Origin: Flavobacteriales bacterium
GTDB lineage: Bacteria > Bacteroidota > Bacteroidia > Flavobacteriales_F > PHOS-HE28
Reading direction: 5' to 3'
NCBI GenBank assembly: GCA_016715995.1
Contig: JADJXF010000013.1
Location: 69,636-133,635, forward strand
Length of the DNA stretch: 64,000 nt
Positions 1 through 64,000 of this stretch are shown here, in pieces. The translations under genes were made by a program, and so were the position numbers. Within the stretch, counting starts at the first letter, position 1, and each line of letters starts with the position of its first letter. The notes beneath the pieces were generated by a model. That model was given only the letters and a program-made list of their open reading frames with translations. It made no database searches and had not been told where the DNA came from.

Positions 1-361
1 ACAGCGTGACGCTGAGTCGATCATCCACATGCGCGAATGCGATGGGCTGGCCCTGATGGCGCACCTCGTTCACAGTAAGCGCGCTGCTCAGGTCAAGCAG
101 CACTTCGCTGAGCGGCACCATCGCGCTGAAGTGATGCGTCACTTCGCCCTGGACTGCGCGCACAGCAGGGTCCACGACCAACTCGAGCCGGTGATAACGC
201 ACGTCGTATCCGCGGGATGGATTGCCCGACTTCAGCAGCGGTGCGGGCTGACGATGCGCTTCGGAGGCGGCGATGACATGCAGCAAGTCCGGATCGAAAG
301 CCACCTGCGCGCCACTGGTGATGCAGCAGGTAAGGAGCAGAGCGGTGCATGCGTGGCGCAT
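1..361 (-). CDS. 5' fragment of a secreted M1-family aminopeptidase-like protein; the gene runs off the window start and is not in the ORF track because it has no in-window stop
   Basis: An open frame on the minus strand, different from track ORF 93..350, translates from an ATG at 361-359 as MRHACTALLLTCCITSGAQVAFDPDLLHVIAASEAHRQPAPLLKSGNPSRGYDVRYHRLELVVDPAVRAVQGEVTHHF... This has a signal peptide followed by the Y-D-V-x-H-Y-x-L-x-L-x-V-D-P pattern typical of aminopeptidase N N-termini. Confidence 0.4.
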   Translation of the reverse strand, partial: MRHACTALLLTCCITSGAQVAFDPDLLHVIAASEAHRQPAPLLKSGNPSRGYDVRYHRLELVVDPAVRAVQGEVTHHFSAMVPLSEVLLDLSSALTVNEVRHQGQPIAFAHVDDRLSVTL

Positions 362-390
362 GCCTCGAAGGTACGGCTAGGTAAAGGTGC

Positions 391-1344
391 TCAGAACACC
401 TTCTCCACGATGGAGCGCACCGCCTCGCTGCGACCCATGGTGTAGAAATGCAGGCAGGGGGCGTTCCGTGCGATGAGTTCCCTGGCTTGCGCGATGCACC
501 ACTCGATGCCCAGCCGCTTCACCTCCAGGTCGCTGCGGCACTTCATCAATTCCTTGGCGAAGGCATCTGGCAGGTCCACGCGGAAGGTCTTGGGCAGGAA
601 TGCGATGTGCTTGAGCGTTGTGATGGGCTTGAGGCCCGGGATGATGGGCACCATGATGCCGGCCTCTCGGCATAGATCCACGAAGCGGAAGTACTGCGCG
701 TTGTCGAAGAACATCTGGGTCACCAGGTACTCCGCGCCCGAGTCCACCTTGGCTTTCAAGTAGGCGATGTCCATGTTCAGATTCAGCGCCTCGGGGTGCT
801 TCTCCGGGTAGCAGGCGGCGCCGATGCACAGGTCGGTGGCGGCTGCCTCCTGCTCCTCGTCGTGCAGGTACTTGCCTTTGTTGAGCGCGGCGATCTGGCG
901 GATCAGGTCAACGGCATGTGGATGGCCATCGCGTTCAGGGATGAAATGCGACTCGTTCTTAATCGCATCGCCGCGCAGGGCGAGCACGTTGTCGATGCCA
1001 AGGAAGTTCAGCTCGATCAGTGCGTCCTCGGTCTCCTCCTGGCTGAACCCGCCGCAGATCAGGTGCGGTACGGTGTCGATGTCGTACTTGGCCTTGATGG
1101 TGGAGCAGATGCCGACGGTGCCCGGCCGCTTGCGCAGGCGAACCTTCTGCAGCAGGCCGTGGCCGCGGTCCTTGTAGATGACCTCCTCGCGGTGGTAGGT
1201 GACATTGATGAAGCTCGGCTTGAACTCCAGCAGCGGATCGATGCCCTCGTAGATCGAGCGCATGTCCTTGCCCTTGAGCGGCGGGAGGATTTCGAACGAG
1301 AACAGCGTTCGGTCGGCCTGGCGCAGATGTTCAATCACCTTCAT
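391..1344 (-). CDS. metF: 5,10-methylenetetrahydrofolate reductase
   Basis: 317 aa. The N-terminus FSFEILPPLKG matches the MetF FSFEFFPP motif, and the length and full-length resemblance to MTHFR fit. Confidence 0.9.
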   Translation of the reverse strand: MKVIEHLRQADRTLFSFEILPPLKGKDMRSIYEGIDPLLEFKPSFINVTYHREEVIYKDRGHGLLQKVRLRKRPGTVGICSTIKAKYDIDTVPHLICGGFSQEETEDALIELNFLGIDNVLALRGDAIKNESHFIPERDGHPHAVDLIRQIAALNKGKYLHDEEQEAAATDLCIGAACYPEKHPEALNLNMDIAYLKAKVDSGAEYLVTQMFFDNAQYFRFVDLCREAGIMVPIIPGLKPITTLKHIAFLPKTFRVDLPDAFAKELMKCRSDLEVKRLGIEWCIAQARELIARNAPCLHFYTMGRSEAVRSIVEKVF

Positions 1345-1375
1345 GCGGGCGGGGAGCGTTAAGGGCGGCCAAAAG

Positions 1376-1408
1376 TAGAAAGGCCTCCGACGCGCGAAGG
1401 CCTTTCCA
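1376..1408 (-). terminator. Candidate intrinsic terminator downstream of the 1426..3921 gene
   Basis: There is an inverted repeat aaaggcct / aggccttt (8 bp stem, ~11 nt loop). On the minus strand it is followed by tactttt. It lies in the 80 nt gap between two same-strand genes. Confidence 0.3.
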
Positions 1409-1425
1409 AAATGGTTATCAACGCA

Positions 1426-3921
1426 TCATCGCAGCACAGTGATGTGCCCCGCGTGCTCCTGGCCATCATTCAGACGAAGCACGTAGTAGTACGTGCCGTC
1501 GGGAAGATCATCGGCCTTCCACTGATTCCGGTAGTTCTTCACGTCGTACACCTTGTTGCCCCACCGGCTGTAGATGCTGAGCTCGTTGCTCCAGAACTCG
1601 ATGTTGCGGATTACGAAGTAGTCATTGCTCTGGTCACCATTGGGCGATATCACGTTCGGGATGGTGATGTCCGGCGGGAAGATGAGGTATTGCGTGCTCA
1701 CGGTGTCCGTGCAGCCGTCAGCTGCGGTCACGATCAGCACCACGTTGTAGGTGAAGGGGTTCCCGAAAGTCCAAGAGGGATTCTGAACATCGCTACCGCC
1801 CTGGCCGCCGAAGTCCCATTCCCAGCCCACGATGGTACTGCCTGTCACGGTGCTCAGGTCGGTGAAATCCACGGTGGTGTTCATGGGCTGCGGCGAGGGC
1901 GGTGTGAACGTGAAGGCGGCCACCGGGCTGCTGCCCACCTGCACATTGAACGGTGCGGACGTGCCGGTGCAGCCTTCCGCATTGGTCACGGTGACCGTGT
2001 AGGCGCCGGTGCCCACGGTGATGGAGGGCGTAGTGGCTTCGTTGCTCCAGGTGTACTGCTCATACGGCTCGGTGGTGCTGAGCACCGCGAGCGCACCGCC
2101 GCAGCTGAACGACGGTCCGGTGATCACTGGTGCGGGGTTAGGCGCTGCGGTGACGGTGATGGGGTCGGAGGTGAGCGGGCAATTCCCGTAGGCCACGGTC
2201 ACAGTGTATGTGCCCACGCCCACTTGCACATTGGGGCCGAACAGGTTGCCGGGCTGCCACACATAGGTGTCAAAGCCAGCAGGCGCGCTCAGCGAAGCCA
2301 GTCCGCCGCTGCACACCACTGGATTGCCACTGATGTTTATGGGGCCTTGTGGTGAAGGCGTCACCGTCACGGTGATGGTGGTGTCGTAGGTGCAGCCGAA
2401 ATTATCCGTGATGGTGAAGGTGTAGTCGAACACGCCGGGGGTCACGCCAGCAACTGTGGCGTTGAAGGGATTGTTCGGATCGTTCACGAGGTTCGCGCCT
2501 GACCAAACGGCGGAGTCGGCGGTCTGCCCGAGGTTCGGAGTGTAGACCGTTAGGCTGGGGAAGAGCGCCGGGTTGAAGGTCAGCGACCAGTCGCATAGGT
2601 AGCCATTGTCGATGGCGAACAAGTCGGTCACCGTAAACGTCCAAACACCATTGAGGGGGCAACCGATGAGGTTGCTGAAGGGCTGCACGCTCTCATAGGT
2701 GCCGGCGGGCACGGTGCCGCCGCTGTTGTCCTCCCATGTGCCGTTGGTGGCGGTTGGGCTCCAGCAATACTCCCAGCACTCCCCTTGAACGTTCGGCGTG
2801 CCTTCGTTGTCCACCGGAACTCCGATGTAGGTGCCGCCACCACCTTGTTGATGCATGACGGTGGTCTGACCATTCGGGCAGGAGATCTGAATGACCAGAT
2901 CGCCCATGTAGCTGTGCTCCATGGTTGCGCACACGCTGAGCAGGTCGAGGGGGTTCGTGAGCGTTTGCCCGGGACTGAACTGTGTGAAGGTGATGGAGGT
3001 GCTGAATGGCACGCCCTGCAGATCGGGCAGGAAGATGCCACTACCCAGGTTGCTTTCCGGCAACGCCGACCAGGTGATAGCGGTGGGGTCGGTGGTCAGC
3101 GAAACGCTCTCGCCTTGGCAAATGGTGGTACTGGGGGTGGTGCCCGTGAAGATCGGAGTTGTGCTCACCAGTACCTGGAGGTCAACCAGGTTAAGGCTGG
3201 AGCACCCGTTGTCATCGATGACCTCGACCTGAACGACGTACTCGGCCGGATCAGTGAATGCGTGTTGCACAATAGGGCCAGTAGCTGTGGTGCCATCCGC
3301 GTAATCCCAGTTGTACTCCGTGACCGTGAAACCTGCAGCGGCGAAAGAAGCGCTCGCATCGAAGGTGATCACCTCATCCTGGCAGGCCAGCAATGGGATC
3401 GGGCTGTTGAATGTTGCGACAGCGGTCGGCGGCTCACAGGGCTGGAAGCAGGTGATATTGGCGGCGAAGTCGCCGGTGCCGGTGTTGTTGCTCGTGAAGA
3501 CCAAGGTGAGGCAGCCGGTAGGGTTGGCGAAGCTGGCGGAGATGATGCCTGGGGAGTCACCGCCGCTCCAAGTGCCAATCAGCGGCGCGGAGGTGTTGTC
3601 GCCATCATAGATGCTCATCTGGTCTGCCGGCGCCACTCCGGCAGTGCTCAGGTTGAAGATGACCCACTGCAGGGAGATGGCCGGACCGCTTCCATCAGGA
3701 CAAATGACCGTGGTGAAGTTCTCGTTGTTGTCATAGGGTCCCCCGTTGCCATTGCTGTCGAGGAACGCGCCTTGACAAGCGGTGACGCTGGGTTCGCTCA
3801 TGTAATACTCCTGAGCGGTCACCCCGGACACGCTCAGAGCCAATACTGCTGTCGTAAGAACCCTGCACTGCCACATGTTGCTGTCTTTAATGAAAGGGAA
3901 GCCTCCCGAAAAGGCCGCCAA
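1426..3921 (-). CDS. Large secreted repeat protein (PKD/Ig-like beta-sandwich repeats) with a T9SS type-B C-terminal sorting domain
   Basis: 831 aa with an N-terminal signal peptide (MWQCRVLTTAVLALSVSGVTAQ) and Thr/Gly/Val-rich beta repeats. The C-terminus PNVISPNGDQSNDYF...IYSRWGNKVY...DGTYYYVLRL...HITVLR matches the gliding-motility-associated CTD (TIGR04131-like) consensus. Confidence 0.8.
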   Translation of the reverse strand: MAAFSGGFPFIKDSNMWQCRVLTTAVLALSVSGVTAQEYYMSEPSVTACQGAFLDSNGNGGPYDNNENFTTVICPDGSGPAISLQWVIFNLSTAGVAPADQMSIYDGDNTSAPLIGTWSGGDSPGIISASFANPTGCLTLVFTSNNTGTGDFAANITCFQPCEPPTAVATFNSPIPLLACQDEVITFDASASFAAAGFTVTEYNWDYADGTTATGPIVQHAFTDPAEYVVQVEVIDDNGCSSLNLVDLQVLVSTTPIFTGTTPSTTICQGESVSLTTDPTAITWSALPESNLGSGIFLPDLQGVPFSTSITFTQFSPGQTLTNPLDLLSVCATMEHSYMGDLVIQISCPNGQTTVMHQQGGGGTYIGVPVDNEGTPNVQGECWEYCWSPTATNGTWEDNSGGTVPAGTYESVQPFSNLIGCPLNGVWTFTVTDLFAIDNGYLCDWSLTFNPALFPSLTVYTPNLGQTADSAVWSGANLVNDPNNPFNATVAGVTPGVFDYTFTITDNFGCTYDTTITVTVTPSPQGPINISGNPVVCSGGLASLSAPAGFDTYVWQPGNLFGPNVQVGVGTYTVTVAYGNCPLTSDPITVTAAPNPAPVITGPSFSCGGALAVLSTTEPYEQYTWSNEATTPSITVGTGAYTVTVTNAEGCTGTSAPFNVQVGSSPVAAFTFTPPSPQPMNTTVDFTDLSTVTGSTIVGWEWDFGGQGGSDVQNPSWTFGNPFTYNVVLIVTAADGCTDTVSTQYLIFPPDITIPNVISPNGDQSNDYFVIRNIEFWSNELSIYSRWGNKVYDVKNYRNQWKADDLPDGTYYYVLRLNDGQEHAGHITVLR

Positions 3922-3951
3922 AATAAGCCCCTTCTGGAGACCGCCTCCGGG

Positions 3952-4992
3952 TCAGTTCATGCTATTCCTGTTCAGCCACACCACCTTGCCCTCCGATATC
4001 ACGCGGCCGTCCAGGGTAATGGCCTCAACGGCCACCATGTACATGCCATCCTCGCAATTGGCTCCGGTCCACTCCTGATCCAGGCCCGTGGAACTGAACA
4101 CCAATTGATTGGACTTCATGGAATACACCCGCACCAAGGTGCTGGCGAAGCCATTCTTGGGCTCGATCCGGTAGGTGTCGTTCGTGCCATCGCCGTTTGG
4201 GGTGAAAACGTTGGGCATGATCAGCTTAACCGGTTGCTCTTCCGCAGCACTTTCTGCGGGCGGCACAGTGGATTCCTGCTCACTGGCGGTTTCGGTCGTT
4301 GCATCCTCCACGCCGTCAGGCGAGGCGGTTCGTTGTCCAGCCTCCACTTCCTTGATCACCTGCTCGCTTAAGTCGGTGATGATCAGTTCCACCAATTCAG
4401 GATCAGTGTCCCCAGTCGAGGGCTGAACCGCCCCTAAGGCCAAGTTCAAATCTGCGGGATTGGTCGCTACCAATTCCGGCGTCTGTTTGGTAGACGTGGA
4501 GGTGAGCCTTGTTGGATTGCTGCCCGTGTCTGGGTTTCCGTCGATTGTAGCCGGTCCAGAAGAGCCCTCATTGGCGACGATTGCTTCCCGGTCTGGGATA
4601 GAAGATTCCGGTTGCGTTGCGGTTGTCTTGGCTGGTTCCTGTTTAGCTAGGGCGGCATCGCCATCACCCTGATTCAAAGCGAAGACCAGCGCTCCAACGG
4701 CCACCACGCCAGCCAGCCCGGCCGCCACCCAGCCATATCCGCCCAGCAAGCCGCCGCCCGCCGCGCCGTGACCCAATTGGCTGCTGATGCCCTGCCAAAC
4801 GCCAGGATCCACATTCACCTCATGCTGCTGGAAGCGGTCCTTGAACAGGTCGTTCGCCGAATCCGAGGCTGGGGCCGAGGTAAGCAGCCGCGCCTCAATC
4901 ACCTGCCATGTGGCGGGGTCCACCGGGGCCTCGTGGCCCTGGAAGCGCTCGCGGAACAGGTGGTTCATCTTATCCTTCATGGTCGTGCGCAT
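3952..4992 (-). CDS. Single-pass membrane protein that is a putative anti-sigma factor. It has an N-terminal cytoplasmic tandem motif, a Pro/Thr/Glu-rich linker and a C-terminal T9SS type-B CTD
   Basis: 346 aa, overlapping the 3' end of the upstream ECF sigma gene. Alternative starts exist at M5 and M9 (4980 and 4968). The motif LFRERFQGHEAPVDPATWQVIEARL recurs as LFKDRFQQHEVNVDPGVWQGISSQL. A transmembrane segment GWVAAGLAGVVAVGALVFAL follows. The C-terminus MPNVFTPNGDGTNDTY...GMYMVAVEAITLDGRV...VWLNR is a type-B CTD. Confidence 0.7.
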   Translation of the reverse strand: MRTTMKDKMNHLFRERFQGHEAPVDPATWQVIEARLLTSAPASDSANDLFKDRFQQHEVNVDPGVWQGISSQLGHGAAGGGLLGGYGWVAAGLAGVVAVGALVFALNQGDGDAALAKQEPAKTTATQPESSIPDREAIVANEGSSGPATIDGNPDTGSNPTRLTSTSTKQTPELVATNPADLNLALGAVQPSTGDTDPELVELIITDLSEQVIKEVEAGQRTASPDGVEDATTETASEQESTVPPAESAAEEQPVKLIMPNVFTPNGDGTNDTYRIEPKNGFASTLVRVYSMKSNQLVFSSTGLDQEWTGANCEDGMYMVAVEAITLDGRVISEGKVVWLNRNSMN

Positions 4993-5527
4993 ATGGTGCG
5001 GCCGCCTCTTTCGGCAGGAGCTTGCGCAGGTAGGCCCGCGCTTTCATGAATTGTGATTTCGAGGTGTTCTCCGAAATGCCCAGCTGATCCGCGATCTCCT
5101 TGTGCGGATAACCCTCGATGGCGAAGAGGTTGAAAACGGTCCGGTATCCTGGCGGCAGCGCCTGGATCAGGTCCATGAGTTCGTCGGTGCTCATGGTGGT
5201 GAGCACCTGCTCATCCACTTGGTGCAGATGCTCGGCCTCAGTGAGGTCCACGCTGTGGTCGTAGGGTTTGTTCCGCCGGATGTGGTCGAGCGCGGTGTTC
5301 ACCACAGTGCGTGCGATCCATCCGCCCAACGGGCCATCGCCCCGATAATGGTCCATCTTCTGAAAGACCTTCACGAAGCCGTCCTGGAGCATGTCCTGGG
5401 CCTGTTCCCTGTTGCCGGCGTAACGCATGCAGATGCTCATCATCTTCCGTGCATAGGCCTTGTACAGGGCCTTCTGCGCGATTGGGTCGCCAGCGATGCA
5501 GCCTGAAACCAGTTGTTCATCCGTCAT
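4970..5527 (-). CDS. ECF-type RNA polymerase sigma-70 factor
   Basis: 185 aa. Sigma70 region 2 is present (DMLQDGFVKVFQ...GWIARTVVNTALDHIRR) and region 4 (PPGYRTVFNLFAIEGYPHKEIADQLGISENTSKSQFMKAR). Confidence 0.85.
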   Translation of the reverse strand: MTDEQLVSGCIAGDPIAQKALYKAYARKMMSICMRYAGNREQAQDMLQDGFVKVFQKMDHYRGDGPLGGWIARTVVNTALDHIRRNKPYDHSVDLTEAEHLHQVDEQVLTTMSTDELMDLIQALPPGYRTVFNLFAIEGYPHKEIADQLGISENTSKSQFMKARAYLRKLLPKEAAAPYAHDHEG

Positions 5528-5631
5528 GACGGCTCACCGGTAGATGATGCAATCCGAGGCCCGGAGGTTGCCTAAGGCCGTGCGGGGGAAAAGTGAACCC
5601 GCAAGTTATCCTAGGTGCATCCGTGCTTGAT

Positions 5632-6123
5632 TTAGAGCAACAAGGCCACGGAGCCCATGCGCTTGATGGATTCAGCGGAACCCAGCGGCTGGAACACCAG
5701 CCGCCACACATAAATCCCTTGGGGCAGCACGGGTCCGCTGTTGGATAGGCTGCCATCCCAGCCCTCGCCGGGGTTGTTGGTGGAGTAGATCTCACGCCCC
5801 CAGCGGTCGAAGACATGGAAGAGATAGCCCTGCGTCACCACCTCACCAATCCGGGGATAGAACTTGTCATTCAAGCCATCGCCATTTGGCGTGAAGGCGC
5901 TGGGGGCCAGGGCAATGGGTGCTCGATGCTCTTCGGCAAAGGGGGGAGTGACCGGATCAGCATCCGAAACGGCGTCGGTGGGCGCATCCAATGCGTCTGG
6001 CAAGGGTTCGGCCTGCTGTGCGGGATCAATCGGCTTCTCACCCGTTCCGAATCCGGATTGCGCGCTGACGCCTACGCTAAAGATCAAGCAGGTCAGGAAA
6101 AGGGGGACAGAGTGGTGTCGCAT
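5632..6123 (-). CDS. Small secreted protein consisting essentially of a T9SS type-B CTD
   Basis: 163 aa with a signal peptide (LFLTCLIFSVGVSAQ) and an Asp/Pro/Ala-rich linker. The C-terminus PSAFTPNGDGLNDKFYP...VFDRWGREIY...QGIYVWRLVF matches the type-B CTD. Confidence 0.75.
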   Translation of the reverse strand: MRHHSVPLFLTCLIFSVGVSAQSGFGTGEKPIDPAQQAEPLPDALDAPTDAVSDADPVTPPFAEEHRAPIALAPSAFTPNGDGLNDKFYPRIGEVVTQGYLFHVFDRWGREIYSTNNPGEGWDGSLSNSGPVLPQGIYVWRLVFQPLGSAESIKRMGSVALLL

Positions 6124-6268
6124 GGTGCTGGTCCGTAACGCTGTTGGGGGAAATAATCGCCGCAGCCAATTGGTAAGCCCAAGCTACGCGGGGACCCCAA
6201 GATAAGGCAAGCACGCTGGGGACCCCCAATCGGCTACTTTCGCGGCCCGCTTTCCGGCCCCTTCGTCC

Positions 6269-8056
6269 ATGGAGCACATCCGCAACTTCTGCATCATCGC
6301 CCACATCGACCATGGCAAGAGCACCCTGGCCGACAGGCTGTTGCAGATGACCGGCACCATCGCCGACCGCGACATGCAGGCCCAGGCGCTGGACGACATG
6401 GATTTGGAGCGCGAGCGGGGCATCACCATCAAGAGCAAGGCAATTCAGATGGACTACACCCTCAACGGGCAGAAGTACATCCTGAACCTGATTGACACGC
6501 CCGGCCATGTCGATTTCAGCTACGAGGTGAGCCGCAGCATCGCCGCCTGCGAAGGCGCCCTGCTCATCGTTGACGCCACACAGGGCATACAGGCTCAGAC
6601 CATCAGCAACCTCTACCTCGCGCTGGAGCACGACCTGGAGATCATTCCGATCCTCAATAAAATGGACCTTGCTTCGGCTAATCCGGAGGAGGTGAAGGAC
6701 CAGATCGTGGACCTGCTCGGTTGCAAGCGCGAGGAGATCATGTCCGCAAGCGGCAAGACCGGCCTCGGTGTGGATAAAGTGCTCGAAGCCGTGGTGGAGC
6801 GCATCCCGGCTCCCAAAGGCGACCCGAGCGCGCCGCTTCAGGCGCTCATCTTCGACAGCGTCTTCAATCCCTTCCGCGGCATCATCGCGTACTTCCGGGT
6901 GATGAATGGCACGATTCGCAAGGGCGACCAGGTGAAGTTCTTCAATACCGGAGTGGAATACGCGGCCGATGAAGTGGGCTGCTTGAAGATGGAGATCAGC
7001 CCGCGCCCTGAGGTGAAGGCCGGCGACGTGGGCTACATCATCAGTGGGATCAAGACCGCAAGCGAAGTGAAAGTGGGCGACACCATCACGCACCGCGACC
7101 GCCCCTGCGCCGAATCCATCCACGGCTTCGAGGACGTGAAGCCCATGGTGTGGGCCGGGATCTTCCCGGTGGATACCGACGACTACGAGGAGATGCGCGA
7201 CGCCATGGAGAAGCTGCAGCTCAACGACGCCAGCCTCACATGGACGCCGGAGAGCAGTGCGGCGCTGGGCTTCGGATTCCGCTGCGGATTCCTGGGCCTG
7301 CTGCACATGGAGATCGTACAGGAACGCTTGCAGCGCGAGTTCAACATGAGCGTGATCACCACTGTGCCCAACGTGGGCTATGTGGTGACGAAGACGAATG
7401 GAGAGGTGATCGAGGTGCACAACCCCGCGGACCTGCCCGATGTGATGCACATCGAGAAGATCGAGGAGCCCTACATCAAGGCGCAGGTGATCACCAAGGC
7501 GGAGTACACGGGCTCCATCATGACCTTGTGCATCGAGAAGCGCGGCATGCTCACCGGACAGAACTACCTCACCACCGACCGCGTGGAGTTAACCTTCGAG
7601 CTGCCGCTCGGCGAAGTGGTCTTCGATTTCTACGACAAGCTCAAGAGCATCAGCCGTGGTTACGCGAGCTTCGATTACCATCCCGTGGGCATGAAGGAGA
7701 GCGACCTGATCAAGCTCGATATCCTGCTCAACAGCGAACGCGTGGATGCGCTCAGCGCCCTCATCCACCGCGACCATGCGCACGAGCTGGGCAAGAAGAT
7801 GTGCAGCAAGCTGAAGGAGCTGCTGCCGCGCCAGCAATTCGACATCCCCATCCAGGCCGCCATCGGCGCCAAGATTGTGGCGCGCGAAACCGTGAAGGCC
7901 CTGCGCAAGGATGTTACCGCCAAGTGCTACGGCGGCGACATCAGCCGGAAGCGTAAACTGCTGGAGAAGCAGAAGGAGGGGAAGAAGAAGATGAAGCAGA
8001 TCGGCACTGTGGAAGTGCCGCAGCAGGCGTTCCTGGCGGTGCTGAAGCTCGATTGA
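6269..8056 (+). CDS. lepA: Elongation factor 4 (translational GTPase LepA)
   Basis: 595 aa starting [25 protein letters not shown]. The G-domain motifs and the LepA-specific C-terminal region are present. Confidence 0.95.
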
Positions 8057-9052
8057 TCACGCCAGCCTTTCGCTCAGGAGCCGCATCTCCATCATCGGCG
8101 CCATCTTCTCGTAGAGCATGCGGTAGGTGCTCTCGGTGATGGGCATGTCCACTTTCAGTTTCTCGTTGATCGCGTGGACGCACTTCACGGCGTAGTAGCC
8201 CTCGGCCACCATGTTCATCTCCATTTGAGCGGCGCGCACGCTGTAGCCCTTGCCCACCATGTTGCCGAACTCGCGGTTGCGGCTGAAGGTGCTGTAGGCG
8301 GTCACCAGCAGGTCGCCGAGGTAGGCGGGCTCGTTGATGTCGCGCGCGATGGGATGCGCCGCTGCCACGAAGCGCTCAATCTCCTGGATGGCGCGGCTCA
8401 CGAGCACCGCGCGGAAGTTGTCGCCGTAGCCCAGGCCCACGCTGATGCCCGCGCACACCGCGATCACGTTCTTGAGGATGGCCGCATACTCGGTGCCGTA
8501 GATGTCGTCGCTCAATGTGGTCTTCATGAAGCGTCCGTTGAGCGCATCGCCCATGGCCCTCGCCTTGGCGGCGTCCTGGCATGCAATCGTGAGGTAGCTC
8601 AGGCGCTCCATGGCCACCTCTTCGGCATGGCAAGGGCCACAGACCACACCGAAATCATTCTCTGCCACGCCCCAGTGGTGGAAGAGGTATTCCCCTACGA
8701 TCTGGTTCGTCTCCGGGACGATGCCTTTCACCGCGCTGAAAATGACCTTGCCCTCGAGCTCGCGCGGCTCGAGTTGCTCCATGGTGGCCTTCAGGAAGGC
8801 GCTGGGCACGGCGATCACGAGCACGTCCGCAGCCTTCACCACGGCGTGGATATCGGCGTCCATCGCCAAGCGCGGCACATCGAACTGCGCAGCGCTGATA
8901 TAGTCCGGGTTGTGCCCGTACTTGCCAATGTGCGTGATGGTCTCGGCTCGCCGCACCCACCAGCCCACACGCTCTGCGTTCGTGGAGAGCAGCTTCACCA
9001 GGGCGGTGCCCCAGCTGCCGGCGCCGATCACGGCGATGCGTTGCGCGCCCAT
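8057..9052 (-). CDS. gpsA: NAD(P)H-dependent glycerol-3-phosphate dehydrogenase
   Basis: 331 aa. The Rossmann motif IAVIGAGSWGTALV and full-length GpsA-like sequence are present. Confidence 0.9.
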   Translation of the reverse strand: MGAQRIAVIGAGSWGTALVKLLSTNAERVGWWVRRAETITHIGKYGHNPDYISAAQFDVPRLAMDADIHAVVKAADVLVIAVPSAFLKATMEQLEPRELEGKVIFSAVKGIVPETNQIVGEYLFHHWGVAENDFGVVCGPCHAEEVAMERLSYLTIACQDAAKARAMGDALNGRFMKTTLSDDIYGTEYAAILKNVIAVCAGISVGLGYGDNFRAVLVSRAIQEIERFVAAAHPIARDINEPAYLGDLLVTAYSTFSRNREFGNMVGKGYSVRAAQMEMNMVAEGYYAVKCVHAINEKLKVDMPITESTYRMLYEKMAPMMEMRLLSERLA

Positions 9053-10722
9053 CAGAAAGTGACGTTGGCTTCAACCTCCACTCCTGCGCGGAGCACCTTC
9101 ACCTTGGCCGTATCGCCCTTGTTGAATTGGGCAAGCGCTTTCATGTAACCCATCATGTCGTTCACGTCGATTGTGCCGAGCTTCACCACCACATCGCCCA
9201 CTCTCAACCCCGCATTCGCCGCAGGCTTGCCCTCGGTGATGCCATCGATGCGCATGCCCTTGCCGTCGAACATGTAGTCCGGCACCACACCCAAGGTGAC
9301 TTTGAAGCGAGGGGTGTCCTCGGTGTTCACCTCCTCGGTCTTGGTGAAGGCGAGTTTGCCATCATCATTCAGCGTAGTGATCAGCGATTCGATGAAGCGT
9401 GTGGCGCGCAGCATGCCGGGGTAGTTCACCTTCTCCTCATCGTCGGTGGGCTTGTGGTAGTCGGCGTGGGTGCCGGTGAAGAAGTGGATGGCGGGCACCC
9501 CTTGCAGGTAGAAGCTGGTGTGGTCGCTCGGCCCGATGCCGCTGGTGGTTGTCTTCACCTTCAGGTCGCCAACAAGGATCCGCTCCACCTCGGCCCATGC
9601 CGGCGAGGTGCCAACGCCGTTGATGCCAATGCTGCCCGTGCTGTCCAGTCGCCCCACCATGTCGAGATTGATCATGTAGTTGAGCTCGGCGATGGGCACC
9701 GTGGGGTTCTTGGTCCAGTAGTTCGAGCCGTACAGCCCCTTCTCCTCTCCGCTGAACGCGATGAAGAGGTAGTCGTTGGCGCGGGCCTGGTCCATCTCCG
9801 CGAGGTCGCGCGCCAATTGCAGCATCACGGCGATGCCGCTGGCGTTGTCGTCGGCGCCATTGTGGATGGCCTTCTCTCCTCGGTGCAACGAGCCCTCATC
9901 ACCCCATCCCAGATGATCAAGGTGCGCCCCGATGACCACCACGTTCTGAGAGCCGTTATCAATCATGCCCACCACGTTATAGGCGGTGCGCTCCTCGCGC
10001 ACGATGTCCACATTGATGGCGCATGGGTTGTTGTCTAACACGAGCTGCTCATAGAGCTCGCCCGTAAGGAAGACCACAGGTATGCCAATGGACTTCACCT
10101 TGGCGCTGAGGCGGGGCTCCGGCGTAGGCGCGGTGGGGTCGTCGTTGAAGAAGAGCACGGCAGCGGCTCCGTGGTCTGCGGCTTTCTGCGCGCGCGCTTG
10201 CAGGTCGTGGTGCGCGAGATACTTGCTGTGCGGGTGTATGCCATCGGGCGAGCTCACGCTGAAGGCCACGATGCGGTCCTTGAAGTCTGCGCTGTCTGGA
10301 TAATCCATGCGGCTGAGCTCCGGCGCCACGATGCCGTACTCGAGCTTCAGGATCTTGCCGCGCACCGGGCCCGAAGCAGAGAATGCCAACGGATACCATT
10401 CCTCGCCCGCCTTCAACTTGCGGCGCCCGAGCTGCATGGTGTTCTTCTCACCAAGCTTGGGGTCAGCGTTGAAGGTGAAGGCTTGGAGATAGGTTGCGTC
10501 GTCGCCGTAGGGCATGAGGCCCACATTGCCATACTTGGCGGCGATGTAGTCCACAGCGAGCCGTTCACCAGGAGTGCCGGCCTCGCGGCCTTCGAGCAGG
10601 TCGCTGGCGAGGTACTTCACATCGTATCGCATCTGCTCCAGCGCTTCGGCGTCGGACTGCAGCTGAGCGGAACCAGCGGCGCACAGCAGAAGGGCGCCGC
10701 TCAGGGAGAGTGTCTTTCGCAT
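9052..10722 (-). CDS. Secreted M28-family zinc aminopeptidase with an inserted PA domain and a C-terminal PDZ domain
   Basis: The track ORF 9052..10746 is trimmed here to the Met preceding the signal peptide MRKTLSLSGALLLCAAGSAQ. M28 zinc ligand motifs are present: GAHLDHLGWG, ADDNASG, GEEKGLYGS, DHTSFY. The C-terminal PDZ-like region reads GDVVVKLGTIDV...VKVLRAG. Confidence 0.8.
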   Translation of the reverse strand: MRKTLSLSGALLLCAAGSAQLQSDAEALEQMRYDVKYLASDLLEGREAGTPGERLAVDYIAAKYGNVGLMPYGDDATYLQAFTFNADPKLGEKNTMQLGRRKLKAGEEWYPLAFSASGPVRGKILKLEYGIVAPELSRMDYPDSADFKDRIVAFSVSSPDGIHPHSKYLAHHDLQARAQKAADHGAAAVLFFNDDPTAPTPEPRLSAKVKSIGIPVVFLTGELYEQLVLDNNPCAINVDIVREERTAYNVVGMIDNGSQNVVVIGAHLDHLGWGDEGSLHRGEKAIHNGADDNASGIAVMLQLARDLAEMDQARANDYLFIAFSGEEKGLYGSNYWTKNPTVPIAELNYMINLDMVGRLDSTGSIGINGVGTSPAWAEVERILVGDLKVKTTTSGIGPSDHTSFYLQGVPAIHFFTGTHADYHKPTDDEEKVNYPGMLRATRFIESLITTLNDDGKLAFTKTEEVNTEDTPRFKVTLGVVPDYMFDGKGMRIDGITEGKPAANAGLRVGDVVVKLGTIDVNDMMGYMKALAQFNKGDTAKVKVLRAGVEVEANVTF

Positions 10723-10791
10723 GGGCCGCCGAAGATACCCGACCATACCTTCGGGCTTCGATCGCGCGTTCTTCGCGTATCAAACCGCACC

Positions 10792-11019
10792 ATGAAAAGC
10801 CTCTTCGTCGCCCTTGCCGGTTTCCTGGCGTTCCTCTACCTGCTGAATCCCACATTCGGCGTCTTCGAGCTGCTGCCGGACAACCTGCCGCTGGTGGGCA
10901 ACATCGACGATGCCACCGCGACCGTGGTGCTGCTGGGCGCGCTGCGCTACTTCGGCTACGACCTCACCCATCTCTTCCGCAAACGCACCGCGCTGGATTT
11001 CGGGACGCAGACACCCTGA
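10792..11019 (+). CDS. Small membrane protein of the DUF1232 (YkvA-like) type
   Basis: This is the in-frame 75 aa tail of track ORF 10171..11019, starting at MKSLFVALAGFLAFLYLL. The motif LLPDNLPLVGNIDDATA resembles the DUF1232 signature. The upstream part of the track ORF is antisense to the peptidase gene. Confidence 0.5.
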   Translation: MKSLFVALAGFLAFLYLLNPTFGVFELLPDNLPLVGNIDDATATVVLLGALRYFGYDLTHLFRKRTALDFGTQTP

Positions 11020-11022
11020 GTC

Positions 11023-12867
11023 ATGCGCTGGGGCCTGATTTTACCGATCGGCCTGCTGGCCGCGTGCTCGAATCCGGCAGACCGCGCGGTGAACCGCTGG
11101 GCGGATGAAAGGTTCTGGGCTTTGCTGGAAGCGCAGGACCTCCGTGATACCGAGAGGCTGTGCGCCCTTATGGAGGACAGCTCAGCGCTTGTTCGTGAAT
11201 CGGCAGCGCTCGCCTTTGCCAGCGCGCAATCGTCCGTTTCCATTCCATGCCTGCTCAAGGCGCTCAATGATCCGCAGCCTCGGGTGCGCGCCACCGCCGC
11301 TTTCGCGCTGGGCTTCGTGGCCGACAGTTCCGTTTGGAGCGAATTGCCGGACATCGCGATGAACGAGACGGACACTGCGGTGCAGCGTGCGCTGCTCAGC
11401 GCGTCCTTCCTGGCCATGCAGCGTACGGGCCGGCTCACGGACCCCAATGCCATCCTGCATTACCTGCGCAGCAGCCATGGGCATGAGCGGGTGCGCGCCG
11501 CCGATGCGCTGCGGCGCCTGTCGGACAGCCTTGTGCAGAAGGCGGGGAGCGACATCAACGCGATGATGAGCCAGGAAGGCACGGAGGTGAGGCAGTTCCT
11601 GATCCTCGCCATGCGCAAGCTGGGTACGTCCGCCGACATCGCGGAACTTCAGCGCATCGCGAGGGAGGGAATCGACTTCGGCGAGCGGGTGAACGCCGTG
11701 CGAGTCTGTGGCAAACTCATGGAGGGTGGGGATGGTGAGCGGCTCCTGTGGAACGCGGTATGGGACGAAGCAGCAGGTGATGCCGCGTTGGCTTGGCTGG
11801 CCGAGCGCTTACAAGTGGATGCACGCGCCAGCTTGCGCCACGCGCTCGAAAGCCCGGACACGCTGATGCGAATCGCGATGCTCGGGCTGGCCATGAAGCA
11901 CGGTGAGGAGCGAACGGCGGATAGCGCACGGGCGATGCTGAACGCCATCGCGGCTGTGGAGCGCGACGCCTTTCGAAGAGCGGCCGTCACCGCTGCGCGC
12001 GCCGAGGCTCCGCAGGAAGGGGACTTGTCAGCCTTCGTTGATTTGATGCAAGGCGATCTGCATCCGATGGAACGGCAGGCCGCGTTCCAAGGCGCCATGC
12101 GCATCGTGCGTGGCATCATGATGCGTTCGCGCTATGCTTCACGGGAGGCGCAGTACGCGCAGCTCAGCGAGGTGGCGGGCGTAGCGCTAAGCTCCGGCGA
12201 TGCGGGGCTCATCAGCGCAGCGGCGGAGTTGATCGCGGCCGAGGAGAGCGATGCGATTCGCCTGCTGCTTCCGCCGGCGCTCGAATCGAAGGCCCGCTCG
12301 GCACTGGAACCCCTCCGTGACCTGGAGGCGCTGCTGTTGCTGGACCAGGCTGTCGCCAAACGAGACGGCTTGCCAAGGCCCGCTCATCGCGCTCCACCAT
12401 TCAACCACCCGATCGATAAGGCGAAACTCCGGACATTGAAGCAGGGTCAGCGCTACCGCATCGTCACCAACAAAGGCGTCATCGTCATCGCAACGGATGT
12501 GGATGAGTGCCCCGGCAGCAGCCTCGCTTTCGACTCGCTTGTTACCGCAGGCTATTACAACGGCAAGGCCTTCCACCGCGTGGTGCCCAACTTCGTCATT
12601 CAAGGGGGCTGCCCGCGCGGCGATGGTTACGGCGGCATGCCTTGGACGCTGCGCACCGAGATTGGCCGTTCCTCCTTCACCGCTGGCTCAGTCGGGCTGG
12701 CGAGCGCTGGCCGCGATACGGAGAGCTGCCAGTTCTTCATCACTCACAGCGTCGCCCCGCATTTGGATGGCCGCTATACGCGCTTCGGCGAGGTGGTGGA
12801 GGGGATGGAGGTGGTGTGGAGGATCCAGGTGGGGGACCGGATGCTCCGAGTGGAGCAGGTGATGTAA
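11023..12867 (+). CDS. Lipoprotein fusing HEAT/PBS-lyase-like repeats to a C-terminal cyclophilin-type peptidyl-prolyl isomerase domain
   Basis: 614 aa with lipobox LLAACS. There are multiple helical repeats of the form VRxxAAxALG. The C-terminus FHRVVPNFVIQGGCPRGDGYGG...GSVGLASAGRDTESCQFFITHSVAPHLDGRYTRFGEVVEGMEVV is a cyclophilin PPIase signature. Confidence 0.75.
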   Translation: MRWGLILPIGLLAACSNPADRAVNRWADERFWALLEAQDLRDTERLCALMEDSSALVRESAALAFASAQSSVSIPCLLKALNDPQPRVRATAAFALGFVADSSVWSELPDIAMNETDTAVQRALLSASFLAMQRTGRLTDPNAILHYLRSSHGHERVRAADALRRLSDSLVQKAGSDINAMMSQEGTEVRQFLILAMRKLGTSADIAELQRIAREGIDFGERVNAVRVCGKLMEGGDGERLLWNAVWDEAAGDAALAWLAERLQVDARASLRHALESPDTLMRIAMLGLAMKHGEERTADSARAMLNAIAAVERDAFRRAAVTAARAEAPQEGDLSAFVDLMQGDLHPMERQAAFQGAMRIVRGIMMRSRYASREAQYAQLSEVAGVALSSGDAGLISAAAELIAAEESDAIRLLLPPALESKARSALEPLRDLEALLLLDQAVAKRDGLPRPAHRAPPFNHPIDKAKLRTLKQGQRYRIVTNKGVIVIATDVDECPGSSLAFDSLVTAGYYNGKAFHRVVPNFVIQGGCPRGDGYGGMPWTLRTEIGRSSFTAGSVGLASAGRDTESCQFFITHSVAPHLDGRYTRFGEVVEGMEVVWRIQVGDRMLRVEQVM

Positions 12868-12941
12868 CGTCGGCAGCGCCTGCCCAACTATCTTTCCCAC
12901 GCTGCCAGGCGGCACCGCGCACCGCCGATCGGCTTACCCCG

Positions 12942-15695
12942 ATGCCCTCCCTCACCGACACCCGGCTGCGACAGCATTACAATGCTGCCCGGCTGCGCTC
13001 CCACACGTGGGACCAGCTCAAGCTGGCTGCGATGGACCTCGATGAGGGGCGCGGCGCTCCGGAGGAAGTGGCGGCTATCCTGAACGACCTGCACTCCATC
13101 GAGCTCTACTGGGCCTATCCCGGGCGCGAGACCGTTCGCCGCCTGCAAGAGATGCTGCGCACGAGGGAGCACCATGGGCTGCACCTCGCGGTGAACAATG
13201 TGGTGCGTGTCCTCAGCAGCGGGGCCTTCCGCAGCGATCCGGCCTCCTTGGCCGACCCGCTCTCCGGTGCGCGCGAGCTGCTGGCCGAGGAAGAGGAGAA
13301 GCCCAAGCCCAACTACTTCGAGGTGCTCTTCGTGGATGAGCTGGATGCGGAAGAGGAAGCAGCGCTGAGGCAGAAGCTGCACAAGTGCCGGGACAAGAGC
13401 GACGCCTTCGTGTACGATGCTCTCGTGGTGCGCACGGTGCAGGATGCGCTCATCGCGCTGCTCTTCAACCACAACATCCAGGCGGTGGTGGCGCGCTTCG
13501 GGGTGCCCTTCGCAAGCGCCAACAACGGCGGCGTGCTGCGCGAATTCACGCGGGCCATCGACGCCCTCGAACCAGGGAGCCTAGGCCGTGCTCACATGGG
13601 TCCGTTCCTTGGCCGCCTCACGCGGTGGTTCCGGCCCGAAGTGGACCGCTATTACGTCACCGACACTCCGCTCCCCGAGCTCGAGGACGCCACCCTCGCC
13701 AGCTTCCGCCGCATCTTCTATCGCACCGAGGACCTCACCGAGCTGCACCTCCCTATTCTCCGCGGCATCCAGGAGAGGTACGAGACGCCCTTCTTCACCG
13801 CGCTGAAGGAATACAGCAAGCGACCGATGGGCGTCTTCCACGCCATGCCGATCAGCCGCGGCAACAGCGTGTTCAAGAGCCGGTGGATCCAGGACTTCGG
13901 CGAGTTCTACGGGCGCAACCTCTTCCTCGCGGAGACCAGTGCCACCACAGGCGGACTCGACTCGCTGCTGCAGCCCACCGGCCCGTTGAAGAGGGCGCAG
14001 GAGCTGGCTGCGCGCGCCTTCGGGAGCCAGCAGACCTTCTTCGCCACCAACGGCACCAGCTCCAGCAACAAGATCGTGGTGCAAGCCCTGGTGGAGCCGG
14101 GCGACATCGTGCTCATCGACCGCGACTGCCACAAGAGCCACCACTACGGCATGGTGCTCAGTGGCGCCTACCCCGTTTACCTGCACAGCTTTCCCTTGAA
14201 GAAGTACAGCATGTACGGCGCGGTTCCGTTGGAGCACATCCGCGACCAGCTCTTCAAGCTGAAGAAGGCCGGCCGCCTCGACAAGGTGAAGATGCTGCTG
14301 CTCACCAACAGCACCTTCGATGGTGTGGTGTACAATGTGGAGCGTGTGATGGAACAGGTCCTCGCGATCAAGCCGGACATCGTGTTCCTCTGGGATGAGG
14401 CCTGGTGGGCATTCGGACGTTTCAGCTATGTGCTGCGCCAACGCACGGCCATGCATGTGGCGCAGAAGCTCGCCCGCAAGTACCGCGCGCTCGAGTACAA
14501 GGCTGCGTACGCGAGGCACATCGCTTCCTTGAAGTCGGGTGAGGCGCCGCGCCTGCCGGACCCCGACAAGGTGCGCATCCGCGTGTATGCCACGCAGAGC
14601 ACGCATAAGACGCTCACCTCGCTGCGCCAAGGGAGCATGATTCACATCTGGGATGAGGACTTCGCGCGCAAGAGCGAGGCCAGCTTCCACGAGGCGTACA
14701 TGACGCACACCAGCACCAGCGCCAACTACCAGATCCTCGCGAGCATGGACGTGGGTCGCCGTCAGGTCGAATTCGAAGGCTTTGAGTTGGTCGAGAAGGC
14801 CATAGAACTTGGATTGTTGCTTCGCCGCACGGTGCGCGAGCATCCGAAGCTGAAGCGCTGGTTCGATATCATCACCATCGGTGAGCTGATACCCGGCGCC
14901 TACCGACAGAGCGGACTCGACAGCTATTACCGCCGTGACCAGGGATGGAACGAGATCGAGAAGGCATGGGCGGAGGATGAGTTCGCCGTGGACCCCACCA
15001 AGATCAACCTGTACACCGGCAAGACCGGCATCGATGGCGACACCTTCAAGAACAAGTTCTTGATGGACAAGCACCAGATCCAGATCAACAAGACCTCGCG
15101 CAACTCGGTGCTCTTCATGACCAACATCGGCACCACGCGCGGTTCATTGGCTTACCTCACCAAGGTGCTGCTGCAGATCGCCGAGGAGCTGGAGCAGCGC
15201 AATGCGGGCTTCGAGCCCGACGACAAGCGCGCCCACCTCGACAAGATCCGCACGCTCGTGGAGGAGGTTCCGCCCCTGCCGGACTTCTCCAGCTTCCACC
15301 GCAGCTTCCAAGGGCAGCCTGGTGTCCCCGGTGGCGACCTGCGATCGGCCTATTTCCTCGCATACGACGAGAAGCGCTGCGAGCACGTGAAGCTCGCGGA
15401 CAGCTTGGCGGCGCTGCGCAGCGAACGTGAGTTGGTCTCGGCCAGCTTTGTGATCCCCTATCCGCCCGGCTTCCCGGTGCTGGTGCCTGGGCAGGTCATC
15501 AACCAGGAGATCATCGACTTTCTGCTGGCGCTGGATGTGAAGGAGATTCACGGCTACCGGCCGGAGCTCGGCCTGCGTGTGTTCACCGAGGCAGCGCTTG
15601 GCAGGCAACGGACAACGACGGCGATGGGGGGGATGCGTGCGCCGACAACGCCCCCTGCGAATGGCGTAGGCCGGAAGAAGACCAAACGACCATGA
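12942..15695 (+). CDS. PLP-dependent Orn/Lys/Arg decarboxylase family enzyme (fold type I, OKR_DC_1-like) with an N-terminal extension of about 120 aa
   Basis: The start is set at MPSLTDTRL within track ORF 12507..15695, whose 5' part overlaps the upstream gene. The wing domain reads YFEVLFVDEL... The major domain reads FHAMPISRGNSVF...ATNGTSSSNKIVVQALVEPGDIVLIDRDCHKSHHYG. The PLP-lysine motif ATQSTHKTLTSLRQGSMIH is present. The C-terminus ends GRKKTKRP. Confidence 0.8.
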   Translation: MPSLTDTRLRQHYNAARLRSHTWDQLKLAAMDLDEGRGAPEEVAAILNDLHSIELYWAYPGRETVRRLQEMLRTREHHGLHLAVNNVVRVLSSGAFRSDPASLADPLSGARELLAEEEEKPKPNYFEVLFVDELDAEEEAALRQKLHKCRDKSDAFVYDALVVRTVQDALIALLFNHNIQAVVARFGVPFASANNGGVLREFTRAIDALEPGSLGRAHMGPFLGRLTRWFRPEVDRYYVTDTPLPELEDATLASFRRIFYRTEDLTELHLPILRGIQERYETPFFTALKEYSKRPMGVFHAMPISRGNSVFKSRWIQDFGEFYGRNLFLAETSATTGGLDSLLQPTGPLKRAQELAARAFGSQQTFFATNGTSSSNKIVVQALVEPGDIVLIDRDCHKSHHYGMVLSGAYPVYLHSFPLKKYSMYGAVPLEHIRDQLFKLKKAGRLDKVKMLLLTNSTFDGVVYNVERVMEQVLAIKPDIVFLWDEAWWAFGRFSYVLRQRTAMHVAQKLARKYRALEYKAAYARHIASLKSGEAPRLPDPDKVRIRVYATQSTHKTLTSLRQGSMIHIWDEDFARKSEASFHEAYMTHTSTSANYQILASMDVGRRQVEFEGFELVEKAIELGLLLRRTVREHPKLKRWFDIITIGELIPGAYRQSGLDSYYRRDQGWNEIEKAWAEDEFAVDPTKINLYTGKTGIDGDTFKNKFLMDKHQIQINKTSRNSVLFMTNIGTTRGSLAYLTKVLLQIAEELEQRNAGFEPDDKRAHLDKIRTLVEEVPPLPDFSSFHRSFQGQPGVPGGDLRSAYFLAYDEKRCEHVKLADSLAALRSERELVSASFVIPYPPGFPVLVPGQVINQEIIDFLLALDVKEIHGYRPELGLRVFTEAALGRQRTTTAMGGMRAPTTPPANGVGRKKTKRP

Positions 15696-17347
15696 GTAAG
15701 AAGACCAAGAAAGCCGCCATGCGCAAAGGCAAGGGGGTTACTCCGAAGCGGAAGGCCGTAAGACGCGCTCCGGTTAGGGCCGCCAAGCCCGTTCGGAAAG
15801 CCGCACCTGCAAAGAGGACGGTGACACGCCCGGCAAAGATGTCTTCATCCCGCACCCGAGGGAAGAAGCCCGCCAACCTCCTCAGAGGCATCAGCGACAT
15901 CCGCCGTTTCTTCTACCGGAACGAAACGCCGATCTACTTCATCAGCGCCACCAACTTCAACCTGCTCGGCGCGGACGAGTGGATCAAGGGCTTCAAGTTC
16001 ATCACCTACATCGATTGCTTCGATGGGCTGCACCCGAACCTGATGAGCCCGAAGACCGAGGAGCCGCACGAGGAGTTCCAGAGCATCGAGGACATCAACA
16101 ACTACCTGCTCACGCACAGTGAGGTGCGCGATTTCATCGAGAGCCGGAAGATGAACGGGAAGAACGGCAAAGCGCTCTTCCTGATGTTCGATGAGAAGAC
16201 CGAAGCACTGGCGAAGAAGGCCGGGCTCGAAGTGATCTTCCCTCCCGCCAAACTGCGCAGCTGGCTGGACAACAAGGTGAACACCAACCGCGTGGCCGAG
16301 AAGGCTGGCGTGCCCTGCGTGCCTTACGTGCTCCATCCGGTGAAGAACTTCGAGCACCTGATGCAGGTCGCTGCGAAGGGCAAGCTCGGCAACGACCTCG
16401 TGGTGCAAACGCCCTACGGCGACAGTGGCCACACCACCTTCTTCATCAAGACCAAGGAGGAATACGCCAAGTACGCGGAGGAGATCGAGGCGGAGAAGGA
16501 GTGCAAGATCATGAAGCGCATCAACTGTCGCGGTGCGGCCATGGAAGCATGCGTTACGCGGCATGGCACCATCGTGGCGCCGTTGATGACGGAGCTGGTC
16601 GGCTTCAAGGAACTTACTCCATACAAAGGCGGCTGGTGCGGTAACGAGATCTTCAGCGACACCTTCACTCCGAAGATCCGCGCGAAGGCCCGCAAGTACG
16701 CACGCCTCTTCGGCGATCAACTGCGCAAGGAGGGCTACAAGGGCTATTTCGAGCTCGATTACCTCATCGACAAGGACAACGGCGAGATCTACCTGGGTGA
16801 ACTGAACCCGCGCGTTACGGGCGCGAGCAGCATCACCAACCACGCGGTCTTCGCACTGAGCGACATGCCGCTGCACCTCTTCCATACACTGGAATGGATG
16901 AACGTGCCGTACGAGATCAGCGTGAACGCGCTCAATCGCCGCTGGGCCAAAGAGGAGAACATCGACACCTGGGGCCAGATGGTGATCAAGTACACCACGG
17001 ATGATGTGCAACGCGTGACCGAAGCTCCGCGCAGCGGCATCTGGCGCATGCGCGAGGATGGCAGCATCTACTTCTGGCGCATGGACACGCACCGCCGCTA
17101 CGTAGAGAAGGACAACGAGGCCTTCTTCCTGCGGATCACGCGTCCCGGCGATTGGTTCTACGAAGGCGCCGATATGGGCATCCTCGTGATGCGCGGCCGC
17201 ATGATGACCGACGATTTCAAATTGACCGAGCGCTCAAAGAAATGGCTGGCGGCGATTCGCACGCAGTTCAAGAGCGTGGCACCGGGTGCGCACAGCGCGA
17301 ACGGACATGAGCATCTCTTGGAGATCGGTGGTTTCAAAATGATGTGA
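15692..17347 (+). CDS. ATP-grasp superfamily ligase (carboxylate-amine ligase type) with a ~60 aa Lys/Arg-rich N-terminal tail
   Basis: 551 aa. The start overlaps the decarboxylase stop (ATGA), suggesting translational coupling. The N-terminus MSKKTKKAAMRKGKGVTPKRKAVRRAPVRAAKPVRKAAPAKR is strongly basic. The ATP-grasp core includes NKVNTNRVAEKAGVP and GYFELDYLIDKDNGEIYLGELNPRVTGASS, the latter resembling the E-x-N-P-R motif of CPSase/biotin-carboxylase-type ATP-grasp enzymes. Confidence 0.7.
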   Translation: MSKKTKKAAMRKGKGVTPKRKAVRRAPVRAAKPVRKAAPAKRTVTRPAKMSSSRTRGKKPANLLRGISDIRRFFYRNETPIYFISATNFNLLGADEWIKGFKFITYIDCFDGLHPNLMSPKTEEPHEEFQSIEDINNYLLTHSEVRDFIESRKMNGKNGKALFLMFDEKTEALAKKAGLEVIFPPAKLRSWLDNKVNTNRVAEKAGVPCVPYVLHPVKNFEHLMQVAAKGKLGNDLVVQTPYGDSGHTTFFIKTKEEYAKYAEEIEAEKECKIMKRINCRGAAMEACVTRHGTIVAPLMTELVGFKELTPYKGGWCGNEIFSDTFTPKIRAKARKYARLFGDQLRKEGYKGYFELDYLIDKDNGEIYLGELNPRVTGASSITNHAVFALSDMPLHLFHTLEWMNVPYEISVNALNRRWAKEENIDTWGQMVIKYTTDDVQRVTEAPRSGIWRMREDGSIYFWRMDTHRRYVEKDNEAFFLRITRPGDWFYEGADMGILVMRGRMMTDDFKLTERSKKWLAAIRTQFKSVAPGAHSANGHEHLLEIGGFKMM

Positions 17348-17360
17348 GGACGAAGGGAGC

Positions 17361-18353
17361 ATGTACGTACACCTGAAACTTGTGAAGGAGCCGTGGCCGA
17401 GCGATCGGTGGCAGACCTTCTTCGACCGCGCTTGGCCGCTGTTCAAGATCTGGTACGAGAGCGAAGGCCTAGAGAAGCGCCCCGACCTGGTGACCTGCCG
17501 AAGCATGCTGGAGCTGCACATGCCCGAATTGATCCCGGTCTACAATTCGCTGTGTCGCATCGCGAAGGACGATGATGTCGCATCGCGCTTCCTGAGCATG
17601 TGGTGCCCGCCGCCCTACATGGCCGGCTGCTCGCAAGTCGCTTGGACGAAAGGCGCGCCCACGCTCATCCGCAACTACGACTTCGACCCCCGCTACTTCG
17701 ATGGCCGCATGCGCTACAGCGAGTATGTGAAACCGGTCATCGGCATCCAAGACAGCGGGTGGGGCTTGCTCGATGGCATGAACAGCGATGGCCTGGCCTT
17801 AGCGCTCGCTTTCGGCGGAAGGAAGGTGTGGGGAACAGGCTTCGGCATCCCGCTGGTGATCCGCTATGTGCTGGAGACGTGCAGCACCACAGATGAGGCG
17901 TGCATTGTGCTCTCGCGAATCCCGGTGCACATGGGCTACAACGTCACAGTGGTGGACAAGAGCGGGAAGTACGCCACCGTGTACATGAACCACGACCGTC
18001 CGGCACAGGTGGTCTATCAGGCCGTGGCATGCAACCACCAGCATCAGGTGGAATGGGATGAATATGCCGCGTTCACGAACACAATCGAACGCAAGCACTT
18101 CCTGGAGCACAGCATCGCGCAGCCCAAGCTCACCCGCGCACAGCTGATCAAGCAGTTCCTGAAGCCGCCGCTCTACAGCCAGCAATACCTGCGCGGCTTC
18201 GGCACGCTCTACACAGCGGCCTACGATGTGGCCAAGGGGCGGGTGCAGATCATCTGGCCGGAGAAGCAGGTGGAGGCGAGCTTCAAACGGTTTGAGGAAC
18301 AGGAGGTGCAGGTTGTGCTCTTGAAGCCCGTGGGCCGGTACTTGGCCAAGTAG
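17361..18353 (+). CDS. C45-family Ntn hydrolase / acyl-CoA:6-aminopenicillanic-acid acyltransferase-like protein
   Basis: 330 aa. A Gly-Cys self-processing and nucleophile site lies in MWCPPPYMAGCSQVAW. The sequence has an Ntn-hydrolase-like alternating beta pattern (GWGLLDGMNSDGLALALAFGG, YNVTVVDKSGKYATVYM). Confidence 0.6.
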   Translation: MYVHLKLVKEPWPSDRWQTFFDRAWPLFKIWYESEGLEKRPDLVTCRSMLELHMPELIPVYNSLCRIAKDDDVASRFLSMWCPPPYMAGCSQVAWTKGAPTLIRNYDFDPRYFDGRMRYSEYVKPVIGIQDSGWGLLDGMNSDGLALALAFGGRKVWGTGFGIPLVIRYVLETCSTTDEACIVLSRIPVHMGYNVTVVDKSGKYATVYMNHDRPAQVVYQAVACNHQHQVEWDEYAAFTNTIERKHFLEHSIAQPKLTRAQLIKQFLKPPLYSQQYLRGFGTLYTAAYDVAKGRVQIIWPEKQVEASFKRFEEQEVQVVLLKPVGRYLAK

Positions 18354-18383
18354 TCCCTCGCCAGAGGGCGGTACTTTTGGGCC

Positions 18384-19856
18384 ATGCCCAGGACAGCGAC
18401 CGCGCCAACGAAGCCTTCGAATACCACTGCGCTCTTCACCCCTGCCAACCTCATCAACGGCGTTTGGGTGGATGAGGGTGACGGCACCTTCAATGCCGTT
18501 ATCGATAAATACCACGGCACCGAGCTGGCCAGGATTCCGCATGCCACCGAGGCACAGATGGAAGAGGCCATCGCAGCAGCCTACGCAAGTCGTGATGCAT
18601 TGAAGAAACTGAGCGCCGGTGACCGCAGTGCGAAGCTGGAAGCGTTGGCGTCATTGATCGCGAAGCACGAAGATGAGCTCGCCCGGCTCATCGTTCAGGA
18701 AGGCGGCAAGCCCATCGGTTACGCGAAGACGGAGATCGCGCGGTGCATCACCACGGTGTGCACGGCGGCGGCGGAAGCGTTGCGTTTCGGCGGTGAAGTG
18801 GTGCCCATGGATTTCGGCGCGGGTGTAGGTCGCACAGCGATCACCAAGCGATTTCCTATTGGTGTCATCGCGGCGATCACACCCTTCAACTTCCCGCTGA
18901 ATCTGGTGCTGCACAAGGTGGCTCCTGCGATGGCGGTGGGCTGCCCCGTGGTGCTGAAGCCTGCGCCCCAAGCACCATTGAGCGCATTGGTCCTTGGCCA
19001 GCTCATCGAGGAGATAGGCTGGCCGAAGGGCGCCTTCAACGTGATCATGTGCGGTGTACCCGTAGCGGAGAAACTCGTGAAGGACGAGCGCGTGGCCATG
19101 CTCAGCTTCACCGGCAGCGACAAGGTGGGCTGGCACTTGAAGAACATTTGCGGCAAGAAGAAGGTCGCCTTGGAACTCGGTGGAAACGCGAGCGTGATCG
19201 TGGACGAGGGCATAGACCTGGCCGCCATCGCGAAGACCGTAGCCGCTGGCGCGAACCTCTATGCGGGACAGACCTGCATCAGCACGCAGCGCATCTACGC
19301 GGTGAAGGGCGTCTTCGCGCAGTTCCGCGATTTGCTGGCGAAGGAGTACTCCGCGCTGAAAGCCGGGGACCCGAGCGATGCATCGGTGACCGTCGGCCCG
19401 ATCATCGACAAGGTGCACTTCGAGCGCATCAGCACTTGGGTCGATGAAGCGGTGAAGGGCGGCGCGCACGTGCTCGCAGGTGGGGAGCCCGTGGATGCTG
19501 CGCGCAACATCTACGCGGCCACCTTGCTTACCGGCACCAAGCCCGATATGAAAGTGACCTGCGCCGAGGTATTCGGGCCGGTAGCGATTCTGGAAGAAGT
19601 CACGGATTTCGGCGGAGCAATCGACCGCGTAAATGACTCCAGCTACGGCCTACAGGCGGGGGTCTTCACCGATTCGGTGGCGAACATGAAGCGCGCGCAC
19701 GACGAGTTGGAGGTCGGCGGTATCATCATCAACAACGTGCCCGGCTTCCGGATCGACCCCATGCCCTACGGCGGGATCAAAGACAGCGGCCTGGGCAGGG
19801 AGGGCGTGAAGTACGCGATGGAGGAGATGAGCGAGCCGCGGCTCCTGGTGTTCTGA
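18384..19856 (+). CDS. NAD(P)+-dependent aldehyde dehydrogenase
   Basis: 490 aa. ALDH motifs are present: ELGGNASVIV (Glu-active-site-type) and the catalytic cysteine region YAGQTCISTQR. The sequence is ALDH-like over its full length. Confidence 0.85.
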   Translation: MPRTATAPTKPSNTTALFTPANLINGVWVDEGDGTFNAVIDKYHGTELARIPHATEAQMEEAIAAAYASRDALKKLSAGDRSAKLEALASLIAKHEDELARLIVQEGGKPIGYAKTEIARCITTVCTAAAEALRFGGEVVPMDFGAGVGRTAITKRFPIGVIAAITPFNFPLNLVLHKVAPAMAVGCPVVLKPAPQAPLSALVLGQLIEEIGWPKGAFNVIMCGVPVAEKLVKDERVAMLSFTGSDKVGWHLKNICGKKKVALELGGNASVIVDEGIDLAAIAKTVAAGANLYAGQTCISTQRIYAVKGVFAQFRDLLAKEYSALKAGDPSDASVTVGPIIDKVHFERISTWVDEAVKGGAHVLAGGEPVDAARNIYAATLLTGTKPDMKVTCAEVFGPVAILEEVTDFGGAIDRVNDSSYGLQAGVFTDSVANMKRAHDELEVGGIIINNVPGFRIDPMPYGGIKDSGLGREGVKYAMEEMSEPRLLVF

Positions 19857-19968
19857 CCTTCAAGGAATGCGCGGATCCCGGTTTGCGGCGGACGCGGCAG
19901 TTGCCTAGCTTGCCTTTTCTTACTTCCGCCCAGTCGCGCCGACGGCGCCAGCTCTAACCTGCACAGCC

Positions 19969-22900
19969 ATGCGTTTCATTACCGCCAATCGCAAGTCCAT
20001 CATCGTCCTGGCCTGCTTGGGCTTGGTTGCCGGCTTGTCTGCCTTCGAAGAGAAGGAACAGCCCGGCGGCGCAGCCAAGGCCATCGGCAGCGGTGTGCCG
20101 GTGAACAGCTTCACCAATTTCGAGTCGGGGCACGTGAGCCCGATCGCCCTGACGCCGGACGGCACTAAGTTGCTGGCGGTGAACACGGGCAACAACAGCC
20201 TGGAGGTCTTCAATGTCACAGCCGCTGGCATCCAGCACGCCGCCAGCATCCCCGTGGGCCTCGACCCGGTGACCGTGCGCGCCCGGACCAGCACCGAGGC
20301 TTGGGTGGTCTGCACAGTGAGCGATGAGATCAGCATCGTGGACCTCACGCTGAAGGCCACCGTGCGCACCCTCCTCACCGAGAACGAGCCGGCTGATGTG
20401 GTCTTTGCCGGAACGCCCCAGAAGGCCTTCGTGAGCTGCGCCGAGCAGGAGATGGTGCAGGTCTTCGACCTGGCGAACCTGAACACCGCGCCCACCCAAG
20501 TATTGCTGAAAGGGGAGCAGCCGCGTGCGCTGGCGGTGAGCACCGATGGCAGCACCGTGTATTGCGCCTTCTTCGAGAGCGGAAACCGCACCACCGCGCT
20601 CAACGGCAATGCGTTCCATTCAGCGGATCGCCCGGGCACATCTGATGGGTTCTGCTCCCCGCAGGGCGGTTGCACCTTCATCCCGAACGATGTGTCCCAT
20701 CCCTCCGGCCCATATGGAATGCTATCGGGGCCTGTGCCGAATGCTGGATCGGCCTTCAACCCGCCCATGAACCCCAACAATCCAGCACCGCCGGGCAACA
20801 ACAGTCTCGTGGTGCGAAAGAACAACGCGGGGCAGTGGATGGATGATAACGGCGGGAACTGGACCAACATCGTTTCAGGCGGCGCCGGCGTGCGCGTGAA
20901 TGGCTGGGACATGCCCGATCGCGACGTGGCCATCATCAACGCGAACACCCCCACCACCGCCAGCACCACTTACAAGCAGACCCTGGGCAACATCCTTATG
21001 GCCATGAGTGTGCGGCCGACTACGGGGGAGGTCTTCGTCGTCGGTACTGATGCCACGAACGAGAAGCGCTTCGAGCCGAATCTGCGGGGGAATTTCCTCC
21101 GGGTGAATGTTTCCAGGTTCCTGGGGGCCGGTGCTGTGACAATCACGGACCTGAACCCGCACATCAACTACGGCACGCACAGCTCTCCGCAGGCCTTGCG
21201 CAAGCAATCCATCGGCGACCCGCGTGCGATTGCCTGGAAAGCAGACGGCAGCGTGGCTTATGTCACCGGCATGGGCAGCAATAACATCATTGCTATCACC
21301 CCCGCAGGAGCAAGAGTTTCGCCGGACCCTATCGTGGTCGGTGAAGGCCCCACCGGCATCGTCATCGATGCGACGAACAACCGCGCTTACGTGCTCAACA
21401 AATTCGGCGGATCCATCAGCACGGTTGATCTGGCCTCATCCAAGGAAACGGCGCGCACTGCCTTCTTCGACCCCACGCCCTCGGTGATCAAGACTGGCAG
21501 GAAGCACCTCTACGATACCCATCTCGGCAGTGGACATGGCCATATCAGCTGTGGCAGCTGCCACGTGGATGGTCGTTGGGACCGCCTTGCCTGGGACTTG
21601 GGCAACCCCGCAGGCAGCATGGTCACGGTGAATGACCCCGCCGGCAACAAGACCTACCATCCCATGAAGGGGTTGAAGACGACCCAGTTCCTCATCGACA
21701 TTATCAACCGTGGCACAGGCAAACTGCATTGGCGTGGCGACAAAGGCAGCTTCCACGATTTCGCTGGTGCATTCGAAGACCTGCAAGGACTTAGCGCGCC
21801 GCTGGATGTGGTGGGCATGCAGGAGTTCAGCGATTTCCTCGCAGCCACCTGGTACGTGCCGAACCCCTATCGCACCATCCGTCCAGATACCAGCCTCATC
21901 GCTGCGACGGTGGAGCGCATGAACAGCCCGAATCGCGTGCGCTTCACAGGCACCACGTTCCAGACCATACCCACAGCCGGGGTGCGGCTGTTCGTGGCTG
22001 TTAACCAGAACTGCTCGCATTGCCACCAGACCGGCACCGGCCGAGGCCATTTGCCGGGCAATGGATCCACCGGCGGCACGGGCAGCCCCGCCATCGTGGA
22101 CATGACGCTGAACACGAACATGACGCCCGACCTACGCAGCACCTACCGGAAGAATGGCTTCTTCTTCAACACCACGGAATGCACCAGCGGGTTCGGAATG
22201 ATGAGCGATGGCGTGATGGAGACGCTATTCAACCAAGGTGGCACAGGCCAATACCTGGGAGACTATGAACCGGAATTGCTCAGTTGGTCAGGCGGCATCA
22301 CTCAGGCAAACAGCCCGGCGAGCTACAATTTCGATCTGGTCCATCCATCTCAAGACGCTCTGCCCGCCGTGGGTATGCGGATGACGGTCAATGGCAGCGT
22401 GGGCAGCACGGGCCGCGTGGGCACCTTGCGCAACTGGGTGAATAAATACCCGAATGATTATGCGCTGGTGGTGAAGGGCCTCTACGGAACCCCGGCGGTG
22501 CAACGCGGGTTCTATTACCTCGGCAGCGACCAGTACCAGCCCGACCAGAACGGCGCCGCCGCCGTTACGCATGCGCAGCTGATCGCCTCTGCACAAGCGG
22601 GCGGCAAGCCCCTCACCTGGACCATCGTGCACCCCACCACCAAGATTCGGCACGGCGTGGACCGCGATATGGATGGCATCTTCGATTTCCAGGACGGCGA
22701 CAGCGAGCTAGCCTTGACCATGTTCCTCGAAGGGCCGCTGCTGACCACGACCATGCGTACCGACCTGAAGACGGCCGGACTCATTCCCCCGACCGACCCT
22801 TATGGCATGGGGGCCGCCGCGAGCCAGGCGCTGCTCGACCGCACGGGGAACAACGCCCCTGTGGACTGGGTGATGGTACAACTTCGTAATGGCGCCAACC

Positions 22901-23406
22901 ATACCGTGGTGGTGGATGAGGTGGCTGCGATGGTGCTGGCCAATGGCAAGGTGGTGATGCCCAACGGCGAGGAGCCGCTCTGGTTCGCGAATGCTCCGAG
23001 AGACCAGTACAAGGTGGTCGCCTGGCATCGCAATCACTTGGGGGTCATGACCCAGGCCGCTGTTCAGTACGGAACCGGCGTGGTAAGCGTCAACTTGGGC
23101 GATCCCGGCCTGGCCACCTACGGCACTGATGCGCGCAAGGTCATCGGCAGCATCGCTGCGCTCTGGGCTGGCGATGTCAGCGGGGATGGCGTGCTTCGCT
23201 ACACCAACCAAGACAACGACCGCGATCCCATCCTGGTTCGCATCGGTGGAAATGTGCCCACCGCAACGGTCACCGGATACTATCCCGAGGATGTGAACCT
23301 CGACGGCGTGGTGCGCTACACCAACCAGAACAACGACCGTGACCCCATCCTGGTGAATGTCGGCGGCAGCGTGCCCACAGCGGTGCGACAGGAACAATTG
23401 CCTTGA
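19969..23406 (+). CDS. Very large secreted multidomain protein: YVTN-type beta-propeller, di-haem c-type cytochrome module (two CXXCH) and C-terminal dockerin-like Ca-binding repeats
   Basis: 1145 aa with signal peptide MRFITANRKSIIVLACLGLVAGLSA. The N-terminal repeats SPIALTPDGTKLLAVNTGNNSLEVFNV and ALAVSTDGSTVYCAFFESGN fit a YVTN beta-propeller. Haem-binding motifs are HISCGSCHVDGRWD and NCSHCHQTGTG. C-terminal repeats GDVSGDGVLRYTNQDNDRDPILV and DVNLDGVVRYTNQNNDRDPILV resemble dockerin or thrombospondin type-3 repeats. Confidence 0.7.
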   Translation: MRFITANRKSIIVLACLGLVAGLSAFEEKEQPGGAAKAIGSGVPVNSFTNFESGHVSPIALTPDGTKLLAVNTGNNSLEVFNVTAAGIQHAASIPVGLDPVTVRARTSTEAWVVCTVSDEISIVDLTLKATVRTLLTENEPADVVFAGTPQKAFVSCAEQEMVQVFDLANLNTAPTQVLLKGEQPRALAVSTDGSTVYCAFFESGNRTTALNGNAFHSADRPGTSDGFCSPQGGCTFIPNDVSHPSGPYGMLSGPVPNAGSAFNPPMNPNNPAPPGNNSLVVRKNNAGQWMDDNGGNWTNIVSGGAGVRVNGWDMPDRDVAIINANTPTTASTTYKQTLGNILMAMSVRPTTGEVFVVGTDATNEKRFEPNLRGNFLRVNVSRFLGAGAVTITDLNPHINYGTHSSPQALRKQSIGDPRAIAWKADGSVAYVTGMGSNNIIAITPAGARVSPDPIVVGEGPTGIVIDATNNRAYVLNKFGGSISTVDLASSKETARTAFFDPTPSVIKTGRKHLYDTHLGSGHGHISCGSCHVDGRWDRLAWDLGNPAGSMVTVNDPAGNKTYHPMKGLKTTQFLIDIINRGTGKLHWRGDKGSFHDFAGAFEDLQGLSAPLDVVGMQEFSDFLAATWYVPNPYRTIRPDTSLIAATVERMNSPNRVRFTGTTFQTIPTAGVRLFVAVNQNCSHCHQTGTGRGHLPGNGSTGGTGSPAIVDMTLNTNMTPDLRSTYRKNGFFFNTTECTSGFGMMSDGVMETLFNQGGTGQYLGDYEPELLSWSGGITQANSPASYNFDLVHPSQDALPAVGMRMTVNGSVGSTGRVGTLRNWVNKYPNDYALVVKGLYGTPAVQRGFYYLGSDQYQPDQNGAAAVTHAQLIASAQAGGKPLTWTIVHPTTKIRHGVDRDMDGIFDFQDGDSELALTMFLEGPLLTTTMRTDLKTAGLIPPTDPYGMGAAASQALLDRTGNNAPVDWVMVQLRNGANHTVVVDEVAAMVLANGKVVMPNGEEPLWFANAPRDQYKVVAWHRNHLGVMTQAAVQYGTGVVSVNLGDPGLATYGTDARKVIGSIAALWAGDVSGDGVLRYTNQDNDRDPILVRIGGNVPTATVTGYYPEDVNLDGVVRYTNQNNDRDPILVNVGGSVPTAVRQEQLP

Positions 23407-23434
23407 TCAGCAGCATTGCAGCGGAGGGCCGGAG

Positions 23435-24469
23435 CTATGCGCTCCGGCCTTCCGCATTTCCGGCCTTCTCAAGCTTCTCCACGCGCGTCACGAGCTTGTC
23501 GAGGTTGCGGAAGTGGATGTAGCTCTTGCGGTACTTCTGCACCTCGAAAGCCGGTGAGCCCATGTAGGCCTCGCCCGGCTTGGTGTCCTTGCTGATTCCG
23601 CTTTGCGCCGCGATGATGGTGCCGTCGGCGATCTTCAAGTGGCCGATGATGCCCACCTGCCCGCTGAACATGCAGTTCTTGCCGATTCTGGTGGAACCCG
23701 CCACCACGCCGCCCGCCGCATAGTAGGTGTTCTCGCCCACCTCCACGTTGTGCGCGATGTGGATGAGGTTGTCGAACTTGACTCCTTTGCGCAGGATGGT
23801 ACTGCCCAGCGTGGCGCGGTCGATGGCGCAGTTGGCGCCAATCTCCACGTCGTCTTCAATCACCACATTGCCGATCTGTGGGATCTTGGCGCCGCCATCC
23901 GGACCAGTAGCGAAGCGGAAGCCATCACTGCCGATCACTGTGCCGCTGTGCAGGATGCAATTCGCCCCAACCGTGCAGTCCGAGTAGATTGTGACGTTCG
24001 CGAACACCGTGGTGTTGTCGCCTATGGTGACATTGTCGCCGATGTAGGCCTGCGGGTAGATCCTCACGTTGTTGCCCAACTTCGAGTTGGCGCCGATGAA
24101 GGCCAGCGGTCCGATGTAGCAGTCGTCGCCGTACGTGGCCCCGGCTTCGATCACCGCCTGGGGCGATATGCCCTTCTTGTCGAGCTTGATGGTGTTGTAC
24201 ATCGCCAGTACCTTGGCGAAGGCCCCTTGCGCATCGGCTACGTGCACCAAGGTGGTCTTCACCGGACCCGTGAGCTCGAAGGCGGCCCCGATGATCACTA
24301 CTGATGCCGTCGTCTCATACACGTACTGTGTGTAGGCCGGATTGGCCAGGAAGGACAGGGAGCCCGGACCTCCTTCCTCGATTTTCGAGAGCTTGCTGAC
24401 GGTGGCATTGGGATCGCCCTCTACGGTGCCATGGAGGAGTTGTGCGATCTGCGCGGCGGTGAATTGCAT
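23435..24469 (-). CDS. lpxD: UDP-3-O-(3-hydroxyacyl)glucosamine N-acyltransferase
   Basis: The track ORF 23435..24547 is trimmed to MQFTAAQIAQLL, giving 345 aa. Left-handed beta-helix hexapeptide repeats and LpxD-like N- and C-terminal regions are present. Confidence 0.85.
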   Translation of the reverse strand: MQFTAAQIAQLLHGTVEGDPNATVSKLSKIEEGGPGSLSFLANPAYTQYVYETTASVVIIGAAFELTGPVKTTLVHVADAQGAFAKVLAMYNTIKLDKKGISPQAVIEAGATYGDDCYIGPLAFIGANSKLGNNVRIYPQAYIGDNVTIGDNTTVFANVTIYSDCTVGANCILHSGTVIGSDGFRFATGPDGGAKIPQIGNVVIEDDVEIGANCAIDRATLGSTILRKGVKFDNLIHIAHNVEVGENTYYAAGGVVAGSTRIGKNCMFSGQVGIIGHLKIADGTIIAAQSGISKDTKPGEAYMGSPAFEVQKYRKSYIHFRNLDKLVTRVEKLEKAGNAEGRSA

Positions 24470-24545
24470 GTGCGGGTAGTTGGGTCGGGCAAGGTAGCCG
24501 TGCTGAGCATGCGCTTCGTGCGCGGGGTGCCACCTTTGGCGTTCC

Positions 24546-26348
24546 ATGGAGCCGCTCGATGTCCGCGAGAAAGCGAAGCTGCTACCCCATCAGCCGGGTG
24601 TGTACCAGTTCTTCGACTTCAGCGGCCGTATCATTTATATCGGGAAGGCGAAGGACCTGCGCAACCGCGTGGGCAGCTATTTCGTCAAGCAGCGCTTCGA
24701 GACGGGCAAGACCGCCAAGCTCGTGTCCAACATCACGGACGTCAAGGTGATCGTGGTGGAGACCGAGTTCGACGCGTTGCTCCTCGAGAACTCGTTGATC
24801 AAGCAGCATCAGCCTCGCTACAACGTGATGCTGAAGGACGACAAGAGCTATCCGTGGATCCGCATCCGCAACGAGCGCTTCCCCCGCGTGGAAGGCATGC
24901 GCAACCCGGAGGACGATGGCAGCGAATACTACGGGCCCTATGCCAGCAGCCGGGTGATGCACACCGTGGTGGAGCTGGTGAACCGGATGTACAAGCTGCG
25001 CAACTGCAACTACGAGCTGAGCGAGCGCAATGTGGAGCGCGGCAAGTACAAGCGCTGCTTGGAGTATCACATGGGCAACTGCAAGGCTCCGTGCGAAGGG
25101 CTTCAGTCGGAGGAGGAGTACGACGCCCACATCAAGCAGATCCGCCAGATTGTACGGGGCCGAACGCGGGGCGTGGCCAACCTGCTGAGAGAGCAGATGG
25201 CTGTTCAAGCCGAGGCATTGGAGTTCGAGAAGGCCGAGCTCACGCGGCAGCGCATCGAGCAGCTCGAGCGCTACCAGGCGCGCAACACGATTGTGCATGC
25301 CGACATCGGCGATGTGGACGTGTTCTCCCTCGCGAGCGATGCCGGCGGCGCTTGCGTCAACTACCTGCGCGTCATCGACGGCGCCGTGGTGCATGGCATC
25401 ACTGTGGAGCTGAAGCCGAAATTGGAGGAGACCGATGCCGAGCTCTTGCAGTTGGCCATCGCCGAATTGCGCGAGCGATTCAAGAGCACGGCACCGGAAG
25501 CCATCGTGCCGCTTGATCCCGGGATCGAGGTGCCCAACCTCTCATTCACCATCCCCCAGCGCGGCGACAAGAAGGCGCTGCTGGAATTGAGCGAGCGCAA
25601 CGCGAAGTACTTCCTCCTCGACAAGCGCAAGCAGGAGAAGCTCGTGGATCCAGAGGCGGCTACCAACCGCATCCTGGAGCAGTTGAAACAGGATCTGCGC
25701 TTGACCCAGCTGCCGCGCCACATAGAGTGCTTCGACAACAGCAACACCCAAGGCACCGACCCCGTGAGCGCTTGCGTGGTGTTCAAGGACGCCAAGCCGA
25801 GCAAGAAGGACTACCGCCACTTCAACATCCGCACGGTAGAAGGACCGGACGACTTCGCCAGCATGGAGGAAGCTGTTGAGCGCCGGTACAAACGGCTGCT
25901 CAGCGAAGGCGAACCACTACCGCAGCTCGTCGTGGTCGATGGCGGTAAGGGGCAGTTGCACGCCGCAATGAACGTGTTCGATCGTTTGGGCCTGCGCGGC
26001 AAAGTGGCGCTGGTGGGCATTGCGAAGCGCTTGGAGGAACTCTATTTCCCGGAGGACCCCGTGCCGCTGCACATCGACAAGCGCAGCAGCAGCCTCAAAG
26101 TCATCCAACACATGCGAAACGAAGCGCACCGCTTCGGCATCACGCACCACCGGGGCAAGCGAAGCAAGCGCATCATCCGCACGGGGCTCGAAGGCATCGA
26201 AGGCATCGGGCCCGGTATCGCGCAGAAGCTGCTCACGCGATTCGGATCCATCCAGGGCATACGCGAGGCGCTGCCGGAGGATGTGGTGGCAACGGTGGGT
26301 GCAAAGAAGGCGGAGGTGGTGATGAGGGGGTTGGCTAGCGCGAGCTGA
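24546..26348 (+). CDS. uvrC: Excinuclease ABC subunit C
   Basis: 600 aa. The GIY-YIG motif reads GVYQFFDFSGRIIYIGKAKDLRNRVGSYF. The UvrBC-interaction and RNaseH-like/HhH C-terminal region is present. Confidence 0.95.
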   Translation: MEPLDVREKAKLLPHQPGVYQFFDFSGRIIYIGKAKDLRNRVGSYFVKQRFETGKTAKLVSNITDVKVIVVETEFDALLLENSLIKQHQPRYNVMLKDDKSYPWIRIRNERFPRVEGMRNPEDDGSEYYGPYASSRVMHTVVELVNRMYKLRNCNYELSERNVERGKYKRCLEYHMGNCKAPCEGLQSEEEYDAHIKQIRQIVRGRTRGVANLLREQMAVQAEALEFEKAELTRQRIEQLERYQARNTIVHADIGDVDVFSLASDAGGACVNYLRVIDGAVVHGITVELKPKLEETDAELLQLAIAELRERFKSTAPEAIVPLDPGIEVPNLSFTIPQRGDKKALLELSERNAKYFLLDKRKQEKLVDPEAATNRILEQLKQDLRLTQLPRHIECFDNSNTQGTDPVSACVVFKDAKPSKKDYRHFNIRTVEGPDDFASMEEAVERRYKRLLSEGEPLPQLVVVDGGKGQLHAAMNVFDRLGLRGKVALVGIAKRLEELYFPEDPVPLHIDKRSSSLKVIQHMRNEAHRFGITHHRGKRSKRIIRTGLEGIEGIGPGIAQKLLTRFGSIQGIREALPEDVVATVGAKKAEVVMRGLASAS

Positions 26349-26351
26349 AGC

Positions 26352-27350
26352 ATGGCCTTCGTTTCCGTCCTGCTTCCCTTCCGCGACTCCGCGGCAACGT
26401 TGGATGCCGCCATCGCCAGCATCGCGCAACAATCGTATTCCGATTGGAAGATGCTGCTGATCGACAATGCCAGCACCGATGAAGGCTCTTCGGTCGCCCA
26501 GCGTTGGACCGAAAGCGATCCGCGCATCACGCTGCTGCACGAACCTCGCATCGGCATCGCCCACGCGCTGAACACCGGACTGGATCATTCCCAAGGCAAG
26601 TACATCGCCCGCATGGATGCCGATGACATCAGCCATCCGGAGCGCCTCGCGAAACAGGTTGTCTATCTCGATGCAAACCCGGAGATCGGCGTGCTCGGCA
26701 CCCGCACGGCCTTCGTCAGCACGGTGGAAGAGAGCCGAGGCATGCGGGCCTTCGTGGATTGGCAGAACGGGATCATCACACCGAACGAGCATGACGTGAA
26801 GCGTTTCGTGGACGCGCCGCTGGCCCACCCCTCGGTCATGTTCCGCCGCGAGCTGGTGGAGCGCCATGGCGGCTACTCCACCGAGCCGTTGCCAGAGGAT
26901 CACGAGTTGTGGCTGCGCTGGATGGATGCCGGTGTACGTTTCGCAAAGCTGCCCGAGGAATTACTCACTTGGAACGACCATGACCAACGCCTCAGCCGAA
27001 CGCACCCGAACTACAGCGTGGACGCCTTCTTCACCACCAAGGTGAAATGGCTGGCGAAGTGGCTGAAGGGCACGCTAAGCGCTCGCCCCATGATCATCGC
27101 TGGCACGAGCGGGCTGTGCAGGGAGCGCACCGCGCAGTTGGAAGTAGAGGGGGTACCCATTCATGCCTTCACCGACGTGAAGCCGCGGGAGGTGCCGGGA
27201 TACGCCTTCATTCCGCATGACGCATTGCCATCAGCTGGAGAGACTTTCATCGTGTCGTTCATCAGTCAGCGCGGCACGGGGGATCGGATCGCTCAGTTCT
27301 TCGAGTCGCGGGGCCTGGTGGAAGGAGTGGATTTCATCCTTGCGGCTTAA
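26352..27350 (+). CDS. Family-2 glycosyltransferase
   Basis: 332 aa. The GT-A signature reads VSVLLPFRDSAATLDAAIASIAQQSY...WKMLLIDNASTD, with a DxD-type ARMDADD. Confidence 0.8.
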   Translation: MAFVSVLLPFRDSAATLDAAIASIAQQSYSDWKMLLIDNASTDEGSSVAQRWTESDPRITLLHEPRIGIAHALNTGLDHSQGKYIARMDADDISHPERLAKQVVYLDANPEIGVLGTRTAFVSTVEESRGMRAFVDWQNGIITPNEHDVKRFVDAPLAHPSVMFRRELVERHGGYSTEPLPEDHELWLRWMDAGVRFAKLPEELLTWNDHDQRLSRTHPNYSVDAFFTTKVKWLAKWLKGTLSARPMIIAGTSGLCRERTAQLEVEGVPIHAFTDVKPREVPGYAFIPHDALPSAGETFIVSFISQRGTGDRIAQFFESRGLVEGVDFILAA

Positions 27351-27370
27351 CCGTCCGCTACCTTGGCTCC

Positions 27371-28750
27371 ATGAGCGAAGCAATCGCAGCCGCGCATCGC
27401 CTCCGTACGCATTTTGACACAGGCGCCACCCGCCCTTGTGCTGCACGCCGAGATGCACTTCGGGCCTTGCGTGCCGCCCTGCGGAAGCACGAAGAGGAGC
27501 TGCTCACGGCCATGCGCGCTGATATGCGCAAGCCGCGCTTCGAGGCCTATATGAGCGACATCGGCTTGGTGTACGCCGCCATCGACCACGCGCTGAAGCA
27601 CTTGAAGGAATGGATGCGGCCGCAGCGGGTGCTTTCGCCGTTGGCGATTCAAGTGGCTGAGAGCAAGGTGTATCCCGAGCCGCTCGGCGTGGTGCTCATC
27701 ATCGCGCCTTGGAATTATCCAGTGCTGCTGCTGCTCACGCCATTGGTGGGCGCTTTGGCGGCCGGCAATTGCGCGGTGCTCAAACCCAGCGAGGATGCGC
27801 CGCACACCGCCGCCGCCGTGGAGCGCATGCTTCGCGAAGCGCTGCCTGCTGATCTGGTCGTTGTTGTGCAAGGCGCGGGAAGTGACATGGTGCCTCCGCT
27901 CATGCGTGGCTTCCGCTTCGATCATGTCTTCTTCACCGGCAGCCCTGGGGTGGGGAGAGCGATTATGGGGATGGCCGCTGAGCAACTGGTGCCCGTGACG
28001 CTGGAGCTAGGAGGCAAGAGCCCCGCCATCGTGGACCGCACCGCCGATGTGAAAGTGGCGGCCAAGCGCATTGCCTGGAGCAAGTACTTCAATGCGGGGC
28101 AGACCTGCATCGCTACCGACCATGCGTTGGTGCACGCCTCGGTGATCGATGAGTTCCTGGACCGGTTCGCACGCTTCGTGAAGAAGGCCTACGGAGAGGA
28201 CCCGCAGCAGAGCCCCGACTATGCCCGCATGGTGCATGATCGCCGCTTCCAAGCGGTGAACGCATACCTCGGCCAAGGTCAGAACGCTATCGGCGGCGCC
28301 ACGGATGCGTCCGATCGTTACATCGCGCCCACCGTGCTCACGCATGTTGCGCTCGATAGCCTGGTGATGCGCGAGGAGATCTTCGGTCCTGTGCTTCCGG
28401 TGATTCCTTGGAGCGAACCGGAAGAGGCACTCGTGATCACGCGCCACAACCCGCAGCCGTTGGCCGCATACATCTTCAGCAGTGACCGAAAGGCACAGCG
28501 CTTCTTCCGCGAACGCATCGCCTTCGGCGGCGGATGCATCAACCATTGCCTGCTGCAGTTCGGGCCGGAGGCACTACCCTTCGGCGGCGTAGGCGGCAGC
28601 GGCATGGGCCGCTACCATGGGAAGAGCACCTTCAATCTCTTCAGCAACCGGAAGGGCATCGTGCATGCGAGCACGCTCATCGATCCCGGCCTGCAGGAAC
28701 CGCCGTACACGAAGCTCAAGGAGCGCATCCTGCGGTGGGTGCTGAGATGA
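27371..28750 (+). CDS. Aldehyde dehydrogenase (class-3 / fatty-aldehyde dehydrogenase-like)
   Basis: 459 aa. Motifs are LELGGKSPAIV and the catalytic Cys in FNAGQTCIATDHAL. The short N-terminus is typical of class-3 ALDH. Confidence 0.85.
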   Translation: MSEAIAAAHRLRTHFDTGATRPCAARRDALRALRAALRKHEEELLTAMRADMRKPRFEAYMSDIGLVYAAIDHALKHLKEWMRPQRVLSPLAIQVAESKVYPEPLGVVLIIAPWNYPVLLLLTPLVGALAAGNCAVLKPSEDAPHTAAAVERMLREALPADLVVVVQGAGSDMVPPLMRGFRFDHVFFTGSPGVGRAIMGMAAEQLVPVTLELGGKSPAIVDRTADVKVAAKRIAWSKYFNAGQTCIATDHALVHASVIDEFLDRFARFVKKAYGEDPQQSPDYARMVHDRRFQAVNAYLGQGQNAIGGATDASDRYIAPTVLTHVALDSLVMREEIFGPVLPVIPWSEPEEALVITRHNPQPLAAYIFSSDRKAQRFFRERIAFGGGCINHCLLQFGPEALPFGGVGGSGMGRYHGKSTFNLFSNRKGIVHASTLIDPGLQEPPYTKLKERILRWVLR

Positions 28751-28753
28751 GTG

Positions 28754-28987
28754 CTATTCCAGCACTCGCTCAGCGCGTTTCGGGCGCAGCGCATCACGGA
28801 TTGACTTCAAGTGTTGCTCGTCGCACTCCAGGGTGGCCGTCACGCGCACGGGCAGCGTTGTGGTCCAATGCCGTTGCCCGCTGATGCCATTCCGCGCGCA
28901 GAACTCATCCACGTGCTTGAGGAAGTGCTCAGCGGTCTGCGGCGCGTCAGGTCCGAAGAAATCCCAGTGGAAGCGAAGTATGCCCAT
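28754..28987 (-). CDS. Hypothetical small protein (77 aa)
   Basis: The ORF is tightly packed between two genes. I do not recognise any family for it. Confidence 0.35.
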   Translation of the reverse strand: MGILRFHWDFFGPDAPQTAEHFLKHVDEFCARNGISGQRHWTTTLPVRVTATLECDEQHLKSIRDALRPKRAERVLE

Positions 28988-29015
28988 TGATGCCTAGCCG
29001 CTATTTTGCGCAAAG

Positions 29016-29645
29016 GTGGACACGCTGCTCTTCTTCCTGGTGGCTGCTTTGGCAAGCTTCATCGGCTCGGTGCAAGCCGGCGTGGTAAATACCGCGGTGC
29101 TGGCGCATACCGTGAAGTGGGGGCGCACCGCCGGGCGGCGCATGGCGGTGGGCGGGGCGATTCCGGAGTTCATCTACGCGGGTGTGGCCTTCCTGGGTGC
29201 GGGCTGGCTGGTGGATGTACTGGGCATCGGCGCCACAGGCATCACGCTGGTGGTCTCGGCCATTCTGCTGCTGCTGGGCGTGTACTTCGTCTTCATCTAT
29301 CGCCCGACCCCCCCCGCCCCGGATGAGGACAAACTCGCGGGCGACCTGCGACGCGGCCTCTTCCTGGGAATAGCCAATCCGCAGCTGCTGCTCTTCTGGT
29401 GCGGGGTGAAGCTCATGCTCGTCTCCTTCGGGATGCGTGGTGAATCAGTCGCCGACCTGCTCGCGTTCGCGATGGGTGCGTTCGTGGGCGCCATCCTGCT
29501 GCTGTTGATTCTGGTAGGGTTGGGGATCAAGGCGCAACAGCGCATGTCGCCGCGTGGGTTGAAACGGCTGTTCCGAGGCATCGGCATGGTGCTGCTCGCC
29601 AGTGGATGCTACGGACTGTTCCGCTCACAGGGCTGGGTGCCGTGA
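29016..29645 (+). CDS. LysE/RhtB-family amino-acid exporter
   Basis: 209 aa with six hydrophobic segments. The N-terminus LLFFLVAALASFIGSVQAGVVNTAVL is typical of LysE-type translocators. The start codon is a non-ATG (GTG) per the track convention. Confidence 0.7.
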   Translation: MDTLLFFLVAALASFIGSVQAGVVNTAVLAHTVKWGRTAGRRMAVGGAIPEFIYAGVAFLGAGWLVDVLGIGATGITLVVSAILLLLGVYFVFIYRPTPPAPDEDKLAGDLRRGLFLGIANPQLLLFWCGVKLMLVSFGMRGESVADLLAFAMGAFVGAILLLLILVGLGIKAQQRMSPRGLKRLFRGIGMVLLASGCYGLFRSQGWVP

Positions 29646-29787
29646 TAGCGTCGGCCGATTGAACGTTCGGCGGACCACTCTAGCCCGCCATCCCTCATTC
29701 GGGTGGCCTCTTCACCCATTCGCGTATGATTCGATGGGTTGTTATCCCATGGCACGAAGGGTGCTCACCATTCTGAAACCCTTCCCC

Positions 29788-29952
29788 ATGAACAACCTCA
29801 TCAACATCATCATCGTGCTGCTCATCATCGGATGGCTCGTAGGCTATATCGGCTTCGGGTCCATGGTGGGTGGCCTCATCCACATCCTCATCGTGCTGGC
29901 GATCATCGGAATCGTGTACCGGCTGTTCGGAGGGCGCAAAAGCGGCATCTGA
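29788..29952 (+). CDS. lmo0937-family small membrane protein (54 aa)
   Basis: This is the in-frame tail of track ORF 29602..29952, starting MNNLINIIIVLLIIGWLVGYIGFGSMVGGLIHILIVLAIIGIVYRLFGGRKSGI. It matches the lmo0937/DUF378-like small hydrophobic protein pattern. Confidence 0.5.
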   Translation: MNNLINIIIVLLIIGWLVGYIGFGSMVGGLIHILIVLAIIGIVYRLFGGRKSGI

Positions 29953-30179
29953 CCGCAGTGGGAGTGTCCTGAACGCGCCGGGCGACCAAGTGGCTCCTGG
30001 TGGTCATCCTGGTCCTCCAATGGATGAGCCGCATGGCAGCCGATTGCTACGTGCCGGAACAGGTAGAATGGCTGCAGGCGAGGTGGGCTTGTTGGTAGGC
30101 CCCTCCGCCAGGCATAGTCTTGAATTTTCTCGGTGCCGCGCCGAGGGGGGTACTAGGTCTAGCGGTCCCGGATATGCGG

Positions 30180-31115
30180 TCAAGGTTCATCATCCACCGT
30201 GGCGTGCGTGGAAGGGGTCACCCCACTGCCGTGGTCGCGCGCCTGCACATGCGTGAAGTGCGCCCCGTAGATCATGATCACCGCGGAATAGTATACCCAT
30301 ACAAGGATGATCACCACCGCGCCTGCGGCGCCGTATGTGTCCCCCACGCCAGCGTAGCTGATGTATAGCCCAATGAGGAACTTGCCCAGCGAGAAGAGCA
30401 AGGCGGTAAGCACCGCCCCACCCCAGACATCACGCCACCGGATACGCGCATCGGGCAGCACCTTGAAGATCATGGCGAAGATGGAGGCGATGACGCCGAA
30501 AGACAGCAGCACTTCCACCGCTGCGATAAGGAGCGCCATACTGCCGGATAACCATATCGCGAGGCGTTCTCCGAACGCGACGAGGATTGCGTCCAGCACG
30601 AGCGATACGAGCATGAGGAAACCGAAGCTTGCGATGAGGGCCAGGGACAGCAGGCGCGTGCCCAAGTATTTGACGATGGCCCGGCCGGGCTTGGCCGTCA
30701 CCTTCCAGATCCGGTTCAGTGTGCCTTGCAAGCTTGCGAACACCGTACCCGCGCTGATTACCAAGGCGGCGATGCCGAGCACTTTGGCCAGGAACCGCGT
30801 CTCAGTCACTTGGGCATTCTCCAGCATCTCCTGTAGCGACATGGCCGTTGCCGGTCCGATAAGGCGGCCTGCTTGGGCCATCAGCGCGTTGCGCACGGAG
30901 GCTTCGTCATAGACGGTCGCCGCCACCATCACCGTAATGATCATCACTGCGGGGAGCGAGAAGATGGTGTAGTAGGCGATGGCGGCCGCCTGGTTCATCG
31001 GATCGCTTTTGATGAACTCCCCGCCAGCCACAAGCGCGGTGGAGCCGAACCGCTTTGCCGCCGCACCTGCTCGTGCGTGGAGTGGTTCGCCCCCCCGACC
31101 TATGGGCTTGGACAT
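30180..31115 (-). CDS. YihY/BrkB (virulence factor BrkB / RNase BN-like) family membrane protein
   Basis: The track ORF 30180..31412 is trimmed to MSKPIGRGG, giving 312 aa. The family-typical YYTIFSLPAVMIIT... and multiple transmembrane helices are present. Confidence 0.75.
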   Translation of the reverse strand: MSKPIGRGGEPLHARAGAAAKRFGSTALVAGGEFIKSDPMNQAAAIAYYTIFSLPAVMIITVMVAATVYDEASVRNALMAQAGRLIGPATAMSLQEMLENAQVTETRFLAKVLGIAALVISAGTVFASLQGTLNRIWKVTAKPGRAIVKYLGTRLLSLALIASFGFLMLVSLVLDAILVAFGERLAIWLSGSMALLIAAVEVLLSFGVIASIFAMIFKVLPDARIRWRDVWGGAVLTALLFSLGKFLIGLYISYAGVGDTYGAAGAVVIILVWVYYSAVIMIYGAHFTHVQARDHGSGVTPSTHATVDDEP

Positions 31116-31405
31116 GGCGATGATGTTGGGACAGCGTCGATCCGTTGCGGGCATAGCGAAGCACGTTCCGGAACGATGGCGCTGACCCGCGGGTCCATTT
31201 GACGTGCGCGATTCGTCCGAAAGTGGCGGCCCATGCGGGTCGGCGTGAAGAGCGATCATGGACCACCCGAGGCGCGCCTTGCACGCAACGATGCGCATTG
31301 GGCATTTCCCTCCCCGTGGTCTATGCCGGAGCATCGCTGCCGATTCGGTGTGATTGACCCCGCAGGCGAGGAAGCGATCCGGCACGGCGATTACATTCGG
31401 ATACG

Positions 31406-32512
31406 TTGGCAATAGTGATCCAGTACTCCTCTTGTTGTTCGTTCGCCAGCATCGTCGTGCTTGCGTTCGTCACGACTGCGCATGGCCAGTCGGACCGACC
31501 TGCCCTTGCCGCAGTCGATACGAGCTATGTGCGCGACTTTTCCAACCGGCCTGCCATCAGGCTTTATCTGAGCGCCAAGTTCAACAGCATGGTGGTGCGT
31601 TCCAACGAAGACTTCACCGACCTCCGGTACAGGCCCAACGGCAACTACAACATGGGGATCGGCGCGAGCTACCGTCGGCTTACGCTGAACATCGGCTTCC
31701 CAATGCCCTTCGTCAACAACGATGATGAGGCCAAGGGCCGCACGCGCTTTCTTGACGCGCAAGCCACCCTGCACACGCAACGGCAGGCGAGCAACCTCTT
31801 CTTGCAGGTGTTCAAGGGCTACCACATCACCTCGCACACACCCTCCCGCATCGGATGGGACCAGACCACCAGCTATCCCTATCGCCCGGACCTGATCCAG
31901 TTCAACATCGGGCTCAGCTCCTTACGCATCGTGAACCATACGCGGTTCAGCTACCGCGCCACCTTCAACCAGGATGCTTGGCAGCAGCGATCGCAGGGCA
32001 CTTGGCTCTACGGCGGCTATGCGACGTGCTACGTGGTGAAGGCTGATTCAGCGCTGGTGCCTGCACGGCTGCTCGATGAATTCGGGAGCACCGCTCCAAT
32101 CGCCAAGGCACTGTTCGTGGACCTGGGCCCCATGGGCGGCTACGCCCACACCTTCGTGCATCGCACGCATTGGTTCCTTACGGTGAGCGGTGCTCTTGGA
32201 GCCGGGCCTAGCGTACAGCGCTTGCGGCTTCCAGCGAGCGACGGGACCACCACGCGCCTGGAGCTAGGACCAGGGTGGCATGCGCAATTCCGGGCGGGTA
32301 TCGGATACAACAGCCGGTACCGCTACGTTGGTCTCCTCTTCAATCAGGAGCACATCGGCTATGTGCTGCGCGCGCAGAACACGTTCGCATGGGATGTAGG
32401 GAACTTCCGCCTGATGGTGGTGCAACGGCTGAAGGACCGGCCCAAGCGGCTGGACAGGGGCCTACGCTGGTTGAAGAGGAACACGGCGTTGCCCGTTCCC
32501 GGGGCGCAGTAA
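31406..32512 (+). CDS. Outer-membrane beta-barrel protein (DUF4421-like)
   Basis: 368 aa with a signal peptide ending in TTAHGQ. It has alternating amphipathic beta strands and aromatic-rich segments (RLYLSAKFNSMVV, YRRLTLNIGFPMPF). Confidence 0.5.
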   Translation: MAIVIQYSSCCSFASIVVLAFVTTAHGQSDRPALAAVDTSYVRDFSNRPAIRLYLSAKFNSMVVRSNEDFTDLRYRPNGNYNMGIGASYRRLTLNIGFPMPFVNNDDEAKGRTRFLDAQATLHTQRQASNLFLQVFKGYHITSHTPSRIGWDQTTSYPYRPDLIQFNIGLSSLRIVNHTRFSYRATFNQDAWQQRSQGTWLYGGYATCYVVKADSALVPARLLDEFGSTAPIAKALFVDLGPMGGYAHTFVHRTHWFLTVSGALGAGPSVQRLRLPASDGTTTRLELGPGWHAQFRAGIGYNSRYRYVGLLFNQEHIGYVLRAQNTFAWDVGNFRLMVVQRLKDRPKRLDRGLRWLKRNTALPVPGAQ

Positions 32513-32531
32513 CGGCTCGACCAGCATCCGG

Positions 32532-32990
32532 TCACTCGCGGTCCGAAGCCTCGACCTCGGCCTGCGCTTCTTCGCGTTCCGCCTTTCGCTCGCGCATGCG
32601 CTGCCGCATGCTGCCGATGGCCGTGGCCAACGTGGAAAGCAGGCCCGGCCCTTTCTCTTCCTTCTCGCCGATCACCTTGCCCAGCAATACGCTCACACCG
32701 GTGTAGAGCATCCTCTTGAAGAATCCCTGTCGTGTTGACGCGACGGCCATGCCCACGGCCGCGACCGTGGAACCGGAGATGCGCCCGTGCAGCAGTTCAT
32801 GCACGCGCCTGTAGGGTGCCCAGTTGCGGAGCATGTCACCCATGGCATCGCGCAAGAGCACGCCCCGCGTGTCGGGGTCCTTCAGCAAGGCCCAGCGTTC
32901 CGCCAGTTGCCCGGCATGGACGTCACGCGTACGGCGTGCCTCCGCCTTCGCTGCGAGGAAGTGAGCGAGGTTCTTGTACCTAGTTGTCAT
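32532..32990 (-). CDS. Hypothetical protein (152 aa), co-transcribed with the upstream YqjE-like gene
   Basis: It has a single central hydrophobic segment (LYTGVSVLLGKVIG) and a charged C-terminal tail. It overlaps the upstream gene by 11 nt. Confidence 0.4.
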   Translation of the reverse strand: MTTRYKNLAHFLAAKAEARRTRDVHAGQLAERWALLKDPDTRGVLLRDAMGDMLRNWAPYRRVHELLHGRISGSTVAAVGMAVASTRQGFFKRMLYTGVSVLLGKVIGEKEEKGPGLLSTLATAIGSMRQRMRERKAEREEAQAEVEASDRE

Positions 32991-33393
32991 CGTTCAGGTC
33001 GTTGATCCGGTCCAGCACGAAGCGATCGCGAGCGCCATTTTTCCACCACAGGAGGAAAGCGCCGAGCAAGAGCAGGTAGATGCCTGCCACGAGCACAAAT
33101 CCCAAGGGGCGCGAGGCAAGCAGATCGCCCAGATAGAAGGCGAGCGCCACGTTCAGGAAGAGCAGGGCCATGCCGAGTACGACCACGATCGCCGTATGCT
33201 CCACCGCCTTGCCCATGAGGGTGCTGGCCTTCTCCGTGGCGTGCAGGGTGAGGTAGCGCCTCTGCGCCTTCGCATACCCCTGCATATCGCCCACGAGTCC
33301 ATCCATGAAGGAACTGAAATCGAGATGTCCCCCTTCCGCTGTAGCAGATGCGTGAGAAGGAGTGCCGTTGCTGCTTTCCGTGTCGTGCTGCAT
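32980..33393 (-). CDS. YqjE / holin-X-like (PF07332-type) stress membrane protein
   Basis: The track ORF 32980..33606 is trimmed to MQHDTESS, giving 138 aa. Two transmembrane helices (TAIVVVLGMALLFLNVALAFYLGDLL, LGFVLVAGIYLLLLGAFLLWW) and the upstream MDGLVGDMQGYAKAQRRYL pattern resemble YqjE-family proteins. The start is uncertain. Confidence 0.45.
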   Translation of the reverse strand: MQHDTESSNGTPSHASATAEGGHLDFSSFMDGLVGDMQGYAKAQRRYLTLHATEKASTLMGKAVEHTAIVVVLGMALLFLNVALAFYLGDLLASRPLGFVLVAGIYLLLLGAFLLWWKNGARDRFVLDRINDLNDDN

Positions 33394-33547
33394 GCAAAGC
33401 TCGTCCGCAATCCATCGGCCATTGACGAGCTCGTTGCGCGCATGCGCTCCTGTGCGCCTCCGGTGCGGGTGCGTGTTACCCGAAATGCCCTCCGTGCGGC
33501 CTTGCTGCGGAGGCATGTGTGGAGGGCCTTCCCCGATCCGTACCAAC

Positions 33548-34825
33548 CTATCCCCGATCCGTAAGCGGTACAACCAGGGAGCGGCGCACGAGCACAGCGC
33601 AACCAAGTCCCAACAAACAGTACCCGGTGAAGAGATAGAAGCCTACTTCCAAGGAAGAGTTGTTGGTGGTGAGCACGTGGATCGAGGTGACGTAGCTCTC
33701 CAGGTCGCCCAGCTGGCTGTTCACCACGCCGTTGAATCCGATGAACGCCATGAAGATGGCCACAACCATTACATCGGCCATGGACCACTTGCCTGCATGA
33801 TAGATGAGGAAGCGGACGAAGCGGCCGCGTGGCTCGATACCGCGGACCAGTGCGATCAGCGAGAGACCCATCTTGCTTGCGGGGATCAGAACGCTGAAAC
33901 TGAAGACCAGAAGGGCGACAACGGAAAGCGCTCCATCGCCATCGGTGAGGAGCACCCGCACCACTTCCAGTATGCTCTTGCTCTGGTGGAAGAGCACCTG
34001 GTCCTTGAAGACCACGGGTTCGCCGATGAGCACGAGGGAGAACTCCGCGATGCTCGCCTCGATGTCAATCATGGGAAGGAGCAGCCCCGATAGTAGCAGG
34101 GCCAATGCCGCGACAATGGTCGCGATCAACGGGATGCGTTGCAGCGGTGGCGAGAAGGCGGCAAGCGTGAAGAGTCCCAGGCTTGCGAGCAGGAGCACCA
34201 ATAAGTACGAGCGCTCCAATCGTTCGAGGTCCAACGAGCGGGCGCGGAGCAGTGCTATGCCGGCTGTCCTGTCCACCGCCTCGTATTTGACAAGCACCTC
34301 GTGGTATGCAGTCCGATCCACGAACCCATCCGTGCGCTCTCCAAGTTCATTCATGCGGTCGAGAATGAAACATTGGATCTCCTGCTTATTGCTCGGGTCG
34401 GCGGCATAGTCCAGCATCAGCTCCACGTAGCGTGGTATCCCGGATCGGATGTCGTCCACATCCACGAGCACGTCCATCAACACGTTCTTCACCAGCCCTC
34501 CGAACCCTTTCTGTTTGTTGCGGTCCTGCATCACCTGCTCCACCTCGGTGAGCAAGCGGTTCATGAGGTCCGTCAGTTGCGTCCTCATCTGCTCGCGGCT
34601 CTCTTCCGTGAGTTCGAATTCATTCACCTTCTTCTCCAGGATGGAGCTGATGATCACCCTCCACTCGGCGGGGTCGAACAGGCCATACGTGATGCTGCCG
34701 AGCTCCATCGCATCGACGCGCAGCACGCGCCGTTGCGTGGCCGATGAATGCACGCGCACCATGCAGAAGAGCACAACAAGGAGAAGTAGCGCCGCAGCGC
34801 TGTTGCGGATGATCGATCGCTGCAT
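33548..34825 (-). CDS. PqiA-like (paraquat-inducible protein A family) integral membrane protein
   Basis: The start is set at MQRSIIRNS within track ORF 33548..34855. There are multiple transmembrane segments, and the C-terminal GKWSMADVMVVAIFMAFIGF matches the PqiA W-S-M-x-D-V-F signature. Confidence 0.5.
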   Translation of the reverse strand: MQRSIIRNSAAALLLLVVLFCMVRVHSSATQRRVLRVDAMELGSITYGLFDPAEWRVIISSILEKKVNEFELTEESREQMRTQLTDLMNRLLTEVEQVMQDRNKQKGFGGLVKNVLMDVLVDVDDIRSGIPRYVELMLDYAADPSNKQEIQCFILDRMNELGERTDGFVDRTAYHEVLVKYEAVDRTAGIALLRARSLDLERLERSYLLVLLLASLGLFTLAAFSPPLQRIPLIATIVAALALLLSGLLLPMIDIEASIAEFSLVLIGEPVVFKDQVLFHQSKSILEVVRVLLTDGDGALSVVALLVFSFSVLIPASKMGLSLIALVRGIEPRGRFVRFLIYHAGKWSMADVMVVAIFMAFIGFNGVVNSQLGDLESYVTSIHVLTTNNSSLEVGFYLFTGYCLLGLGCAVLVRRSLVVPLTDRG

Positions 34826-35136
34826 GTGATGGCCCGGGAGAATGCTGGTCACCATGCAGGCATCGGGCCGCGCCTCGCGCTTCGCATCCAGCGCCTCCGT
34901 GGCGGATCACCCGACCTCACCGGGTTCCGCAGCGGCGGGCTTGCCGACCCAAGGTGTGGAGATTCCGCCCCGCTGCTCACTATGGAGGGGTGGAATCTGT
35001 ACGATCGAAAGCACGCGGCAAGCAGGGGTCAATAGGAGCTTGTCGCCGCCGCTCTAGCGTTTGATCGGGCCCGATGATGCACGGCACACCCTTGGGTTGA
35101 TGACAGGGCATAGAAACCCCAAAAACAACACGCACC

Positions 35137-35451
35137 ATGTCAACCAAAAGCACCATCGCCATCGCACTCACCGCCCTGGCAGCAGGCGCAGCCATCGGCC
35201 TTCTCGTAGCTCCCGCCTCGGGTGCCGAGACGCGCAAGAAACTCGCGAAGAAGGGAAATGACCTCAAGGACCGCCTAGCCGAGATGCTCGAAGAAGGCAG
35301 CGAGCTCATCGACAAGCTGAAAGGCGACGCAAGCGACCTCGCCGGTAAAGCGAAGGATGCTGCCAACACCGCCAAGGATCGCGTGAAGGATGCTGCGAAC
35401 GAAGTGGCTTCCGGCCCCCGCAGTACCGCTAACGGCGGCTATAAGGGCTGA
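35137..35451 (+). CDS. YtxH-domain general-stress protein
   Basis: 104 aa. MSTKSTIAIALTALAAGAAIGLLVAPASGAETRKKL is the canonical YtxH N-terminus, followed by a charged helical tail. Confidence 0.7.
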   Translation: MSTKSTIAIALTALAAGAAIGLLVAPASGAETRKKLAKKGNDLKDRLAEMLEEGSELIDKLKGDASDLAGKAKDAANTAKDRVKDAANEVASGPRSTANGGYKG

Positions 35452-35901
35452 ACGGATCGCGCCCGACCAACTGACAACCCCGGCACCTGGTGATCCAGGA
35501 TGTCGGGGTCGTCGTTCCTGACTGTCGCCAGGGCCACCTCGCAGTGCTTGCTATAGCGTTAGAGCGGTCATCCATCGTCTCACGTGGTTCCACAGGAGCA
35601 CTCACCTAGGCGCGGCAGCATGCGCACCGAACTCCCCGTCTCGGGGCCAATGGGCGGCGGGTCGGGGTGGTCGCTCCACAACAGGTGATTTCACGGTGAT
35701 TCGACCTCGGCGGTGCTTCCGTGCTGCATTGCAAGCTGGGCGCAGCGCTCCGGGGAGCGCAGGATTCCATCACGCGCTGTCGGGCGCTACGGACAGCGAT
35801 CTGCTTGAACTACGAAGGTGAACGGTTGAAGTTCCGACAACGGACAGGCCGAGCACACGAACCGCTCCGGCTATGGCGTCGGTGCTAATCCCCAGATCGT
35901 C

Positions 35902-36285
35902 ATGTCAGACCAGAACCAGAATACCGGCACCGCCCCAGGCGGCACCACGAGCAAGCCTGCTTCTTCGGAGAACAAGGGCACCAACCCGTCCACGGAACAG
36001 CGCGAACAGGCGCCGAAGACCCCGAACCACGAGCAGGGTCGCGAGCACGCACCGAATGTGAACGCCCAGAACGAAGCGGCGGATGCACGGCGCACGACGG
36101 AACAGGCCCATGTGCCCAGCGCCACGGGTAATGCCGCTGAAAAGTCCAACGGCAACGCGAACGATCGCAAGGACAACGTAGCCGGTGATGCCAAGCGCAC
36201 CACGGCCGATGGCCAACACGATTCCAAAAAAGAGAACGAGCCCGCCAAGATCGTGGCCGGCGACGAAACCAGCGGTAAGCGCTGA
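35902..36285 (+). CDS. Hydrophilic, intrinsically disordered (hydrophilin-like) protein
   Basis: 127 aa that is almost devoid of hydrophobic residues and rich in N, G, T, K, E, D and Q. It is preceded by a ~450 bp non-coding gap. Confidence 0.5.
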   Translation: MSDQNQNTGTAPGGTTSKPASSENKGTNPSTEQREQAPKTPNHEQGREHAPNVNAQNEAADARRTTEQAHVPSATGNAAEKSNGNANDRKDNVAGDAKRTTADGQHDSKKENEPAKIVAGDETSGKR

Positions 36286-36337
36286 TGCAACTGTGATCAG
36301 GTTCCGCAAGCGGGCGATTCGCCCGCTTGTGGTTCAC

Positions 36338-36481
36338 GGTCGCGCAAACCCTCAACATCCAGCACGAGCGGCATGAGAACCTTTTTGGTGCGTTGGAGCA
36401 AGGGGCGTCGGCCCATTGAAGTGAACTGGATGATCCTGGTGATCGCGCTTCTTGGCATTGGCCTATTGTTCTTCTATTGAT
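36338..36481 (+). repeat. Direct repeat copy 1 (~140 bp), containing an intact 35-codon ORF
   Basis: tcgcgcaaaccctcaacatccagcacgagcggcatgagaacctttttggtgcgttggagcaagggg...ttcttctattgatc is about 90% identical to the segment at 39514..39652 in the same orientation. Confidence 0.8.
36372..36479 (+). CDS. Putative small single-pass membrane peptide (35 aa) encoded inside repeat copy 1
   Basis: The translation is MRTFLVRWSKGRRPIEVNWMILVIALLGIGLLFFY. It is below the track size cutoff. The second copy of the repeat carries an in-frame TGG-to-TAG change. Confidence 0.3.
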
Positions 36482-36486
36482 CCCGC

Positions 36487-36621
36487 TATGATCCCTTCAA
36501 CCCGTCAGCGTGATATCGCTTCGCTGAAGGAACTCCTGATATCCTGGATTAGGGGAACCAAGAATGACAAGAACGAACTGCACAACATCCACGACCTGCT
36601 TGTGGACAGCCAAAAGGGCTA
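36487..36621 (+). CDS. Possible small ORF (44 aa) immediately after repeat copy 1
   Basis: The translation is MIPSTRQRDIASLKELLISWIRGTKNDKNELHNIHDLLVDSQKG. It sits in an AT-richer stretch and there is no supporting homology I can cite. Confidence 0.15.
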
Positions 36622-36816
36622 GTTGGACCAAGCGCGCATGCGTGGCGTAAACCCATTTCAGGACGAGTCAAGTAGTGGACCGGTAGGTGTGCTTGGTGCG
36701 TGGCTGCGATCCGGGCCGGGGTCCATACCACGGTGAGTGATCCTCCTGGCCTGATCCGGGTGCGATCGTTCACATACGGCATGGCACCCCGATGTGACCA
36801 TGCCAACCTCTAACGG

Positions 36817-39264
36817 ATGGTCCTCGAACCCATGATGAAGCACCGTTACCCGACCATCATAGCCGCCGCCCTGTATCTCGCATCCGCCAACGACGCATTT
36901 ACCACCGAGGCCCCGGGCGACCACCTTGCGGACCACCGTTCCTTGTGGCGTGAGAAGCCGCTGGCCTTCGAGGAGAACAAGGGGCAGGTGCTTACCCTGG
37001 AAGGGGAAGCGGCTCCCTATGTGCGGTATCGGCTTGCACAGGGCAACACGCACATCTTCCTGCTGAATAACGGCATCGCCTTCCAGTTCAACCGGCACCA
37101 TGCGAATGCCCTTGCGGCTGCGGAGCGTATGGATGGAACGGTCTTGAGCGCGGCCGTGATGGAGCCCGGCACTGAACTGCTGGAGACCTACCGCATGGAC
37201 ATGCTGCTGGAAGGGGCCAACCCCCACCCGCGCATCAGCACCGAAGGGCGTAGCCGGGATCGTGTGCACTACAACACCACATCGCAAGCATCAGCGCTGG
37301 CGGTACACGCGTTCACGAAGGTGACCTATCATGAGGTGTGGCCCGGCATCGATTGGGTGGTGTATACCACCGAGAAGGGGATGAAGTACGATCTGGTGGT
37401 ACATCCGGGAGCCGATCCGGGGCGGATCGCCTTGCGTTTCAAGCATCATGACGAATTATACGTGGATGCACAGGGGCGCTTGATCCATGGCAATCCACTG
37501 GGGCGGTTCACGGAGGAGAGGCCCGTGAGTTTCCAGAACGGCAAGGCGATAGCCACCCGTTTCCGGCTCGAAGGGGACCTGTTGCGATTCGACCTGGCCG
37601 CCTATGACAAGGACCAGACCCTGACGATCGATCCGGATCGCATCTGGGCAACGTATTTCGGCGGGGAAGCCTTCGATTCCGTCAACGATATCGGGATATC
37701 CCCCGATGGACGGATCATCTTGAGCGGACAGACCAGCAGTACCACGGGGATCGCCAGCGGGGGCCACCAAAGCACCTACGCAGGCAATAGCGATGGATTC
37801 GTAGCAGCATTCGACGCGGATGGCGCACCGCTGTGGAGGACGTATTTCGGTGGTACGGGGTATGAAAACGTCGTGAGGAACGCCGTATCACTGAACGGTG
37901 AGATCTATTTGGCCGGCCATACGAGCTCGACCGGATGGACGGCATTGAACGGCCACCAGAGCACGTTTGGCGGCGGCACCTATGATGCATTCCTCGTGAA
38001 GTTCGATGCGGACGGTGCGCTCCAGTGGGGCACCTATTACGGGGGCTCGGAACTGGACCAAGCGTACAACTGTACGGTGGATGCGGAAGGCCAGGTCTAC
38101 CTGGTCGGATTCACGGCTTCCACGAGCGCCATAAGCACGGGATGGTACCAGGCGACTTACGGCGGCGGGCTTAGAGATGCCTTCCTGGTAAAATTCGGAC
38201 CGGATGGTGCGCGGCAGTGGGGAACCTACTATGGCGGTGAGGGTGAGGACATGTTCCGTGATCTTGCCGTGGACGAGGATGGTAACATCCACGCTATCGG
38301 ATCCACCTTCTCCACGACCGGCGTTGCTGCGGGTGGCCACCAGAACACCTTCGGTGGAGGTGGCACCCCATGGGACGGATTGGTGGTGAAGTTCACCGCG
38401 AACGGGACCCGGCAATGGGGAACCTATTATGGTGGCTCGGGCAGCGACGAGTTGACCGCCATCGCCCTGGACGGTGGCGATATCTACGTATGCGGTGCCA
38501 CATCGACCGCTACGAATATGGCAGCCAACGGTCAACAGAACGTTTACGGCGGCGGCACCCTCGACGCGCTGCTGATCAAGTTCGCACCGGATGGGACAAG
38601 GACATGGGCCACCTATCTCGGAGGTAGTGCCTTCGAGCTGGGATACAACCTGGCGCTGGACCAATCAGCAAGCCCCCATGCGGTGTATCTCTCCGGATGG
38701 ACAGCCTCCTCCACGGCGATAGCCTCAGACGGTTTCCAGGAGGCATATGGAGGTGGCGTATCGGACGCTTACCTGGCCAAGTACGGCCATGATGGTACCC
38801 GGTTGTGGGCCACCTATTATGGTGGAGCCTTGACCGAACAGGGGGTGAGCTGTGCAGTTGACCCGCAAGGGTATGTGTACCTTGTGGGGAGTACGACAAG
38901 CACCTCGGGGATCGCTGAGAGCGGCTTCCAGACCACCTATGGAGGGGGCACTTATGATGGCTACGTGGCCAAGTTCCATGGTACGGCCACGGCGCTTGCG
39001 GAACACCTTGAACAAGCCGCCCTGGCCGTTCGGCCCAACCCCGCCACCAACGAGCTGTGGGTCGGCACCGGGCTGGAGCACACGCCCCCTGCGCGGTTGG
39101 TGATCCGGGACCTGACCGGGCGCCTGGTGGAGGAACGGTCGCGGGCTGTGCCGTACCACGCGGGAGCGTTCCGAATGGACATCGGCCACCTGGTTCCGGG
39201 CACCTACGTTGTGGAGGTGCAGTTGGAGCAGCGGCGCCTTACCGCCCGGTTCGTGAAGGAGTAG
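36817..39264 (+). CDS. SBBP beta-propeller repeat protein with a T9SS type-A (Por) C-terminal sorting domain
   Basis: 815 aa. The probable true start is MMKHRY at 36832, with a signal peptide. There are about 12 repeats of G-G-x-x-x-D-x-[AG]-x-x-[IV]-x-x-D-x-x-G-x-[IV]-Y-[LV]-x-G-x-T-x-S, which is the SBBP pattern. The C-terminus LAVRPNPATNELWV...GTYVVEVQ...RFVKE matches the Por secretion tail. Confidence 0.8.
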   Translation: MVLEPMMKHRYPTIIAAALYLASANDAFTTEAPGDHLADHRSLWREKPLAFEENKGQVLTLEGEAAPYVRYRLAQGNTHIFLLNNGIAFQFNRHHANALAAAERMDGTVLSAAVMEPGTELLETYRMDMLLEGANPHPRISTEGRSRDRVHYNTTSQASALAVHAFTKVTYHEVWPGIDWVVYTTEKGMKYDLVVHPGADPGRIALRFKHHDELYVDAQGRLIHGNPLGRFTEERPVSFQNGKAIATRFRLEGDLLRFDLAAYDKDQTLTIDPDRIWATYFGGEAFDSVNDIGISPDGRIILSGQTSSTTGIASGGHQSTYAGNSDGFVAAFDADGAPLWRTYFGGTGYENVVRNAVSLNGEIYLAGHTSSTGWTALNGHQSTFGGGTYDAFLVKFDADGALQWGTYYGGSELDQAYNCTVDAEGQVYLVGFTASTSAISTGWYQATYGGGLRDAFLVKFGPDGARQWGTYYGGEGEDMFRDLAVDEDGNIHAIGSTFSTTGVAAGGHQNTFGGGGTPWDGLVVKFTANGTRQWGTYYGGSGSDELTAIALDGGDIYVCGATSTATNMAANGQQNVYGGGTLDALLIKFAPDGTRTWATYLGGSAFELGYNLALDQSASPHAVYLSGWTASSTAIASDGFQEAYGGGVSDAYLAKYGHDGTRLWATYYGGALTEQGVSCAVDPQGYVYLVGSTTSTSGIAESGFQTTYGGGTYDGYVAKFHGTATALAEHLEQAALAVRPNPATNELWVGTGLEHTPPARLVIRDLTGRLVEERSRAVPYHAGAFRMDIGHLVPGTYVVEVQLEQRRLTARFVKE

Positions 39265-39513
39265 CTCGGGATCGATAGGCGCGTGCCCGCGAGGGACCGT
39301 AATGCCTAGAGGGCATCGTGATCGCGCTACGGCCACTACTTCCTACCAGCCCCAATTCGCTCAGTGTGCCACCACGAATCGTGTGCTCATCGGTCCAGCA
39401 GCGCGTTGATCGGGGAAGAACGCCAGCACGTAGCTGCCGTCGGAGAATGGTCCGGTGTCAAGTGATAGATCATGGCTCATCGTCCTGGTCTGGTACACAA
39501 GCCAACCGTTGAT

Positions 39514-39652
39514 CGCGCAAACCTCAACAACCAGCACGAGCGGATGAGAACCTTTTTGGTGCGTTAGAGCAAGGGGCGTCGGTCCATTGAAGTGAACTGG
39601 ATGATCCCGGTGATCGCGATCCTATGCATTGGATTGTTGCTCTTCTATTGAT
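39514..39652 (+). repeat. Direct repeat copy 2 (~140 bp), with the small ORF interrupted by a nonsense codon
   Basis: The copy has the same orientation as copy 1. The ATG at about 39544 is followed by MRTFLVR and then TAG. The rest, SKGRRSIEVNWMIPVIAILCIGLLLFY-stop, is in frame and conserved. Confidence 0.8.
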
Positions 39653-39704
39653 CTCTCTCGCGTCCGATGGCCAACCGGCCTGATTGCCGCTTTTGCATCG
39701 GAAA

Positions 39705-39740
39705 AGAGAAACCCCCGGACATCCGTCCGGGGGTTTCTCT
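39705..39740. terminator. Strong hairpin that could act as a bidirectional intrinsic terminator
   Basis: The hairpin is agagaaacccccggac-atcc-gtccgggggtttctct (16 bp stem). It is followed by tctctttc on the plus strand and by ttttcc on the minus strand. It sits between repeat copy 2 and the convergent minus-strand hydrophilin genes. Confidence 0.5.
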
Positions 39741-39782
39741 TTCAAGTCGTGTGGCTTCAGAACCTATGTCGATCCCTTTGCT

Positions 39783-40136
39783 TCAGATCTTCCGTTGATT
39801 CCTCTGCGCATCATCGCTGGTGCTGCCACGGTCCACGCCATGCTCCTTGTGATCGGCGTTGGGCGCGCTGCGGTCTACATCGTCGTCGTGCTGGCGGCCC
39901 TGGCCATCGAAGCCATCGCTGCCGCTGGTGATGTCCCGTCCGTGATTCGGTACTGCGCTGTCGCTCTTGCGCGCCGGTCCGCGGCGGTCATCATTGGCCT
40001 CGGGGTGCGAGCTGGCGTTCCCGCCTTGGTTGACTGAGCGCGTGGATCCCATTTCTGGCGTGTTCGTGGTGGCGCCTTTGTTGGCCTTGTCCGTCCTCTT
40101 GTCCGCGGATGGATCAGGGAGATTCTTGTTCGTCAT
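39783..40136 (-). CDS. Hydrophilic disordered protein (hydrophilin-like), distal member of a pair
   Basis: The start is set at MTNKNLPDPSADKRTDKANKGATT within track ORF 39783..40298. Its composition is like that of the 35902..36285 product. It begins 4 nt after the stop of the upstream hydrophilic ORF in another frame. Confidence 0.45.
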   Translation of the reverse strand: MTNKNLPDPSADKRTDKANKGATTNTPEMGSTRSVNQGGNASSHPEANDDRRGPARKSDSAVPNHGRDITSGSDGFDGQGRQHDDDVDRSAPNADHKEHGVDRGSTSDDAQRNQRKI

Positions 40137-40140
40137 GGTG

Positions 40141-40338
40141 CTATTTGTTCTTGGGGTTCTTGATGTCGCCCGTGCTCTTCTTATTCGCCTCGGCCTTGGT
40201 GGCATCAGCGGAACGCTCATCCTTGGAGTTTCCGCTCCGTTTGTTGTCCGGGCCATTGCTCGCGTTCTTCCCGCTCTTGGCTGTGGCAGTGCCGCCATCC
40301 GCTTTCTTGGTGCTGTCGTCCTTCTTCATGGTGTTCAT
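40141..40338 (-). CDS. Hydrophilic disordered protein (65 aa), proximal member of the pair
   Basis: This is the in-frame tail of track ORF 40141..40479, reading MNTMKKDDSTKKADGGTATAKSGKNASNGPDNKRSGNSKDERSADATKAEANKKSTGDIKNPKNK. It may be one gene with the downstream ORF, split by a frameshift. Confidence 0.4.
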   Translation of the reverse strand: MNTMKKDDSTKKADGGTATAKSGKNASNGPDNKRSGNSKDERSADATKAEANKKSTGDIKNPKNK

Positions 40339-40568
40339 GTTGTTGGGGTTTAAGAGTTCACCGGATTCCGGCAAGTGCTGCGCCGCGCTGCTCGCGCGGT
40401 GCGATTCATACCAGCACCAGCGCCAAGAGGCGCGTAAACGTTGGAGAGCATGCGTCCAGACCTGATCATCCCCGTGCATTCAACCCCGATCGGACACGCG
40501 CGACGAGGAACCACATGCCCCAATCGCGCAGGACCTGCCCCGGTCGCGATGCTATCACACCTAAGCAA

Positions 40569-42617
40569 TCACCGGTTGGGCGATCCGTCGGGTCTCGCCT
40601 CGGCCACGATGGTGTGCAGATCGGCGGCAGCGATGGGTTTCACCAGGTGGTGATCGAAGCCCGCTTCGCTGCTCCGTATGCGGTCTTCCGCCTGTCCCCA
40701 TCCGCTCAGCGCCACCAACGTTGCAGAGGCGCCCCAGGTTGTCTCCCGCATCCGCGTGCAGGCGTTATATCCGTCCATCACAGGCATGCCCAGGTCCATG
40801 AGCACGACGTTGGGCAGCAGTTCATCTCCTTCCTCCAGCGCTTGCATGCCGTTGTGCGCCACGCGCACCTCATGGCCGAAGCGGCTCAGCAACATGGCCA
40901 TCATGTTGGCGGCGTCCTCGTTGTCGTCCACGATCAAGATGCGCAAGGGGGCCTGCTTGGCCTTCTGGTCTTCTTGCAGCGTGGAGGCTGTTGCCGGCGC
41001 TTCGCGTGGTGGGGCCAGCGGCAGGGTCACCATGAAACTGCTGCCTTTGCCAAGCCCATCCGAGCGCGCTTCGATCCGGCCGCCGTGCATGCCCACAAGG
41101 TGCTTCACGATGTTAAGGCCGATGCCCAGGCCGCCTTGCACGCGATCGTTGGCGCGCTCCACCTGTGCGAACATGTCGAAGACCTTCACGAGCTGATCGG
41201 GCGCAATGCCGATGCCGTTATCCTCGACCGCGATGCGGACTTCGTGCGCGTCCACCACGGTGCGCACGGTGATGATCCCACCGCGATCGGTGTATTTCGC
41301 GGCGTTGTTCAACAGGTTGGCGAAGACCTGCGTCAGCCGCATGATATCCCCTTCCACCCGGATGGGTGCGTCAGCGAACTCCTGCACCAGGTCGTGGTCC
41401 TGCCGTTCGATCAGCGGGCGGCTGGTCTCCACCGCTTGGTCCAGCGCATCGCGCAGGTCCACCTGTGCCAGCTGCAGATCAACGGTGCCGCGCGAGATGC
41501 GGCTGAGGTCCATCAGTTCATCGATCAGCCGCACCATCTGGTCAAGCTGCCGTTTCATCATGCCGTGCGCCTGGTCCCAGGTGGCCTTGTCCTGTTCGGC
41601 GAGCGAGAGCAGCTCGAGTCCGTTGCGCAAGGGTGCGAGCGGATTGCGCAGCTCGTGCGCGAGCGTGGCCAGGAACTCGCTCTTGCGGCGGTCGGCCTGA
41701 TGCAGCGATTCCTGCGCCTCCTTCAAGGTGCTGATGTCATAGAAATAGCACACCACGCCGAATTCGCCATCGGGCAGGGTGATGCGCTCGATCCGCCAAT
41801 CGTATGACTCCCTTGCGTTGATGTCGCGACGTTGTTCGTTGGTGTCAGGGCTGGAGAAGGGTGTTCCGGTGAGGAGGGTATCGCGGAAGTGCGCGATCAC
41901 CTCGCTCGCGAAGGGGTCGGCCCAGAGCACGTGAATGGCTTCCGCGAAGTCACGACCGATCAAGGGGTTCACATGGGCGAAAACGGCCCGCGCCGCTGCA
42001 TTCACCTGCTGGATGCGCGACCGTGCATCAACCACATAGATGCCGAACGGGGCGTTCTCGATCAGGCTGAAGAAGGTCGCGTGGTTGCGGCGCAGAAGGT
42101 CCTGCGCCAGCTCGCGCTCGTTGATCACCTCGGTCAATCGCCGGTTCAGGCGATCGGCCACATCGGTGAGCTCGTGCTGCTGCACCGAGCTGATCAGCAG
42201 GGCCTCGTTGATGGCGGAGCTCATCCTACGGAACGCATCGGTCTCCGTGACCTGGATCATGAGGCCGCTGAGGCGCGCATGCCCGGCATCGATGGGCCAG
42301 CAGGTGAAGGCCCCGTAGTACGTGTTCGCTTCATCGCCTTCCACGAACACATGGGCTTCGCCCTCGCCCGTGCGCAGCACGCGGTCGAGCAGAGCGATGG
42401 AACGGAGGCTCTGCGGGAAGAGATCCTCGAAGGGCCGGCCGATCAGCTGTTCTTCGCTCTTGCCGAGCAAGGCGCAGAAGGCCGGGTTGATGGACCAAAC
42501 CAAATGATCCGGGCCTTCCACTTGTGCCATGGGTAAGGGCGCATTCTCCATGACCGCCTGGAGCACGCTTTGTTCGAGCGCCTGCTTGCCAGTGCCATTG
42601 GGTGCTTCCGTGCTCAT
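40569..42617 (-). CDS. Hybrid sensor histidine kinase: PAS domains, HisKA, HATPase_c and a C-terminal receiver domain
   Basis: 682 aa. The H-box reads FLATLAHELRNPLAP. The N/G boxes read LNNAAKYT...GGLGIGLNIVKHLVGMHGG. The receiver reads LRILIVDDNEDAANMM...VVLMDLGMPVMDG. Confidence 0.85.
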   Translation of the reverse strand: MSTEAPNGTGKQALEQSVLQAVMENAPLPMAQVEGPDHLVWSINPAFCALLGKSEEQLIGRPFEDLFPQSLRSIALLDRVLRTGEGEAHVFVEGDEANTYYGAFTCWPIDAGHARLSGLMIQVTETDAFRRMSSAINEALLISSVQQHELTDVADRLNRRLTEVINERELAQDLLRRNHATFFSLIENAPFGIYVVDARSRIQQVNAAARAVFAHVNPLIGRDFAEAIHVLWADPFASEVIAHFRDTLLTGTPFSSPDTNEQRRDINARESYDWRIERITLPDGEFGVVCYFYDISTLKEAQESLHQADRRKSEFLATLAHELRNPLAPLRNGLELLSLAEQDKATWDQAHGMMKRQLDQMVRLIDELMDLSRISRGTVDLQLAQVDLRDALDQAVETSRPLIERQDHDLVQEFADAPIRVEGDIMRLTQVFANLLNNAAKYTDRGGIITVRTVVDAHEVRIAVEDNGIGIAPDQLVKVFDMFAQVERANDRVQGGLGIGLNIVKHLVGMHGGRIEARSDGLGKGSSFMVTLPLAPPREAPATASTLQEDQKAKQAPLRILIVDDNEDAANMMAMLLSRFGHEVRVAHNGMQALEEGDELLPNVVLMDLGMPVMDGYNACTRMRETTWGASATLVALSGWGQAEDRIRSSEAGFDHHLVKPIAAADLHTIVAEARPDGSPNR

Positions 42618-42621
42618 GGCT

Positions 42622-43416
42622 TCAGTCCAGGGCCGAACGCACCGGAATACCGGTGGTCAATGCGCCCAAGCCCTCGAGCCCACCCGTCTTCAGCGCGATA
42701 CCCTGGGCGGTGACGTCGTATTCGCGGATGACCTTGCTGTGATCGCCGCCACGCATCTTCGACACCATGAGGATCTTGCGCAGCGCACCGTCGATCTCCA
42801 CATAGCGAAGGCGGATGATGTCGTCGGTGAGGAAGGAGATGCTGTAGTTGCTCGCTGGCGGCTTCACGAAGGATTCCTCCAGCATCAATGTGCTCATGAT
42901 GGTAACGCCATGGCCGGTGAGCGCCACGAACATGCGGTAGAGCGACTCTTCGAAATCCTCCCGGAAATCGGGCGCGAGCGCGCGCTCGAAACCGGCGAGC
43001 GAGTCGATCACCAAGCGCTTCGCGCCCACGCGCCTCACGGCTTTCATGATCTCGAAGAGCGCCTCGTCCACCGTCAGGTCCAAGGGCCGCAGGTACAGGA
43101 TCTCGAGCTTGCCGTTCGTGCGCGAGGTGTCCAGGTCCAGTCCGAAGGTGTTCGCGCGGGAGGCGTATTCAGCGGGCCGCTCCTCGAACACGGCGATGAT
43201 GGCCGCTTCGCCTTGTCGCAGGCCCTCAGCGATGAACTGGGTGCAGAGGATCGACTTTCCGGTGCCGCTCGCGCCGGCCACAAGGATGCTGTCGCCCTCC
43301 GGGACGTCGGCCGCCTGGATTCGCCGAAACCCTTGTCCCGCAAGCCTCTTCGCGTGATTCGCACACTGCCCGCACATCCCCGGCACCGGATCCGTGAATG
43401 CGGGGCCGCCACCCAT
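42622..43416 (-). CDS. Single-domain KaiC-like RecA-superfamily ATPase
   Basis: The start is set at MGGGPAF within track ORF 42622..43686; an alternative start is MCGQ at 43377. The Walker A motif is ILVAGASGTGKSILCTQF. The KaiC-domain layout is present (FEERPAEY...GVTIMSTLMLEESF...LRYVEIDGALRKILMVSKMRGGDH). Its stop is 4 nt upstream of the kinase start. Confidence 0.7.
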   Translation of the reverse strand: MGGGPAFTDPVPGMCGQCANHAKRLAGQGFRRIQAADVPEGDSILVAGASGTGKSILCTQFIAEGLRQGEAAIIAVFEERPAEYASRANTFGLDLDTSRTNGKLEILYLRPLDLTVDEALFEIMKAVRRVGAKRLVIDSLAGFERALAPDFREDFEESLYRMFVALTGHGVTIMSTLMLEESFVKPPASNYSISFLTDDIIRLRYVEIDGALRKILMVSKMRGGDHSKVIREYDVTAQGIALKTGGLEGLGALTTGIPVRSALD

Positions 43417-43452
43417 TCCGTTCGACACGGACAACCCTAAAACCACCACATC

Positions 43453-44349
43453 ATGAGCACTCCAACCTGTCCCCGGCGTTTCGCGAAGCAGGCGCGCCCG
43501 ATGATTCTGGCGCTCGCTGCCGCATTCATGCTCGCTGCTTGCGAGAGCGGCCCCTCTGAGGGCGAACTGGCCGCGCGTGCTGAAACCGAGAAGCTGAAGG
43601 ACCAGCTTCAGAGCCGCGATTCCCTCATCGGTGAGATGTCGGTGTCGTTCGATGAGATAGAGAAGAGCATCGCGATGATGGACCATCGCGAGATGATCCT
43701 GGGAGAGATCACGACCGGGGAGATGGACATCGACAAGCGCAAGAAGGTCGTTCGGGACCTTCAGCTCATGAACGGCTTGATGCAGGAGAGCCGCGACCGC
43801 ATCGCCGAGCTCACAAAGCGACTGGATAGGAGCAAGATCGAGGCGAGCGGACTGCGCAAGAAGCTGAAGGAGCTGGACGCGATGCTCGCTTCGCGCGATT
43901 CCTCAATCTCGATCATGAAGGATGGATTGTTGGCAAAGGACTTCCAGATCGAACAGGTGAACACGCAGCTTACAGCGATGGAGCTTGAAGTGGCCAAGCG
44001 CGAAGCCTTCATTGAGCAGCAGACCAACGAGATGAACGCGGCATGGTACGTGGTGGGGACGAGCAAGGAGCTCGAGGAGCGCGGTGTGGTGACCCGGACG
44101 GGCGGCATCATCGGCATTGGCAAGACCGCGCATATGAGCGGCGAGGTCCAACAAGGAGAATTCAAGCAAGTGGATGCGCGCCAAGTGACCAGGGTGCCCC
44201 TTAGCGCGAAGAAGGCGCGGTTGGTGAGCGAGCATCCCAAGGACAGCTACGCCATGGTGGAGGAAGGGGATCTGTTCGCCTATCTGGAGATCAAGGATCC
44301 GGCTTCGTTCTGGAAGTTGAGCCGATACATGGTGGTCGAGGTGAAGTGA
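43453..44349 (+). CDS. Coiled-coil lipoprotein (hypothetical)
   Basis: 298 aa with lipobox MLAAC. The probable true start is MILALAAAF at 43501. Long heptad-like charged helices are followed by a small C-terminal globular region. Confidence 0.45.
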   Translation: MSTPTCPRRFAKQARPMILALAAAFMLAACESGPSEGELAARAETEKLKDQLQSRDSLIGEMSVSFDEIEKSIAMMDHREMILGEITTGEMDIDKRKKVVRDLQLMNGLMQESRDRIAELTKRLDRSKIEASGLRKKLKELDAMLASRDSSISIMKDGLLAKDFQIEQVNTQLTAMELEVAKREAFIEQQTNEMNAAWYVVGTSKELEERGVVTRTGGIIGIGKTAHMSGEVQQGEFKQVDARQVTRVPLSAKKARLVSEHPKDSYAMVEEGDLFAYLEIKDPASFWKLSRYMVVEVK

Positions 44350-44496
44350 CCTTCAGCGGCCCCCAACAAGGCAGCGCCCGGAGGGATCCGGGCGCTGCTC
44401 TGTTGCATCGCTTGGTTTCGCGTTGGACCCTTTCGTTAGCACTCATGTCCTGCAGATGGTTTCAGCGCGCTTGGGCGAAGAGGCGCCGGAGGGCGC

Positions 44497-45600
44497 TCAC
44501 CGCACGGCTTGCGTTCGCACTTCTGCACGAGAGGCGTGGTACTGCTGGCTAGCGGGAGCTATGGCTTGTTGCGTGCGTGGCCGTGAGGCGCGGTAGAAGT
44601 GCAACCAGCTTCGGCGCAGCAGAAGGCTCAGAGGCACCGGTTCATGCCCCATCTGTTGCAGCCGCGCGCTTAGCGGCCCGATCAACCGCACATGCCTCAG
44701 CAACTCGCGCCAGCACTGCCAGATGCTCCACGAAGGGTCATAGATGCTGCCCGGTTCACTGCTCACGCCATTGAGCTCAATCACCGAGAAGCGGCCCGCC
44801 TGAAACGCCAATTCATCCTCTGCGCGCACATCCACCCGCCCGTAGCAGATGCCGTGCGCTTGTGCTAGGAGCCCGTTCAGCGCGGAAACTAGCTCGGGTG
44901 TGGCCAACTGGCTCGCATCATGGAAAATGGTCCCCCGGCAATGATTGCCGATCGGCTCAGCGACCACCCGCTCGCCCTTCGCAGGAATGCGGCGCATGGC
45001 GTCGTGGTCCAGCGCCTCCAATCGAACAAGCTGTCGCCTGCCGCGATGCGTGCGCGCCAAGAGTTCCTTGATGCTGCTGGCTCCATCACCATCTATGGCA
45101 AGGAACCGCTTGCCACAAATCGACAGCAGCCGTGCGTGCCGCGTGACGGGATCAACGAGGAACATCAGCGCAAACTCGTGCGGGCCCGGCGCCTTCGCCT
45201 GCAAGAGCATGTCGTGGCCCTTCTCGGTCAGAGCGCGTATTAGGCCACCCTCGTCGTGGACGACAGCGACGCCCTCCCCCCGCTCGCCCACATCGGGCTT
45301 CACGATCAACGGGAACGCGATGCCGGAAGCACGCCAGGCATCCAGCACCTGTTCGGTCGATGTCCTGGCTGCGATGACGTGGGTGGGCGGATAGCTTCCC
45401 GCTGGCAGCAGGGCATAGATGTCCTGCTTCCGCTCTCCGAAGAAGCCGCCCATGTCGATGCCCGGATTGACGTTCGTGAAGAACGCAGCGCGCCACTGTC
45501 GCAGCGCTTGCCACAGATAGAAGGGCGCCACCGGGGCGTAGATGACCCACCACGGCCAGTACTCGTGGTTTAGGCGAACGGCCCAGCGCTGCGGGCTCAT
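44497..45600 (-). CDS. ATP-grasp-like domain protein (D-Ala-D-Ala ligase / RimK-like fold), hypothetical
   Basis: 367 aa. It contains FPLIVKPDVGERGEGVAVV and an ATP-grasp-like central and C-terminal region (SVIELNGVSSEPGSIYD). There is no clear family assignment. Confidence 0.45.
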   Translation of the reverse strand: MSPQRWAVRLNHEYWPWWVIYAPVAPFYLWQALRQWRAAFFTNVNPGIDMGGFFGERKQDIYALLPAGSYPPTHVIAARTSTEQVLDAWRASGIAFPLIVKPDVGERGEGVAVVHDEGGLIRALTEKGHDMLLQAKAPGPHEFALMFLVDPVTRHARLLSICGKRFLAIDGDGASSIKELLARTHRGRRQLVRLEALDHDAMRRIPAKGERVVAEPIGNHCRGTIFHDASQLATPELVSALNGLLAQAHGICYGRVDVRAEDELAFQAGRFSVIELNGVSSEPGSIYDPSWSIWQCWRELLRHVRLIGPLSARLQQMGHEPVPLSLLLRRSWLHFYRASRPRTQQAIAPASQQYHASRAEVRTQAVR

Positions 45601-46115
45601 GCAGACTCCTGGATTGAGCGGGCCTGATGATTGCGCGTGGAGGCCGCGTACCCCAGGTGCTCAGGGAACCGCACGTGCGGGAGCGCTTGTGCCAACGCGA
45701 TGCGCACCATCGCCAAATGATGCACGCCATGATCGGCGAGGTAGGCAAGCTCGCGCGCAAGGGAGGTCTGTTGTTCTACGCGTCCGAGCTCCCCGGGCAG
45801 CTCGCTCTGCATCATCATCGTTCGGTCTGTATGCACCGCGTGCAGCAGTGCGAGGCAGTGCGCCGCCTTGTCGCGGGCAGCGCGCACCTCGCGCTCGATC
45901 AGCGGGTCGCGCATACGGTCGTCATAACTGAAGCTTCCTTCGCTATCGGGCGCGAGCAGGCAGGAATAGAACTCGAGGACGTGGCGCAGGTGCCCCCCGA
46001 TGCTGCTGCCGTGGAGCATCGCATGCGACTGAGCGAGTTGCTCATCGGTGAGCTGCTGAAGCAGGTCATCGATGCACATCAGGATGCCGGCGTTGTAGGT
46101 TGTTATGCGCTTCAT
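45597..46115 (-). CDS. DinB/YfiT-like (DinB_2) four-helix-bundle metal-binding protein
   Basis: The start is set at MKRITTYNAG within track ORF 45597..46424, giving 172 aa. A His-rich helical pattern is present (HLRHVLEFY, DHGVHHLAMV). Confidence 0.5.
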   Translation of the reverse strand: MKRITTYNAGILMCIDDLLQQLTDEQLAQSHAMLHGSSIGGHLRHVLEFYSCLLAPDSEGSFSYDDRMRDPLIEREVRAARDKAAHCLALLHAVHTDRTMMMQSELPGELGRVEQQTSLARELAYLADHGVHHLAMVRIALAQALPHVRFPEHLGYAASTRNHQARSIQESA

Positions 46116-46516
46116 GCACGTTCGGCCTGGTGACCGCGAAGTGAATTCCACAAATGAAACATGCGCGCGCGATCCCGAAGGAGGACGGCCACCGCGCATA
46201 TCGCTACGATGCAGGCCAGCGCGAACAGGAGGCCGCCATCGCCCATCACCTCGATGCCGAGCACGCCAACATGGCTGGCAATGGCGCCGAGCATGGTGCC
46301 CAGTGCGATGCCCGCGCCGATCCAGGCCGTGGAACGGATGAACAGGAGCACGGCGGCTATCAGCTCCATGACGCCGCTGCCGATCCGACCTTCCGGCTCG
46401 GCACCCAGTGTCTCGAAGATCCACACGGATTCAGCAGCGCCGGTGAACTTGAAGTAAAGCGTCTGCAGCAGGATGATGGCCGCGACGAAGTCGGGAAGTC
46501 GGCGAAGCAGGAGCAT
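46112..46516 (-). CDS. DoxX-family membrane protein
   Basis: 134 aa with four hydrophobic helices. The N-terminus RLPDFVAAIILLQTLYFKFTGAAESVWIFETLG is characteristic of DoxX. Confidence 0.7.
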   Translation of the reverse strand: MLLLRRLPDFVAAIILLQTLYFKFTGAAESVWIFETLGAEPEGRIGSGVMELIAAVLLFIRSTAWIGAGIALGTMLGAIASHVGVLGIEVMGDGGLLFALACIVAICAVAVLLRDRARMFHLWNSLRGHQAERA

Positions 46517-46524
46517 GGCAGAGA

Positions 46525-46989
46525 TCAGGGTTTATGCTTGAACGCGGCCCAGTTGCGATCGGCGGAAGCGCGCAAGCGCTGCTCCTCCTTGTTCCAACTG
46601 GTGAGCGTATTGTTGAAGAAGGCATTGTAGAAGAGGTAGAGCTTGCCGTCCTTCACTTTGAAGGTCTCTGGGTCCACTTCCACCTTTTTGCCGTAGTCGC
46701 CCATGGCGAAGGCGCACCAGCCGCCGTATTGGGGCATATAGCGCCCTGGCTCCTTCTGGAAGAGGTCGCGGTGCGCAGTGCTGCTGAAGCGGAAGGTGGC
46801 GCCTTGGTGCGTCAAAGCGATCTGCGGGCTGCCCTTCACGGCTTTGTTCTGGGTGAAGTAGGCCACGGGGTCATGTCCCTCGACCCAGAGGCCTTTCGCA
46901 TCCACATTGAAGAGCGGCAACAAGCCCTGGGCATGCAGGGCAGCAGGGCTGGCCGCGAGCGCGAAGGAGAGCATCATGAGGGCTCGCAT
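46525..46989 (-). CDS. Secreted YHS-domain-like protein
   Basis: The start is set at MRALMMLSFALAASPAALHAQ (a signal peptide) within track ORF 46525..47112. The duplicated pattern DPVAYF...G...F and MPQYGGWCAFAM resembles the YHS/TRASH family. Confidence 0.45.
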   Translation of the reverse strand: MRALMMLSFALAASPAALHAQGLLPLFNVDAKGLWVEGHDPVAYFTQNKAVKGSPQIALTHQGATFRFSSTAHRDLFQKEPGRYMPQYGGWCAFAMGDYGKKVEVDPETFKVKDGKLYLFYNAFFNNTLTSWNKEEQRLRASADRNWAAFKHKP

Positions 46990-47053
46990 CGGATTGGTTT
47001 TTCGGCTGATGGTCACAGTGGCCGGCGAATCCTGACAATCCTGTACTAGGCGT

Positions 47054-47560
47054 TCAGCCGCGCGGCAGGATGCGCGCGGGGTTGCCCACCGCCACGCTGT
47101 TCGCGGGCACATCCTTCAGCACCACGGCTCCCGCTCCGATGGCCACATCGTCGCCGATGGTGATGGGGCCGATGATGATCGCGTTCGCGCCGATGTCCAC
47201 GCGATCGCCGAAGCGCGGCGATTTGCTGTACGTGCCGTCCTTCAGCCGCTTGTTGCCGATGGTGCAGCTGTTGCGCACCACGCAGCCCGCGCCGAACACA
47301 GTGCCGTCGTTCACCACCAGCGCCTGGCCGTGCTCGATGCGGAAGCCCGGACCGATGCGCGTCTTCCACGGCAGCTCGATGCCGAGCACCCACTCCACCG
47401 TGATGCGGTACGCGATGAAGTACCAGAAGAAGAGCACGAAGGTGATGGGGCTCTGCCGAAGCAGGTGGGCAAGGCGGAAATGGAGCATCACCAAGCGGCT
47501 CTTGGGATTGCCCTTGTTCGCAGCCCAATCCTGAAGGATGTTCCAAACGCTTGCGCTCAT
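47054..47560 (-). CDS. Hexapeptide-repeat sugar O-acetyltransferase (WcaB/CysE-like)
   Basis: The start is set at MSASVWNIL, giving 168 aa. Left-handed beta-helix repeats are present (IGANAIIIGPITIGDDVAIGAGAVV). It overlaps the upstream GT2 gene by 4 nt. Confidence 0.7.
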   Translation of the reverse strand: MSASVWNILQDWAANKGNPKSRLVMLHFRLAHLLRQSPITFVLFFWYFIAYRITVEWVLGIELPWKTRIGPGFRIEHGQALVVNDGTVFGAGCVVRNSCTIGNKRLKDGTYSKSPRFGDRVDIGANAIIIGPITIGDDVAIGAGAVVLKDVPANSVAVGNPARILPRG

Positions 47561-48411
47561 GGCCGGTGGCCGCTCAGCAGCGGCGAGATGTGCTGGTTGA
47601 AGAGCAGTTTCAGGTATTGCGGAAGATAGAGCGCCAGACGAGTGGCTTGGCTTACGAGCATCCCGAACGGCCCCAGCCCGATTGCCCGACCTACAAGGCG
47701 TCCTTCGCGCAGCATCTTGCCCAATGGTACGCGCATGCTCGCGCCGCCAGCGGTGAAATGCGCGAGCGGCTGCGGCACATACATGAACTGCCTCGGCGAT
47801 TCCATCCAAGCGTCCACCGTCCACTTGTGGTCCCCGCTCACGCGGATCATGATGTCGAAGGGATGACCGGCGTAGTAGCTGCGGCGCACGAAGAAGGAAG
47901 GATGATTCAGCACCATTTCCCAGTACTTCAGCAGGAAGCCGTTGAGGCGGGCCTTCTTCACCTTGCTGTGGCCGTTGGGATATTCCAGCCAGATGTCGCC
48001 ATGCACGATGTTGATGCCCTCCTGGCCAGCCGCCGCGGCCATCGCCTGCGAAACGCTGTGCGGCTCGTACCAGTCATCGGCATTGATGAGCCCGACCCAT
48101 TCACCGGTGCACAGCGCCACGCCCTTGTTCATGGCGTCGTAGATGCCCTTGTCCCGCTCGCTCACCCAATAGTCGAGGCGGTCCTCATACCGCCGGATGA
48201 TGTCCAGCGTGCCATCCGTGCTCCCGCCATCGACCACGATGTACTCGATGCTCGGGTAGTCCTGCGCCAAAACGCTCTGTATCGTGCGCTCCAAAGTGGC
48301 CGCGCCGTTGTAAACCACCGTCACGATGCTGACGAGCGGATGGCCCTGTGCCGTGGACTTCGCTCCACGCATCCGCTTGCCGCCTTCCTGCCGTGCCGCC
48401 ATCCGTGGCAA
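47557..48411 (-). CDS. Family-2 glycosyltransferase
   Basis: 284 aa. The GT-A motifs are VSIVTVVYNGAATLERTIQSVLAQDY...YIVVDGGSTDGT and the DxD-like INADDW. Confidence 0.8.
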   Translation of the reverse strand: MPRMAARQEGGKRMRGAKSTAQGHPLVSIVTVVYNGAATLERTIQSVLAQDYPSIEYIVVDGGSTDGTLDIIRRYEDRLDYWVSERDKGIYDAMNKGVALCTGEWVGLINADDWYEPHSVSQAMAAAAGQEGINIVHGDIWLEYPNGHSKVKKARLNGFLLKYWEMVLNHPSFFVRRSYYAGHPFDIMIRVSGDHKWTVDAWMESPRQFMYVPQPLAHFTAGGASMRVPLGKMLREGRLVGRAIGLGPFGMLVSQATRLALYLPQYLKLLFNQHISPLLSGHRP

Positions 48412-48542
48412 AAGTCCTTGTTGCTCGGCCCACGGCCGAGGCGGGTCGGCGCCAACCCATGAACGTTTCTTTCAACACCCAGCCCGCCCAGTAACTTTCC
48501 CATCGCCCGCGCGTCCTATGTGCGGACACCGGTCCCTCGCCG

Positions 48543-49028
48543 ATGACCCCTGCTGAGTACAACACCGCTGTGGACGCCCATGCCGATGGCATCTATCGCT
48601 TCGCATTGAAGCACTTGCGCGACGTGGACCTCGCGAAGGACGTGGTGCAGGAGAGCTTCGCCCGCCTATGGTCGCGGGTGGATCAGGTGGAAGCGGCCAA
48701 GGCCAAGAGCTACCTGTTCACCACGGCGCACCACGCCATGGTGGACGAGGTGCGCAAAGGCTCCAGGAGCAAGCGGATGGAGGAGCATCATGAGGACTTG
48801 CGCCATACCAGCCAGGACCAACCGGACCTGAAGGAAGTGCTCGACGCCGCGCTGGCCAGGCTCCCTGCGATCCAGCGAAGCGTCGTTCTGCTGCGCGATC
48901 TGGAAGGCTATGCGTATGAGGAGATCGCCGCACTCACCGGGCTCAGCCTCGCGCAGGTGAAGGTGTACATCTACCGGGGCCGCACCACGCTGAAGGAATA
49001 CATCGGACAACTGGACATCGTGCTTTGA
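48543..49028 (+). CDS. ECF-type RNA polymerase sigma-70 factor
   Basis: 161 aa. Region 2 reads AKDVVQESFARLW...TTAHHAMVDEVR. Region 4 reads QRSVVLLRDLEGYAYEEIAALTGLSLAQVKVYIYRGR. Confidence 0.85.
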   Translation: MTPAEYNTAVDAHADGIYRFALKHLRDVDLAKDVVQESFARLWSRVDQVEAAKAKSYLFTTAHHAMVDEVRKGSRSKRMEEHHEDLRHTSQDQPDLKEVLDAALARLPAIQRSVVLLRDLEGYAYEEIAALTGLSLAQVKVYIYRGRTTLKEYIGQLDIVL

Positions 49029-50347
49029 AGCAACGCATCGATCATAGCAACTACGAAGCCTGGCTGCTGGACCGCTTGGAGGGCAACCTCACGGCGGAGC
49101 AGGAACGGATGCTTGAAGCCTTCCTGCTCGCGCACCCTGAACTCCGTCCGGATGATGAGGAGATGCCGGCTGTGCATGTATCCGATGTCCGGCTTTCCAT
49201 GTTGGACAAAGAGGCCCTCAAACGCGCATTGCCGCCTTATGGCTTCGTGGATGAACGAAGCGTGGAAGATCACCTCGTCGCCAGATTGGAGGGCGATCTC
49301 GATGGCGCGCAGCTTGAGGCCTTGCGCCGGTATCTCGCTGAGCATCCGGAGCACCAGCGCGCCGAATGGATCTACGCGCATGCACGAGTCTCGCCCGGAA
49401 CAGGCGCCCTCGAGGACAAGTCTGAATTGCACCGGGCATTGCCACCCGACGGGCTCGTCACGAAGCGCACGCTCTTGGATCATTTGGTGGCGAAGCTGGA
49501 GGGCGACCTGAAGGAAGAGCAGATCGTTGCCCTAGACGCCTTTCTGGCAGCACATGAATCAGCGGCGCGCGAATGGAAGCTCATGCAACGGACGCGTGTG
49601 GCTTCGGAATCGATCGTGTTCGCTGAAAAGCAAGGGCTGAAGCGGGAGACCCGCGTGATTCCGCTTTTCCCCTACCGGGTGGCGATGCGGTGGGCGGCTG
49701 CAGCAGCGGTCGTGGCGCTTCTTCTCACCATGTGGTGGATGGTTGAGCCGTCCGCACCCGAGATCGCGAATCGCACCAAGGATCCCATCAACGACCAGCA
49801 GACGAAAGTCGTTCAGGAGAAAGAGCGCGACGAGCCGAACGCAGAGGACGTGTTGCCATCCGTACAGCCTGAGGACGACAACCTGCAGCCCTTGGCGAGA
49901 GAGAAAGAATCCCCAGCTCCGGCCCGTGTGGAGCCATTGCCGCCTCAATCGCCGGTCGAGGACCGCTTAGTCGCGGAGGACCACGGGACGGGAAGCGGCA
50001 AGGAAGACCTTCCGCTGATTCCGGTAGCGTCCGATGATCACGAGCCTTTGGCGCAGACGCCCTCATCAGCCGCATCGAACGAGCCTCAAGCGATTGGCGC
50101 ACCTGCCGCCGAAACGCGCACACTGGGTGAAGCATTGACCGGCGTCGTGCGCGAGAAGGTGCTTGAGCGGCCGTCGGAAACGGATCGCCCCCTCGATGGC
50201 GACGACGCGGTGGCTGCTGTGGATCGCGGGCTGCGCGCCTTGGGGGGCGATAAGGCAGGCCTGGCCGTGCAGCGCGATGGGCAGGGCCGCAGCCAGGGCT
50301 TCGCCCTGCGCCTAGGGCGCAACCTGGCGTTCACAGCCAGTCGCTGA
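49025..50347 (+). CDS. Putative anti-sigma factor with three tandem helical repeats, one transmembrane segment and a Pro/Glu-rich extracytoplasmic tail
   Basis: 440 aa, overlapping the sigma gene stop (ATGA). The repeats are LLDRLEGNLTAEQERMLEAFLLAHPE, LVARLEGDLDGAQLEALRRYLAEHPE and LVAKLEGDLKEEQIVALDAFLAAHES. The transmembrane segment is WAAAAAVVALLLTMWWMV. Confidence 0.6.
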   Translation: MKQRIDHSNYEAWLLDRLEGNLTAEQERMLEAFLLAHPELRPDDEEMPAVHVSDVRLSMLDKEALKRALPPYGFVDERSVEDHLVARLEGDLDGAQLEALRRYLAEHPEHQRAEWIYAHARVSPGTGALEDKSELHRALPPDGLVTKRTLLDHLVAKLEGDLKEEQIVALDAFLAAHESAAREWKLMQRTRVASESIVFAEKQGLKRETRVIPLFPYRVAMRWAAAAAVVALLLTMWWMVEPSAPEIANRTKDPINDQQTKVVQEKERDEPNAEDVLPSVQPEDDNLQPLAREKESPAPARVEPLPPQSPVEDRLVAEDHGTGSGKEDLPLIPVASDDHEPLAQTPSSAASNEPQAIGAPAAETRTLGEALTGVVREKVLERPSETDRPLDGDDAVAAVDRGLRALGGDKAGLAVQRDGQGRSQGFALRLGRNLAFTASR

Positions 50348-50458
50348 TTCCTCCGTTCATCACCACGCCGATGCCGCTCGTCACGAAGCGGCCGTTCTCC
50401 GGTAACTGGCGGTGCCCATGCCTCGTCACATGGCCAAACACCACAAACAACCAACATC

Positions 50459-50833
50459 ATGAAAACCCGTGTTTCCCGCCTTCTTCTGGTGATCGCCACG
50501 GTGTTCACCTTCGGTTACGCCCGCGCCGCCGATCCCGTGCGGCTCAGTGAGTCCAGCGAGCGCACCAGTTTGGAGCGCACCTTGGATCGCGCGCTCAGCC
50601 GCCACCTCGTGTTCCCCGTCATGGAGAAGGGCGACATGACCGGCAAGGTGTACGTCAGCTTCAACATCGACCGCGAGGGCAAGGTGCAGGTGCTCGCCTG
50701 CAACAGCGCCAACGAAGAGCTGCGCGCCTACGTGCTGCGTAAGCTGGCCCGGATCGACGTGGGTGCGAACCCTGACGGCATCTGGAAGACCACGCACATG
50801 GTGATCGACTTCCGGCCCGAACGCCGCAGCTGA
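50459..50833 (+). CDS. Small secreted protein, possibly a TonB-C-terminal-like fold
   Basis: 124 aa with a signal peptide ending in ARA. The segment GKVYVSFNIDREGKVQVLAC...ELRAYVLRKLARI loosely resembles a TonB C-terminal domain. Confidence 0.35.
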   Translation: MKTRVSRLLLVIATVFTFGYARAADPVRLSESSERTSLERTLDRALSRHLVFPVMEKGDMTGKVYVSFNIDREGKVQVLACNSANEELRAYVLRKLARIDVGANPDGIWKTTHMVIDFRPERRS

Positions 50834-50945
50834 TCACCACCACCGATCATAGCGGAAGCGCCCCGAGACCCGGGGCGTTCTGCTTTTGCGCCGGGCTGTA
50901 ACTCGTGGCCGCTCAGACCGTCCTATCCTCAAGAACCAAGCTCCC

Positions 50946-51947
50946 ATGAGAACCGCGCTCCTCCTGTTCACCCTTTCACTCCACTCGCTGCCGGGACTGG
51001 CGCAGTCCGATAGCGCCGCCGTGAATGAGAACCGCACCACACTCTCCCTCGGCGTGAACTCGCGCGAAGGGGCTTATGCCAAGGTGGAGGACTCGGATAC
51101 AACCAAGAAATCCGAGGGGAACTTCACCATCGAGACCAAGCGCAAGCGGATCACCGTGCACACCGAGCCGCGCATTTGGGCGAGCGAGACCGACAGCATC
51201 GCGGAGGTGATCAAGGAGCGCAGGACGGAACGCCGGAACATGTTCACCTATTGGAGCGGCATCGACGTGGGCGTGAACACGCTGATCGATGAAGGCGGCA
51301 GCCCGGACCTGAGCGGCAACGCCGAGTTCATGGAAATCGACAATGCGCGTTCACGCTTCCTGAGCATCAACCTCATGGAGCAGAAGATTGAATTCGGCAC
51401 CCATCACGTGGGCCTGCTCACCGGCCTGGGGTGGGAGTTCGTGAACTACAGGCTGAAGAACAACGTGACCCTCGCTTACGACGCAGACTCCGTTTATGGG
51501 GTTGAGATGGAGACGCCAGACCTACGCAAGAACAAGCTGCGTCAGATGGGTATCCGCGTGCCGCTGATGCTCGAGTTCAACACCAAGCGCGCGGCCATGC
51601 CGACCGATGCCGATGTCCGCGCGATGCGCGCCGATACGACCAGAGCGGTGGCCAAGCGGTTCAGGCATTCGCGCAAGAACAACTTCCACCTCGCCATGGG
51701 CGTCGTGGGCAGCTGGTACTTCGATTCCATGTACAAGCAGAAGTGGACCGAGGACGGCGAGCAGCGGAAGGCGCGCGACAAGGGCGATTACCTGCTGCTG
51801 CCTTATCGCGCAGCCGCCTCCGTGCGCCTCGGGTTCGGTGCATGGAACCTCTTCGCTGAATACTCCCTCACCCCGCTCTTCAAAGAGGGCAAGGGGCCGG
51901 AACTCACGCCGGTGACCGTGGGCCTGACCATCATCGGGTTCAACTAG
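50946..51947 (+). CDS. Outer-membrane beta-barrel protein (hypothetical)
   Basis: The start is set at MRTALLLFTLSLHSLPGLAQ within track ORF 50886..51947. There are amphipathic beta strands, and the C-terminal strand ends LTIIGFN. Confidence 0.5.
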   Translation: MRTALLLFTLSLHSLPGLAQSDSAAVNENRTTLSLGVNSREGAYAKVEDSDTTKKSEGNFTIETKRKRITVHTEPRIWASETDSIAEVIKERRTERRNMFTYWSGIDVGVNTLIDEGGSPDLSGNAEFMEIDNARSRFLSINLMEQKIEFGTHHVGLLTGLGWEFVNYRLKNNVTLAYDADSVYGVEMETPDLRKNKLRQMGIRVPLMLEFNTKRAAMPTDADVRAMRADTTRAVAKRFRHSRKNNFHLAMGVVGSWYFDSMYKQKWTEDGEQRKARDKGDYLLLPYRAAASVRLGFGAWNLFAEYSLTPLFKEGKGPELTPVTVGLTIIGFN

Positions 51948-52046
51948 CGAGGACTCCTCCGGAAAGGAGTGGGCCGGCGCGACGAGGGGTTGGACCCAGG
52001 ACCGCGGGGACACGCGCACAGCGCAATGCCTCGCGGTCCGGCGTTG

Positions 52047-52076
52047 GGCTTGTCCAACTCGAGGCAGCTACTTTAG
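52047..52076 (+). promoter_or_regulatory. Candidate Bacteroidota sigma-A promoter upstream of yebC
   Basis: TTG...(17 nt)...TACTTTAG has one mismatch to the Bacteroidota -7 consensus TAnnTTTG. It lies about 25-30 nt upstream of the ATG at 52102. Confidence 0.2.
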
Positions 52077-52101
52077 CAACCCGATTCAAGCAGGGTACGC
52101 C

Positions 52102-52854
52102 ATGGGCCGCATCTTCGAGAAACGCAAGCACAAGATCTTCGCGCGCAACGCCAAGCTCAGCAAGCTCTTCACGCGCATCGGCAAGGAGATCGCCATGGCG
52201 GTGAAAGCGGGCGGGCCGAATCCGGATTCGAACTCGCGGCTCAAAGTGGCCATCCAGAACGCCCGGGGCATGAACATGCCCAAGGACAACATCGACCGCG
52301 CCATCAAGAAGGCGGCTGGCGGCGAGGATGCCGATTTCACGGAAATGACTTACGAGGGCTATGCCCCAGGTGGCGTGGCCGTGTTCGTTGAAGCGGCCAC
52401 CAACAACCCGACGCGCACCGTGGCCAACGTGCGCAGCTTCTTCAGCAAGTGCGGCGCCAACATGGGCACCAGCGGATCGCTCGTCCACATCTTCGAGCGC
52501 AAGGCCGAATTCGTTGTGGAGCAGGCCGCGCTCAAGGGCCGCCATGCCGATGAGTTCGAGATGGAGGTGATTGATGGTGGGGCCGATGACGTGGTGCGCG
52601 ACGAGGAGGGCTTCTCCATCTATGCGCCATTCCAGTCCTTCGGCGCCATGCAGCAGAAGCTCGAGCAGTTAGGTGTTGAGGTGAAGAGCGCCGAACTCAA
52701 GCGATTCCCGCTCGTGACGGTTCCGGCGGATATCGCCACCGCGCGCGCAGTCCTCAAACTGACCGACATGCTGAACGAGGACGAGGATGTGAACGCCGTC
52801 TTCCATAACATGGACCTCTCCGAAGAGGTGGAGGCGGAGCTTGAGAAAGGCTGA
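52102..52854 (+). CDS. yebC: YebC/PmpR-family transcriptional regulator
   Basis: 250 aa starting MGRIFEKRKHKIFARNAKLSKLFTRIGKEIAMAVKAGGPNPDSN, which is the canonical YebC N-terminus. Confidence 0.9.
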   Translation: MGRIFEKRKHKIFARNAKLSKLFTRIGKEIAMAVKAGGPNPDSNSRLKVAIQNARGMNMPKDNIDRAIKKAAGGEDADFTEMTYEGYAPGGVAVFVEAATNNPTRTVANVRSFFSKCGANMGTSGSLVHIFERKAEFVVEQAALKGRHADEFEMEVIDGGADDVVRDEEGFSIYAPFQSFGAMQQKLEQLGVEVKSAELKRFPLVTVPADIATARAVLKLTDMLNEDEDVNAVFHNMDLSEEVEAELEKG

Positions 52855-52863
52855 TCGCCGGAT

Positions 52864-54786
52864 TCAATTCGCCTTGAACCGTATCTGGTAGCGCGTGCCG
52901 TCCGGGCCGCCTTCCATCGACATCAGTCCGTTCAGCTGCTCCACGAGGCTCTCGATGAGCGACATGCCCAGCGTGCCCCCATCGGGCTGCATGCGCTCCA
53001 CGGGGATCCCTGAACCATCATCGGCATAGAACAGGTCGAAGCTGTCGCCTTCGGCATGGTGCAGCGAAAGCGTGACGAGCCCTTCCTTGCGGTCGCCGAA
53101 GGCGTGCTTGAAGGAGTTGGTGATCAATTCGTTCAGCAGCAGGCCTAGCGGAACCATGGTGGTCAGGCTGAAGGCGAGGCCGGGATCGATGTCAGTCCGG
53201 TGCCGGACGCGGTCCTCCACGTCATTCACCTGTACGAGTTCAGCGAAGAGCTCATGGATGTATAGCGCCACATCCACGCGGGCCAGCTCGTCGCCCTTGT
53301 AAAGCTTCTCGTGGATGAGGGCCATGCTCGTGACGCGGCTCTGGCTCTGGTCGAACGCCTCCTGGAGGCGCTCATCGGTGAAGGATGCGGCCTGAAGACG
53401 GAGCAGGCTTGCCACCACCTGCAGGTTGTTCTTCACCCGGTGATGCATCTCCTTGATGAGCACGTTGATGCGCTGATTGGCATCCTCCAGCTTCTCCTTC
53501 TCGCTCTTCAGGGCCCGGGCCTGCTCGGTGTCGCGGAGCCGGGCGGCCTTCAGGTTCTCTCTCATCCGCGCCAGCGCCAGCCCTAGCTGGTCTTGCGCCC
53601 CGCGCACGTTCACCGGGGCGTCATAGTCTCCCTTGCCGATGGCATCCGCGCTGCCCGCCAACGAGCGCAGGTTGTCCACCATGCCGTTGAAGGCCCGCGC
53701 CATCTCGCCGATCTCATCATCGCTGTTCACGCGCACCTTCACGTTCACGTCGCCTACGGCCATCGAGCGCGATGCACGGACCACTTCGGTCACGGTGCTG
53801 CGCACACCACGCGTGATCAGGACCCCCATGACCGTGACCGCAAGAATCACGCAAAGCAGCGCCGCCAGCACGATGAAGAGCTTCACCTCCGCATCGCGCG
53901 TATTAGCCGCGGCGTTCTGCGTGATGAGCTCCAGCGAGCGCGCCTCCACAGTGTGGAGCTTCTCCAGTGCATTGAGCGAGAGCTCCCACCACTCCCGTGG
54001 GGCGATCTCCAGGTCGGGCGACTGCCGCTGCTTAACCGTGCCGATCAGCGAGCGCATGAAATTCACGTCGGCGCCTTGGAACACGGCCTGGTAGGTGCTG
54101 AGCACCTCGGGCGATGCGTCGCGCTCGAACAGGAGCATGTTCGTCTCGTAGGCGGAGACCTCCTCACCCAACTGGGTCACATCGGGCATACCGATGGGAC
54201 GCGTGGCATAGCCGATGGTGAGCATGTCGCGGAGCACGCTCAGCGCCTGTTTGGCGCGCAGGAGCCGCAGATGCGCGTAGAGCAGGTCTTTCGCATCGGG
54301 GTCCATGGCCAGCTTACCAGTGCGCCCCAGCTCATCGAGCAGCGATTGATCCATGGCCCGGTACACGCGGCTCACGGAGGAGGCGTCGATACGGCGATCA
54401 CGCACCCGTTGCCGAAGGATATGCAGGCCCTCGAAGGCCCGCGAGGCGGTCACCGTGCGGGATTGCGGAATATCCGGACGGGTGAGGGTCTCCAGCGCCT
54501 CATCCGTCCGGGTGTACTGCACGCTCAACTTCATGGGGAGCACGTTCATGCCGGAGAGATAGCCGACGGAAAGCGCGCTCTCGCGCTGGATCTCGTGCGC
54601 GGCATTCGCATGCAGGCCGATGAGCTGCGCCTGGCGATTGAAGTACTCCATCACATCCAGCCGCTTCAAGCTGCCGTCAATCTGCTTTCCGAGCAGCAGC
54701 ACCATGCCGGCCATGGGGATGCCCAGCGTCACCATGAACTTGGTGCGGACGGGAAGGTCGGCGAATCGCCACTTCATGGACCCCAA
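52864..54786 (-). CDS. Sensor histidine kinase of the HisKA_2 type with a HAMP domain and an N-terminal periplasmic sensor region
   Basis: 640 aa. The H-box is [20 protein letters not shown] (HisKA_2). The HAMP segment is [16 protein letters not shown]...[10 protein letters not shown]-terminal HATPase region follows. Confidence 0.8.
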
Positions 54787-54859
54787 AGTACGGCGGTGCC
54801 TTGCACGCCGCCCGGCTACATTAGCGCCGCTGCGCCATGGCGCGGCCCATCACCAGCCC

Positions 54860-56401
54860 ATGAAGGAGCATTTCGACGCGTTGGAGGCCCGGGTGGCCAA
54901 GGCGCTGGAAGGAGGCGGAGCGGACCGTGTGGGTGCCCAGCACAAGAAGGGCAAGCTCACCGCGCGTGAGCGCGTGGGGCTCTTGTTGGATGAGGGCAGC
55001 TTCCAGGAAATCGGGCAGCAGGTAACTCATCGCAGCACCAACTTCGGCCTGGACAAGCAGAAGTTCCTCGGCGATGGCGTTGTCACCGGCTACGGCAGCA
55101 TCGACGGCCGCCTCGTCTACGTCTTCTCGCAGGACTTCACCGTGCTGGGCGGATCGTTGGCCGAGGCTCATGCGCAGAAGATCTGCCGCATCATGGATCT
55201 CGCCATGCAGAACGGCGCACCGGTCATCGGCCTGAACGACAGCGGTGGGGCGCGGATCCAGGAAGGGGTCGTGAGCCTTGGCGGATACGCGGACATCTTC
55301 TTCAGGAACGTCCGCGCGAGCGGGGTGATCCCGCAGATCAGCGCCATTCTGGGCCCGTGCGCAGGAGGTGCGGTGTACAGCCCGGCCCTCACGGATTTCG
55401 TGCTCATGGCCGAGGGCACCAGCTACATGTTCGTCACTGGCCCGAACGTGGTGAAGACCGTGACGCACGAGGAGGTGAGCAGTGAGGACCTCGGCGGGGC
55501 CTCCACCCACGCCACCAAGAGCGGTGTGGCTCACTTCACGGCCGTGAATGAGATCGACGCCATCCGGCAATTGCGCCAGCTCGTGGGCTACCTCCCCAGC
55601 AACTGCGAGGAAGAGCCGCCGGCCCTGCTTTTCTCTCCCGGCGATGAACAGCGCCCGGAACTTGATTCGATCATCCCTGACAACCCGAACCAGCCGTACG
55701 ACATCCGGCAGGTGATGAATGCAGTGATCGATCCGGACAGCAGCATGGAGGTGCACGCAGAATACGCACGCAACATGGTGATCGGATTCGCTCGTGTGGC
55801 TGGCCGGACCGTGGGCTGCGTGGCCAACCAGCCAGCCGTCCTCGCGGGCGTGCTCGACATCGATGCATCAACCAAGGCTGCGCGCTTCGTGCGGTTCTGC
55901 GATGCGTTCAACATCCCGCTGCTGGTCTTCGTGGACGTGCCCGGGTTCCTGCCCGGCACCGATCAGGAGTGGCGCGGCATCATCAACCATGGGGCGAAGC
56001 TGCTCTACGCCTTCAGCGAGGCCACGGTGCCACGCATCACCGTCATCACGCGCAAGGCTTATGGCGGCGCTTACGATGTGATGAACAGCAAGCACATCGG
56101 GTGCGACATGAACTTCGCATGGCCCAGCGCCGAGATCGCCGTGATGGGGGCGAAAGGAGCGGCTGAGATCATCTTCAGGGGCGAGATCGCTAAAGCAGCT
56201 GACCCAGCAGCCAAGTTGCAGGAGAAGGAGGCGCAGTACAGGGAGCAGTTCGCCAACCCCTACGAAGCAGCGGCCCGCGGATACATCGACGAGGTCATCC
56301 GTCCGAGCCAAACCCGCGTGAAGGTGATGGCGGCGCTGGAGATGCTCCGCAACAAGGTGGACAAGCTGCCGCGCAAGAAGCACGGGAACATCCCGTTGTG
56401 A
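54860..56401 (+). CDS. Acyl-CoA carboxylase carboxyltransferase subunit (propionyl-CoA carboxylase beta / methylmalonyl-CoA carboxyltransferase family)
   Basis: The start is set at [12 protein letters not shown] within track ORF 54620..56401, giving 513 aa. The sequence is PccB-like over its full length ([20 protein letters not shown]...[28 protein letters not shown]...). Confidence 0.9.
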
Positions 56402-56495
56402 GTTTGGTTCCAGGGTGGCGGCCCCCAAGCCGTGCCGGGTATCGGCGCAGCAAGGCGGCTTCGGTAACTTCGCTCCCTCCAAAACAACGAGAACC

Positions 56496-57125
56496 ATGCT
56501 CTTGAAGACCGCCTCCATCGCAACCGCCGGCCTCCTCACCCTATCGATGCACGAACTGCCCAACCTGAACATCGGCGATGCCATGCCAGCCACCGATGTG
56601 AAGATGCAGGATGTGAACGGCGAGATGCGTGCGCTGAAGGACCTTGTTGGTCGCAGTGGACTTCTAGTGGTCTTCTCCTGCAATACCTGTCCCTTCGTGG
56701 TGGGCAGCGAGGGCAGCGAGGGATGGGAAGGCCGCTACCCCGAGCTGATGGCTTACGGCGGGCGTTTCGGCGTTCCGGCCGTGCTGATTAATAGCAACGA
56801 GGCGAAGCGCGAACAGGGCGATGGCTTTGCGGATATGCAGGCACGCTACAAGGAGAAGGGCTATTCGGGCAGTTATCTCCTGGATGCGGACCATCAGGTG
56901 GCCGATGCCTTTGGAGCGCGCACAACCCCGCATGTGTTCCTCTTCGACAAGAGCATGAAGCTGGTTTATAAGGGCGCCATCGACGACAACGTCGCCAGCG
57001 CCGCCGAGGTGAAGGAGCGCTGGGCCTTCAATGCCATTGCGCACCTGGCGGACGGGAAGCCAATTGATCCGGCCAGCACGCGCAACATCGGGTGCAGCAT
57101 CAAGCGGATGCCGCACAAGCACTGA
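56496..57125 (+). CDS. Thioredoxin-fold redoxin (TlpA/AhpC-TSA-like)
   Basis: The start is set at MLLKTASIATAGLL, giving 209 aa. The CxxC motif reads FSCNTCPFV, and the thioredoxin-like topology follows a signal peptide. Confidence 0.65.
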   Translation: MLLKTASIATAGLLTLSMHELPNLNIGDAMPATDVKMQDVNGEMRALKDLVGRSGLLVVFSCNTCPFVVGSEGSEGWEGRYPELMAYGGRFGVPAVLINSNEAKREQGDGFADMQARYKEKGYSGSYLLDADHQVADAFGARTTPHVFLFDKSMKLVYKGAIDDNVASAAEVKERWAFNAIAHLADGKPIDPASTRNIGCSIKRMPHKH

Positions 57126-57238
57126 GTACGTCAGCGGTCGTTTGCGGCGCACTGCGATCGCGCGGCTCCACAGACGTTGATAACTAGACCTTCACGTTCG
57201 GCGTCGGTGAACCTTCCTTTGCACCAAAGGCAATCGTC

Positions 57239-58549
57239 ATGAATGTCCTGTTGATCGGTAGCGGCGGAAGAGAGCATGCGTTGGCATGGAAGATCGCGCA
57301 GAGCTCATTGCTGGATACGCTTTTCGTGGCACCGGGCAATCCGGGAACCATCCGGCACGGCCGCAATGCGGAGGTGGATCTGCGCGATGCCAAGGCGATG
57401 CGGAGATTCCTCTTGGAGAATCGCATCCGGATCGTGGTGGTGGGCCCCGAGTCCCCGTTGGTGGGGGGGGTCCATGATCGATTGGCCGCCGACCCGCAGC
57501 TGCAAGACGTGACCGTGATCGGCCCCAAGGCCGAGGGCGCACGGTTGGAGGGCAGCAAGGACTTCGCGAAGGAGTTCATGTTCCGCCACAACATCCCAAC
57601 CGCCGCGCACCGCACCTTCATCAAAGGACAGCTGCAGGAGGCGCTCGACCACCTCGACCGCATCAACGCGCCATATGTCATCAAGGCCGATGGGCTCGCC
57701 GCAGGCAAAGGAGTAATCATCACCAACGACAAGAAGGAGGCGGCAAAGGCGCTGCGGGAGATGCTCCAGCAGGGCCGGTTCGGTGAGGCAGGTGAGCGCG
57801 TGGTGATTGAGCAGCACCTGAAGGGAATCGAGCTCAGCGCTTTCCTAGTGACCGACGGTGAATCGTTCAAGATGCTGCCCGCCGCGAAGGATTACAAGCG
57901 CATCGGGCGCGGCGATACCGGTCCGAACACCGGTGGTATGGGCGCCGTTTCGCCGGCCCCGTTCGCCGACAAGGACTTCATGCAAAAGGTGCATGACCGG
58001 ATCGCGGCGCCAACGGTGCGCGGCTTGAAGAAGGATGGCATCGCCTACCAGGGCTTCCTGTTCATCGGCCTTATGAATGTGGACGGCGACCCGTATGTGA
58101 TCGAGTACAATGTTCGCTTGGGCGATCCGGAGACGCAGGCCATCCTGCCGCGCCTGAAGAGCGACCTGCTCGACCTCTTCGAGGGCATCGCCAGCGGCAC
58201 GCTCAGCGAGCGCCACGTGGACGTTGATGACCGCACGGCCGTGAGCATCGTGCTGGCAGCGGAGGGCTATCCCGAGGAATACGAAAAAGGGAAGACCATC
58301 CTGGGCGTTGACATGGTGCGCGATGCATATGTCTTCCAGGCCGGCACGCGCCTGAAGGGCGATAAGCTCGTCACCAACGGCGGCCGCGTCATGACGGTCA
58401 CCGGCATGGGCAAGGACCTGGAGAGCGCGATCGCCTCGGCTTATCGGGCCGCATCGGTCATCGCTTACGACGGGAAATACATGCGTGACGACATCGGCCA
58501 CGACCTGGTGAAGCAACCGGCGCAGCGGGCCGGAGCGGTCGCCCGCTGA
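57239..58549 (+). CDS. purD: Phosphoribosylamine--glycine ligase
   Basis: 436 aa starting MNVLLIGSGGREHALAWKIAQS. The PurD ATP-grasp motifs are present throughout. Confidence 0.95.
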   Translation: MNVLLIGSGGREHALAWKIAQSSLLDTLFVAPGNPGTIRHGRNAEVDLRDAKAMRRFLLENRIRIVVVGPESPLVGGVHDRLAADPQLQDVTVIGPKAEGARLEGSKDFAKEFMFRHNIPTAAHRTFIKGQLQEALDHLDRINAPYVIKADGLAAGKGVIITNDKKEAAKALREMLQQGRFGEAGERVVIEQHLKGIELSAFLVTDGESFKMLPAAKDYKRIGRGDTGPNTGGMGAVSPAPFADKDFMQKVHDRIAAPTVRGLKKDGIAYQGFLFIGLMNVDGDPYVIEYNVRLGDPETQAILPRLKSDLLDLFEGIASGTLSERHVDVDDRTAVSIVLAAEGYPEEYEKGKTILGVDMVRDAYVFQAGTRLKGDKLVTNGGRVMTVTGMGKDLESAIASAYRAASVIAYDGKYMRDDIGHDLVKQPAQRAGAVAR

Positions 58550-58729
58550 TCAGGCCAGGGTGTTCTCCGCCTTCGCACGGCGGTTGTACTTCCCTTGCAA
58601 CGCGAGCCAATAAATCAGACCGAAGAAGAGAACGATGGTCGTGAGTATCACCGGTAGCCATCCCAAGGCGGCGAGACCGGTGAAGGTCCACTCCAGTAAA
58701 TGGCCGATGGCGAAGGCTATCTTTTGCAT
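58550..58729 (-). CDS. Possible small two-helix membrane protein (59 aa), below the track cutoff
   Basis: The minus-strand translation from the ATG at 58729 is MQKIAFAIGHLLEWTFTGLAALGWLPVILTTIVLFFGLIYWLALQGKYNRRAKAENTLA. It fits exactly in the 210 bp gap between purD and the next gene. Confidence 0.3.
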   Translation of the reverse strand: MQKIAFAIGHLLEWTFTGLAALGWLPVILTTIVLFFGLIYWLALQGKYNRRAKAENTLA

Positions 58730-58760
58730 CGTGCGTAAGCTTGGGGCGGGGCGAAGATAG

Positions 58761-59750
58761 ATGCCCGCAATTCACCCCATGCTCGTCGGCCTTTTCCGCA
58801 GTAACCAGCCCGCCGTGCTGCTGGCGGTTCCGGTGCTGGCCGCTGCGCTCTTCCTGCCGGCATTCTGGCATGCCCCGTCGGTGGAAGGGGAAGGCATGCC
58901 GCTGGCGCAACTGGCCCAGCGCTTGATTGGTGTCGCGGCGTGGGCGAACGCGATCGCCGGCATAGTGCTCATCTCGATCATCGCGGCCCAGTTGGCGCTC
59001 CTCCTCAACGCCTTGGAGCTCATGGACCGCCGGAACCACTTGGTGGCCCTGTTGTTCCCGGTCGTTCTTGCTGGCTTAGGGGGACCCTGCTGTTACGACC
59101 CAGCCCTGTTGGGAATGCCATTCGTCCTGATGGCTGTCCGTCGGACGTGGTCGGTTGAGAACAACGGCCCGGCATTGAGGCTGCTGTTCGATGCTGGCCT
59201 GCTCACGGGGATCGCTGCGCTCTGCTACCTGCCCTATGCCTTGATGCTCATGGTCATCTGGGCATCGGTCTCGGTCATTCGGCCGTTCGCATGGCGCGAG
59301 TATGCGCTGCCGCTGTTGGCGATCGGCGTCGTTTTCTACCTGACCTGGGCAGTGCTGCATCTGCTGGGCGACACGCCGTGGCGGCCGCTGCTCACCATCA
59401 CGGTACCCGACTTGGATTCCGCCGTCCTCTGGATCGGGTGGCCCCGCAAGATGTTCCTGTCGATCCTGGTGCCGATGCTCCTGCTGGCGCTCGCGGCTTT
59501 CAACATCAGTTATGCGCGCTGCGTGATGCGCGGCAAGAACCTGCGGTCCTCCTTCATGGCCTTCGCCCTGGCGCTTTGCGTGATCTTGCTTTTGCTGCAA
59601 TGGCTCAAGGGTTCGTTCCCGGCAGTGCTGGCAGCGGCACCAGCGGCGGTCCTTTCAGGCTATGCGGTGCTCAACCCCCGCCGTGACTGGTTGGCAGAAT
59701 TGGCGGTGTTGGGATTGCTTTGCACTGCCATCGCTGTCCGATGGACCTGA
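58761..59750 (+). CDS. Polytopic integral membrane protein (hypothetical)
   Basis: 329 aa with about 9-10 hydrophobic helices. I do not recognise any catalytic motif. Confidence 0.5.
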   Translation: MPAIHPMLVGLFRSNQPAVLLAVPVLAAALFLPAFWHAPSVEGEGMPLAQLAQRLIGVAAWANAIAGIVLISIIAAQLALLLNALELMDRRNHLVALLFPVVLAGLGGPCCYDPALLGMPFVLMAVRRTWSVENNGPALRLLFDAGLLTGIAALCYLPYALMLMVIWASVSVIRPFAWREYALPLLAIGVVFYLTWAVLHLLGDTPWRPLLTITVPDLDSAVLWIGWPRKMFLSILVPMLLLALAAFNISYARCVMRGKNLRSSFMAFALALCVILLLLQWLKGSFPAVLAAAPAAVLSGYAVLNPRRDWLAELAVLGLLCTAIAVRWT

Positions 59751-59775
59751 GCGAGCACCAGCGCACGCGCCGACA

Positions 59776-62232
59776 ATGAATTCAGTGGACAAGGCACTTG
59801 GATCGGTATTCCGTCGTGGCAGATTGTGCCTGATGGCACTCATGCTCCTGCCCGAAAGTCTCTCTGCCCAGACCATCACCTTCGTCGATGCCATCACCCT
59901 GCAACCGTTGGATGGCGCTACCCTGACCAGCGACCCTCCAGGCGTGTCGGCTATTGTCGATGGCAAGGGACGGGCGCGGCTGGATGCCTTCAAGGGAAGG
60001 AAAGCGGTCCTGGTCTCGCATGTGGGCTACCGTGCCATTGTCCTCTCTCCGGATACGGTGGCCGGAGCCATTGTTCGAATGCAACGGCAGGTCATCGGCT
60101 TGGAGGAGTTCGTGGTCTCCGCCAGCCGCTTCGAGGAGAAACGGCGCGATGTGCCAGAGCAGGTGGACATCATCAAGCGACGCGAGATCTCGTTCCTTGA
60201 CCAGCAGACCACGCCGGATCTATTGCAGAACAGCGGCGCGCTCTTCGTTCAGCGCAGCCAGATGGGTGGCGGCAGCCCGGTGATTCGTGGGTTCGAGGCC
60301 AGCCGCGTACTGCTGGTGGTGGATGGCGTGCGCATGAACAACGCCATCTACCGTGGTGGCCATTTGCAGGACCTGATGACGGTCGATCAGAACGCGATTG
60401 AACGGATAGAAGTAGTGAGCGGCCCTGGTTCGGTGGTGTATGGCAGCGATGCGTTGGGTGGCGTGGTTCACCTGATGACCCGCGCACCGCGCTTCCGGGA
60501 CACCACGGGGGTGAGCGTGCACGGCGGCGCCTTCCTTCGCATGAGCACAGCCAACGAGGAGAAGACTGGCAGTGCGACGATTGAGATCGGTGGCCGACGC
60601 CTGGCAAGCCTCACCACGATCACCGCCAGTGATTTCGGCGATCTGCGCATGGGCGGCGAGCGCGATGCCCGCTATGGCTCCTGGGGCCTGAAGCCATTCA
60701 TCGTGCATACAACGAATGGGACCGACAGCGTGCTGCTCAACGCTGTTCCATTGGTGCAGTCGCCCACTGGCTACAAGCAGATGGATGTGCTGCAGAAACT
60801 GCGATTGCGCATCGGCAGGCACATGGTGCATCAGGTGAACACGCAGTTGAGCACGAGCTCGGACGTACCGCGCTACGACCGCCTCAGCGAGTACATGACG
60901 GATTCACTCGGTAGCTATGTTCCTGCACAGTCCGAGTGGTATTACGGTCCGCAGAAGCGCATGCTGCTCGCCTACACGCTGGAGCTCGATAGCATGACCG
61001 GCTTCTTCGATCGTGGGCGCATCACGCCGTCCTATCAGGCCATTGAGCAGAGCCGCCACTCGCGAAGCTTCGGCAGCAGCAGGCTGGGGCACCGCACCGA
61101 ACGAGTGAGGGTGCTGGGCTTCAACGTCGATCTGGAGAAGTCCTTGGGCAAACATGAGCTGCGCTACGGCCTCGAAGCCTATGCGAACACGGTTGCTTCC
61201 GATGCTTACCGCGAGCATATCCGCACAGGCGAGGTCACCTACCTGACGACGCGATACCCGAATGGCGGTTCCACGATGAACAGCTACGCTGCGTACATCT
61301 CGCACACCATTGAATTGAACGAGCAGGTGGTGCTGAGCGGCGGCCTTCGCTATTCATGGATCGGCCTCACCGCCGATTTCGCGGATGACCGCGGATACCA
61401 ATTCCTCAACGGCCGTTACACGCAAGCGAACGGCGCCCTGAATTGGCGTGCGGGCCTGGTCTACTCACCGGGCCACGACTGGCGCTTCACCGCTCTAGCC
61501 AGCACGGGATTCCGCGCGCCGAACGTGGACGACATGGCCAAGGTCTTCGACAGCACACCGGGCACCGTGGTGGTGCCGAATACGAACCTGGAGCCCGAGC
61601 ATACCACCAACTTCGAAGTAGGGGTGAGCAGAACAATGACCGACAAGCTCTTCGTGGAGTCGCACGGCTTCTACACGCTGTATACGAACGCGCTCACCAT
61701 GGGGGCATACACCTTCAACGGACAGGACAGCATCGTTTACGATGGGACGATGAGCCGCGTGACGGCGCTGACCAACAGCAAAGAGGCCTATCTCTACGGG
61801 GCGCAAGGGCAGCTCATCCTGGAGATCAGCAAGCGCATGAGTGTTCGCGGAGGCATCACCTACACGTTCGGCCGTGTGAGTACCGATAGCACCGATCGCC
61901 CGCTGGACCACATCCCACCCGTCTATGGCCGTGGCGGGGTGCAGTGGGGGGCGAAACGCGTGCAAGCTGAGGCCTATGTGCTTTTCAATGGCTGGAAGCG
62001 ATTGAAGGACACCGACACGCAGCCCGGCAGCGAGGACAACCTGCAGTATGCCACCATCGATGGCACACCATCCTGGTGGACCTTGAACCTACGGGGGTCT
62101 TATGCCATCAATCGAAGCCTCACGGTGCAGGCTGGCCTGGAGAACATGCTCGATACGCACTATCGAACGTTCGCCAGCGGCGTCAGCGCGCCGGGCCGGA
62201 ACCTGCAGCTGAGCCTTCGTGTGCAGTGGTAG
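59776..62232 (+). CDS. TonB-dependent outer-membrane receptor with an N-terminal carboxypeptidase-regulatory-like domain
   Basis: The start is set at MNSVDKALG within track ORF 59662..62232, giving 818 aa. The signal peptide is followed by a CarbopepD_reg-like domain (ITFVDAITLQPLDGATL). The plug domain reads SGALFVQRSQMGGGSPVIRGFEASRVLLVVDGVRMNN. C-terminal beta-barrel strands follow. Confidence 0.85.
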   Translation: MNSVDKALGSVFRRGRLCLMALMLLPESLSAQTITFVDAITLQPLDGATLTSDPPGVSAIVDGKGRARLDAFKGRKAVLVSHVGYRAIVLSPDTVAGAIVRMQRQVIGLEEFVVSASRFEEKRRDVPEQVDIIKRREISFLDQQTTPDLLQNSGALFVQRSQMGGGSPVIRGFEASRVLLVVDGVRMNNAIYRGGHLQDLMTVDQNAIERIEVVSGPGSVVYGSDALGGVVHLMTRAPRFRDTTGVSVHGGAFLRMSTANEEKTGSATIEIGGRRLASLTTITASDFGDLRMGGERDARYGSWGLKPFIVHTTNGTDSVLLNAVPLVQSPTGYKQMDVLQKLRLRIGRHMVHQVNTQLSTSSDVPRYDRLSEYMTDSLGSYVPAQSEWYYGPQKRMLLAYTLELDSMTGFFDRGRITPSYQAIEQSRHSRSFGSSRLGHRTERVRVLGFNVDLEKSLGKHELRYGLEAYANTVASDAYREHIRTGEVTYLTTRYPNGGSTMNSYAAYISHTIELNEQVVLSGGLRYSWIGLTADFADDRGYQFLNGRYTQANGALNWRAGLVYSPGHDWRFTALASTGFRAPNVDDMAKVFDSTPGTVVVPNTNLEPEHTTNFEVGVSRTMTDKLFVESHGFYTLYTNALTMGAYTFNGQDSIVYDGTMSRVTALTNSKEAYLYGAQGQLILEISKRMSVRGGITYTFGRVSTDSTDRPLDHIPPVYGRGGVQWGAKRVQAEAYVLFNGWKRLKDTDTQPGSEDNLQYATIDGTPSWWTLNLRGSYAINRSLTVQAGLENMLDTHYRTFASGVSAPGRNLQLSLRVQW

Positions 62233-62253
62233 CCTCCGGTTACCTTCGCGGCC

Positions 62254-62943
62254 ATGAGATTCGGTGTCGTCACCTTCCCCGGCAGCAATTGCGATGAGGA
62301 CATGATCAATGCGCTGTCGACCCTCGTGGGCCAGCCCGTGGAGCGGCTCTGGCACAAGGAGCACGACCTCAAGGGCGTGGACATGGTGGTGCTCCCCGGC
62401 GGGTTCAGTTACGGCGACTACCTGCGTAGCGGCGCCATCGCGCGCTTCTCGCCCATCATGCAGGAGGTGGCCGCCCACGCGAAGAAGGGTGGCTTCGTTC
62501 TCGGCGTGTGCAACGGATTCCAGGTCCTGTGCGAAGCCGGACTGGTGCCGGGAGCGCTGCTGCACAATGCCGGGCAGAAGTTCATCTCCAAGAACGTCTT
62601 CATTCGACGCGGCACAGCCAATACCGCACTGACCAACGCGGTGCCGGATAAGGCGTTGAAGATTCCCATCGCGCACGGTGAAGGCCGCTACCATGCCGAT
62701 GCCGACACGCTGAAGGCGCTGAAGGACAACGATCGCGTGCTCTTCCGCTACTGCGATCCTTCGGGAAAGGTGAGCGAGGACGCCAATCCGAACGGCAGCA
62801 AGGACAACATCGCAGGGGTGTGCAACAAGGGCCGTAATGTCTTCGGCATGATGCCGCATCCAGAACGCGCGTGCGACTCCCGGCTGGGCAACACCGATGG
62901 TCGTTCGCTCTTCGAGTCGTTGCTAAAGGGCGTCCTCGCCTAG
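62254..62943 (+). CDS. purQ: Phosphoribosylformylglycinamidine synthase subunit PurQ (glutaminase)
   Basis: 229 aa starting [17 protein letters not shown]. The catalytic Cys is in GVCNGFQVL, and the His/Glu triad region is GMMPHPER. Confidence 0.9.
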
Positions 62944-62957
62944 GCATAAATCGCGAA

Positions 62958-64000
62958 TCAGGGTACCATCACGCGGAAGCGCGCGCTCAGCTTCTTCATC
63001 TTGGAAAGATCTGGGCGCATGCTTGACTCGGATGATGCAGAGCCGCTCCATCCAGTGAACTCAACACCGTGTGCGGGCCTTGCTTCTACGCTCACCGGTA
63101 CACCGCTGAAGCAGCGCACCTCGTGCTTCCCTGGTCGAAGCAGCAATCCTTCAACGAGAAGCTGGCCCAATTCAACGGGCGGCGCTTCGATCCGCACGAC
63201 GTGGATTTTCCTGCCTGTACGCCGAGCCAGATGCGCGAACAGATGCTGCGGGCGCAGGGTTGCGAACGCCTTCACCTCGCTTAGTGACGCCTCTGGATGC
63301 GGGCTTTCCAATTGAAGCTCCCAACGCTTGTGGTCAGCGATGAGATCATCTGAATGAGCGCGATACAGGCTGTCAGCGAGTTCAGGAATCAGCGGGAACG
63401 CTGCCGCTTGAAGCGCGGTCATGCGCGCGAGCAGCAGCTCTTGCAGTCGCGGATGTTGCATGAGCGGCGGTACGAAAGGCGTCTCGGGCAGTGTCGCCGA
63501 GCACATGCGTTCGACGCTGTTCTCCCCTGGCGTGCTCCAAAGGTCCATGTCGAAGAGCACCCAGCGCCAGCGACCTCCGGGTTGGCGCGGCCGGAAGCAG
63601 CGCACATTCAAATCGTGGTCTGCGCGGCCCGTCCATAGATCGATGCAGGCAAGGTCGATGAGGCTGCCCACATCGATTGCGGCAGCGATGCTGTCGAACG
63701 GCGCGCCATTGAGCAAGAGTCTTTGGGCATGCAGGAAATGCGTGTCCTTGCCTGACCGTTCGCTCATCGCGGGACCCTCGAGCACATCGAGCGACTCTGC
63801 TCCGCAGCGCTGCTTCAACCACTCCGCATCCTTCGCGGGCATCCAGCGGTAGAGCCCCCAATAGGCGCCATTCAAATAGAGCGGTTCTGCAACGGAGGGC
63901 TGCACCTCCACCTGCAATCCGAAACGCTCGACGAGCTGCTCGATGACCGTATTGCGCAGGAAGGCGTGCGGGCCGGCGTCAGCGCGCAGGATGCCTTCAT
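62958..64000 (-). CDS. CotH-family (spore-coat-protein-H-like atypical kinase) protein; 3' part only, gene start lies beyond the window
   Basis: The frame is open to the window edge. The upstream translation continues ...EGILRADAGPHAFLRNTVIEQLVERFGLQVEVQPSVAEPLYLNGAYWGLY, which contains the CotH signature L-[YF]-x-N-G-x-Y-W-G-L-Y. Confidence 0.65.
   Translation of the reverse strand, partial: EGILRADAGPHAFLRNTVIEQLVERFGLQVEVQPSVAEPLYLNGAYWGLYRWMPAKDAEWLKQRCGAESLDVLEGPAMSERSGKDTHFLHAQRLLLNGAPFDSIAAAIDVGSLIDLACIDLWTGRADHDLNVRCFRPRQPGGRWRWVLFDMDLWSTPGENSVERMCSATLPETPFVPPLMQHPRLQELLLARMTALQAAAFPLIPELADSLYRAHSDDLIADHKRWELQLESPHPEASLSEVKAFATLRPQHLFAHLARRTGRKIHVVRIEAPPVELGQLLVEGLLLRPGKHEVRCFSGVPVSVEARPAHGVEFTGWSGSASSESSMRPDLSKMKKLSARFRVMVP

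Follow-up and report, generated by a model that had tools for sequence, protein, structure and literature searches.

Why would a membrane protein encoded immediately behind an ECF sigma factor gene end in a type-B C-terminal sorting domain (CTD) of the T9SS? This question is raised by two overlapping genes in the 64,000-nucleotide stretch of a Flavobacteriales bacterium genome analysed here (the window), for which the original prediction envisaged a regulator whose periplasmic end is recognised by the T9SS machinery. The gene pair and its upstream region comprise four features:

5544..5572, minus strand: putative autoregulated ECF-type promoter, GGCAAC-N16-GCATCAT, found at 45/45 loci
4970..5527, minus strand: ECF sigma factor of 185 aa with Sigma70_r2 and Sigma70_r4_2 domains and a TIGR02937 match
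4970..4980, minus strand: 11-nt overlap ATGAAGGATAA, running from the conserved partner start to the sigma stop codon, from a junction comparison of 45 loci
3952..4980, minus strand: probable anti-sigma factor of 342 aa (the partner), with more than 180 full-length homologues at 37–72% identity

The first gene encodes an ECF (group 4) sigma-70 factor, which contains the sigma-2 and sigma-4 regions only and belongs to the ~180–200-aa class. Its ORF scores 62.8 bits against Sigma70_r2, 61.3 bits against Sigma70_r4_2 and 103 bits against the TIGR02937 sigma70-ECF model (cutoff 42.9), while the sigma_PG0214 and Sig70_bacteroi1 models score under their own cutoffs on it. The longest partner ORF spans 3952..4992 on the minus strand (346 aa), and residue numbers used here follow that ORF; the NCBI annotation gives the 342-aa form, named as a gliding-motility CTD protein. 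The start conserved in the family is the ATG at 4980 (MKD...), and therefore the predicted overlap of the two genes exists but measures 11 nt and not 23 nt. This 11-nt junction is kept in most of the 45 loci, and we show here that the sigma and partner genes are translationally coupled. Gene order and architecture are kept in 49 genome loci, all from uncultured Flavobacteriales, with sigma factors that are 79–95% identical across the syntenic loci. The full-length partner homologues, likewise from uncultured Flavobacteriales, maintain the architecture, and all family members found to date derive from uncultured Flavobacteriales or from metagenomes. Given the number of homologues and of syntenic loci, the arrangement is not due to chance. 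The proposed succession of an ECF sigma factor and an overlapping membrane partner with a CHU_C domain is thus confirmed by its domains and by the 49 loci, and orthologous pairs do keep the CTD.

The partner itself can be divided into the following parts:

4885..4965, minus strand: N-terminal repeat 1, residues 10–36, predicted helix-loop-helix, cytoplasmic, with R16, F17, H20, E21, V24 and W29 invariant
4774..4854, minus strand: N-terminal repeat 2, residues 47–73, with F54, H57 and W66 invariant
4675..4737, minus strand: single transmembrane helix, residues 86–106, Kyte-Doolittle maximum 2.31
4231..4674, minus strand: disordered tether rich in A, P, E, V and T, residues 107–254, pLDDT ~40–60
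4330..4401, minus strand: conserved amphipathic helix within the tether, residues 198–221, VExIIxxLTEQV, with V201 and I204 invariant and pLDDT 81–86
3955..4230, minus strand: CHU_C / type-B T9SS CTD, residues 255–346, from Pfam PF13585 and a structure model

The two N-terminal segments are direct repeats (N10–L36 and N47–L73) that are identical at 15 of 27 positions and share the motif LF+ERFxxHExxVDPxxWxxI, with helices predicted at residues 5–17 and 26–38 in the first and at 45–55 and 63–72 in the second. A duplicated motif had been proposed for a cytoplasmic N-terminus of 120 aa; the duplication holds, as two 27-aa repeats, but the domain is ~85 aa long. With an identity of 60%, this module is among the two most conserved parts of the partner. 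It has no match in Pfam, NCBIfam or solved structures, and modelled alone it reaches a pTM of 0.25 with no confident tertiary fold. The single transmembrane helix, also anticipated, is present as one strong hydrophobic segment; it is exactly 21 aa long in 116/116 homologues and is flanked C-terminally by acidic residues, and the positive-inside evidence for the topology is weak. A long disordered region follows, the length of which is maintained at 149.5 ± 8 aa although its linker segments are only 10% identical in pairwise comparison.

The presence of a C-terminal CHU_C domain would fit ordinary T9SS cargo, in which the hydrophobic segment serves as a signal anchor that is cleaved off and the two genes overlap by coincidence. 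Several observations speak against such a protein. The helix starts at residue 86, behind the conserved hydrophilic domain of 85 aa, and judged by hydropathy only, no cleavable Sec signal peptide is found there. Among the 116 homologues, the 12-residue Kyte-Doolittle maximum of the first 60 aa does not exceed 1.38, which leaves no hydrophobic stretch in that region, and no cleavage motif is conserved after the helix. In the predicted structure, the stretch between helix and CTD consists of the disordered tether only and carries no cargo domain. Moreover, the linkage to a sigma gene is found again at 45 loci and in each of the seven distant relatives described below. Therefore, in view of the repeat module next to a sigma gene, the conserved overlap and the missing signal peptide, the cargo scenario, which the original prediction had set against itself, is very unlikely. 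The same observations, drawn from sequence comparison, favour the anti-sigma-like architecture that was originally suggested.

Searches for distant relatives connect the repeats to a wider set of sigma-adjacent membrane proteins. Because a word-indexed search with the N-terminal profile returned fragments only, the family was defined by exhaustive search, which yielded 204 cluster representatives with the repeat profile (WD40 proteins matched by this profile were discarded as false positives). The distant relatives contain one to six repeats and one helix, followed by either PKD and CHU_C domains or an OMP_b-brl_2 barrel. Whichever the C-terminus, seven of the seven examined are encoded directly downstream of an ECF sigma gene (182–213 aa), and related promoter boxes are found upstream of sigma genes of distant relatives. 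The sigma factors are 38–54% identical to the window sigma, and those paired with barrel-type relatives 44–48%. The N-terminal profile matches the barrel-type relatives at whole-library E-values of 2e-13 to 3e-6 and, by this measure, homology extends from the repeats of the partner to the N-terminal ends of barrel proteins encoded next to sigma genes. A single-repeat Nonlabens barrel protein was not matched by the repeat profile, and a protein search with the barrel-type alignment gave five matches, none from Bacteroides.

The architecture of these barrel proteins is that of the Dma family, reported in 2024 as anti-sigma factors that are anchored in the inner membrane and carry, behind a disordered tether, a C-terminus targeted to the outer membrane (PMC10927553). 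In Dma1, the N-terminal 40 aa pull down Das1, and the remainder of the protein is helix, disordered tether and barrel; sigma binding through the N-terminal 40 aa applies to Dma1 and Reo alike (PMC10927553). Like Dma, the partner is encoded directly after a Bacteroidota ECF sigma gene and, by analogy, appears to join a short cytoplasmic N-terminal module to one helix, a long disordered tether and an outer-membrane-destined C-terminus. The link between the partner and Dma1 or Reo runs only through proteins with Dma architecture, namely the sigma-adjacent barrel proteins matched by its N-terminal profile. ECF21 is the group of the sigma partners of Dma proteins, and the window sigma may belong to it, given its 38–54% identity to sigma factors paired with barrel-type or CTD-type relatives.

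The partner also departs from Dma in several respects. Whereas Dma ends in an eight-stranded OMP_b-brl_2 barrel, the partner has a CHU_C/type-B sorting domain and no barrel, which places it outside the Dma family sensu stricto. Its N-terminal motif is duplicated, unlike that of Dma, and its tether (~150 aa) is shorter and holds a conserved helix. Attachment to the outer membrane would need T9SS proteins, in contrast to the BAM-type insertion of the Dma barrel, and the neighbouring, apparently regulated genes encode T9SS adhesin-like cargo and not NigD lipoproteins. A CTD-bearing version of a Dma-like anti-sigma factor was not found in the literature. The statement that such an arrangement had not been described thus stands for the CTD-bearing form, while the general architecture had already been published as Dma. 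We put the probability at roughly 55% that the pair is a Dma-like ECF sigma/anti-sigma system in which a type-B T9SS CTD has taken the place of the outer-membrane barrel.

This reading presupposes that the partner inhibits its sigma factor. The N-terminal domain is unlike any known anti-sigma domain, and models for zf-HC2/ASD class I, RskA and FecR (Pfam, NCBIfam) gave no match to the partner at E-values up to 0.1. One might accordingly see in it a co-transcribed, sigma-regulated membrane protein, such as an envelope tether or an adhesin accessory, whose repeats have another cytoplasmic role. We regard this as improbable: an overlapping gene directly after the sigma gene occupies the classic anti-sigma position, which the distant relatives keep without exception despite their varied C-termini, Dma1 and Reo share the architecture and bind sigma by their N-terminal ends, and the corresponding module of the partner is among its best-conserved parts.

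If the partner is a Dma-like anti-sigma factor, the genes around it may indicate what the sigma factor controls. Two cargo-type genes flank the pair in the window:

5632..6123, minus strand: small secreted protein of 163 aa, consisting of a signal peptide, a linker of ~50 aa and CHU_C only
1426..3876, minus strand: type-B T9SS cargo with two PKD domains, a proprotein-convertase P-domain and CHU_C, probable start ATG 3876

The sigma/partner pair is always embedded among type-B-CTD adhesin-like genes. In other species, the slot of the 163-aa gene is occupied by a 700–1000-aa NIDO/PKD/CHU_C protein with an orthologous CTD. The downstream cargo gene begins 75 nt after the partner gene, and one or two orthologues of it lie downstream of the pair in nearly all loci; a search for a terminator in the intervening sequence returned one weak hairpin (3926..3942) that is not above chance. 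No T9SS core or PorP/SprF gene was detected among the 20 larger window ORFs scanned, and the region from lepA to metF contains no PorP/SprF-like shuttle gene, either in the window or at the loci. Type-B CTD genes often, but not always, have such a gene beside them, and orphan type-B substrates are already known (PMC12618676).

With its GGCAAC box beginning 45 nt before the ATG of the sigma gene, the complete promoter pattern has this single match across the window. At the 45 loci it recurs upstream of the sigma gene at an offset of 37–45 nt, mostly 42–45 nt, with PWM scores of 22–50. Extra copies are located 5′ of a neighbouring CTD cargo gene in six species (L005, L006, L033, L039, L048 and L047), the L047 copy having a variant first box, GAAGCAAC. 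A scan of 556 kb at PWM >=13 gave 52 matches on the gene strand and zero on the opposite one; they mark the sigma genes and four of the six promoter-bearing cargo genes. In the window, the small CTD gene has no sigma-type promoter (best upstream PWM −27), nor has the downstream cargo gene one of its own (best upstream PWM −7), so that regulation of the latter rests only on operon-like spacing. Since the pair lies among type-B CTD cargo genes, one of which carries the sigma-type promoter in six species, a coupling of sigma activity to T9SS function or cargo load is plausible from the sequence data.

Whether the CTD is still a T9SS sorting domain bears directly on the Dma-like reading. It had been described as a canonical type-B CTD, which is too strong a label: the domain passes Pfam PF13585 (40.3 bits, cutoff 27) but not NCBIfam TIGR04131 (27 bits, below the cutoff of 35), and its RWG motif is lost. 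It keeps the type-B positions PNxFTPNGDGxND, W-G, DGxY and terminal G-x-V-x-L-x-R, and is modelled as an Ig-like beta-sandwich with a pLDDT above 90 for residues 255–340. Foldseek retrieved the T9SS CTDs 8glk_D, 8gl8_D and 8qb1 with this model, with a TM-score of 0.68, normalised to the target, for 8glk_D, a CTD solved on the translocon. Pairwise identity of the CTD within the family is 64%. When the same species are compared, the partner CTDs are 61–63% identical as against 54–59% for cargo CTDs and, on these identities, the partner CTD is evolving like a working cargo CTD.

The divergence of the domain, with its sub-cutoff TIGR04131 score and missing RWG, would also suit an anti-sigma factor that has co-opted a CHU_C-like sandwich as a plain periplasmic sensor of a ligand or protein, neither recognised nor anchored by the T9SS. 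Ig-like sandwiches often serve as sensors, and the Foldseek matches are of a generic kind. The partner lacks a Sec signal peptide, unlike every known T9SS substrate (those published so far all have one; PMC12618676), and a PorP/SprF gene was not found nearby. Such a sensor would leave unexplained why the type-B motif positions are retained and why the domain is conserved as much as the true cargo CTDs of the same genomes. Furthermore, some relatives have PKD and CHU_C domains, a C-terminus typical of cargo, and the CTD of one of them (P0235) clears the TIGR04131 cutoff at 37 bits. The barrel of the sister architecture points to outer-membrane targeting as the shared theme, and the pair is invariably found amid type-B cargo genes. 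We therefore consider the plain sensor possible but unlikely. A point that counts against the Dma-like reading is that a membrane-anchored protein cannot be fully secreted. There is precedent for a CTD acting as a periplasmic regulatory ligand, in that the PorA CTD acts on PorY (PMC12152298).

Type-B CTDs bind PorP/SprF-like outer-membrane proteins (PMC9143113), and a Dma-like partner with such a domain could work as follows. The N-terminal repeats would keep the sigma factor bound to the inner membrane, and the tether would span the periplasm and let the CTD dock at the outer membrane with T9SS components, so that the partner would bridge both membranes, as Dma1 does. The docking partner may be a PorP/SprF-like shuttle, the SprA translocon, or both; such a shuttle is proposed since PorP-like barrels anchor type-B CTDs. 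A trigger at the CTD end, be it undocking, competing cargo CTDs, or pulling and cleavage, would cause the tether to be proteolysed and the sigma factor to be set free. The freed sigma would then drive transcription of the operon to which it belongs, and the downstream type-B adhesin-like gene is probably part of that operon; in some species, the upstream cargo gene would also be transcribed. In a more specific version, which we offer tentatively and think doubtful, the partner CTD would compete with the CTDs of adhesin-like cargo, perhaps also with that of the 163-aa CTD protein, for a PorP/SprF-like shuttle or the translocon; its engagement would result in a pull by the motor or in exposure of the tether, and cleavage would free the sigma factor. 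Sigma activity would then represent spare T9SS capacity and set cargo expression.

Three known systems share parts of this scheme. In the PorA/PorXY-SigP pathway of Porphyromonas gingivalis, a T9SS CTD is likewise a regulatory element leading to an ECF sigma factor (PMC7712824, PMC12152298). PorA is a Sec-exported type-A CTD protein that signals to the PorY kinase, and from there through the PorX response regulator to SigP, whereas the partner CTD is of type B and part of the putative anti-sigma polypeptide itself. Type-B cargo with PorP/SprF-like shuttles (SprB/SprF and PG1035/PorP; PMC9143113, PMC12618676) has the CTD family, the motif positions and the beta-sandwich in common with the partner, and type-B CTDs remain on an outer-membrane barrel partner, which would serve as the anchor here. 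Unlike such cargo, the partner has no Sec signal peptide, passenger domain or adjacent PorP/SprF gene, its N-terminus is anchored in the inner membrane, and its CTD falls below the NCBIfam cutoff. FecR-type signalling with TonB-dependent transducers is comparable in that an anti-sigma factor of the inner membrane monitors the state of a machine in the outer membrane and governs the ECF sigma factor for machine-linked genes. The partner has no FecR domain and would reach the outer membrane by its own tethered CTD, whereas FecR-type systems do so through the periplasmic signalling domain of the receptor.

Outside PorXY-SigP/PorA of P. gingivalis, little has been established on how Bacteroidota adjust T9SS cargo expression, above all that of type-B adhesins, to the condition of the secretion machine. 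With a T9SS sorting domain as its sensing end, amid type-B cargo that shares the sigma promoter, the pair offers a direct route to test such regulation. If the Dma-like reading is true, dual-membrane anti-sigma factors would be a modular class whose outer end is either an intrinsic barrel or a barrel borrowed from the T9SS, and the rule by which CTD proteins are without exception passengers exported by Sec would be challenged. Should the partner also report spare capacity, it would be the first transcriptional regulator found to contain a secretion signal of the very system whose cargo it controls. Our results suggest a switch in these uncultured Flavobacteriales through which expression of nearby surface proteins would be linked to the secretion machinery.

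The original prediction of an ECF sigma gene overlapping a gene for a membrane protein with a type-B T9SS C-terminal domain (CTD; CHU_C, PF13585) was borne out after three corrections, to the overlap length, the size of the cytoplasmic part and the standing of the CTD. The sigma gene and its membrane-protein gene, whose product we call the partner (residues numbered by the 346-aa ORF), form a real and strongly conserved pair flanked by genes for cargo, that is, T9SS proteins ending in a CTD:

4970..5527, minus strand: ECF sigma factor, 185 aa (Sigma70_r2, Sigma70_r4_2, TIGR02937 at 103 bits)
3952..4992, minus strand: partner, the next ORF after the sigma gene, longest ORF 346 aa
4330..4401, minus strand: conserved amphipathic mid-tether helix of the partner, VExIIxxLTEQV (residues 198-221, pLDDT 81-86)
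5544..5572, minus strand: putative ECF-type promoter, the sole motif match in the 64-kb window
5632..6123, minus strand: small CTD protein upstream of the sigma gene, 163 aa, with signal peptide, short linker and CHU_C only
1426..3921, minus strand: downstream cargo gene, longest ORF, start TTG 3921

Comparison of the junction across 45 related loci identified the ATG at 4980 (MKD...) as the conserved partner start, so the predicted overlap exists but amounts to 11 nt between the sigma stop codon and the partner start (ATGAAGGATAA); NCBI annotates the partner in the same 342-aa form. A protein search with the partner gave 181 matches. Among the 120 listed, almost all are full-length (327-363 aa, 37-72% identity), nearly all carry PF13585, and all named sources are Flavobacteriales MAGs; the carriers of this CTD form are all uncultured. 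A genome scan found the pair at 49 loci in the order lepA (divergent), optional CTD protein, sigma, partner, one or two cargo genes (large PKD/NIDO/P-domain/CHU_C proteins) and metF. Identity across species of these syntenic loci is 79-95% for the sigma factor and only 34-55% for the partner. Judged by mean pairwise identity, conservation within the partner is uneven: 60% in the N-terminal repeats, 41% in the transmembrane helix, 10% in the linker segments, 34% in the mid-tether helix and 64% in the CTD.

The predicted cytoplasmic N-terminal domain with a duplicated motif is present, at ~85 aa rather than 120 aa. Its direct repeats, N10-L36 and N47-L73, are 27 aa long and agree at 15 of those positions, and both are predicted to form a helix-loop-helix; the domain has no match to a known family or structure and folds poorly when modelled alone. 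The sole hydrophobic helix spans residues 86-106 (Kyte-Doolittle 2.3), with no hydrophobic stretch N-terminal of it. The partner would be oriented N-in, C-out, because the 85-aa N-terminus is folded and hydrophilic, the flank after the helix is acidic and the C-terminal domain is of an extracytoplasmic kind. That the helix is instead a signal anchor, cleaved to leave the partner as ordinary cargo, is very hard to credit: the helix position, the conserved N-terminal domain, the linkage to sigma and the lack of a passenger domain all contradict it. The helix is followed by a disordered tether of ~150 aa, rich in A, P, E, V and T, whose length is 149.5 +/- 8 aa in 116 homologues; fixed in length and free in sequence, it looks as a periplasm-spanning connector would be expected to look. 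The mid-tether helix is a conserved island within this otherwise unconserved segment, and could be a cleavage site, a docking site or a piece of an extended type-B secretion signal.

The CTD had been called canonical. It does score as CHU_C in Pfam (40.3 bits, cutoff 27), but it falls below cutoff for NCBIfam TIGR04131 (27 bits, cutoff 35), and comparison by eye with the two neighbouring cargo CTDs shows that the RWG motif is lost, while the PNxFTPNGDGxND, W-G, DGxY and terminal GxVxLxR positions are shared. Its model is a beta-sandwich with pLDDT above 90, and Foldseek matches include T9SS CTDs solved with the translocon (e.g., 8glk_D, target-normalised TM-score 0.68). In the same genomes the partner CTD is conserved at least as well as the cargo CTDs (61-63% vs 54-59%). 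We regard true engagement of the T9SS by the partner as an even prospect; the competing reading, in which the CTD-like sandwich is a mere periplasmic sensor domain, is rather unlikely.

An exhaustive search of 1.84 billion cluster representatives with A2, a profile of the N-terminal repeats, found 204 proteins; a few WD40 proteins among them are false positives. Matches outside the 330-370-aa family carry the motif one to six times, one helix and one of two endings, either PKD plus CHU_C or an OMP_b-brl_2 outer-membrane barrel, with CHU_C in 18 of the 35 distant members scanned. The relatives looked up were:

P0226: barrel type, Chitinophagales
P0248: barrel type
P0259: barrel type, cultured Nonlabens spongiae (CP019344.1)
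P0230: PKD+CHU_C type
P0235: PKD+CHU_C type
P0240: CHU_C-like end
P0262: Hymenobacter

All seven sit directly 3' of an ECF sigma gene (182-213 aa). The identity of these sigmas to the window's sigma factor is 38-54%, a high value within the ECF class. Since relatives with different endings all adjoin an ECF sigma gene, the repeat module is, by genomic context, tied to the sigma factor and not to any one C-terminal domain, as would be expected of a sigma-binding anti-sigma module. We are fairly confident of an anti-sigma role for the partner, and consider it improbable that it is a sigma-regulated membrane protein and no inhibitor.

A YhhN-family gene (L050 6744..7388, L052 1358..2050) is found beside a barrel-type pair from Chitinophagales and also beside a CHU_C-type pair, a hint that orthologous loci can hold either architecture and that the C-terminal domain was swapped. 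The barrel of P0226 (residues 436-543, L050) shows a weak likeness to PorT/SprT (NCBIfam NF052311, E = 4e-4, far under cutoff), probably reflecting only a common eight-stranded barrel class.

The motif GGCAAC-N16-GCATCAT lies upstream of the sigma ATG in 45/45 loci, its first box starting 37-45 nt (mostly 42-45 nt) 5' of the ATG. ECF promoters typically have such a two-block layout, with AAC in the first box. In six species a second copy stands just 5' of a large NIDO/PKD/CHU_C cargo gene upstream of sigma (L005, L006, L033, L039, L048, and L047 with the variant first box GAAGCAAC). These proteins of 700-1000 aa occupy the position of the window's 163-aa protein, with an orthologous CTD:

L005, 2380..5364: large upstream NIDO/PKD/CHU_C gene
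L033, 2473..5358: the same
L039, 1265..4216: the same
L047, 3254..5374: the same
L048, 2423..5383: the same

A promoter matrix scan of 556 kb of loci (score 13 or above) gave 52 matches on the gene strand, at sigma genes and four second-copy cargo genes, and zero on the opposite strand. The sigmas of distant relatives also have related boxes upstream (GGCAAC-N16-CGCATC, GCGTC or CCATC). These patterns support autoregulation of the sigma gene and put one or more adjacent type-B cargo genes in its regulon. In the window, neither the 163-aa CTD gene nor the downstream cargo gene has a sigma-type motif of its own. The former, cargo-less, might act as a free CTD in the manner of PorA or compete for the anti-sigma factor's docking site. 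The latter likely starts at ATG 3876, from which it has a typical signal peptide (MWQCRVLTTAVLALSVSGVTAQE), and may be co-transcribed with the partner across a 75-nt gap that holds one weak hairpin with a T-run (3926..3942), no better than chance.

A conserved GTAACTT / GTACCTTTG box (window ~5600..5610, minus strand; equivalent position in most of the 49 loci) stands some 30 nt 5' of the GGCAAC box; its likeness to the TAnnTTTG -7 element of Bacteroidota housekeeping promoters suggests that a basal promoter and the ECF-type one are arranged in tandem. The window's three CHU_C proteins all fall inside 1426..6123, and a scan of the window's 20 larger ORFs found no T9SS core or PorP/SprF genes. 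Elsewhere, a PAS-containing hybrid histidine kinase (682 aa) adjoins a KaiC-like ATPase (354 aa) at 40569..43686 (minus), which may represent clock-like or KaiC-linked signalling unrelated to the sigma/partner pair. A 1062-aa ORF (12507..15695, plus) matches the Orn/Lys/Arg decarboxylase domain from residue 427 onward only; its start is probably over-extended in GC-rich sequence, or it has an uncharacterised N-terminal region.

The closest published system is Dma1 of B. thetaiotaomicron, encoded after the ECF21 sigma gene das1 (Pardue et al. 2024, PMC10927553). Das1 is pulled down by the N-terminal 40 residues of Dma1; one helix and a long disordered region lead to an outer-membrane barrel of eight strands (OMP_b-brl_2), and C-terminal fragments occur in vesicles. 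The authors describe the family as confined to Bacteroidota and without precedent in spanning both membranes (PMC10927553). The barrel-type A2 relatives fit the published Dma definition; the partner, compared by described architecture, shares every defining feature but the barrel, with its repeats as the putative sigma-binding part. Type-B CTDs require cognate shuttles (PMC12618676) and stay bound to PorP/SprF-like outer-membrane barrels (PMC9143113), which makes a type-B CTD a plausible functional stand-in for the intrinsic barrel as outer-membrane anchor. There is precedent for a regulatory role of a CTD; a T9SS CTD in this anti-sigma role is not mentioned in the Dma papers or elsewhere in the literature searched.

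We propose that the partner repeats would keep the sigma factor sequestered at the inner membrane, with the tether spanning the periplasm and the CTD docked on outer-membrane parts of the T9SS. Lost or contested docking, or pulling, could then trigger proteolysis that frees the sigma factor, much as has been proposed for Dma1. Once free, the sigma factor would drive stronger transcription of both its own operon and type-B adhesin-like cargo genes. We put the probability that the partner both acts as an anti-sigma factor and engages the T9SS at roughly 0.55. On this reading it would be a Dma-like ECF anti-sigma factor with a T9SS type-B sorting domain as its outer end, and the sigma/partner pair probably controls the neighbouring cargo genes.

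Follow-up and report, generated by a model that had tools for sequence, protein, structure and literature searches.

Gene layout and conservation of the cluster

The window, by which we mean the whole 64,000-nucleotide stretch of DNA that was analysed, comes from an uncultured Flavobacteriales genome and contains four co-directional genes on the plus strand at positions 12942-19856. The open reading frame coordinates give spacings of -4, 13 and 30 nt, in order, bearing out both the head-to-tail arrangement on one strand and the ATGA overlap described in the initial annotation. The flanking genes are unrelated to the cluster and encode LepA, GpsA, an M28 peptidase and a cyclophilin upstream, and a large secreted protein, LpxD and UvrC downstream. 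The genes and features discussed below are as follows.

12942..15695, plus strand: long-form PLP decarboxylase, 917 aa; the start is the first ATG past the stop of the upstream gene (12867)
14130..14135, plus strand: His397-Lys398 of the decarboxylase, aligned in 9N0O with the Rv2531c pair H405/K406, which serves PLP stacking and alpha-carboxylate contact; invariant in 52 homologues
14607..14609, plus strand: Lys556 of the decarboxylase, PLP Schiff-base lysine, equivalent to Rv2531c K570 in the 9N0O alignment, motif STHK
14625..14627, plus strand: Arg562 of the decarboxylase, equivalent to Rv2531c R576, invariant (52/52)
15692..15695, plus strand: overlap of decarboxylase stop and ATP-grasp start, ACCATGAGTA as read from the sequence, indicating translational coupling
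15692..17347, plus strand: ATP-grasp ligase, 551 aa
15692..15895, plus strand: basic N-terminal tail of the ATP-grasp protein, ~68 residues, Lys/Arg/Ala/Pro-rich and free of acidic side chains
17361..18353, plus strand: C45 enzyme, 330 aa
17625..17630, plus strand: Gly89-Cys90 of the C45 enzyme, predicted to be the site of autoproteolysis and to supply the N-terminal nucleophile; all 63 homologues have C90, and 95% or more have G89
18384..19856, plus strand: aldehyde dehydrogenase (ALDH), 490 aa

Gene neighbourhoods were compared at 80 loci in other species, retrieved with the ATP-grasp protein as query, with denominators restricted to loci having enough flanking sequence (71 for the C45 adjacency). 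A C45 gene lies directly 3′ of the ATP-grasp gene at 69 of 71 loci, the decarboxylase gene is within 5 kb upstream at 53 of 64, and an ALDH gene is within 5 kb downstream at 38 of 60; the gene set is conserved in Bacteroidota, Gemmatimonadota and Acidobacteriota. The arrangement is thus well above chance and is a real co-conserved functional unit, and the possibility that the decarboxylase/ATP-grasp/C45 trio is an accidental adjacency can be set aside.

Upstream, most relatives also encode a CN-hydrolase, a VOC protein and a transaminase resembling GabT. The transaminase gene is upstream of the decarboxylase gene at 35 of 55 loci, with none nearby at the other 20, and a CN-hydrolase gene adjoins the decarboxylase gene at 37 of 55. 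The transaminase scores 500 bits against the GabT model TIGR00700 (cut-off 507), and its best matches are all 4-aminobutyrate transaminases. No transaminase gene is found within the 64-kb window, which, given its presence in the operons of most relatives, can account for the earlier observation that no amine oxidase is visible.

More distant loci vary the theme. In Actinomycetota a PF00144 beta-lactamase-fold gene occupies the C45 slot (5/5 loci), and the ATP-grasp gene of Antrihabitans is flanked by genes for a bona fide GabT (784 bits vs 639) and a succinic-semialdehyde dehydrogenase (SSADH)-like ALDH. In Arthrobacter, pairs of CN-hydrolase and flavin amine-oxidase genes resembling the DavB/DavA route to omega-amino acids lie upstream of the ATP-grasp gene, and in a Myxococcales relative the ligase is paired with a group-II PLP decarboxylase.

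The decarboxylase and its substrate

The description of the first enzyme as an Orn/Lys/Arg-type decarboxylase is correct at the level of the Pfam family (PF01276 OKR_DC_1, E 7e-78 by profile search), but the protein belongs to the long, four-domain subfamily of Rv2531c, for which the structures 9N0N/9N0O/9N0P are available (PMC12329521). It aligns with Rv2531c (PDB 9N0O/9N0N) over residues 36-892 with 786 bits (E 5e-235), compared with at most 204 bits for any Arg/Lys/Orn decarboxylase, and scores no higher than 208 bits against Lys, Orn and Arg decarboxylase models whose cut-offs are at least 794. The two proteins share an extra N-terminal domain and ~860 aligned residues, although identity is just 45% overall, falling from 52% in the catalytic and C-terminal part to 26% in the N-terminal part. 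The PLP lysine (K570 in Rv2531c; PMC12329521), the H-K pair, Arg576, Thr606 and Asn731 are common to both, and the equivalents of Rv2531c H405, K406, K570, R576, T606 and N731 do not vary across 52 homologues. In contrast, R718, a modelled active-site residue of Rv2531c, is replaced by Lys703 and is invariantly Lys among the homologues, and no cluster with a ligase, hydrolase and ALDH like that of the window decarboxylase is reported for Rv2531c.

Work from 2026 established Rv2531c as an L-glutamate decarboxylase: in vitro the enzyme forms GABA from glutamate and accepts none of Lys, Orn and Arg, GABA is no longer labelled from glutamate once the gene is deleted, and R576 is modelled as the binder of the glutamate gamma-carboxylate (PMC13506015). 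Because the characterised member of the subfamily behaves in this way, the product of the window enzyme is probably an omega-amino acid rather than a diamine, and we predict from homology that it is an L-glutamate decarboxylase yielding GABA.

The K0.5 of Rv2531c for glutamate is, however, 509 mM, leaving room for a better natural substrate; the amino acids assayed by NMR in the main text were Lys, Orn, Arg and Glu (PMC13506015). An alternative that we consider unlikely keeps the framework and changes the substrates, with the decarboxylase acting on another acidic or amide amino acid (for instance Gln to 4-aminobutanamide, or Asp to beta-alanine), the CN-hydrolase deamidating the product and the ATP-grasp enzyme ligating an omega-amino compound. 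The frequent CN-hydrolase neighbour, the DavB/DavA-like pairs of Arthrobacter, the group-II decarboxylase of the Myxococcales locus and the replacement of R718 by Lys are all in keeping with such a scheme. Against it stand the formation of GABA by pure Rv2531c, the disappearance of glutamate-derived GABA label when Rv2531c is deleted, the invariance of Arg562 as the putative binder of the gamma-carboxylate, and the resemblance of the transaminase and ALDH to enzymes of the GABA shunt.

The ligase, C45 enzyme and aldehyde dehydrogenase

Profile searches uphold the initial family assignments of the remaining three proteins. The ATP-grasp protein matches NF005096 (PRK06524) with 768 bits, above the equivalog cut-off of 684. 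Mycobacterial protein MCV7300379.1 of M. barrassiae also passes this model (738 bits) and is 44% identical to the window protein (E 5e-160); it appears in Table S1 of a preprint as a homologue of Rv1722 (E 2.8e-168; bioRxiv 10.64898/2026.04.15.718621). Rv1722 (GabtS), characterised in 2026, is a GABA-trehalose synthetase that carries out the ATP-dependent ligation of GABA and trehalose, with GABA as the carboxylate donor esterified to a sugar hydroxyl, the trehalose 6-OH (bioRxiv 10.64898/2026.04.15.718621). The proposal that an amine is amidated by a carboxylate-amine ligase thus loses its footing, and through this third protein and the shared family model we predict that the window enzyme is a ligase of GABA, or of an omega-amino acid. 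Its identity to Rv1722, estimated from the reported E-values rather than by direct alignment, is roughly 40-45%, so either donor or acceptor could differ.

Both ligases have a downstream hydrolase gene and are tied genomically or evolutionarily to GABA metabolism, and Rv1722 and Rv2531 are both listed among the genes that the ancestor of slow-growing mycobacteria gained by horizontal transfer (PMC3087520). They differ in the partner hydrolase, which is a C45 enzyme here and of the beta-lactamase-fold Rv1723 type in Actinomycetota, and in the long basic N-terminal tail of the window protein, a similar tail being present in most of its homologues (median 64 aa, 21 K+R, 0 D+E).

Annotation pipelines call NF005096 members, Rv1722 and the window protein included, 'biotin carboxylase', and were the name correct the cluster would carboxylate some substrate. 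Apart from the NCBIfam name, this reading draws on weak sequence and fold matches to biotin carboxylases (E 1e-5 to 1e-8, 13-16% identity), but these are confined to the generic ATP-binding core, and the structure model of the ATP-grasp protein is poor (pLDDT 62, TM ~0.25). As no biotin carrier or carboxyltransferase gene lies nearby in ~85 loci and the relative Rv1722 is a ligase, we regard it as very improbable.

The C45 protein matches PF03417 AAT (E 2e-31) and NF040521 C45_proenzyme (153 bits, cut-off 85); in addition to the predicted processing site, R104, N105, Y106, D107 and N141 are invariant in a 21-sequence alignment. Its gene context leads us to predict a hydrolase (or transferase) acting on a GABA conjugate. 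The occurrence of two unrelated hydrolases, C45 and PF00144, in one slot points to a ligase/hydrolase pair; Rv1723, next to Rv1722, is of the SxxK type and has poor beta-lactamase activity.

The C45 family includes acyl-CoA:6-APA acyltransferase, the Actinomycetota partner has a lactam-binding fold, and an activated omega-amino acid would be expected on chemical grounds to cyclise. These points are consistent with an acyltransferase moving 4-aminobutyryl to a final acceptor in the biosynthesis of a GABA-containing solute or metabolite, or with a repair lactamase reopening 2-pyrrolidinone formed from cyclised 4-aminobutyryl-phosphate. We think such roles unlikely: nothing here favours transfer or repair above hydrolysis, the catabolic genes of the operon (transaminase and ALDH) suit a scheme of release and burning, and Drosophila Tan, which is related to isopenicillin-N N-acyltransferase, simply hydrolyses beta-alanyl amines (PMC1285064).

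The ALDH (PF00171 Aldedh, E 2e-136) passes none of the NCBIfam equivalog cut-offs; among characterised PDB entries it scores highest against the NADP-dependent SSADH ALDH21 of moss (361 bits), with E. coli GabD next (293 bits). C298, E264 and N169 are invariant, and R120 and R456 correspond to the carboxylate-binding R121 and R457 of ALDH21 and are retained by 39 of the 41 operon-linked ALDHs, with a Tyr placed one position off relative to ALDH21 Y296. We predict an NAD(P)-dependent SSADH.

These assignments bear on the chemistry first proposed, a non-orthologous analogue of the Puu route in which a diamine formed by an Orn/Lys/Arg decarboxylase would be amidated by the ATP-grasp enzyme and de-amidated by the C45 enzyme, with the ALDH oxidising an amino-aldehyde. 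While the ALDH has sub-threshold matches to aminobutyraldehyde dehydrogenase and PuuC models and Pfam places the decarboxylase in OKR_DC_1, this route was already disfavoured by the decarboxylase comparisons above. The linked transaminase of relatives moreover scores closer to GabT (510 bits) than to putrescine aminotransferase (252 bits), and for ALDH5 and ALDH21 the two substrate-channel arginines have been reported to repel amino-aldehydes. The diamine chemistry is accordingly not borne out, and we judge it improbable.

A candidate GABA module

From homology and gene context we favour, with a probability of about 0.55, a GABA module in which glutamate is converted to GABA, conjugated at the cost of ATP, released by the C45 enzyme and oxidised to succinate. 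The 917-aa decarboxylase would form GABA from L-glutamate, as suggested by its homology to the enzyme characterised in 2026, and the ATP-grasp enzyme, by homology to Rv1722, would activate the GABA carboxylate with ATP and ligate it to an abundant acceptor, giving a non-diffusible conjugate that serves as buffer or store. The C45 enzyme, as its gene context suggests, would cut itself at Gly89|Cys90, cleave the conjugate and free GABA. A GabT-like transaminase encoded elsewhere in the genome would then yield succinic semialdehyde, which the ALDH would oxidise to succinate.

Conjugation and de-conjugation, as first envisaged, still fit the cluster, with a ligase, an Ntn hydrolase that undoes or transfers the bond, and an ALDH acting on an aldehyde; it is the specific chemistry that gives way before an Rv2531c-like decarboxylase. 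Without regulation, a synthetase and a hydrolase encoded in one operon and acting on the same bond would waste ATP in a cycle, and the GABA scheme assigns no role to the CN-hydrolase and VOC genes conserved in the wider operon. The combination can be called undescribed only in part, since 2026 brought the characterisation of two of its four enzyme families, whereas we came across no published account of the operon or its C45 member. The cluster thus unites two enzymes characterised separately in M. tuberculosis, together with a putative C45 hydrolase.

The predicted net chemistry is that of the canonical GABA shunt (GadB, GabT, GabD), from glutamate through GABA and succinic semialdehyde to succinate, and the likeness lies in the GabT-like gene of relatives and the SSADH-like ALDH. 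GadB is nevertheless a group-II enzyme whereas the window decarboxylase is of the OKR/fold-I long form, the ALDH is closer to ALDH21 than to GabD, and the window has a ligase/hydrolase pair between the decarboxylase and ALDH genes and no transaminase.

The E. coli Puu pathway (gamma-glutamyl-putrescine) likewise involves ATP-dependent conjugation of an intermediate, its processing, hydrolysis of the conjugate and an ALDH. It uses other folds, the window lacks an oxidase, the metabolite is probably GABA and not putrescine, and the group conjugated is likely the GABA carboxylate rather than an amine. Carnosine/homocarnosine synthase, which is an ATP-grasp enzyme, can be compared with the cluster by analogy. 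A further parallel, by analogy only, is the Drosophila Ebony/Tan cycle of a beta-alanyl-amine synthase and the C45-type hydrolase Tan (PMC1285064), in which an omega-amino acid is conjugated at ATP cost and freed by a cysteine hydrolase that processes itself; the two systems occur in unrelated organisms, Ebony resembles an NRPS and is not an ATP-grasp enzyme, and the Rv1722 bond is an ester and not an amide.

Organization and conservation of the cluster

The four genes lie head to tail on the forward strand, and their open reading frame coordinates and families bear out the co-directional cluster described in the initial annotation, all four of whose family names agree with Pfam and NCBIfam:

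12942-15695, +, PLP decarboxylase (917 aa)
15692-17347, +, ATP-grasp protein (551 aa)
17361-18353, +, C45 Ntn hydrolase (330 aa)
18384-19856, +, aldehyde dehydrogenase (ALDH; 490 aa)

The decarboxylase stop codon overlaps the ATP-grasp start codon in the sequence ATGA at 15692-15695, and the remaining intergenic gaps are 13 nt (ATP-grasp/C45) and 30 nt (C45/ALDH). The neighbouring genes on the upstream side encode LepA, GpsA, an M28 peptidase and a HEAT-cyclophilin protein, those on the downstream side encode a large secreted protein, LpxD and UvrC, and all are unrelated to the cluster. The window has a G+C content of about 62% across its length, and the closest homologues of the cluster come from uncultured Flavobacteriales genomes. 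Promoter and terminator scans of the cluster region gave signals at or below chance. The C45/ALDH gap does contain a short hairpin, rich in GC, with a T-rich stretch after it (18355-18371, +), which may mean nothing, since terminator-like sites in the region are fewer than expected by chance. A defence system was considered and rejected, PADLOC giving no match, as was a regulatory RNA, there being no Rfam family anywhere in the window.

Conserved ATP-grasp peptides were scanned against one genome per species, and this pattern-limited scan recovered relatives in 464 species. The best 80 loci, with up to 10 kb of flank on each side, formed a synteny sample that takes in Flavobacteriales, Cytophagales, Saprospiraceae, Balneolales-like, Gemmatimonadales and Acidobacteria genomes. 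Counting only those loci with enough flank, a C45 gene directly follows the ATP-grasp gene in 69 of 71, a decarboxylase gene is found no more than 5 kb upstream in 53 of 64, and an ALDH gene no more than 5 kb downstream in 38 of 60. Such synteny rules out chance adjacency. Between Flavobacteriales and Gemmatimonadales the proteins of the ATP-grasp family share 73-81% identity, an unusual degree of conservation. When the window is compared with six loci from Gemmatimonadales or Acidobacteria genomes (L043, L046, L052, L054, L057 and L062), identities are 73-81% for the ATP-grasp proteins, 70-77% for the decarboxylases and 59-73% for the C45 proteins. These values are very high for separate phyla and suggest that the whole cluster either moved between phyla recently or is under extreme constraint. 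We note also that in several Flavobacteriales genomes (loci L001, L002, L006, L021, L038, L045, L070 and others) a 145-aa GxxExxY-type ORF separates the ATP-grasp gene from the C45 gene; the window lacks this ORF.

Clustering all of the ORFs in the 80 loci revealed a wider operon, in which genes for a class-III aminotransferase (35 of 55 loci), a CN-hydrolase (37 of 55) and a small VOC/glyoxalase-fold protein (35 of 55) are located upstream of the decarboxylase gene. The aminotransferase has only 4-aminobutyrate transaminase models among its top NCBIfam matches, with a TIGR00700 score of 500 bits (cut-off 507). Cytophagales loci have an extra APC-family permease gene between the decarboxylase and ATP-grasp genes. 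In the window and its nearest relatives (L015, L038 and L070) a cyclophilin gene stands in place of the three upstream genes, and a search for the transaminase, CN-hydrolase and VOC genes across the 64-kb window found none. In Antrihabitans the ATP-grasp gene is adjoined by genes for a bona fide GabT, a succinic-semialdehyde dehydrogenase (SSADH)-like ALDH and a glutamate dehydrogenase. With the GabT-like linkage in most Bacteroidota relatives and this independent context in Antrihabitans, GABA is the common theme of the ATP-grasp neighbourhoods.

The decarboxylase and the aldehyde dehydrogenase

The Orn/Lys/Arg-type specificity first given to the decarboxylase is not upheld. Its best match among solved structures is Rv2531c (9N0O/9N0N, entered as an M. 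tuberculosis 'probable amino acid decarboxylase'), with an E value of 5e-235 and 786 bits, whereas AdiA, LdcI, LdcC and SpeC score at most 204 bits and the NCBIfam models for Lys, Orn and Arg decarboxylases all fall far under their cut-offs. Residues 36-892 align to 33-893 of the deposited 9N0O chain (Rv2531c numbering is chain position plus 14), with 45% identity overall; the catalytic and C-terminal part is better matched (52%) than the N-terminal part (26%). A 2026 PNAS paper describes Rv2531c as a long, four-domain form of the superfamily (PMC13506015); at 917 aa the window protein is of the length (about 900-950 aa) expected of this architecture with its extra N-terminal domain.

In vitro and with Mg2+, Rv2531c makes GABA from L-glutamate, while Lys, Orn and Arg are not substrates. 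The enzyme is responsible for about 80% of the GABA made in vivo, and its sequence-similarity cluster takes in Flavobacteriia (PMC13506015). The residues highlighted for it, H405, K406, R576, T606 and N731 plus the PLP lysine K570 (PMC13506015), correspond to H397, K398, R562, T592, N716 and K556 of the window decarboxylase. Thus six of seven active-site residues are identical, and they are invariant in 52 operon-linked homologues; the seventh, R718 in Rv2531c, is a lysine (Lys703) in the window protein and in all 52. The homology to Rv2531c and the invariant active-site residues make the window protein a probable glutamate decarboxylase, a reading to be taken with caution at only 45% identity. 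The K0.5 of Rv2531c for glutamate is 509 mM, so a better natural substrate than glutamate is conceivable. The C-terminus of the window decarboxylase (15600-15692) ends in a basic stretch, GRKKTKRP.

Among solved structures, the ALDH matches uncharacterised Burkholderia ALDHs best (426 bits); moss ALDH21 comes next with 361 bits, ahead of E. coli GabD with 293 bits. Moss ALDH21 is an NADP-dependent SSADH of the GABA shunt and holds the substrate carboxylate via R121, R457 and Y296. The equivalents of the two arginines, R120 and R456, are kept in 39 of 41 operon-linked ALDHs, and the tyrosine is shifted by one position (Y293, with 292 expected); the catalytic triad of Cys298, Glu264 and Asn169 is invariant in the 41 sequences. 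No curated NCBIfam equivalog cut-off is passed, the top model being lactaldehyde dehydrogenase (433 bits against 650), with 338 bits against 646 on the SSADH model TIGR01780, and we therefore file the protein as SSADH-like rather than as a member of that family. About 7.5 kb downstream of the cluster, past the genes for UvrC and a GT2 glycosyltransferase, there is a second ALDH gene (27371-28750, +; 459 aa, PF00171), which groups with the cluster ALDH in the ORF clustering.

The ATP-grasp protein and its probable hydrolase partners

The ATP-grasp protein passes the equivalog cut-off of NF005096 (PRK06524), a family named 'biotin carboxylase', with 768 bits against 684. So does MCV7300379.1 of Mycobacterium barrassiae (738 bits), which shares 44% identity with the window protein across 520 residues (E 5e-160) and is listed in Table S1 of 10.64898/2026.04.15.718621 as a BLASTP homologue of M. 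tuberculosis Rv1722 (E 2.8e-168). Through this intermediate and the shared NF005096 match, the window protein appears to be related, indirectly, to Rv1722. Among the best 120 matches listed for each of the window, Allobranchiibius and M. barrassiae queries there is no M. tuberculosis entry; these lists are filled by environmental sequences. The family is a large one: at the 90% identity level the matching clusters number more than 5,500, and at the 50% level 318 match with E values of 1e-30 or better.

Rv1722 had been annotated as a possible (biotin) carboxylase, and has now been identified as a GABA-trehalose synthetase that uses ATP to join GABA and trehalose into 6'-O-GABA-trehalose, a compound reaching millimolar levels under hypoxia and nitric-oxide stress; glucose is not accepted in place of trehalose (10.64898/2026.04.15.718621). 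The family name NF005096 notwithstanding, the window protein scores only 15-31 bits on the BC/accC models (cut-offs 597-1114), and genes for a biotin carrier or carboxyltransferase partner were seen in no examined locus, so that a biotin carboxylase was rejected. A cyanophycin or cell-wall ligase, which the initial annotation had named among the outcomes that would tell against its pathway, fares no better: the D-Ala-D-Ala ligase model gives only 16 bits and the cyanophycin synthetase models are unmatched. A shallow 42-sequence alignment gave a poor AlphaFold model (pLDDT 62, pTM 0.53), for which Foldseek placed biotin carboxylases at TM scores of only 0.2-0.27 and which would support nothing past a generic ATP-grasp fold.

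The ATP-grasp protein begins with a tail of about 68 residues (15692-15895) that is rich in Lys, Arg, Ala and Pro and has zero acidic residues. A similar tail is present in most Bacteroidota homologues (median 64 aa, with 21 K+R and 0 D+E), and the Actinomycetota homologues are tailed too, two of them having a precomputed histone-H1-like PF07382 match.

The C45 protein matches PF03417 (110 bits against 23) and NF040521 (153 bits against 85). Gly89-Cys90, the expected self-processing site and nucleophile, is invariant, as are the presumed catalytic helpers Arg104, Asp107 and Asn141 downstream of Cys90; the window protein has no signal peptide. As a single sequence it matched no solved structure, and a 21-sequence profile recovered choloylglycine hydrolases only, marginally (E 0.03) and over the GMN-x-GL motif.

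The 71 loci, 69 of them with a C45 gene in this position, belong to the Bacteroidota, Gemmatimonadota and Acidobacteriota. In contrast, in five of five Actinomycetota loci (M. barrassiae, Arthrobacter, a Dermatophilaceae bacterium, Nocardioides and Antrihabitans) the gene directly after the ATP-grasp gene encodes a PF00144 beta-lactamase-fold protein, an arrangement that mirrors Rv1722-Rv1723 of M. tuberculosis, where a hydrolase gene is likewise downstream of the ligase gene; Rv1723 belongs to the SxxK serine enzymes and performs poorly as a beta-lactamase. That two unrelated hydrolase folds fill the same slot beside one ligase family is a classic sign of a ligase/hydrolase pair coupled in function. 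There is also a precedent in Drosophila Tan, a C45-type enzyme that hydrolyses beta-alanyl-dopamine and beta-alanyl-histamine (PMC1285064). We propose, from gene context only, that the C45 protein frees GABA from the ATP-grasp product. Alternatively, a C45 protein in this slot could carry out acyl transfer instead of conjugate hydrolysis, or could reopen 2-pyrrolidinone formed from an activated intermediate.

A putative GABA module and the mycobacterial enzymes

The reading we favour, with a probability of roughly 55%, is that the cluster makes, conjugates, releases and oxidises GABA. The decarboxylase would convert glutamate to GABA, as its homology to a characterised enzyme suggests, and the ATP-grasp protein, by its family membership, would use ATP to ligate GABA to an acceptor, which is trehalose in M. 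tuberculosis and may differ here. The C45 protein, placed by gene context only, would hydrolyse the conjugate; homology and context then suggest that a transaminase encoded elsewhere in the genome would turn GABA into succinic semialdehyde, and that the ALDH would oxidise this to succinate. The conjugate could serve as a buffer or store of GABA carbon and nitrogen, as has been proposed for M. tuberculosis. This scheme gives no part to the CN-hydrolase and VOC genes that are conserved in the wider operon, and with a synthetase and a hydrolase in one operon it has a futile cycle to avoid. The logic of the amine-modification pathway suggested in the initial annotation broadly stands, with its proposed substrates probably wrong.

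That annotation also did not recognise the gene set as a known operon. Members of two of the four enzyme families have since been characterised, and the cluster is therefore not categorically new; for the operon that couples them, the C45 partner and the cross-phylum spread of the module, no earlier description was found. Rv2531c and Rv1722, both orphan enzymes of M. tuberculosis, were assigned separately in two 2026 papers (PMC13506015; 10.64898/2026.04.15.718621), neither of which mentions the other's gene or any gene neighbourhood. In the window and in the cross-phylum loci, relatives of both are translationally coupled and share one operon with a hydrolase and GABA-shunt enzymes, and this gene context lends the two assignments independent support. 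It also sets right two misleading annotations, 'biotin carboxylase' and 'Orn/Lys/Arg decarboxylase', which thousands of genes carry.

GABA-trehalose has been suggested to be unique to mycobacteria, with its breakdown pathway posed as a question (10.64898/2026.04.15.718621). The present loci predict widespread GABA conjugation in environmental bacteria (464 species genomes in the pattern-limited scan, and more than 5,000 matching protein clusters), and they offer candidates for the missing GABA-conjugate hydrolase, namely the present C45 protein and, judged by its matching position, Rv1723 of M. tuberculosis. Veyrier et al. (2009; PMC3087520) list both Rv1722 and Rv2531, with high confidence, as gained by horizontal transfer in the ancestor of slow-growing mycobacteria, which fits, and does not prove, their shared origin in a similar operon. 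Put together, and as a more speculative reading that we consider somewhat doubtful, ATP-driven GABA conjugation may be widespread and encoded in the Bacteroidota, Gemmatimonadota and Acidobacteriota by one operon of long-form glutamate decarboxylase, GabtS-type ligase (GabtS being the GABA-trehalose synthetase Rv1722), C45 hydrolase and SSADH, with the C45 protein as breakdown enzyme of GABA conjugates, a new acceptor other than trehalose, and the mycobacterial donor type represented by such an operon. If this were so, GABA conjugation would be no mycobacterial peculiarity, the C45 protein would give the bacterial C45 enzymes their first defined physiological substrate, and operons of this kind would be the donor type for Rv2531c and Rv1722 in the slow-growing mycobacteria.

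In a Myxococcales MAG (L087:8895-11473) the gene for a distant ATP-grasp relative, with 395 bits on NF005096, is preceded, stop and start overlapping, by an ORF for a group-II PLP decarboxylase (PF00282, 369 aa), so that the pairing of decarboxylase and ligase recurs with an unrelated decarboxylase family. In Arthrobacter sp. CJ23 (L083:1-9702), two CN-hydrolase/flavin amine oxidase pairs, along with RidA, an amino-acid permease and an M20 peptidase, are encoded upstream of the ATP-grasp/beta-lactamase-fold pair; the CN-hydrolase/flavin amine oxidase pairs resemble the DavB/DavA route, which yields omega-amino acids from basic amino acids.

What the first reader, a model, noticed from the sequence alone, without database searches (positions are those of the whole stretch)
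35452..40500. AT-richer stress and secretion island in which two ~140 bp direct repeats bracket a T9SS type-A SBBP cargo gene
Copy 1 of the repeat lies at about 36338..36481 and copy 2 at about 39514..39652. They are about 90% identical and in the same orientation, and they flank a ~3 kb segment carrying one small ORF and the 815-aa SBBP/Por-tail protein. The region also contains genes for hydrophilic disordered proteins in inverted orientation on each side, a ~450 bp non-coding gap (35452..35901) and a strong bidirectional terminator hairpin (39705..39740). The GC content is visibly lower than in the surrounding genes. An intact small gene in one repeat copy and a nonsense-disrupted partial copy in the other is the classic scar of site-specific integration into the 3' end of a small gene, but no integrase remains. 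Alternatively the repeats are recombination sites that allow cassette exchange of secreted cargo.
Basis: seen in the sequence. Interest (0 to 1): 0.65.

Follow-up and report, generated by a model that had tools for sequence, protein, structure and literature searches.

The report
Duplicated small gene flanks inserted gene
The two 140-bp repeats are two copies of a complete 35-codon membrane-protein gene lying on either side of a 3.2-kb patchwork of DNA (a secreted-protein gene plus two gene fragments). This one bacterial lineage gained the patchwork by ordinary recombination, not through a mobile element, so it is a cleanly resolved but ordinary rearrangement.

Summary
The direct repeat is real: 36338-36484 and 39513-39655, 91% identical, only two copies in the window. 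It is not an att scar. Each copy is a whole small gene, made of a 35-nt A/C-rich leader plus a 35-codon ORF (MRTFLVRWSKGRRPIEVNWMILVIALLGIGLLFFY). The ORF belongs to an unnamed small membrane-protein family. The family occurs as a single copy at the same position of a conserved stress-gene cluster (YtxH, hydrophilins, +/-DUF892) in related uncultured Flavobacteriales, and dN/dS is 0.22-0.76.

The nearest relatives (L059/L060/L061, 86-87% nt identity) show the empty site: YtxH, hydrophilin, one small ORF, terminator, then the convergent hydrophilin genes, with no SBBP gene. The window therefore carries a lineage-specific insertion of about 3.2 kb.

The insert is a mosaic: a 5' fragment of a DUF2383 gene, the DUF7948-SBBP-CTD gene, and the 3' (T9SS CTD) fragment of another cargo gene on the opposite strand. 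That fragment joins copy 2 across about 20 nt of imperfect microhomology. The insert has no integrase, no terminal inverted repeats and no target-site duplication, and the repeat core has no match in viral contigs.

Copy 2 is full length with one TGG->TAG change. Copy 1 has P22L at a near-invariant proline. GC is only marginally low. Verdict: an ordinary recombination-generated duplication and insertion. The small-protein family is the only new item.

The parts
35137..35451 (+). YtxH-like stress protein gene (104 aa), left anchor of the conserved cluster
   Evidence: Pfam PF12732, E = 4e-17. It is 76-97% identical in L001, L003, L004 and L006.
35452..35901 (+). Non-coding spacer. It holds the YtxH terminator hairpin (35478-35508) and a conserved block upstream of the hydrophilin gene (from about 35815, core CGGTTGAAGTTCCGA at 35823-35837).
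   Evidence: 87% identical to L059 with 3 gap columns. The six-species alignment shows a conserved hairpin with compensatory changes and a conserved 3' block. MFE z = -1.56, not significant.
35902..36285 (+). Hydrophilic low-complexity protein gene (127 aa), followed by its terminator hairpin at 36303-36333
   Evidence: No Pfam or NCBIfam hit. Orthologues are syntenic in L001, L006, L034, L058 and L059. The hairpin folds at -27.8 kcal/mol, z = -5.
36338..36484 (+). Repeat copy 1: 35-nt A/C-rich leader (36338-36372) plus the 35-codon small membrane-protein ORF (36373-36480). This copy is collinear with the relatives' left flank. It has P22L at a near-invariant proline.
   Evidence: Its upstream flank and the 26 nt after its stop codon match L059 (p = 0.001). 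Family HMM E = 9e-21. Substitutions polarised.
36485..36506 (+). 3' flank of the small gene that is still collinear with the single-copy relatives. The left junction of the insert follows at 36506/36507.
   Evidence: The blastn HSP window 35115-36506 = L059 6478-7872 ends here. The flank is 73% identical to L059.
36507..39512 (+). Lineage-specific mosaic insert, absent from all relatives examined
   Evidence: Empty site in L059, L060, L061 and L058. No TIR or TSD.
36557..36622 (+). 5' fragment (about 24 codons) of a DUF2383/PA2169-type stress gene, ended by TAC->TAG. It explains the apparent 56-aa ORF at 36452-36622.
   Evidence: NDKNELHNIHDLLVDSQKG* is 84% identical to the N-terminus of L058's DUF2383 protein. 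DNA identity is 87% to L058 15982-16034 and 86% to L064. No full-length DUF2383 gene is in the window.
36643..36670 (+). 28-nt island identical to an intergenic site in L001 (2896-2923). Function unknown.
36817..39264 (+). 815-aa DUF7948 / SBBP beta-propeller protein with signal peptide and a T9SS type-A C-terminal domain
   Evidence: Pfam DUF7948 1e-50 and SBBP 6e-13. Por_Secre_tail scores 21.9 bits, below the 27-bit cutoff, and TIGR04183 scores 21.4 against a cutoff of 23. It is identical to NCBI MAG protein IPM46_08435, and the nearest homologue is 61% identical.
39361..39537 (-). 3' fragment (C-terminal 58 aa, the T9SS sorting domain) of another cargo gene, convergent with SBBP. Its homology overlaps the first ~20 nt of copy 2, forming a microhomology junction.
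   Evidence: 78% nt identity to L064 2574-2744. 61% aa identity to residues 654-709 of L064's 709-aa protein, which has a weak Peptidase_C25 match.
39513..39655 (+). Repeat copy 2: leader (39513-39543) plus a full-length ORF (39544-39651) with TGG->TAG at codon 8 (39565-39567). It keeps the ancestral P22, I26 and C28.
   Evidence: HMM E = 7e-16 for the part after the stop.
39703..39741 (.). Strong hairpin shared by the convergent transcription units (SBBP plus copy 2 on +, hydrophilin operon on -). Homology with relatives resumes here.
   Evidence: -34.7 and -35.5 kcal/mol, z = -6.6 and -7.2. L006 homology resumes at 39694.
39783..40335 (-). Two hydrophilic low-complexity protein genes (116 aa at 39783-40133, about 64 aa at 40141-40335), the right anchor of the conserved cluster
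   Evidence: 84% and 65% aa identity in L006. Present in L058, L059, L061 and L063-L065.
40569..42617 (-). Hybrid PAS histidine kinase / response regulator, the conserved neighbour used to rank relatives
   Evidence: Pfam. Nearest homologue 85% (P0131/L061), then 80% (L006).

Best explanation
The repeats are two paralogous copies of a complete small gene: a 35-nt leader plus a 35-codon ORF for a tail-anchored-type membrane peptide. That gene is normally single copy in a conserved stress-gene cluster of this Flavobacteriales lineage.

In the window's lineage, after its split from the L059/L061 lineage, a ~3.2-kb mosaic segment was joined in just downstream of the small gene by general recombination rather than site-specific recombination. 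The segment consists of a DUF2383 5' fragment, the SBBP T9SS-cargo gene and the 3' fragment of a second cargo gene. The event duplicated the small gene, so one copy now lies on each side.

Shown:
- The single-copy empty site in relatives.
- The mosaic content of the insert.
- The sharp repeat edges.
- A ~20-nt imperfect microhomology at the right junction.
- The absence of mobile-element hallmarks.
- Purifying selection on the small ORF family.

Inferred, the route. My order of preference is:
1. A duplicative, microhomology-mediated template-switch insertion copying nearby loci (about 0.3).
2. A single crossover between the chromosomal small gene and a circular DNA carrying a homologous copy (about 0.2).
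3. Homologous recombination at one end with an illegitimate join at the other, from a closely related donor (about 0.2).

Inferred, the consequences:
- SBBP and copy 2 are probably co-transcribed and end at the shared 39703-39741 hairpin.
- The two copies share identical blocks of 22, 16 and 24 nt, so they could occasionally recombine, delete the SBBP segment and restore the single-copy state.
For: - Repeat confirmed, with only two copies in the window.
- The unit is a whole gene.
- The same 35-aa family (core E-V-[TN]-W-[ML]-[IL]-P-[VL]-I-A) sits at the syntenic position, single copy, in L001, L032, L033, L034, L003, L058, L059-L061 and L062.
- dN/dS is 0.22-0.76 for the 14 pairs that could be computed (one pair gave no dS estimate). 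dS is saturated between distant members while the frame is kept.
- The leader resembles the A/C-rich regions just upstream of the YtxH and hydro64 start codons.
- Empty site: window 35115-36506 = L059 6478-7872 and window 39513-41661 = L059 7706-9854, so L059 7706-7872 is present twice in the window.
- W1-W2 identity is 0.909, against 0.841 and 0.845 to L059. dS is 0.25 against 0.35-0.50, so the duplication is younger than the split.
- The flanks of the two copies are unrelated, p = 0.50 and 0.33.
- Mosaic insert.
- In L064 the DUF2383 and 709-aa genes are neighbours a few kb beyond KaiC. The fragments therefore come from the same chromosomal neighbourhood, and one is inverted.
- A second breakpoint lies in KaiC.
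- No TIR or TSD, no recombinase domain, no viral match.
- The SBBP gene's composition is native-like.
- Precedent: single crossover of circular DNA gave direct duplications of 109-950 bp in E. coli (PMC3240628).
- Precedent: one-sided-homology insertion was proposed for retained orphan genes next to new effector modules (PMC5361080).
Against: - No relative closer than about 86% nt identity exists in any collection searched, so the event cannot be dated tightly or its donor found.
- The 51 nt after copy 2 are only 44% identical to L059's stop-to-terminator spacer, while the 26 nt after copy 1 are 73% identical. No simple model predicts this. It needs either later divergence or a donor-derived flank.
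- The microhomology at the copy-2 junction is inferred from orthologues in other species (14/23 between the two 'parents'), not from the real parental sequences.
- The source is a MAG. Read-level support for the arrangement and for the TAG codon could not be checked.
- Whole-genome copy number of the repeat was not measured.
- Substitutions between the copies cluster in the 3' part (3 in the first 66 nt, 8 in the last 42 nt, p = 0.02). This could mean partial gene conversion, which would blur the dating.
Confidence: 0.7

Rival explanations
1. Scar of a site-specific integration. An integrase-bearing element inserted into the 3' end of the small gene, duplicated the att core, and later lost its integrase.
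For: Direct repeats flank a segment absent from relatives. One copy carries a nonsense codon.
Against: - The repeat spans the complete gene plus its leader, not its 3' end.
- The insert is a mosaic of fragments of chromosomal neighbourhood genes.
- There is no room for a decayed integrase, since SBBP fills 81% of the insert, and no recombinase domains were found.
- No TIR or TSD and no match in viral contigs.
- The right junction lies inside a gene fragment at a microhomology.
Confidence: 0.04
2. The two copies are dedicated recombination sites of a cassette-exchange system that swaps secreted T9SS cargo genes.
For: A T9SS cargo gene and the CTD fragment of a second cargo gene lie between the copies. 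This could be read as traces of successive cargo genes.
Against: - Thirteen related loci carry one copy of the small ORF and eight more syntenic loci carry none. None has any gene bracketed by two copies.
- No recombinase is present.
- The closest SBBP homologues have no small ORF nearby.
- The unit is a protein-coding gene under purifying selection.
Confidence: 0.05
3. A dispersed REP/MITE-like element or a structured small RNA, not a protein gene.
For: The unit is short (~145 nt) and its 5' half is conserved at the nucleotide level between the copies.
Against: - Only two copies in 64 kb and none elsewhere in 65 fetched loci except the syntenic single copy.
- No Rfam match over the repeat.
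- Folding is no better than shuffles, z = +0.7 to +1.1.
- No inverted termini.
- The peptide is conserved in length and motif where DNA similarity is undetectable, and dN/dS < 1.
Confidence: 0.03
4. Assembly artefact. The MAG contig is a chimera of strain variants, and the duplication does not exist on one chromosome.
For: The source is a metagenome-assembled genome. Related MAG loci show frame-breaking errors (L001). The window's species is represented by a single contig in all collections.
Against: A chimeric join normally collapses a repeat into one copy. Here the two copies differ at 9% of positions, each has unique flanks, and 3 kb of unique sequence with an intact 815-codon ORF lies between them.
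Confidence: 0.06
5. The two-copy arrangement with SBBP is ancestral, and the single-copy relatives lost the segment by recombination between the copies.
For: Recombination between direct repeats would give exactly the single-copy state seen in L059.
Against: - The two window copies share 12 states that differ from L059. They are closer to each other (0.909) than to L059 (0.84), which needs extra gene conversion under this model.
- All more distant relatives (L058, L034, L001, L003, L062) also have one copy and no SBBP.
- The insert contains broken genes that are intact elsewhere in relatives.
Confidence: 0.07

Closest known systems
Direct duplications made by single-crossover (Campbell-type) integration of circular DNA carrying a short chromosomal homology
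   Same: An insert flanked by direct repeats of a short homologous segment, with a single-copy 'empty' site in relatives and no need for a dedicated recombinase. Duplications of 109-950 bp were observed experimentally (PMC3240628).
   Different: No circular donor is known. The copies differ by 9%. The insert is a mosaic of chromosomal gene fragments rather than plasmid DNA. The 3' flank is clearly duplicated only on one side.
Homology-facilitated illegitimate recombination, and the 'orphan gene' arrays it is proposed to leave in T6SS/Rhs loci
   Same: New secreted-protein DNA is added next to a conserved anchor, the ancestral gene is kept, and junctions lie at short or no homology (PMC5361080).
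   Different: There the retained genes are immunity genes with a clear selective rationale, and arrays recur in many strains. Here the event is unique, and the duplicated gene is a small stress-cluster membrane peptide unrelated to the cargo.
Integrase-mediated genomic islands in the 3' ends of tRNA, tmRNA or small protein genes
   Same: Direct repeats flank DNA that relatives lack, and one copy of the target is damaged.
   Different: The whole gene plus leader is repeated rather than a 3' end. There is no integrase, no coherent element and no att core shared with any mobile element.
Small hydrophobic bacterial proteins (stress-regulon membrane peptides, type I toxins)
   Same: 35 aa, a cationic N-terminal half (mean hydropathy -0.66) and a single hydrophobic C-terminal helix (+2.53). 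It is encoded among stress-type genes (YtxH, DUF892, hydrophilins).
   Different: No match to any Pfam or NCBIfam model. No antisense RNA or toxin evidence. The only Rfam hit nearby, ohsC (E = 0.37, below threshold), lies on the terminator and not on the gene.

Membership tests
Integrase-mediated integrative element (attL/attR scar) | A tyrosine or serine recombinase gene, or its remnant, inside the inserted DNA next to one att site | tested here: not met
   The insert 36507-39512 is 81% SBBP gene. SBBP, the 56-aa ORF and the CTD fragment have no recombinase domain. The remaining spacers match a DUF2383 fragment and a cargo-gene CTD fragment.
Integrase-mediated integrative element (attL/attR scar) | The repeat corresponds to the 3' part of the target gene, restored by the element | tested here: not met
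   The repeat starts 35 nt upstream of the ATG and ends 4 nt after the stop in both copies.
Integrase-mediated integrative element (attL/attR scar) | The inserted DNA is a coherent element found elsewhere (attP form or other genomes) | tested here: not met
   The repeat core is absent from viral contigs and from JGI metagenome contigs. The SBBP protein is known from one contig only. Homologues of 61% identity or less sit in unrelated contexts.
Dispersed REP / MITE-like repeat | Many copies at unrelated loci | tested here: inconclusive
   Two copies in the 64-kb window. Relatives have none to one copy, always syntenic.
Dispersed REP / MITE-like repeat | Terminal inverted repeats or a stable hairpin | tested here: not met
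   Folding z = +0.7 to +1.1. No inverted termini.
Known structured RNA family (Rfam) | A covariance-model match over the repeat | tested here: not met
   No match over 36338-36484 or 39513-39655 at E <= 1. Only sub-threshold hits on the terminator.
Protein-coding small gene family (unnamed, 35 aa) | ORF length and frame kept across species whose DNA is no longer alignable | tested here: met
   35 codons in the window, L059, L058, L034, L001/L032/L033, P0126 and P0129, and 40-47 in three others. blastn found no DNA match while the HMM gave E = 1e-14 to 1e-22.
Protein-coding small gene family (unnamed, 35 aa) | Purifying selection (dN/dS < 1) | tested here: met
   0.22-0.76 for all 14 pairs that could be computed.
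Protein-coding small gene family (unnamed, 35 aa) | Transcription and translation of the ORF | not testable with these tools
   Needs RNA-seq, ribosome profiling or peptide mass spectrometry.
Recombination-generated duplication flanking an insertion (Campbell-type or template switch) | A single-copy empty site in close relatives, collinear with both flanks | tested here: met
   In L059, L060 and L061, positions L059 7706-7872 align to both copies, with the left and right flanks continuous.
Recombination-generated duplication flanking an insertion (Campbell-type or template switch) | Junctions at microhomology or none, with no transposase footprints | tested here: met
   About 20 nt of imperfect microhomology at the copy-2 junction. 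No TSD or TIR.
Recombination-generated duplication flanking an insertion (Campbell-type or template switch) | Identification of the donor sequences or intermediate | not testable with these tools
DUF2383 and the 709-aa homologue are not in the window.
T9SS type-A cargo protein (the bracketed gene) | N-terminal signal peptide and a C-terminal Por_Secre_tail / TIGR04183 domain | tested here: inconclusive
   A signal-peptide-like N-terminus, MKHRYPTIIAAALYLASA. PF18962 scores 21.9 bits (cutoff 27) and TIGR04183 scores 21.4 (cutoff 23). PF18962 is listed in the precomputed domains for the identical protein P0003.

The most novel reading that the evidence does not exclude
The small gene with its leader may be more than a bystander. 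One reading is that it is a recombination 'landing pad' at which this stress cluster repeatedly gains and loses accessory genes. The slot after it holds DUF892, an FAD oxidoreductase, an SRPBCC protein or SBBP in different relatives. The direct copies would then allow reversible loss of the SBBP cargo gene. A second reading is that the 35-aa peptide is a new stress-regulon membrane effector, and that the two copies, each with one different lesion (P22L, W8stop), are in the middle of divergence or subfunctionalisation.
Probability: 0.1. Interest if true: 0.5.

Novelty: new member of a known kind. Interest (0 to 1): 0.25.

Why it matters
The case shows how a secreted-protein gene can be added to a bacterial chromosome without any mobile element, leaving a duplicated host gene that mimics an att scar. 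That is a useful caution for island-prediction heuristics. As a by-product it defines an unannotated 35-residue membrane-protein family, which gene callers often miss or truncate, inside a conserved stress-gene cluster of uncultured wastewater and soil Flavobacteriales. Neither point changes current understanding. Both are incremental.

Tried and rejected
- Exact-protein look-ups of the window's small ORF, SBBP, YtxH and hydrophilin found nothing on record. The identical SBBP and HK proteins were later seen as NCBI MAG entries.
- A wobble-tolerant pattern of the repeat core found nothing in JGI metagenome contigs or viral contigs.
- blastn of the repeat against the 31 loci held at that point found no DNA match. 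The family was only recognisable at the peptide/HMM level.
- Pfam and NCBIfam gave nothing for the small ORF or the three hydrophilic proteins.
- Rfam gave only sub-threshold hits on the terminator.
- I considered that similarity between the copies might decay gradually into the flanks, as in an older and larger duplication. Local alignment against shuffles rejected this.
- I considered the repeat's leader as a promoter related to the 28-mer at 36643-36670 (GYAAAC...ACGAG). The spacing differs, the 28-mer is single copy, and no support was found.
- I looked for the small ORF or shared flanks next to the closest SBBP homologues and found none.
- I tried to decide which copy is 'resident' from the 3' flanks. 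Copy 1's flank matches L059 and copy 2's does not significantly, but the sequences are too short to discriminate between the mechanistic models.
- The sigma-70-type promoter scan found no sites, as expected for Bacteroidota.


Full report
**1. Observation**

The repeat finder reports 36373-36487 / 39544-39658 (89%) and 36347-36371 / 39519-39543 (92%), offset by a 1-nt indel. Alignment and comparison with relatives refine the unit to 36338-36484 and 39513-39655, with 130/143 identical positions. Core 22- and 24-mers occur exactly twice in the 64-kb window, against zero in shuffles.

The other descriptive items mostly hold:
- The bracketed gene is an 815-aa DUF7948/SBBP protein with a near-threshold T9SS C-terminal domain.
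- Hydrophilic low-complexity ORFs lie on both sides in opposite orientation.
- The 39703-39741 hairpin is very stable on both strands.

Two details do not hold:
- The region's GC (0.605) is only about 1.7 SD below the window's 5-kb mean (0.620 +/- 0.009), and the SBBP gene has typical GC and GC3.
- Copy 2 is not partial. It is a full-length copy with a single TGG->TAG change at codon 8.

**2. What the repeat unit is**

Each copy consists of a 35-nt A/C-rich leader and a 35-codon ORF, MRTFLVRWSKGRRPIEVNWMILVIALLGIGLLFFY in copy 1. The peptide has a cationic N-terminal half and a hydrophobic C-terminal helix.

The organism is a high-GC, uncultured Flavobacteriales lineage known from wastewater and soil MAGs. 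In its relatives an ORF of the same length and layout sits at the same place in the same gene cluster:
- L034: MKALLMHWKQNRRPAEETWLLPVLALTSLFVLWFY
- L001/L032/L033: MKATVMHWMAYRKPTY[LV]TWLLPVVAFISLYVLWLS
- L003: a 40-aa version
- L058: MKAMLVRWGHGHRTMKESWILPVIAILGIGILVFS
- L059/L060/L061: MRTPLMSWSKELQSNEVSWMIPVIAIVCIGVLFFY
- L062: a further member

A profile search of 1.84 billion representative proteins found nine proteins with E <= 0.001, all but one of them 30-47 aa long. No Pfam or NCBIfam model matches.

Between species the DNA is not alignable by blastn, yet the frame, the length and the core E-V-[TN]-W-[ML]-[IL]-P-[VL]-I-A are kept. dN/dS is 0.22-0.76 for the 14 pairs that could be computed, and dS is saturated for distant pairs. 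The leader resembles the A/C-rich stretches immediately upstream of the YtxH and hydro64 start codons. From my own knowledge, that is the usual Shine-Dalgarno-less initiation region of Bacteroidota.

The unit has no Rfam match and folds no better than shuffled sequence. I conclude that the repeat is a small protein-coding gene present twice. It is not an att site, a REP element or a structured RNA.

**3. Comparison of the locus with relatives**

The cluster YtxH -> hydrophilin -> (DUF892) -> small ORF, facing <- hydrophilin <- hydrophilin <- PAS histidine kinase <- KaiC, is conserved.

L059, L060 and L061 are the nearest relatives found anywhere, with 86-87% nt identity and HK 85% aa identity. 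They have exactly the window's order but with one small ORF and no SBBP gene. Window 35115-36506 aligns to L059 6478-7872, and window 39513-41661 aligns to L059 7706-9854. L059 7706-7872 is therefore represented twice in the window.

L058 shows the same single-copy state with DUF892 in front. L006 has DUF892 and no recognisable small ORF. L063-L065 also lack SBBP at this position. The SBBP segment is thus a lineage-specific insertion of about 3.17 kb that is accompanied by a second copy of the small gene.

Several results place the duplication after the split from L059:
- The two window copies are closer to each other (0.909, dS 0.25) than to L059 (0.84, dS 0.35-0.50), and they share 12 states that differ from L059.
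- Beyond the unit the flanks of the two copies are unrelated (p = 0.50 and 0.33), so the edges are recombination junctions rather than decayed homology.

**4. Anatomy of the insert**

Copy 1 keeps the relatives' upstream flank (the hydrophilin terminator at 36303-36333) and 26 nt of their downstream flank (p = 0.001). From 36507 the sequence is new. The insert contains, in order:
- **36557-36622:** the first ~24 codons of a DUF2383/PA2169-type gene. The translation NDKNELHNIHDLLVDSQKG* is 84% identical to L058's protein, DNA identity is 86-87% to L058 and L064, and the fragment is cut off by TAC->TAG.
- **36643-36670:** a 28-nt island identical to an intergenic site in L001.
- **36817-39264:** the SBBP gene. 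Its nearest homologues (61% and 59%) lie in unrelated contexts, and homology stops at the coding region.
- **39361-39537, minus strand:** the last 58 codons, a T9SS sorting domain, of a homologue of L064's 709-aa, weakly Peptidase_C25-like protein (78% nt, 61% aa).

That last homology runs about 20 nt into copy 2. The window reads GATCGCGCAAACCTCAACAACC, L064's gene reads GATCCCCCAGACGCTCAAAATCC, and the small-gene leader in L059 reads GGTCGCGCAAACCCTCAGCATCA. The left edge of copy 2 is therefore a junction at imperfect microhomology.

In L064 the DUF2383 and 709-aa genes are neighbours a few kb beyond KaiC. The fragments therefore stem from the same chromosomal neighbourhood, and one of them is inverted. 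The window's KaiC-like ORF is itself reduced to one domain, with a breakpoint near 43305. The PqiA-like gene occupies different positions in different relatives. The whole neighbourhood is prone to rearrangement.

The insert has no recombinase domain, no terminal inverted repeats and no target-site duplication. Its repeat core has no counterpart in viral or metagenome contigs.

**5. Mechanism**

Shown: an insertion relative to a single-copy ancestral state, duplication of a complete small gene, a mosaic insert built partly from neighbourhood gene fragments, one microhomology junction, and no mobile-element hallmarks.

Inferred: the event was produced by general or illegitimate recombination. 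Three routes fit.
- **A replication-based template switch.** The fork leaves the template after the small gene, copies pieces of nearby loci in either orientation, and returns upstream of the small gene at a microhomology. This best explains the mosaic of local fragments and the duplication in one process.
- **A single crossover between the chromosomal gene and a circular DNA carrying a homologous copy.** There is direct experimental precedent, with duplications of 109-950 bp (PMC3240628).
- **Homologous recombination at one end with an illegitimate join at the other, from a closely related donor.** This is the mechanism proposed for the addition of effector modules with retention of the ancestral gene (PMC5361080).

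I cannot separate these routes. The spacer after copy 2 is only 44% identical to L059's, while the one after copy 1 is 73% identical. The sequences are too short for a firm call.

Inferred consequences:
- No terminator-like site lies between the SBBP stop and copy 2. SBBP and copy 2 are therefore probably co-transcribed and end at the 39703-39741 hairpin, which also serves the convergent hydrophilin operon.
- The copies share identical blocks of 22, 16 and 24 nt. Occasional homologous deletion of the SBBP segment is therefore conceivable.

**6. State of the two copies**

With L059 as outgroup, 6 of the 11 ORF differences are derived in copy 1: S14P, P22L, I26L (two changes), C28G and one synonymous change. 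Only 2 are derived in copy 2, the W8 stop and F33L.

Proline 22 is present in every other family member seen. The 'intact' copy therefore carries a change at the most conserved residue, and the 'broken' copy is otherwise the more conservative one. The cause could be relaxed selection after duplication, a recent inactivation, or a base-call error in the MAG. These tools cannot tell which.

**7. Comparison with known systems, and verdict**

The arrangement mimics an attL/attR scar but fails the defining tests: there is no integrase, the repeat is not a 3' gene portion, and the insert is not a coherent element. It is not a dispersed repeat as far as could be tested. The whole genome was not scanned.

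It belongs with recombination-generated duplications flanking insertions, a known kind of event. The proposed mechanisms, site-specific integration or cassette exchange, are not supported.

The only new item is the unnamed 35-aa membrane-protein family in a conserved stress-gene cluster, and its function is unknown. Interest is low to moderate at 0.25. The finding is a tidy worked example and a caution for island-calling heuristics rather than a surprise.

Noticed in passing
window 36643-36670; L001 2896-2923 (-): A 28-nt stretch (GTGGCGTAAACCCATTTCAGGACGAGTC) in the spacer upstream of SBBP is 100% identical to an intergenic site in L001. Coding regions of the two genomes are only about 80% identical, and the flanks of the 28-mer are unrelated. 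It is single copy in the window. It could be an operator or promoter, or a tiny transferred piece.
   Followed up: partly
window 35452-35901 (block from about 35815; core 35823-35837): The 'non-coding gap' between YtxH and the hydrophilin gene is as conserved against L059 (87%, 3 gap columns) as the flanking genes. It contains the YtxH terminator (35478-35508, with compensatory changes across species) and a ~90-nt block (CGGTTGAAGTTCCGA.CAACGGAC...GAACC) conserved in six species just upstream of the hydrophilin start. This is probably a promoter or 5' UTR element. There is no Rfam match, and the fold z-score is only -1.56.
   Followed up: partly
window 40384-40371 (-); L058 10847-10834; L059 8576-8563; L061 12235-12248: A conserved GGCG[CT][AG]GCACTTGC motif, with GG-N10-GC spacing like a sigma-54 -24/-12 promoter, lies about 40 nt upstream of the small hydrophilin operon in four genomes. 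It was not found with this exact pattern in L006, L063, L064, L062, L001, L034 or L003.
   Followed up: partly
window 42622-43686 (-), breakpoint near 43305: The KaiC-like ORF has only one KaiC domain (residues 119-332) behind an unrelated 128-aa N-terminus. All relatives have a 494-aa two-domain protein. The DksA-like, 141-aa and DUF2383 genes that follow it in relatives are missing from the window. This marks a second rearrangement breakpoint near the insertion.
   Followed up: partly
window 33548-34855 (-); L058 16876-18165; L059 5959-6478: The PqiA-like gene lies between the holin-like gene and YtxH in the window, L001, L003, L004, L006 and L034. It is absent from that position in L059, L061 and L058, and in L058 it sits about 9 kb away after DUF2383. 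The slot after the small ORF also varies: FAD oxidoreductase in L001/L034, an SRPBCC protein in L003, a terminator in L058/L059. The cluster is a rearrangement hot spot.
   Followed up: partly
window 36436-36438 (copy 1 codon 22) and 39565-39567 (copy 2 codon 8): Each copy has one potentially disabling change: P22L at the family's near-invariant proline in the 'intact' copy, and W8->stop in the otherwise more ancestral copy.
   Followed up: yes
L001 6269-7550 and 7879-8578: The FAD-oxidoreductase and DUF892 genes of this MAG are split into several overlapping ORFs (frame breaks). Their counterparts are intact in L032/L033/L034, so these are probably long-read consensus errors. It is a reminder that single-base features in these MAGs, including the TAG in copy 2, need read-level confirmation.
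   Followed up: no
L006 about 7753-7824 (-): L006 has no significant small-ORF family member. After its DUF892 terminator there is a 23-codon ORF (MRSYPIRKRSFTMLCIAAFLFHR) that might be a degenerate remnant.
   Followed up: no
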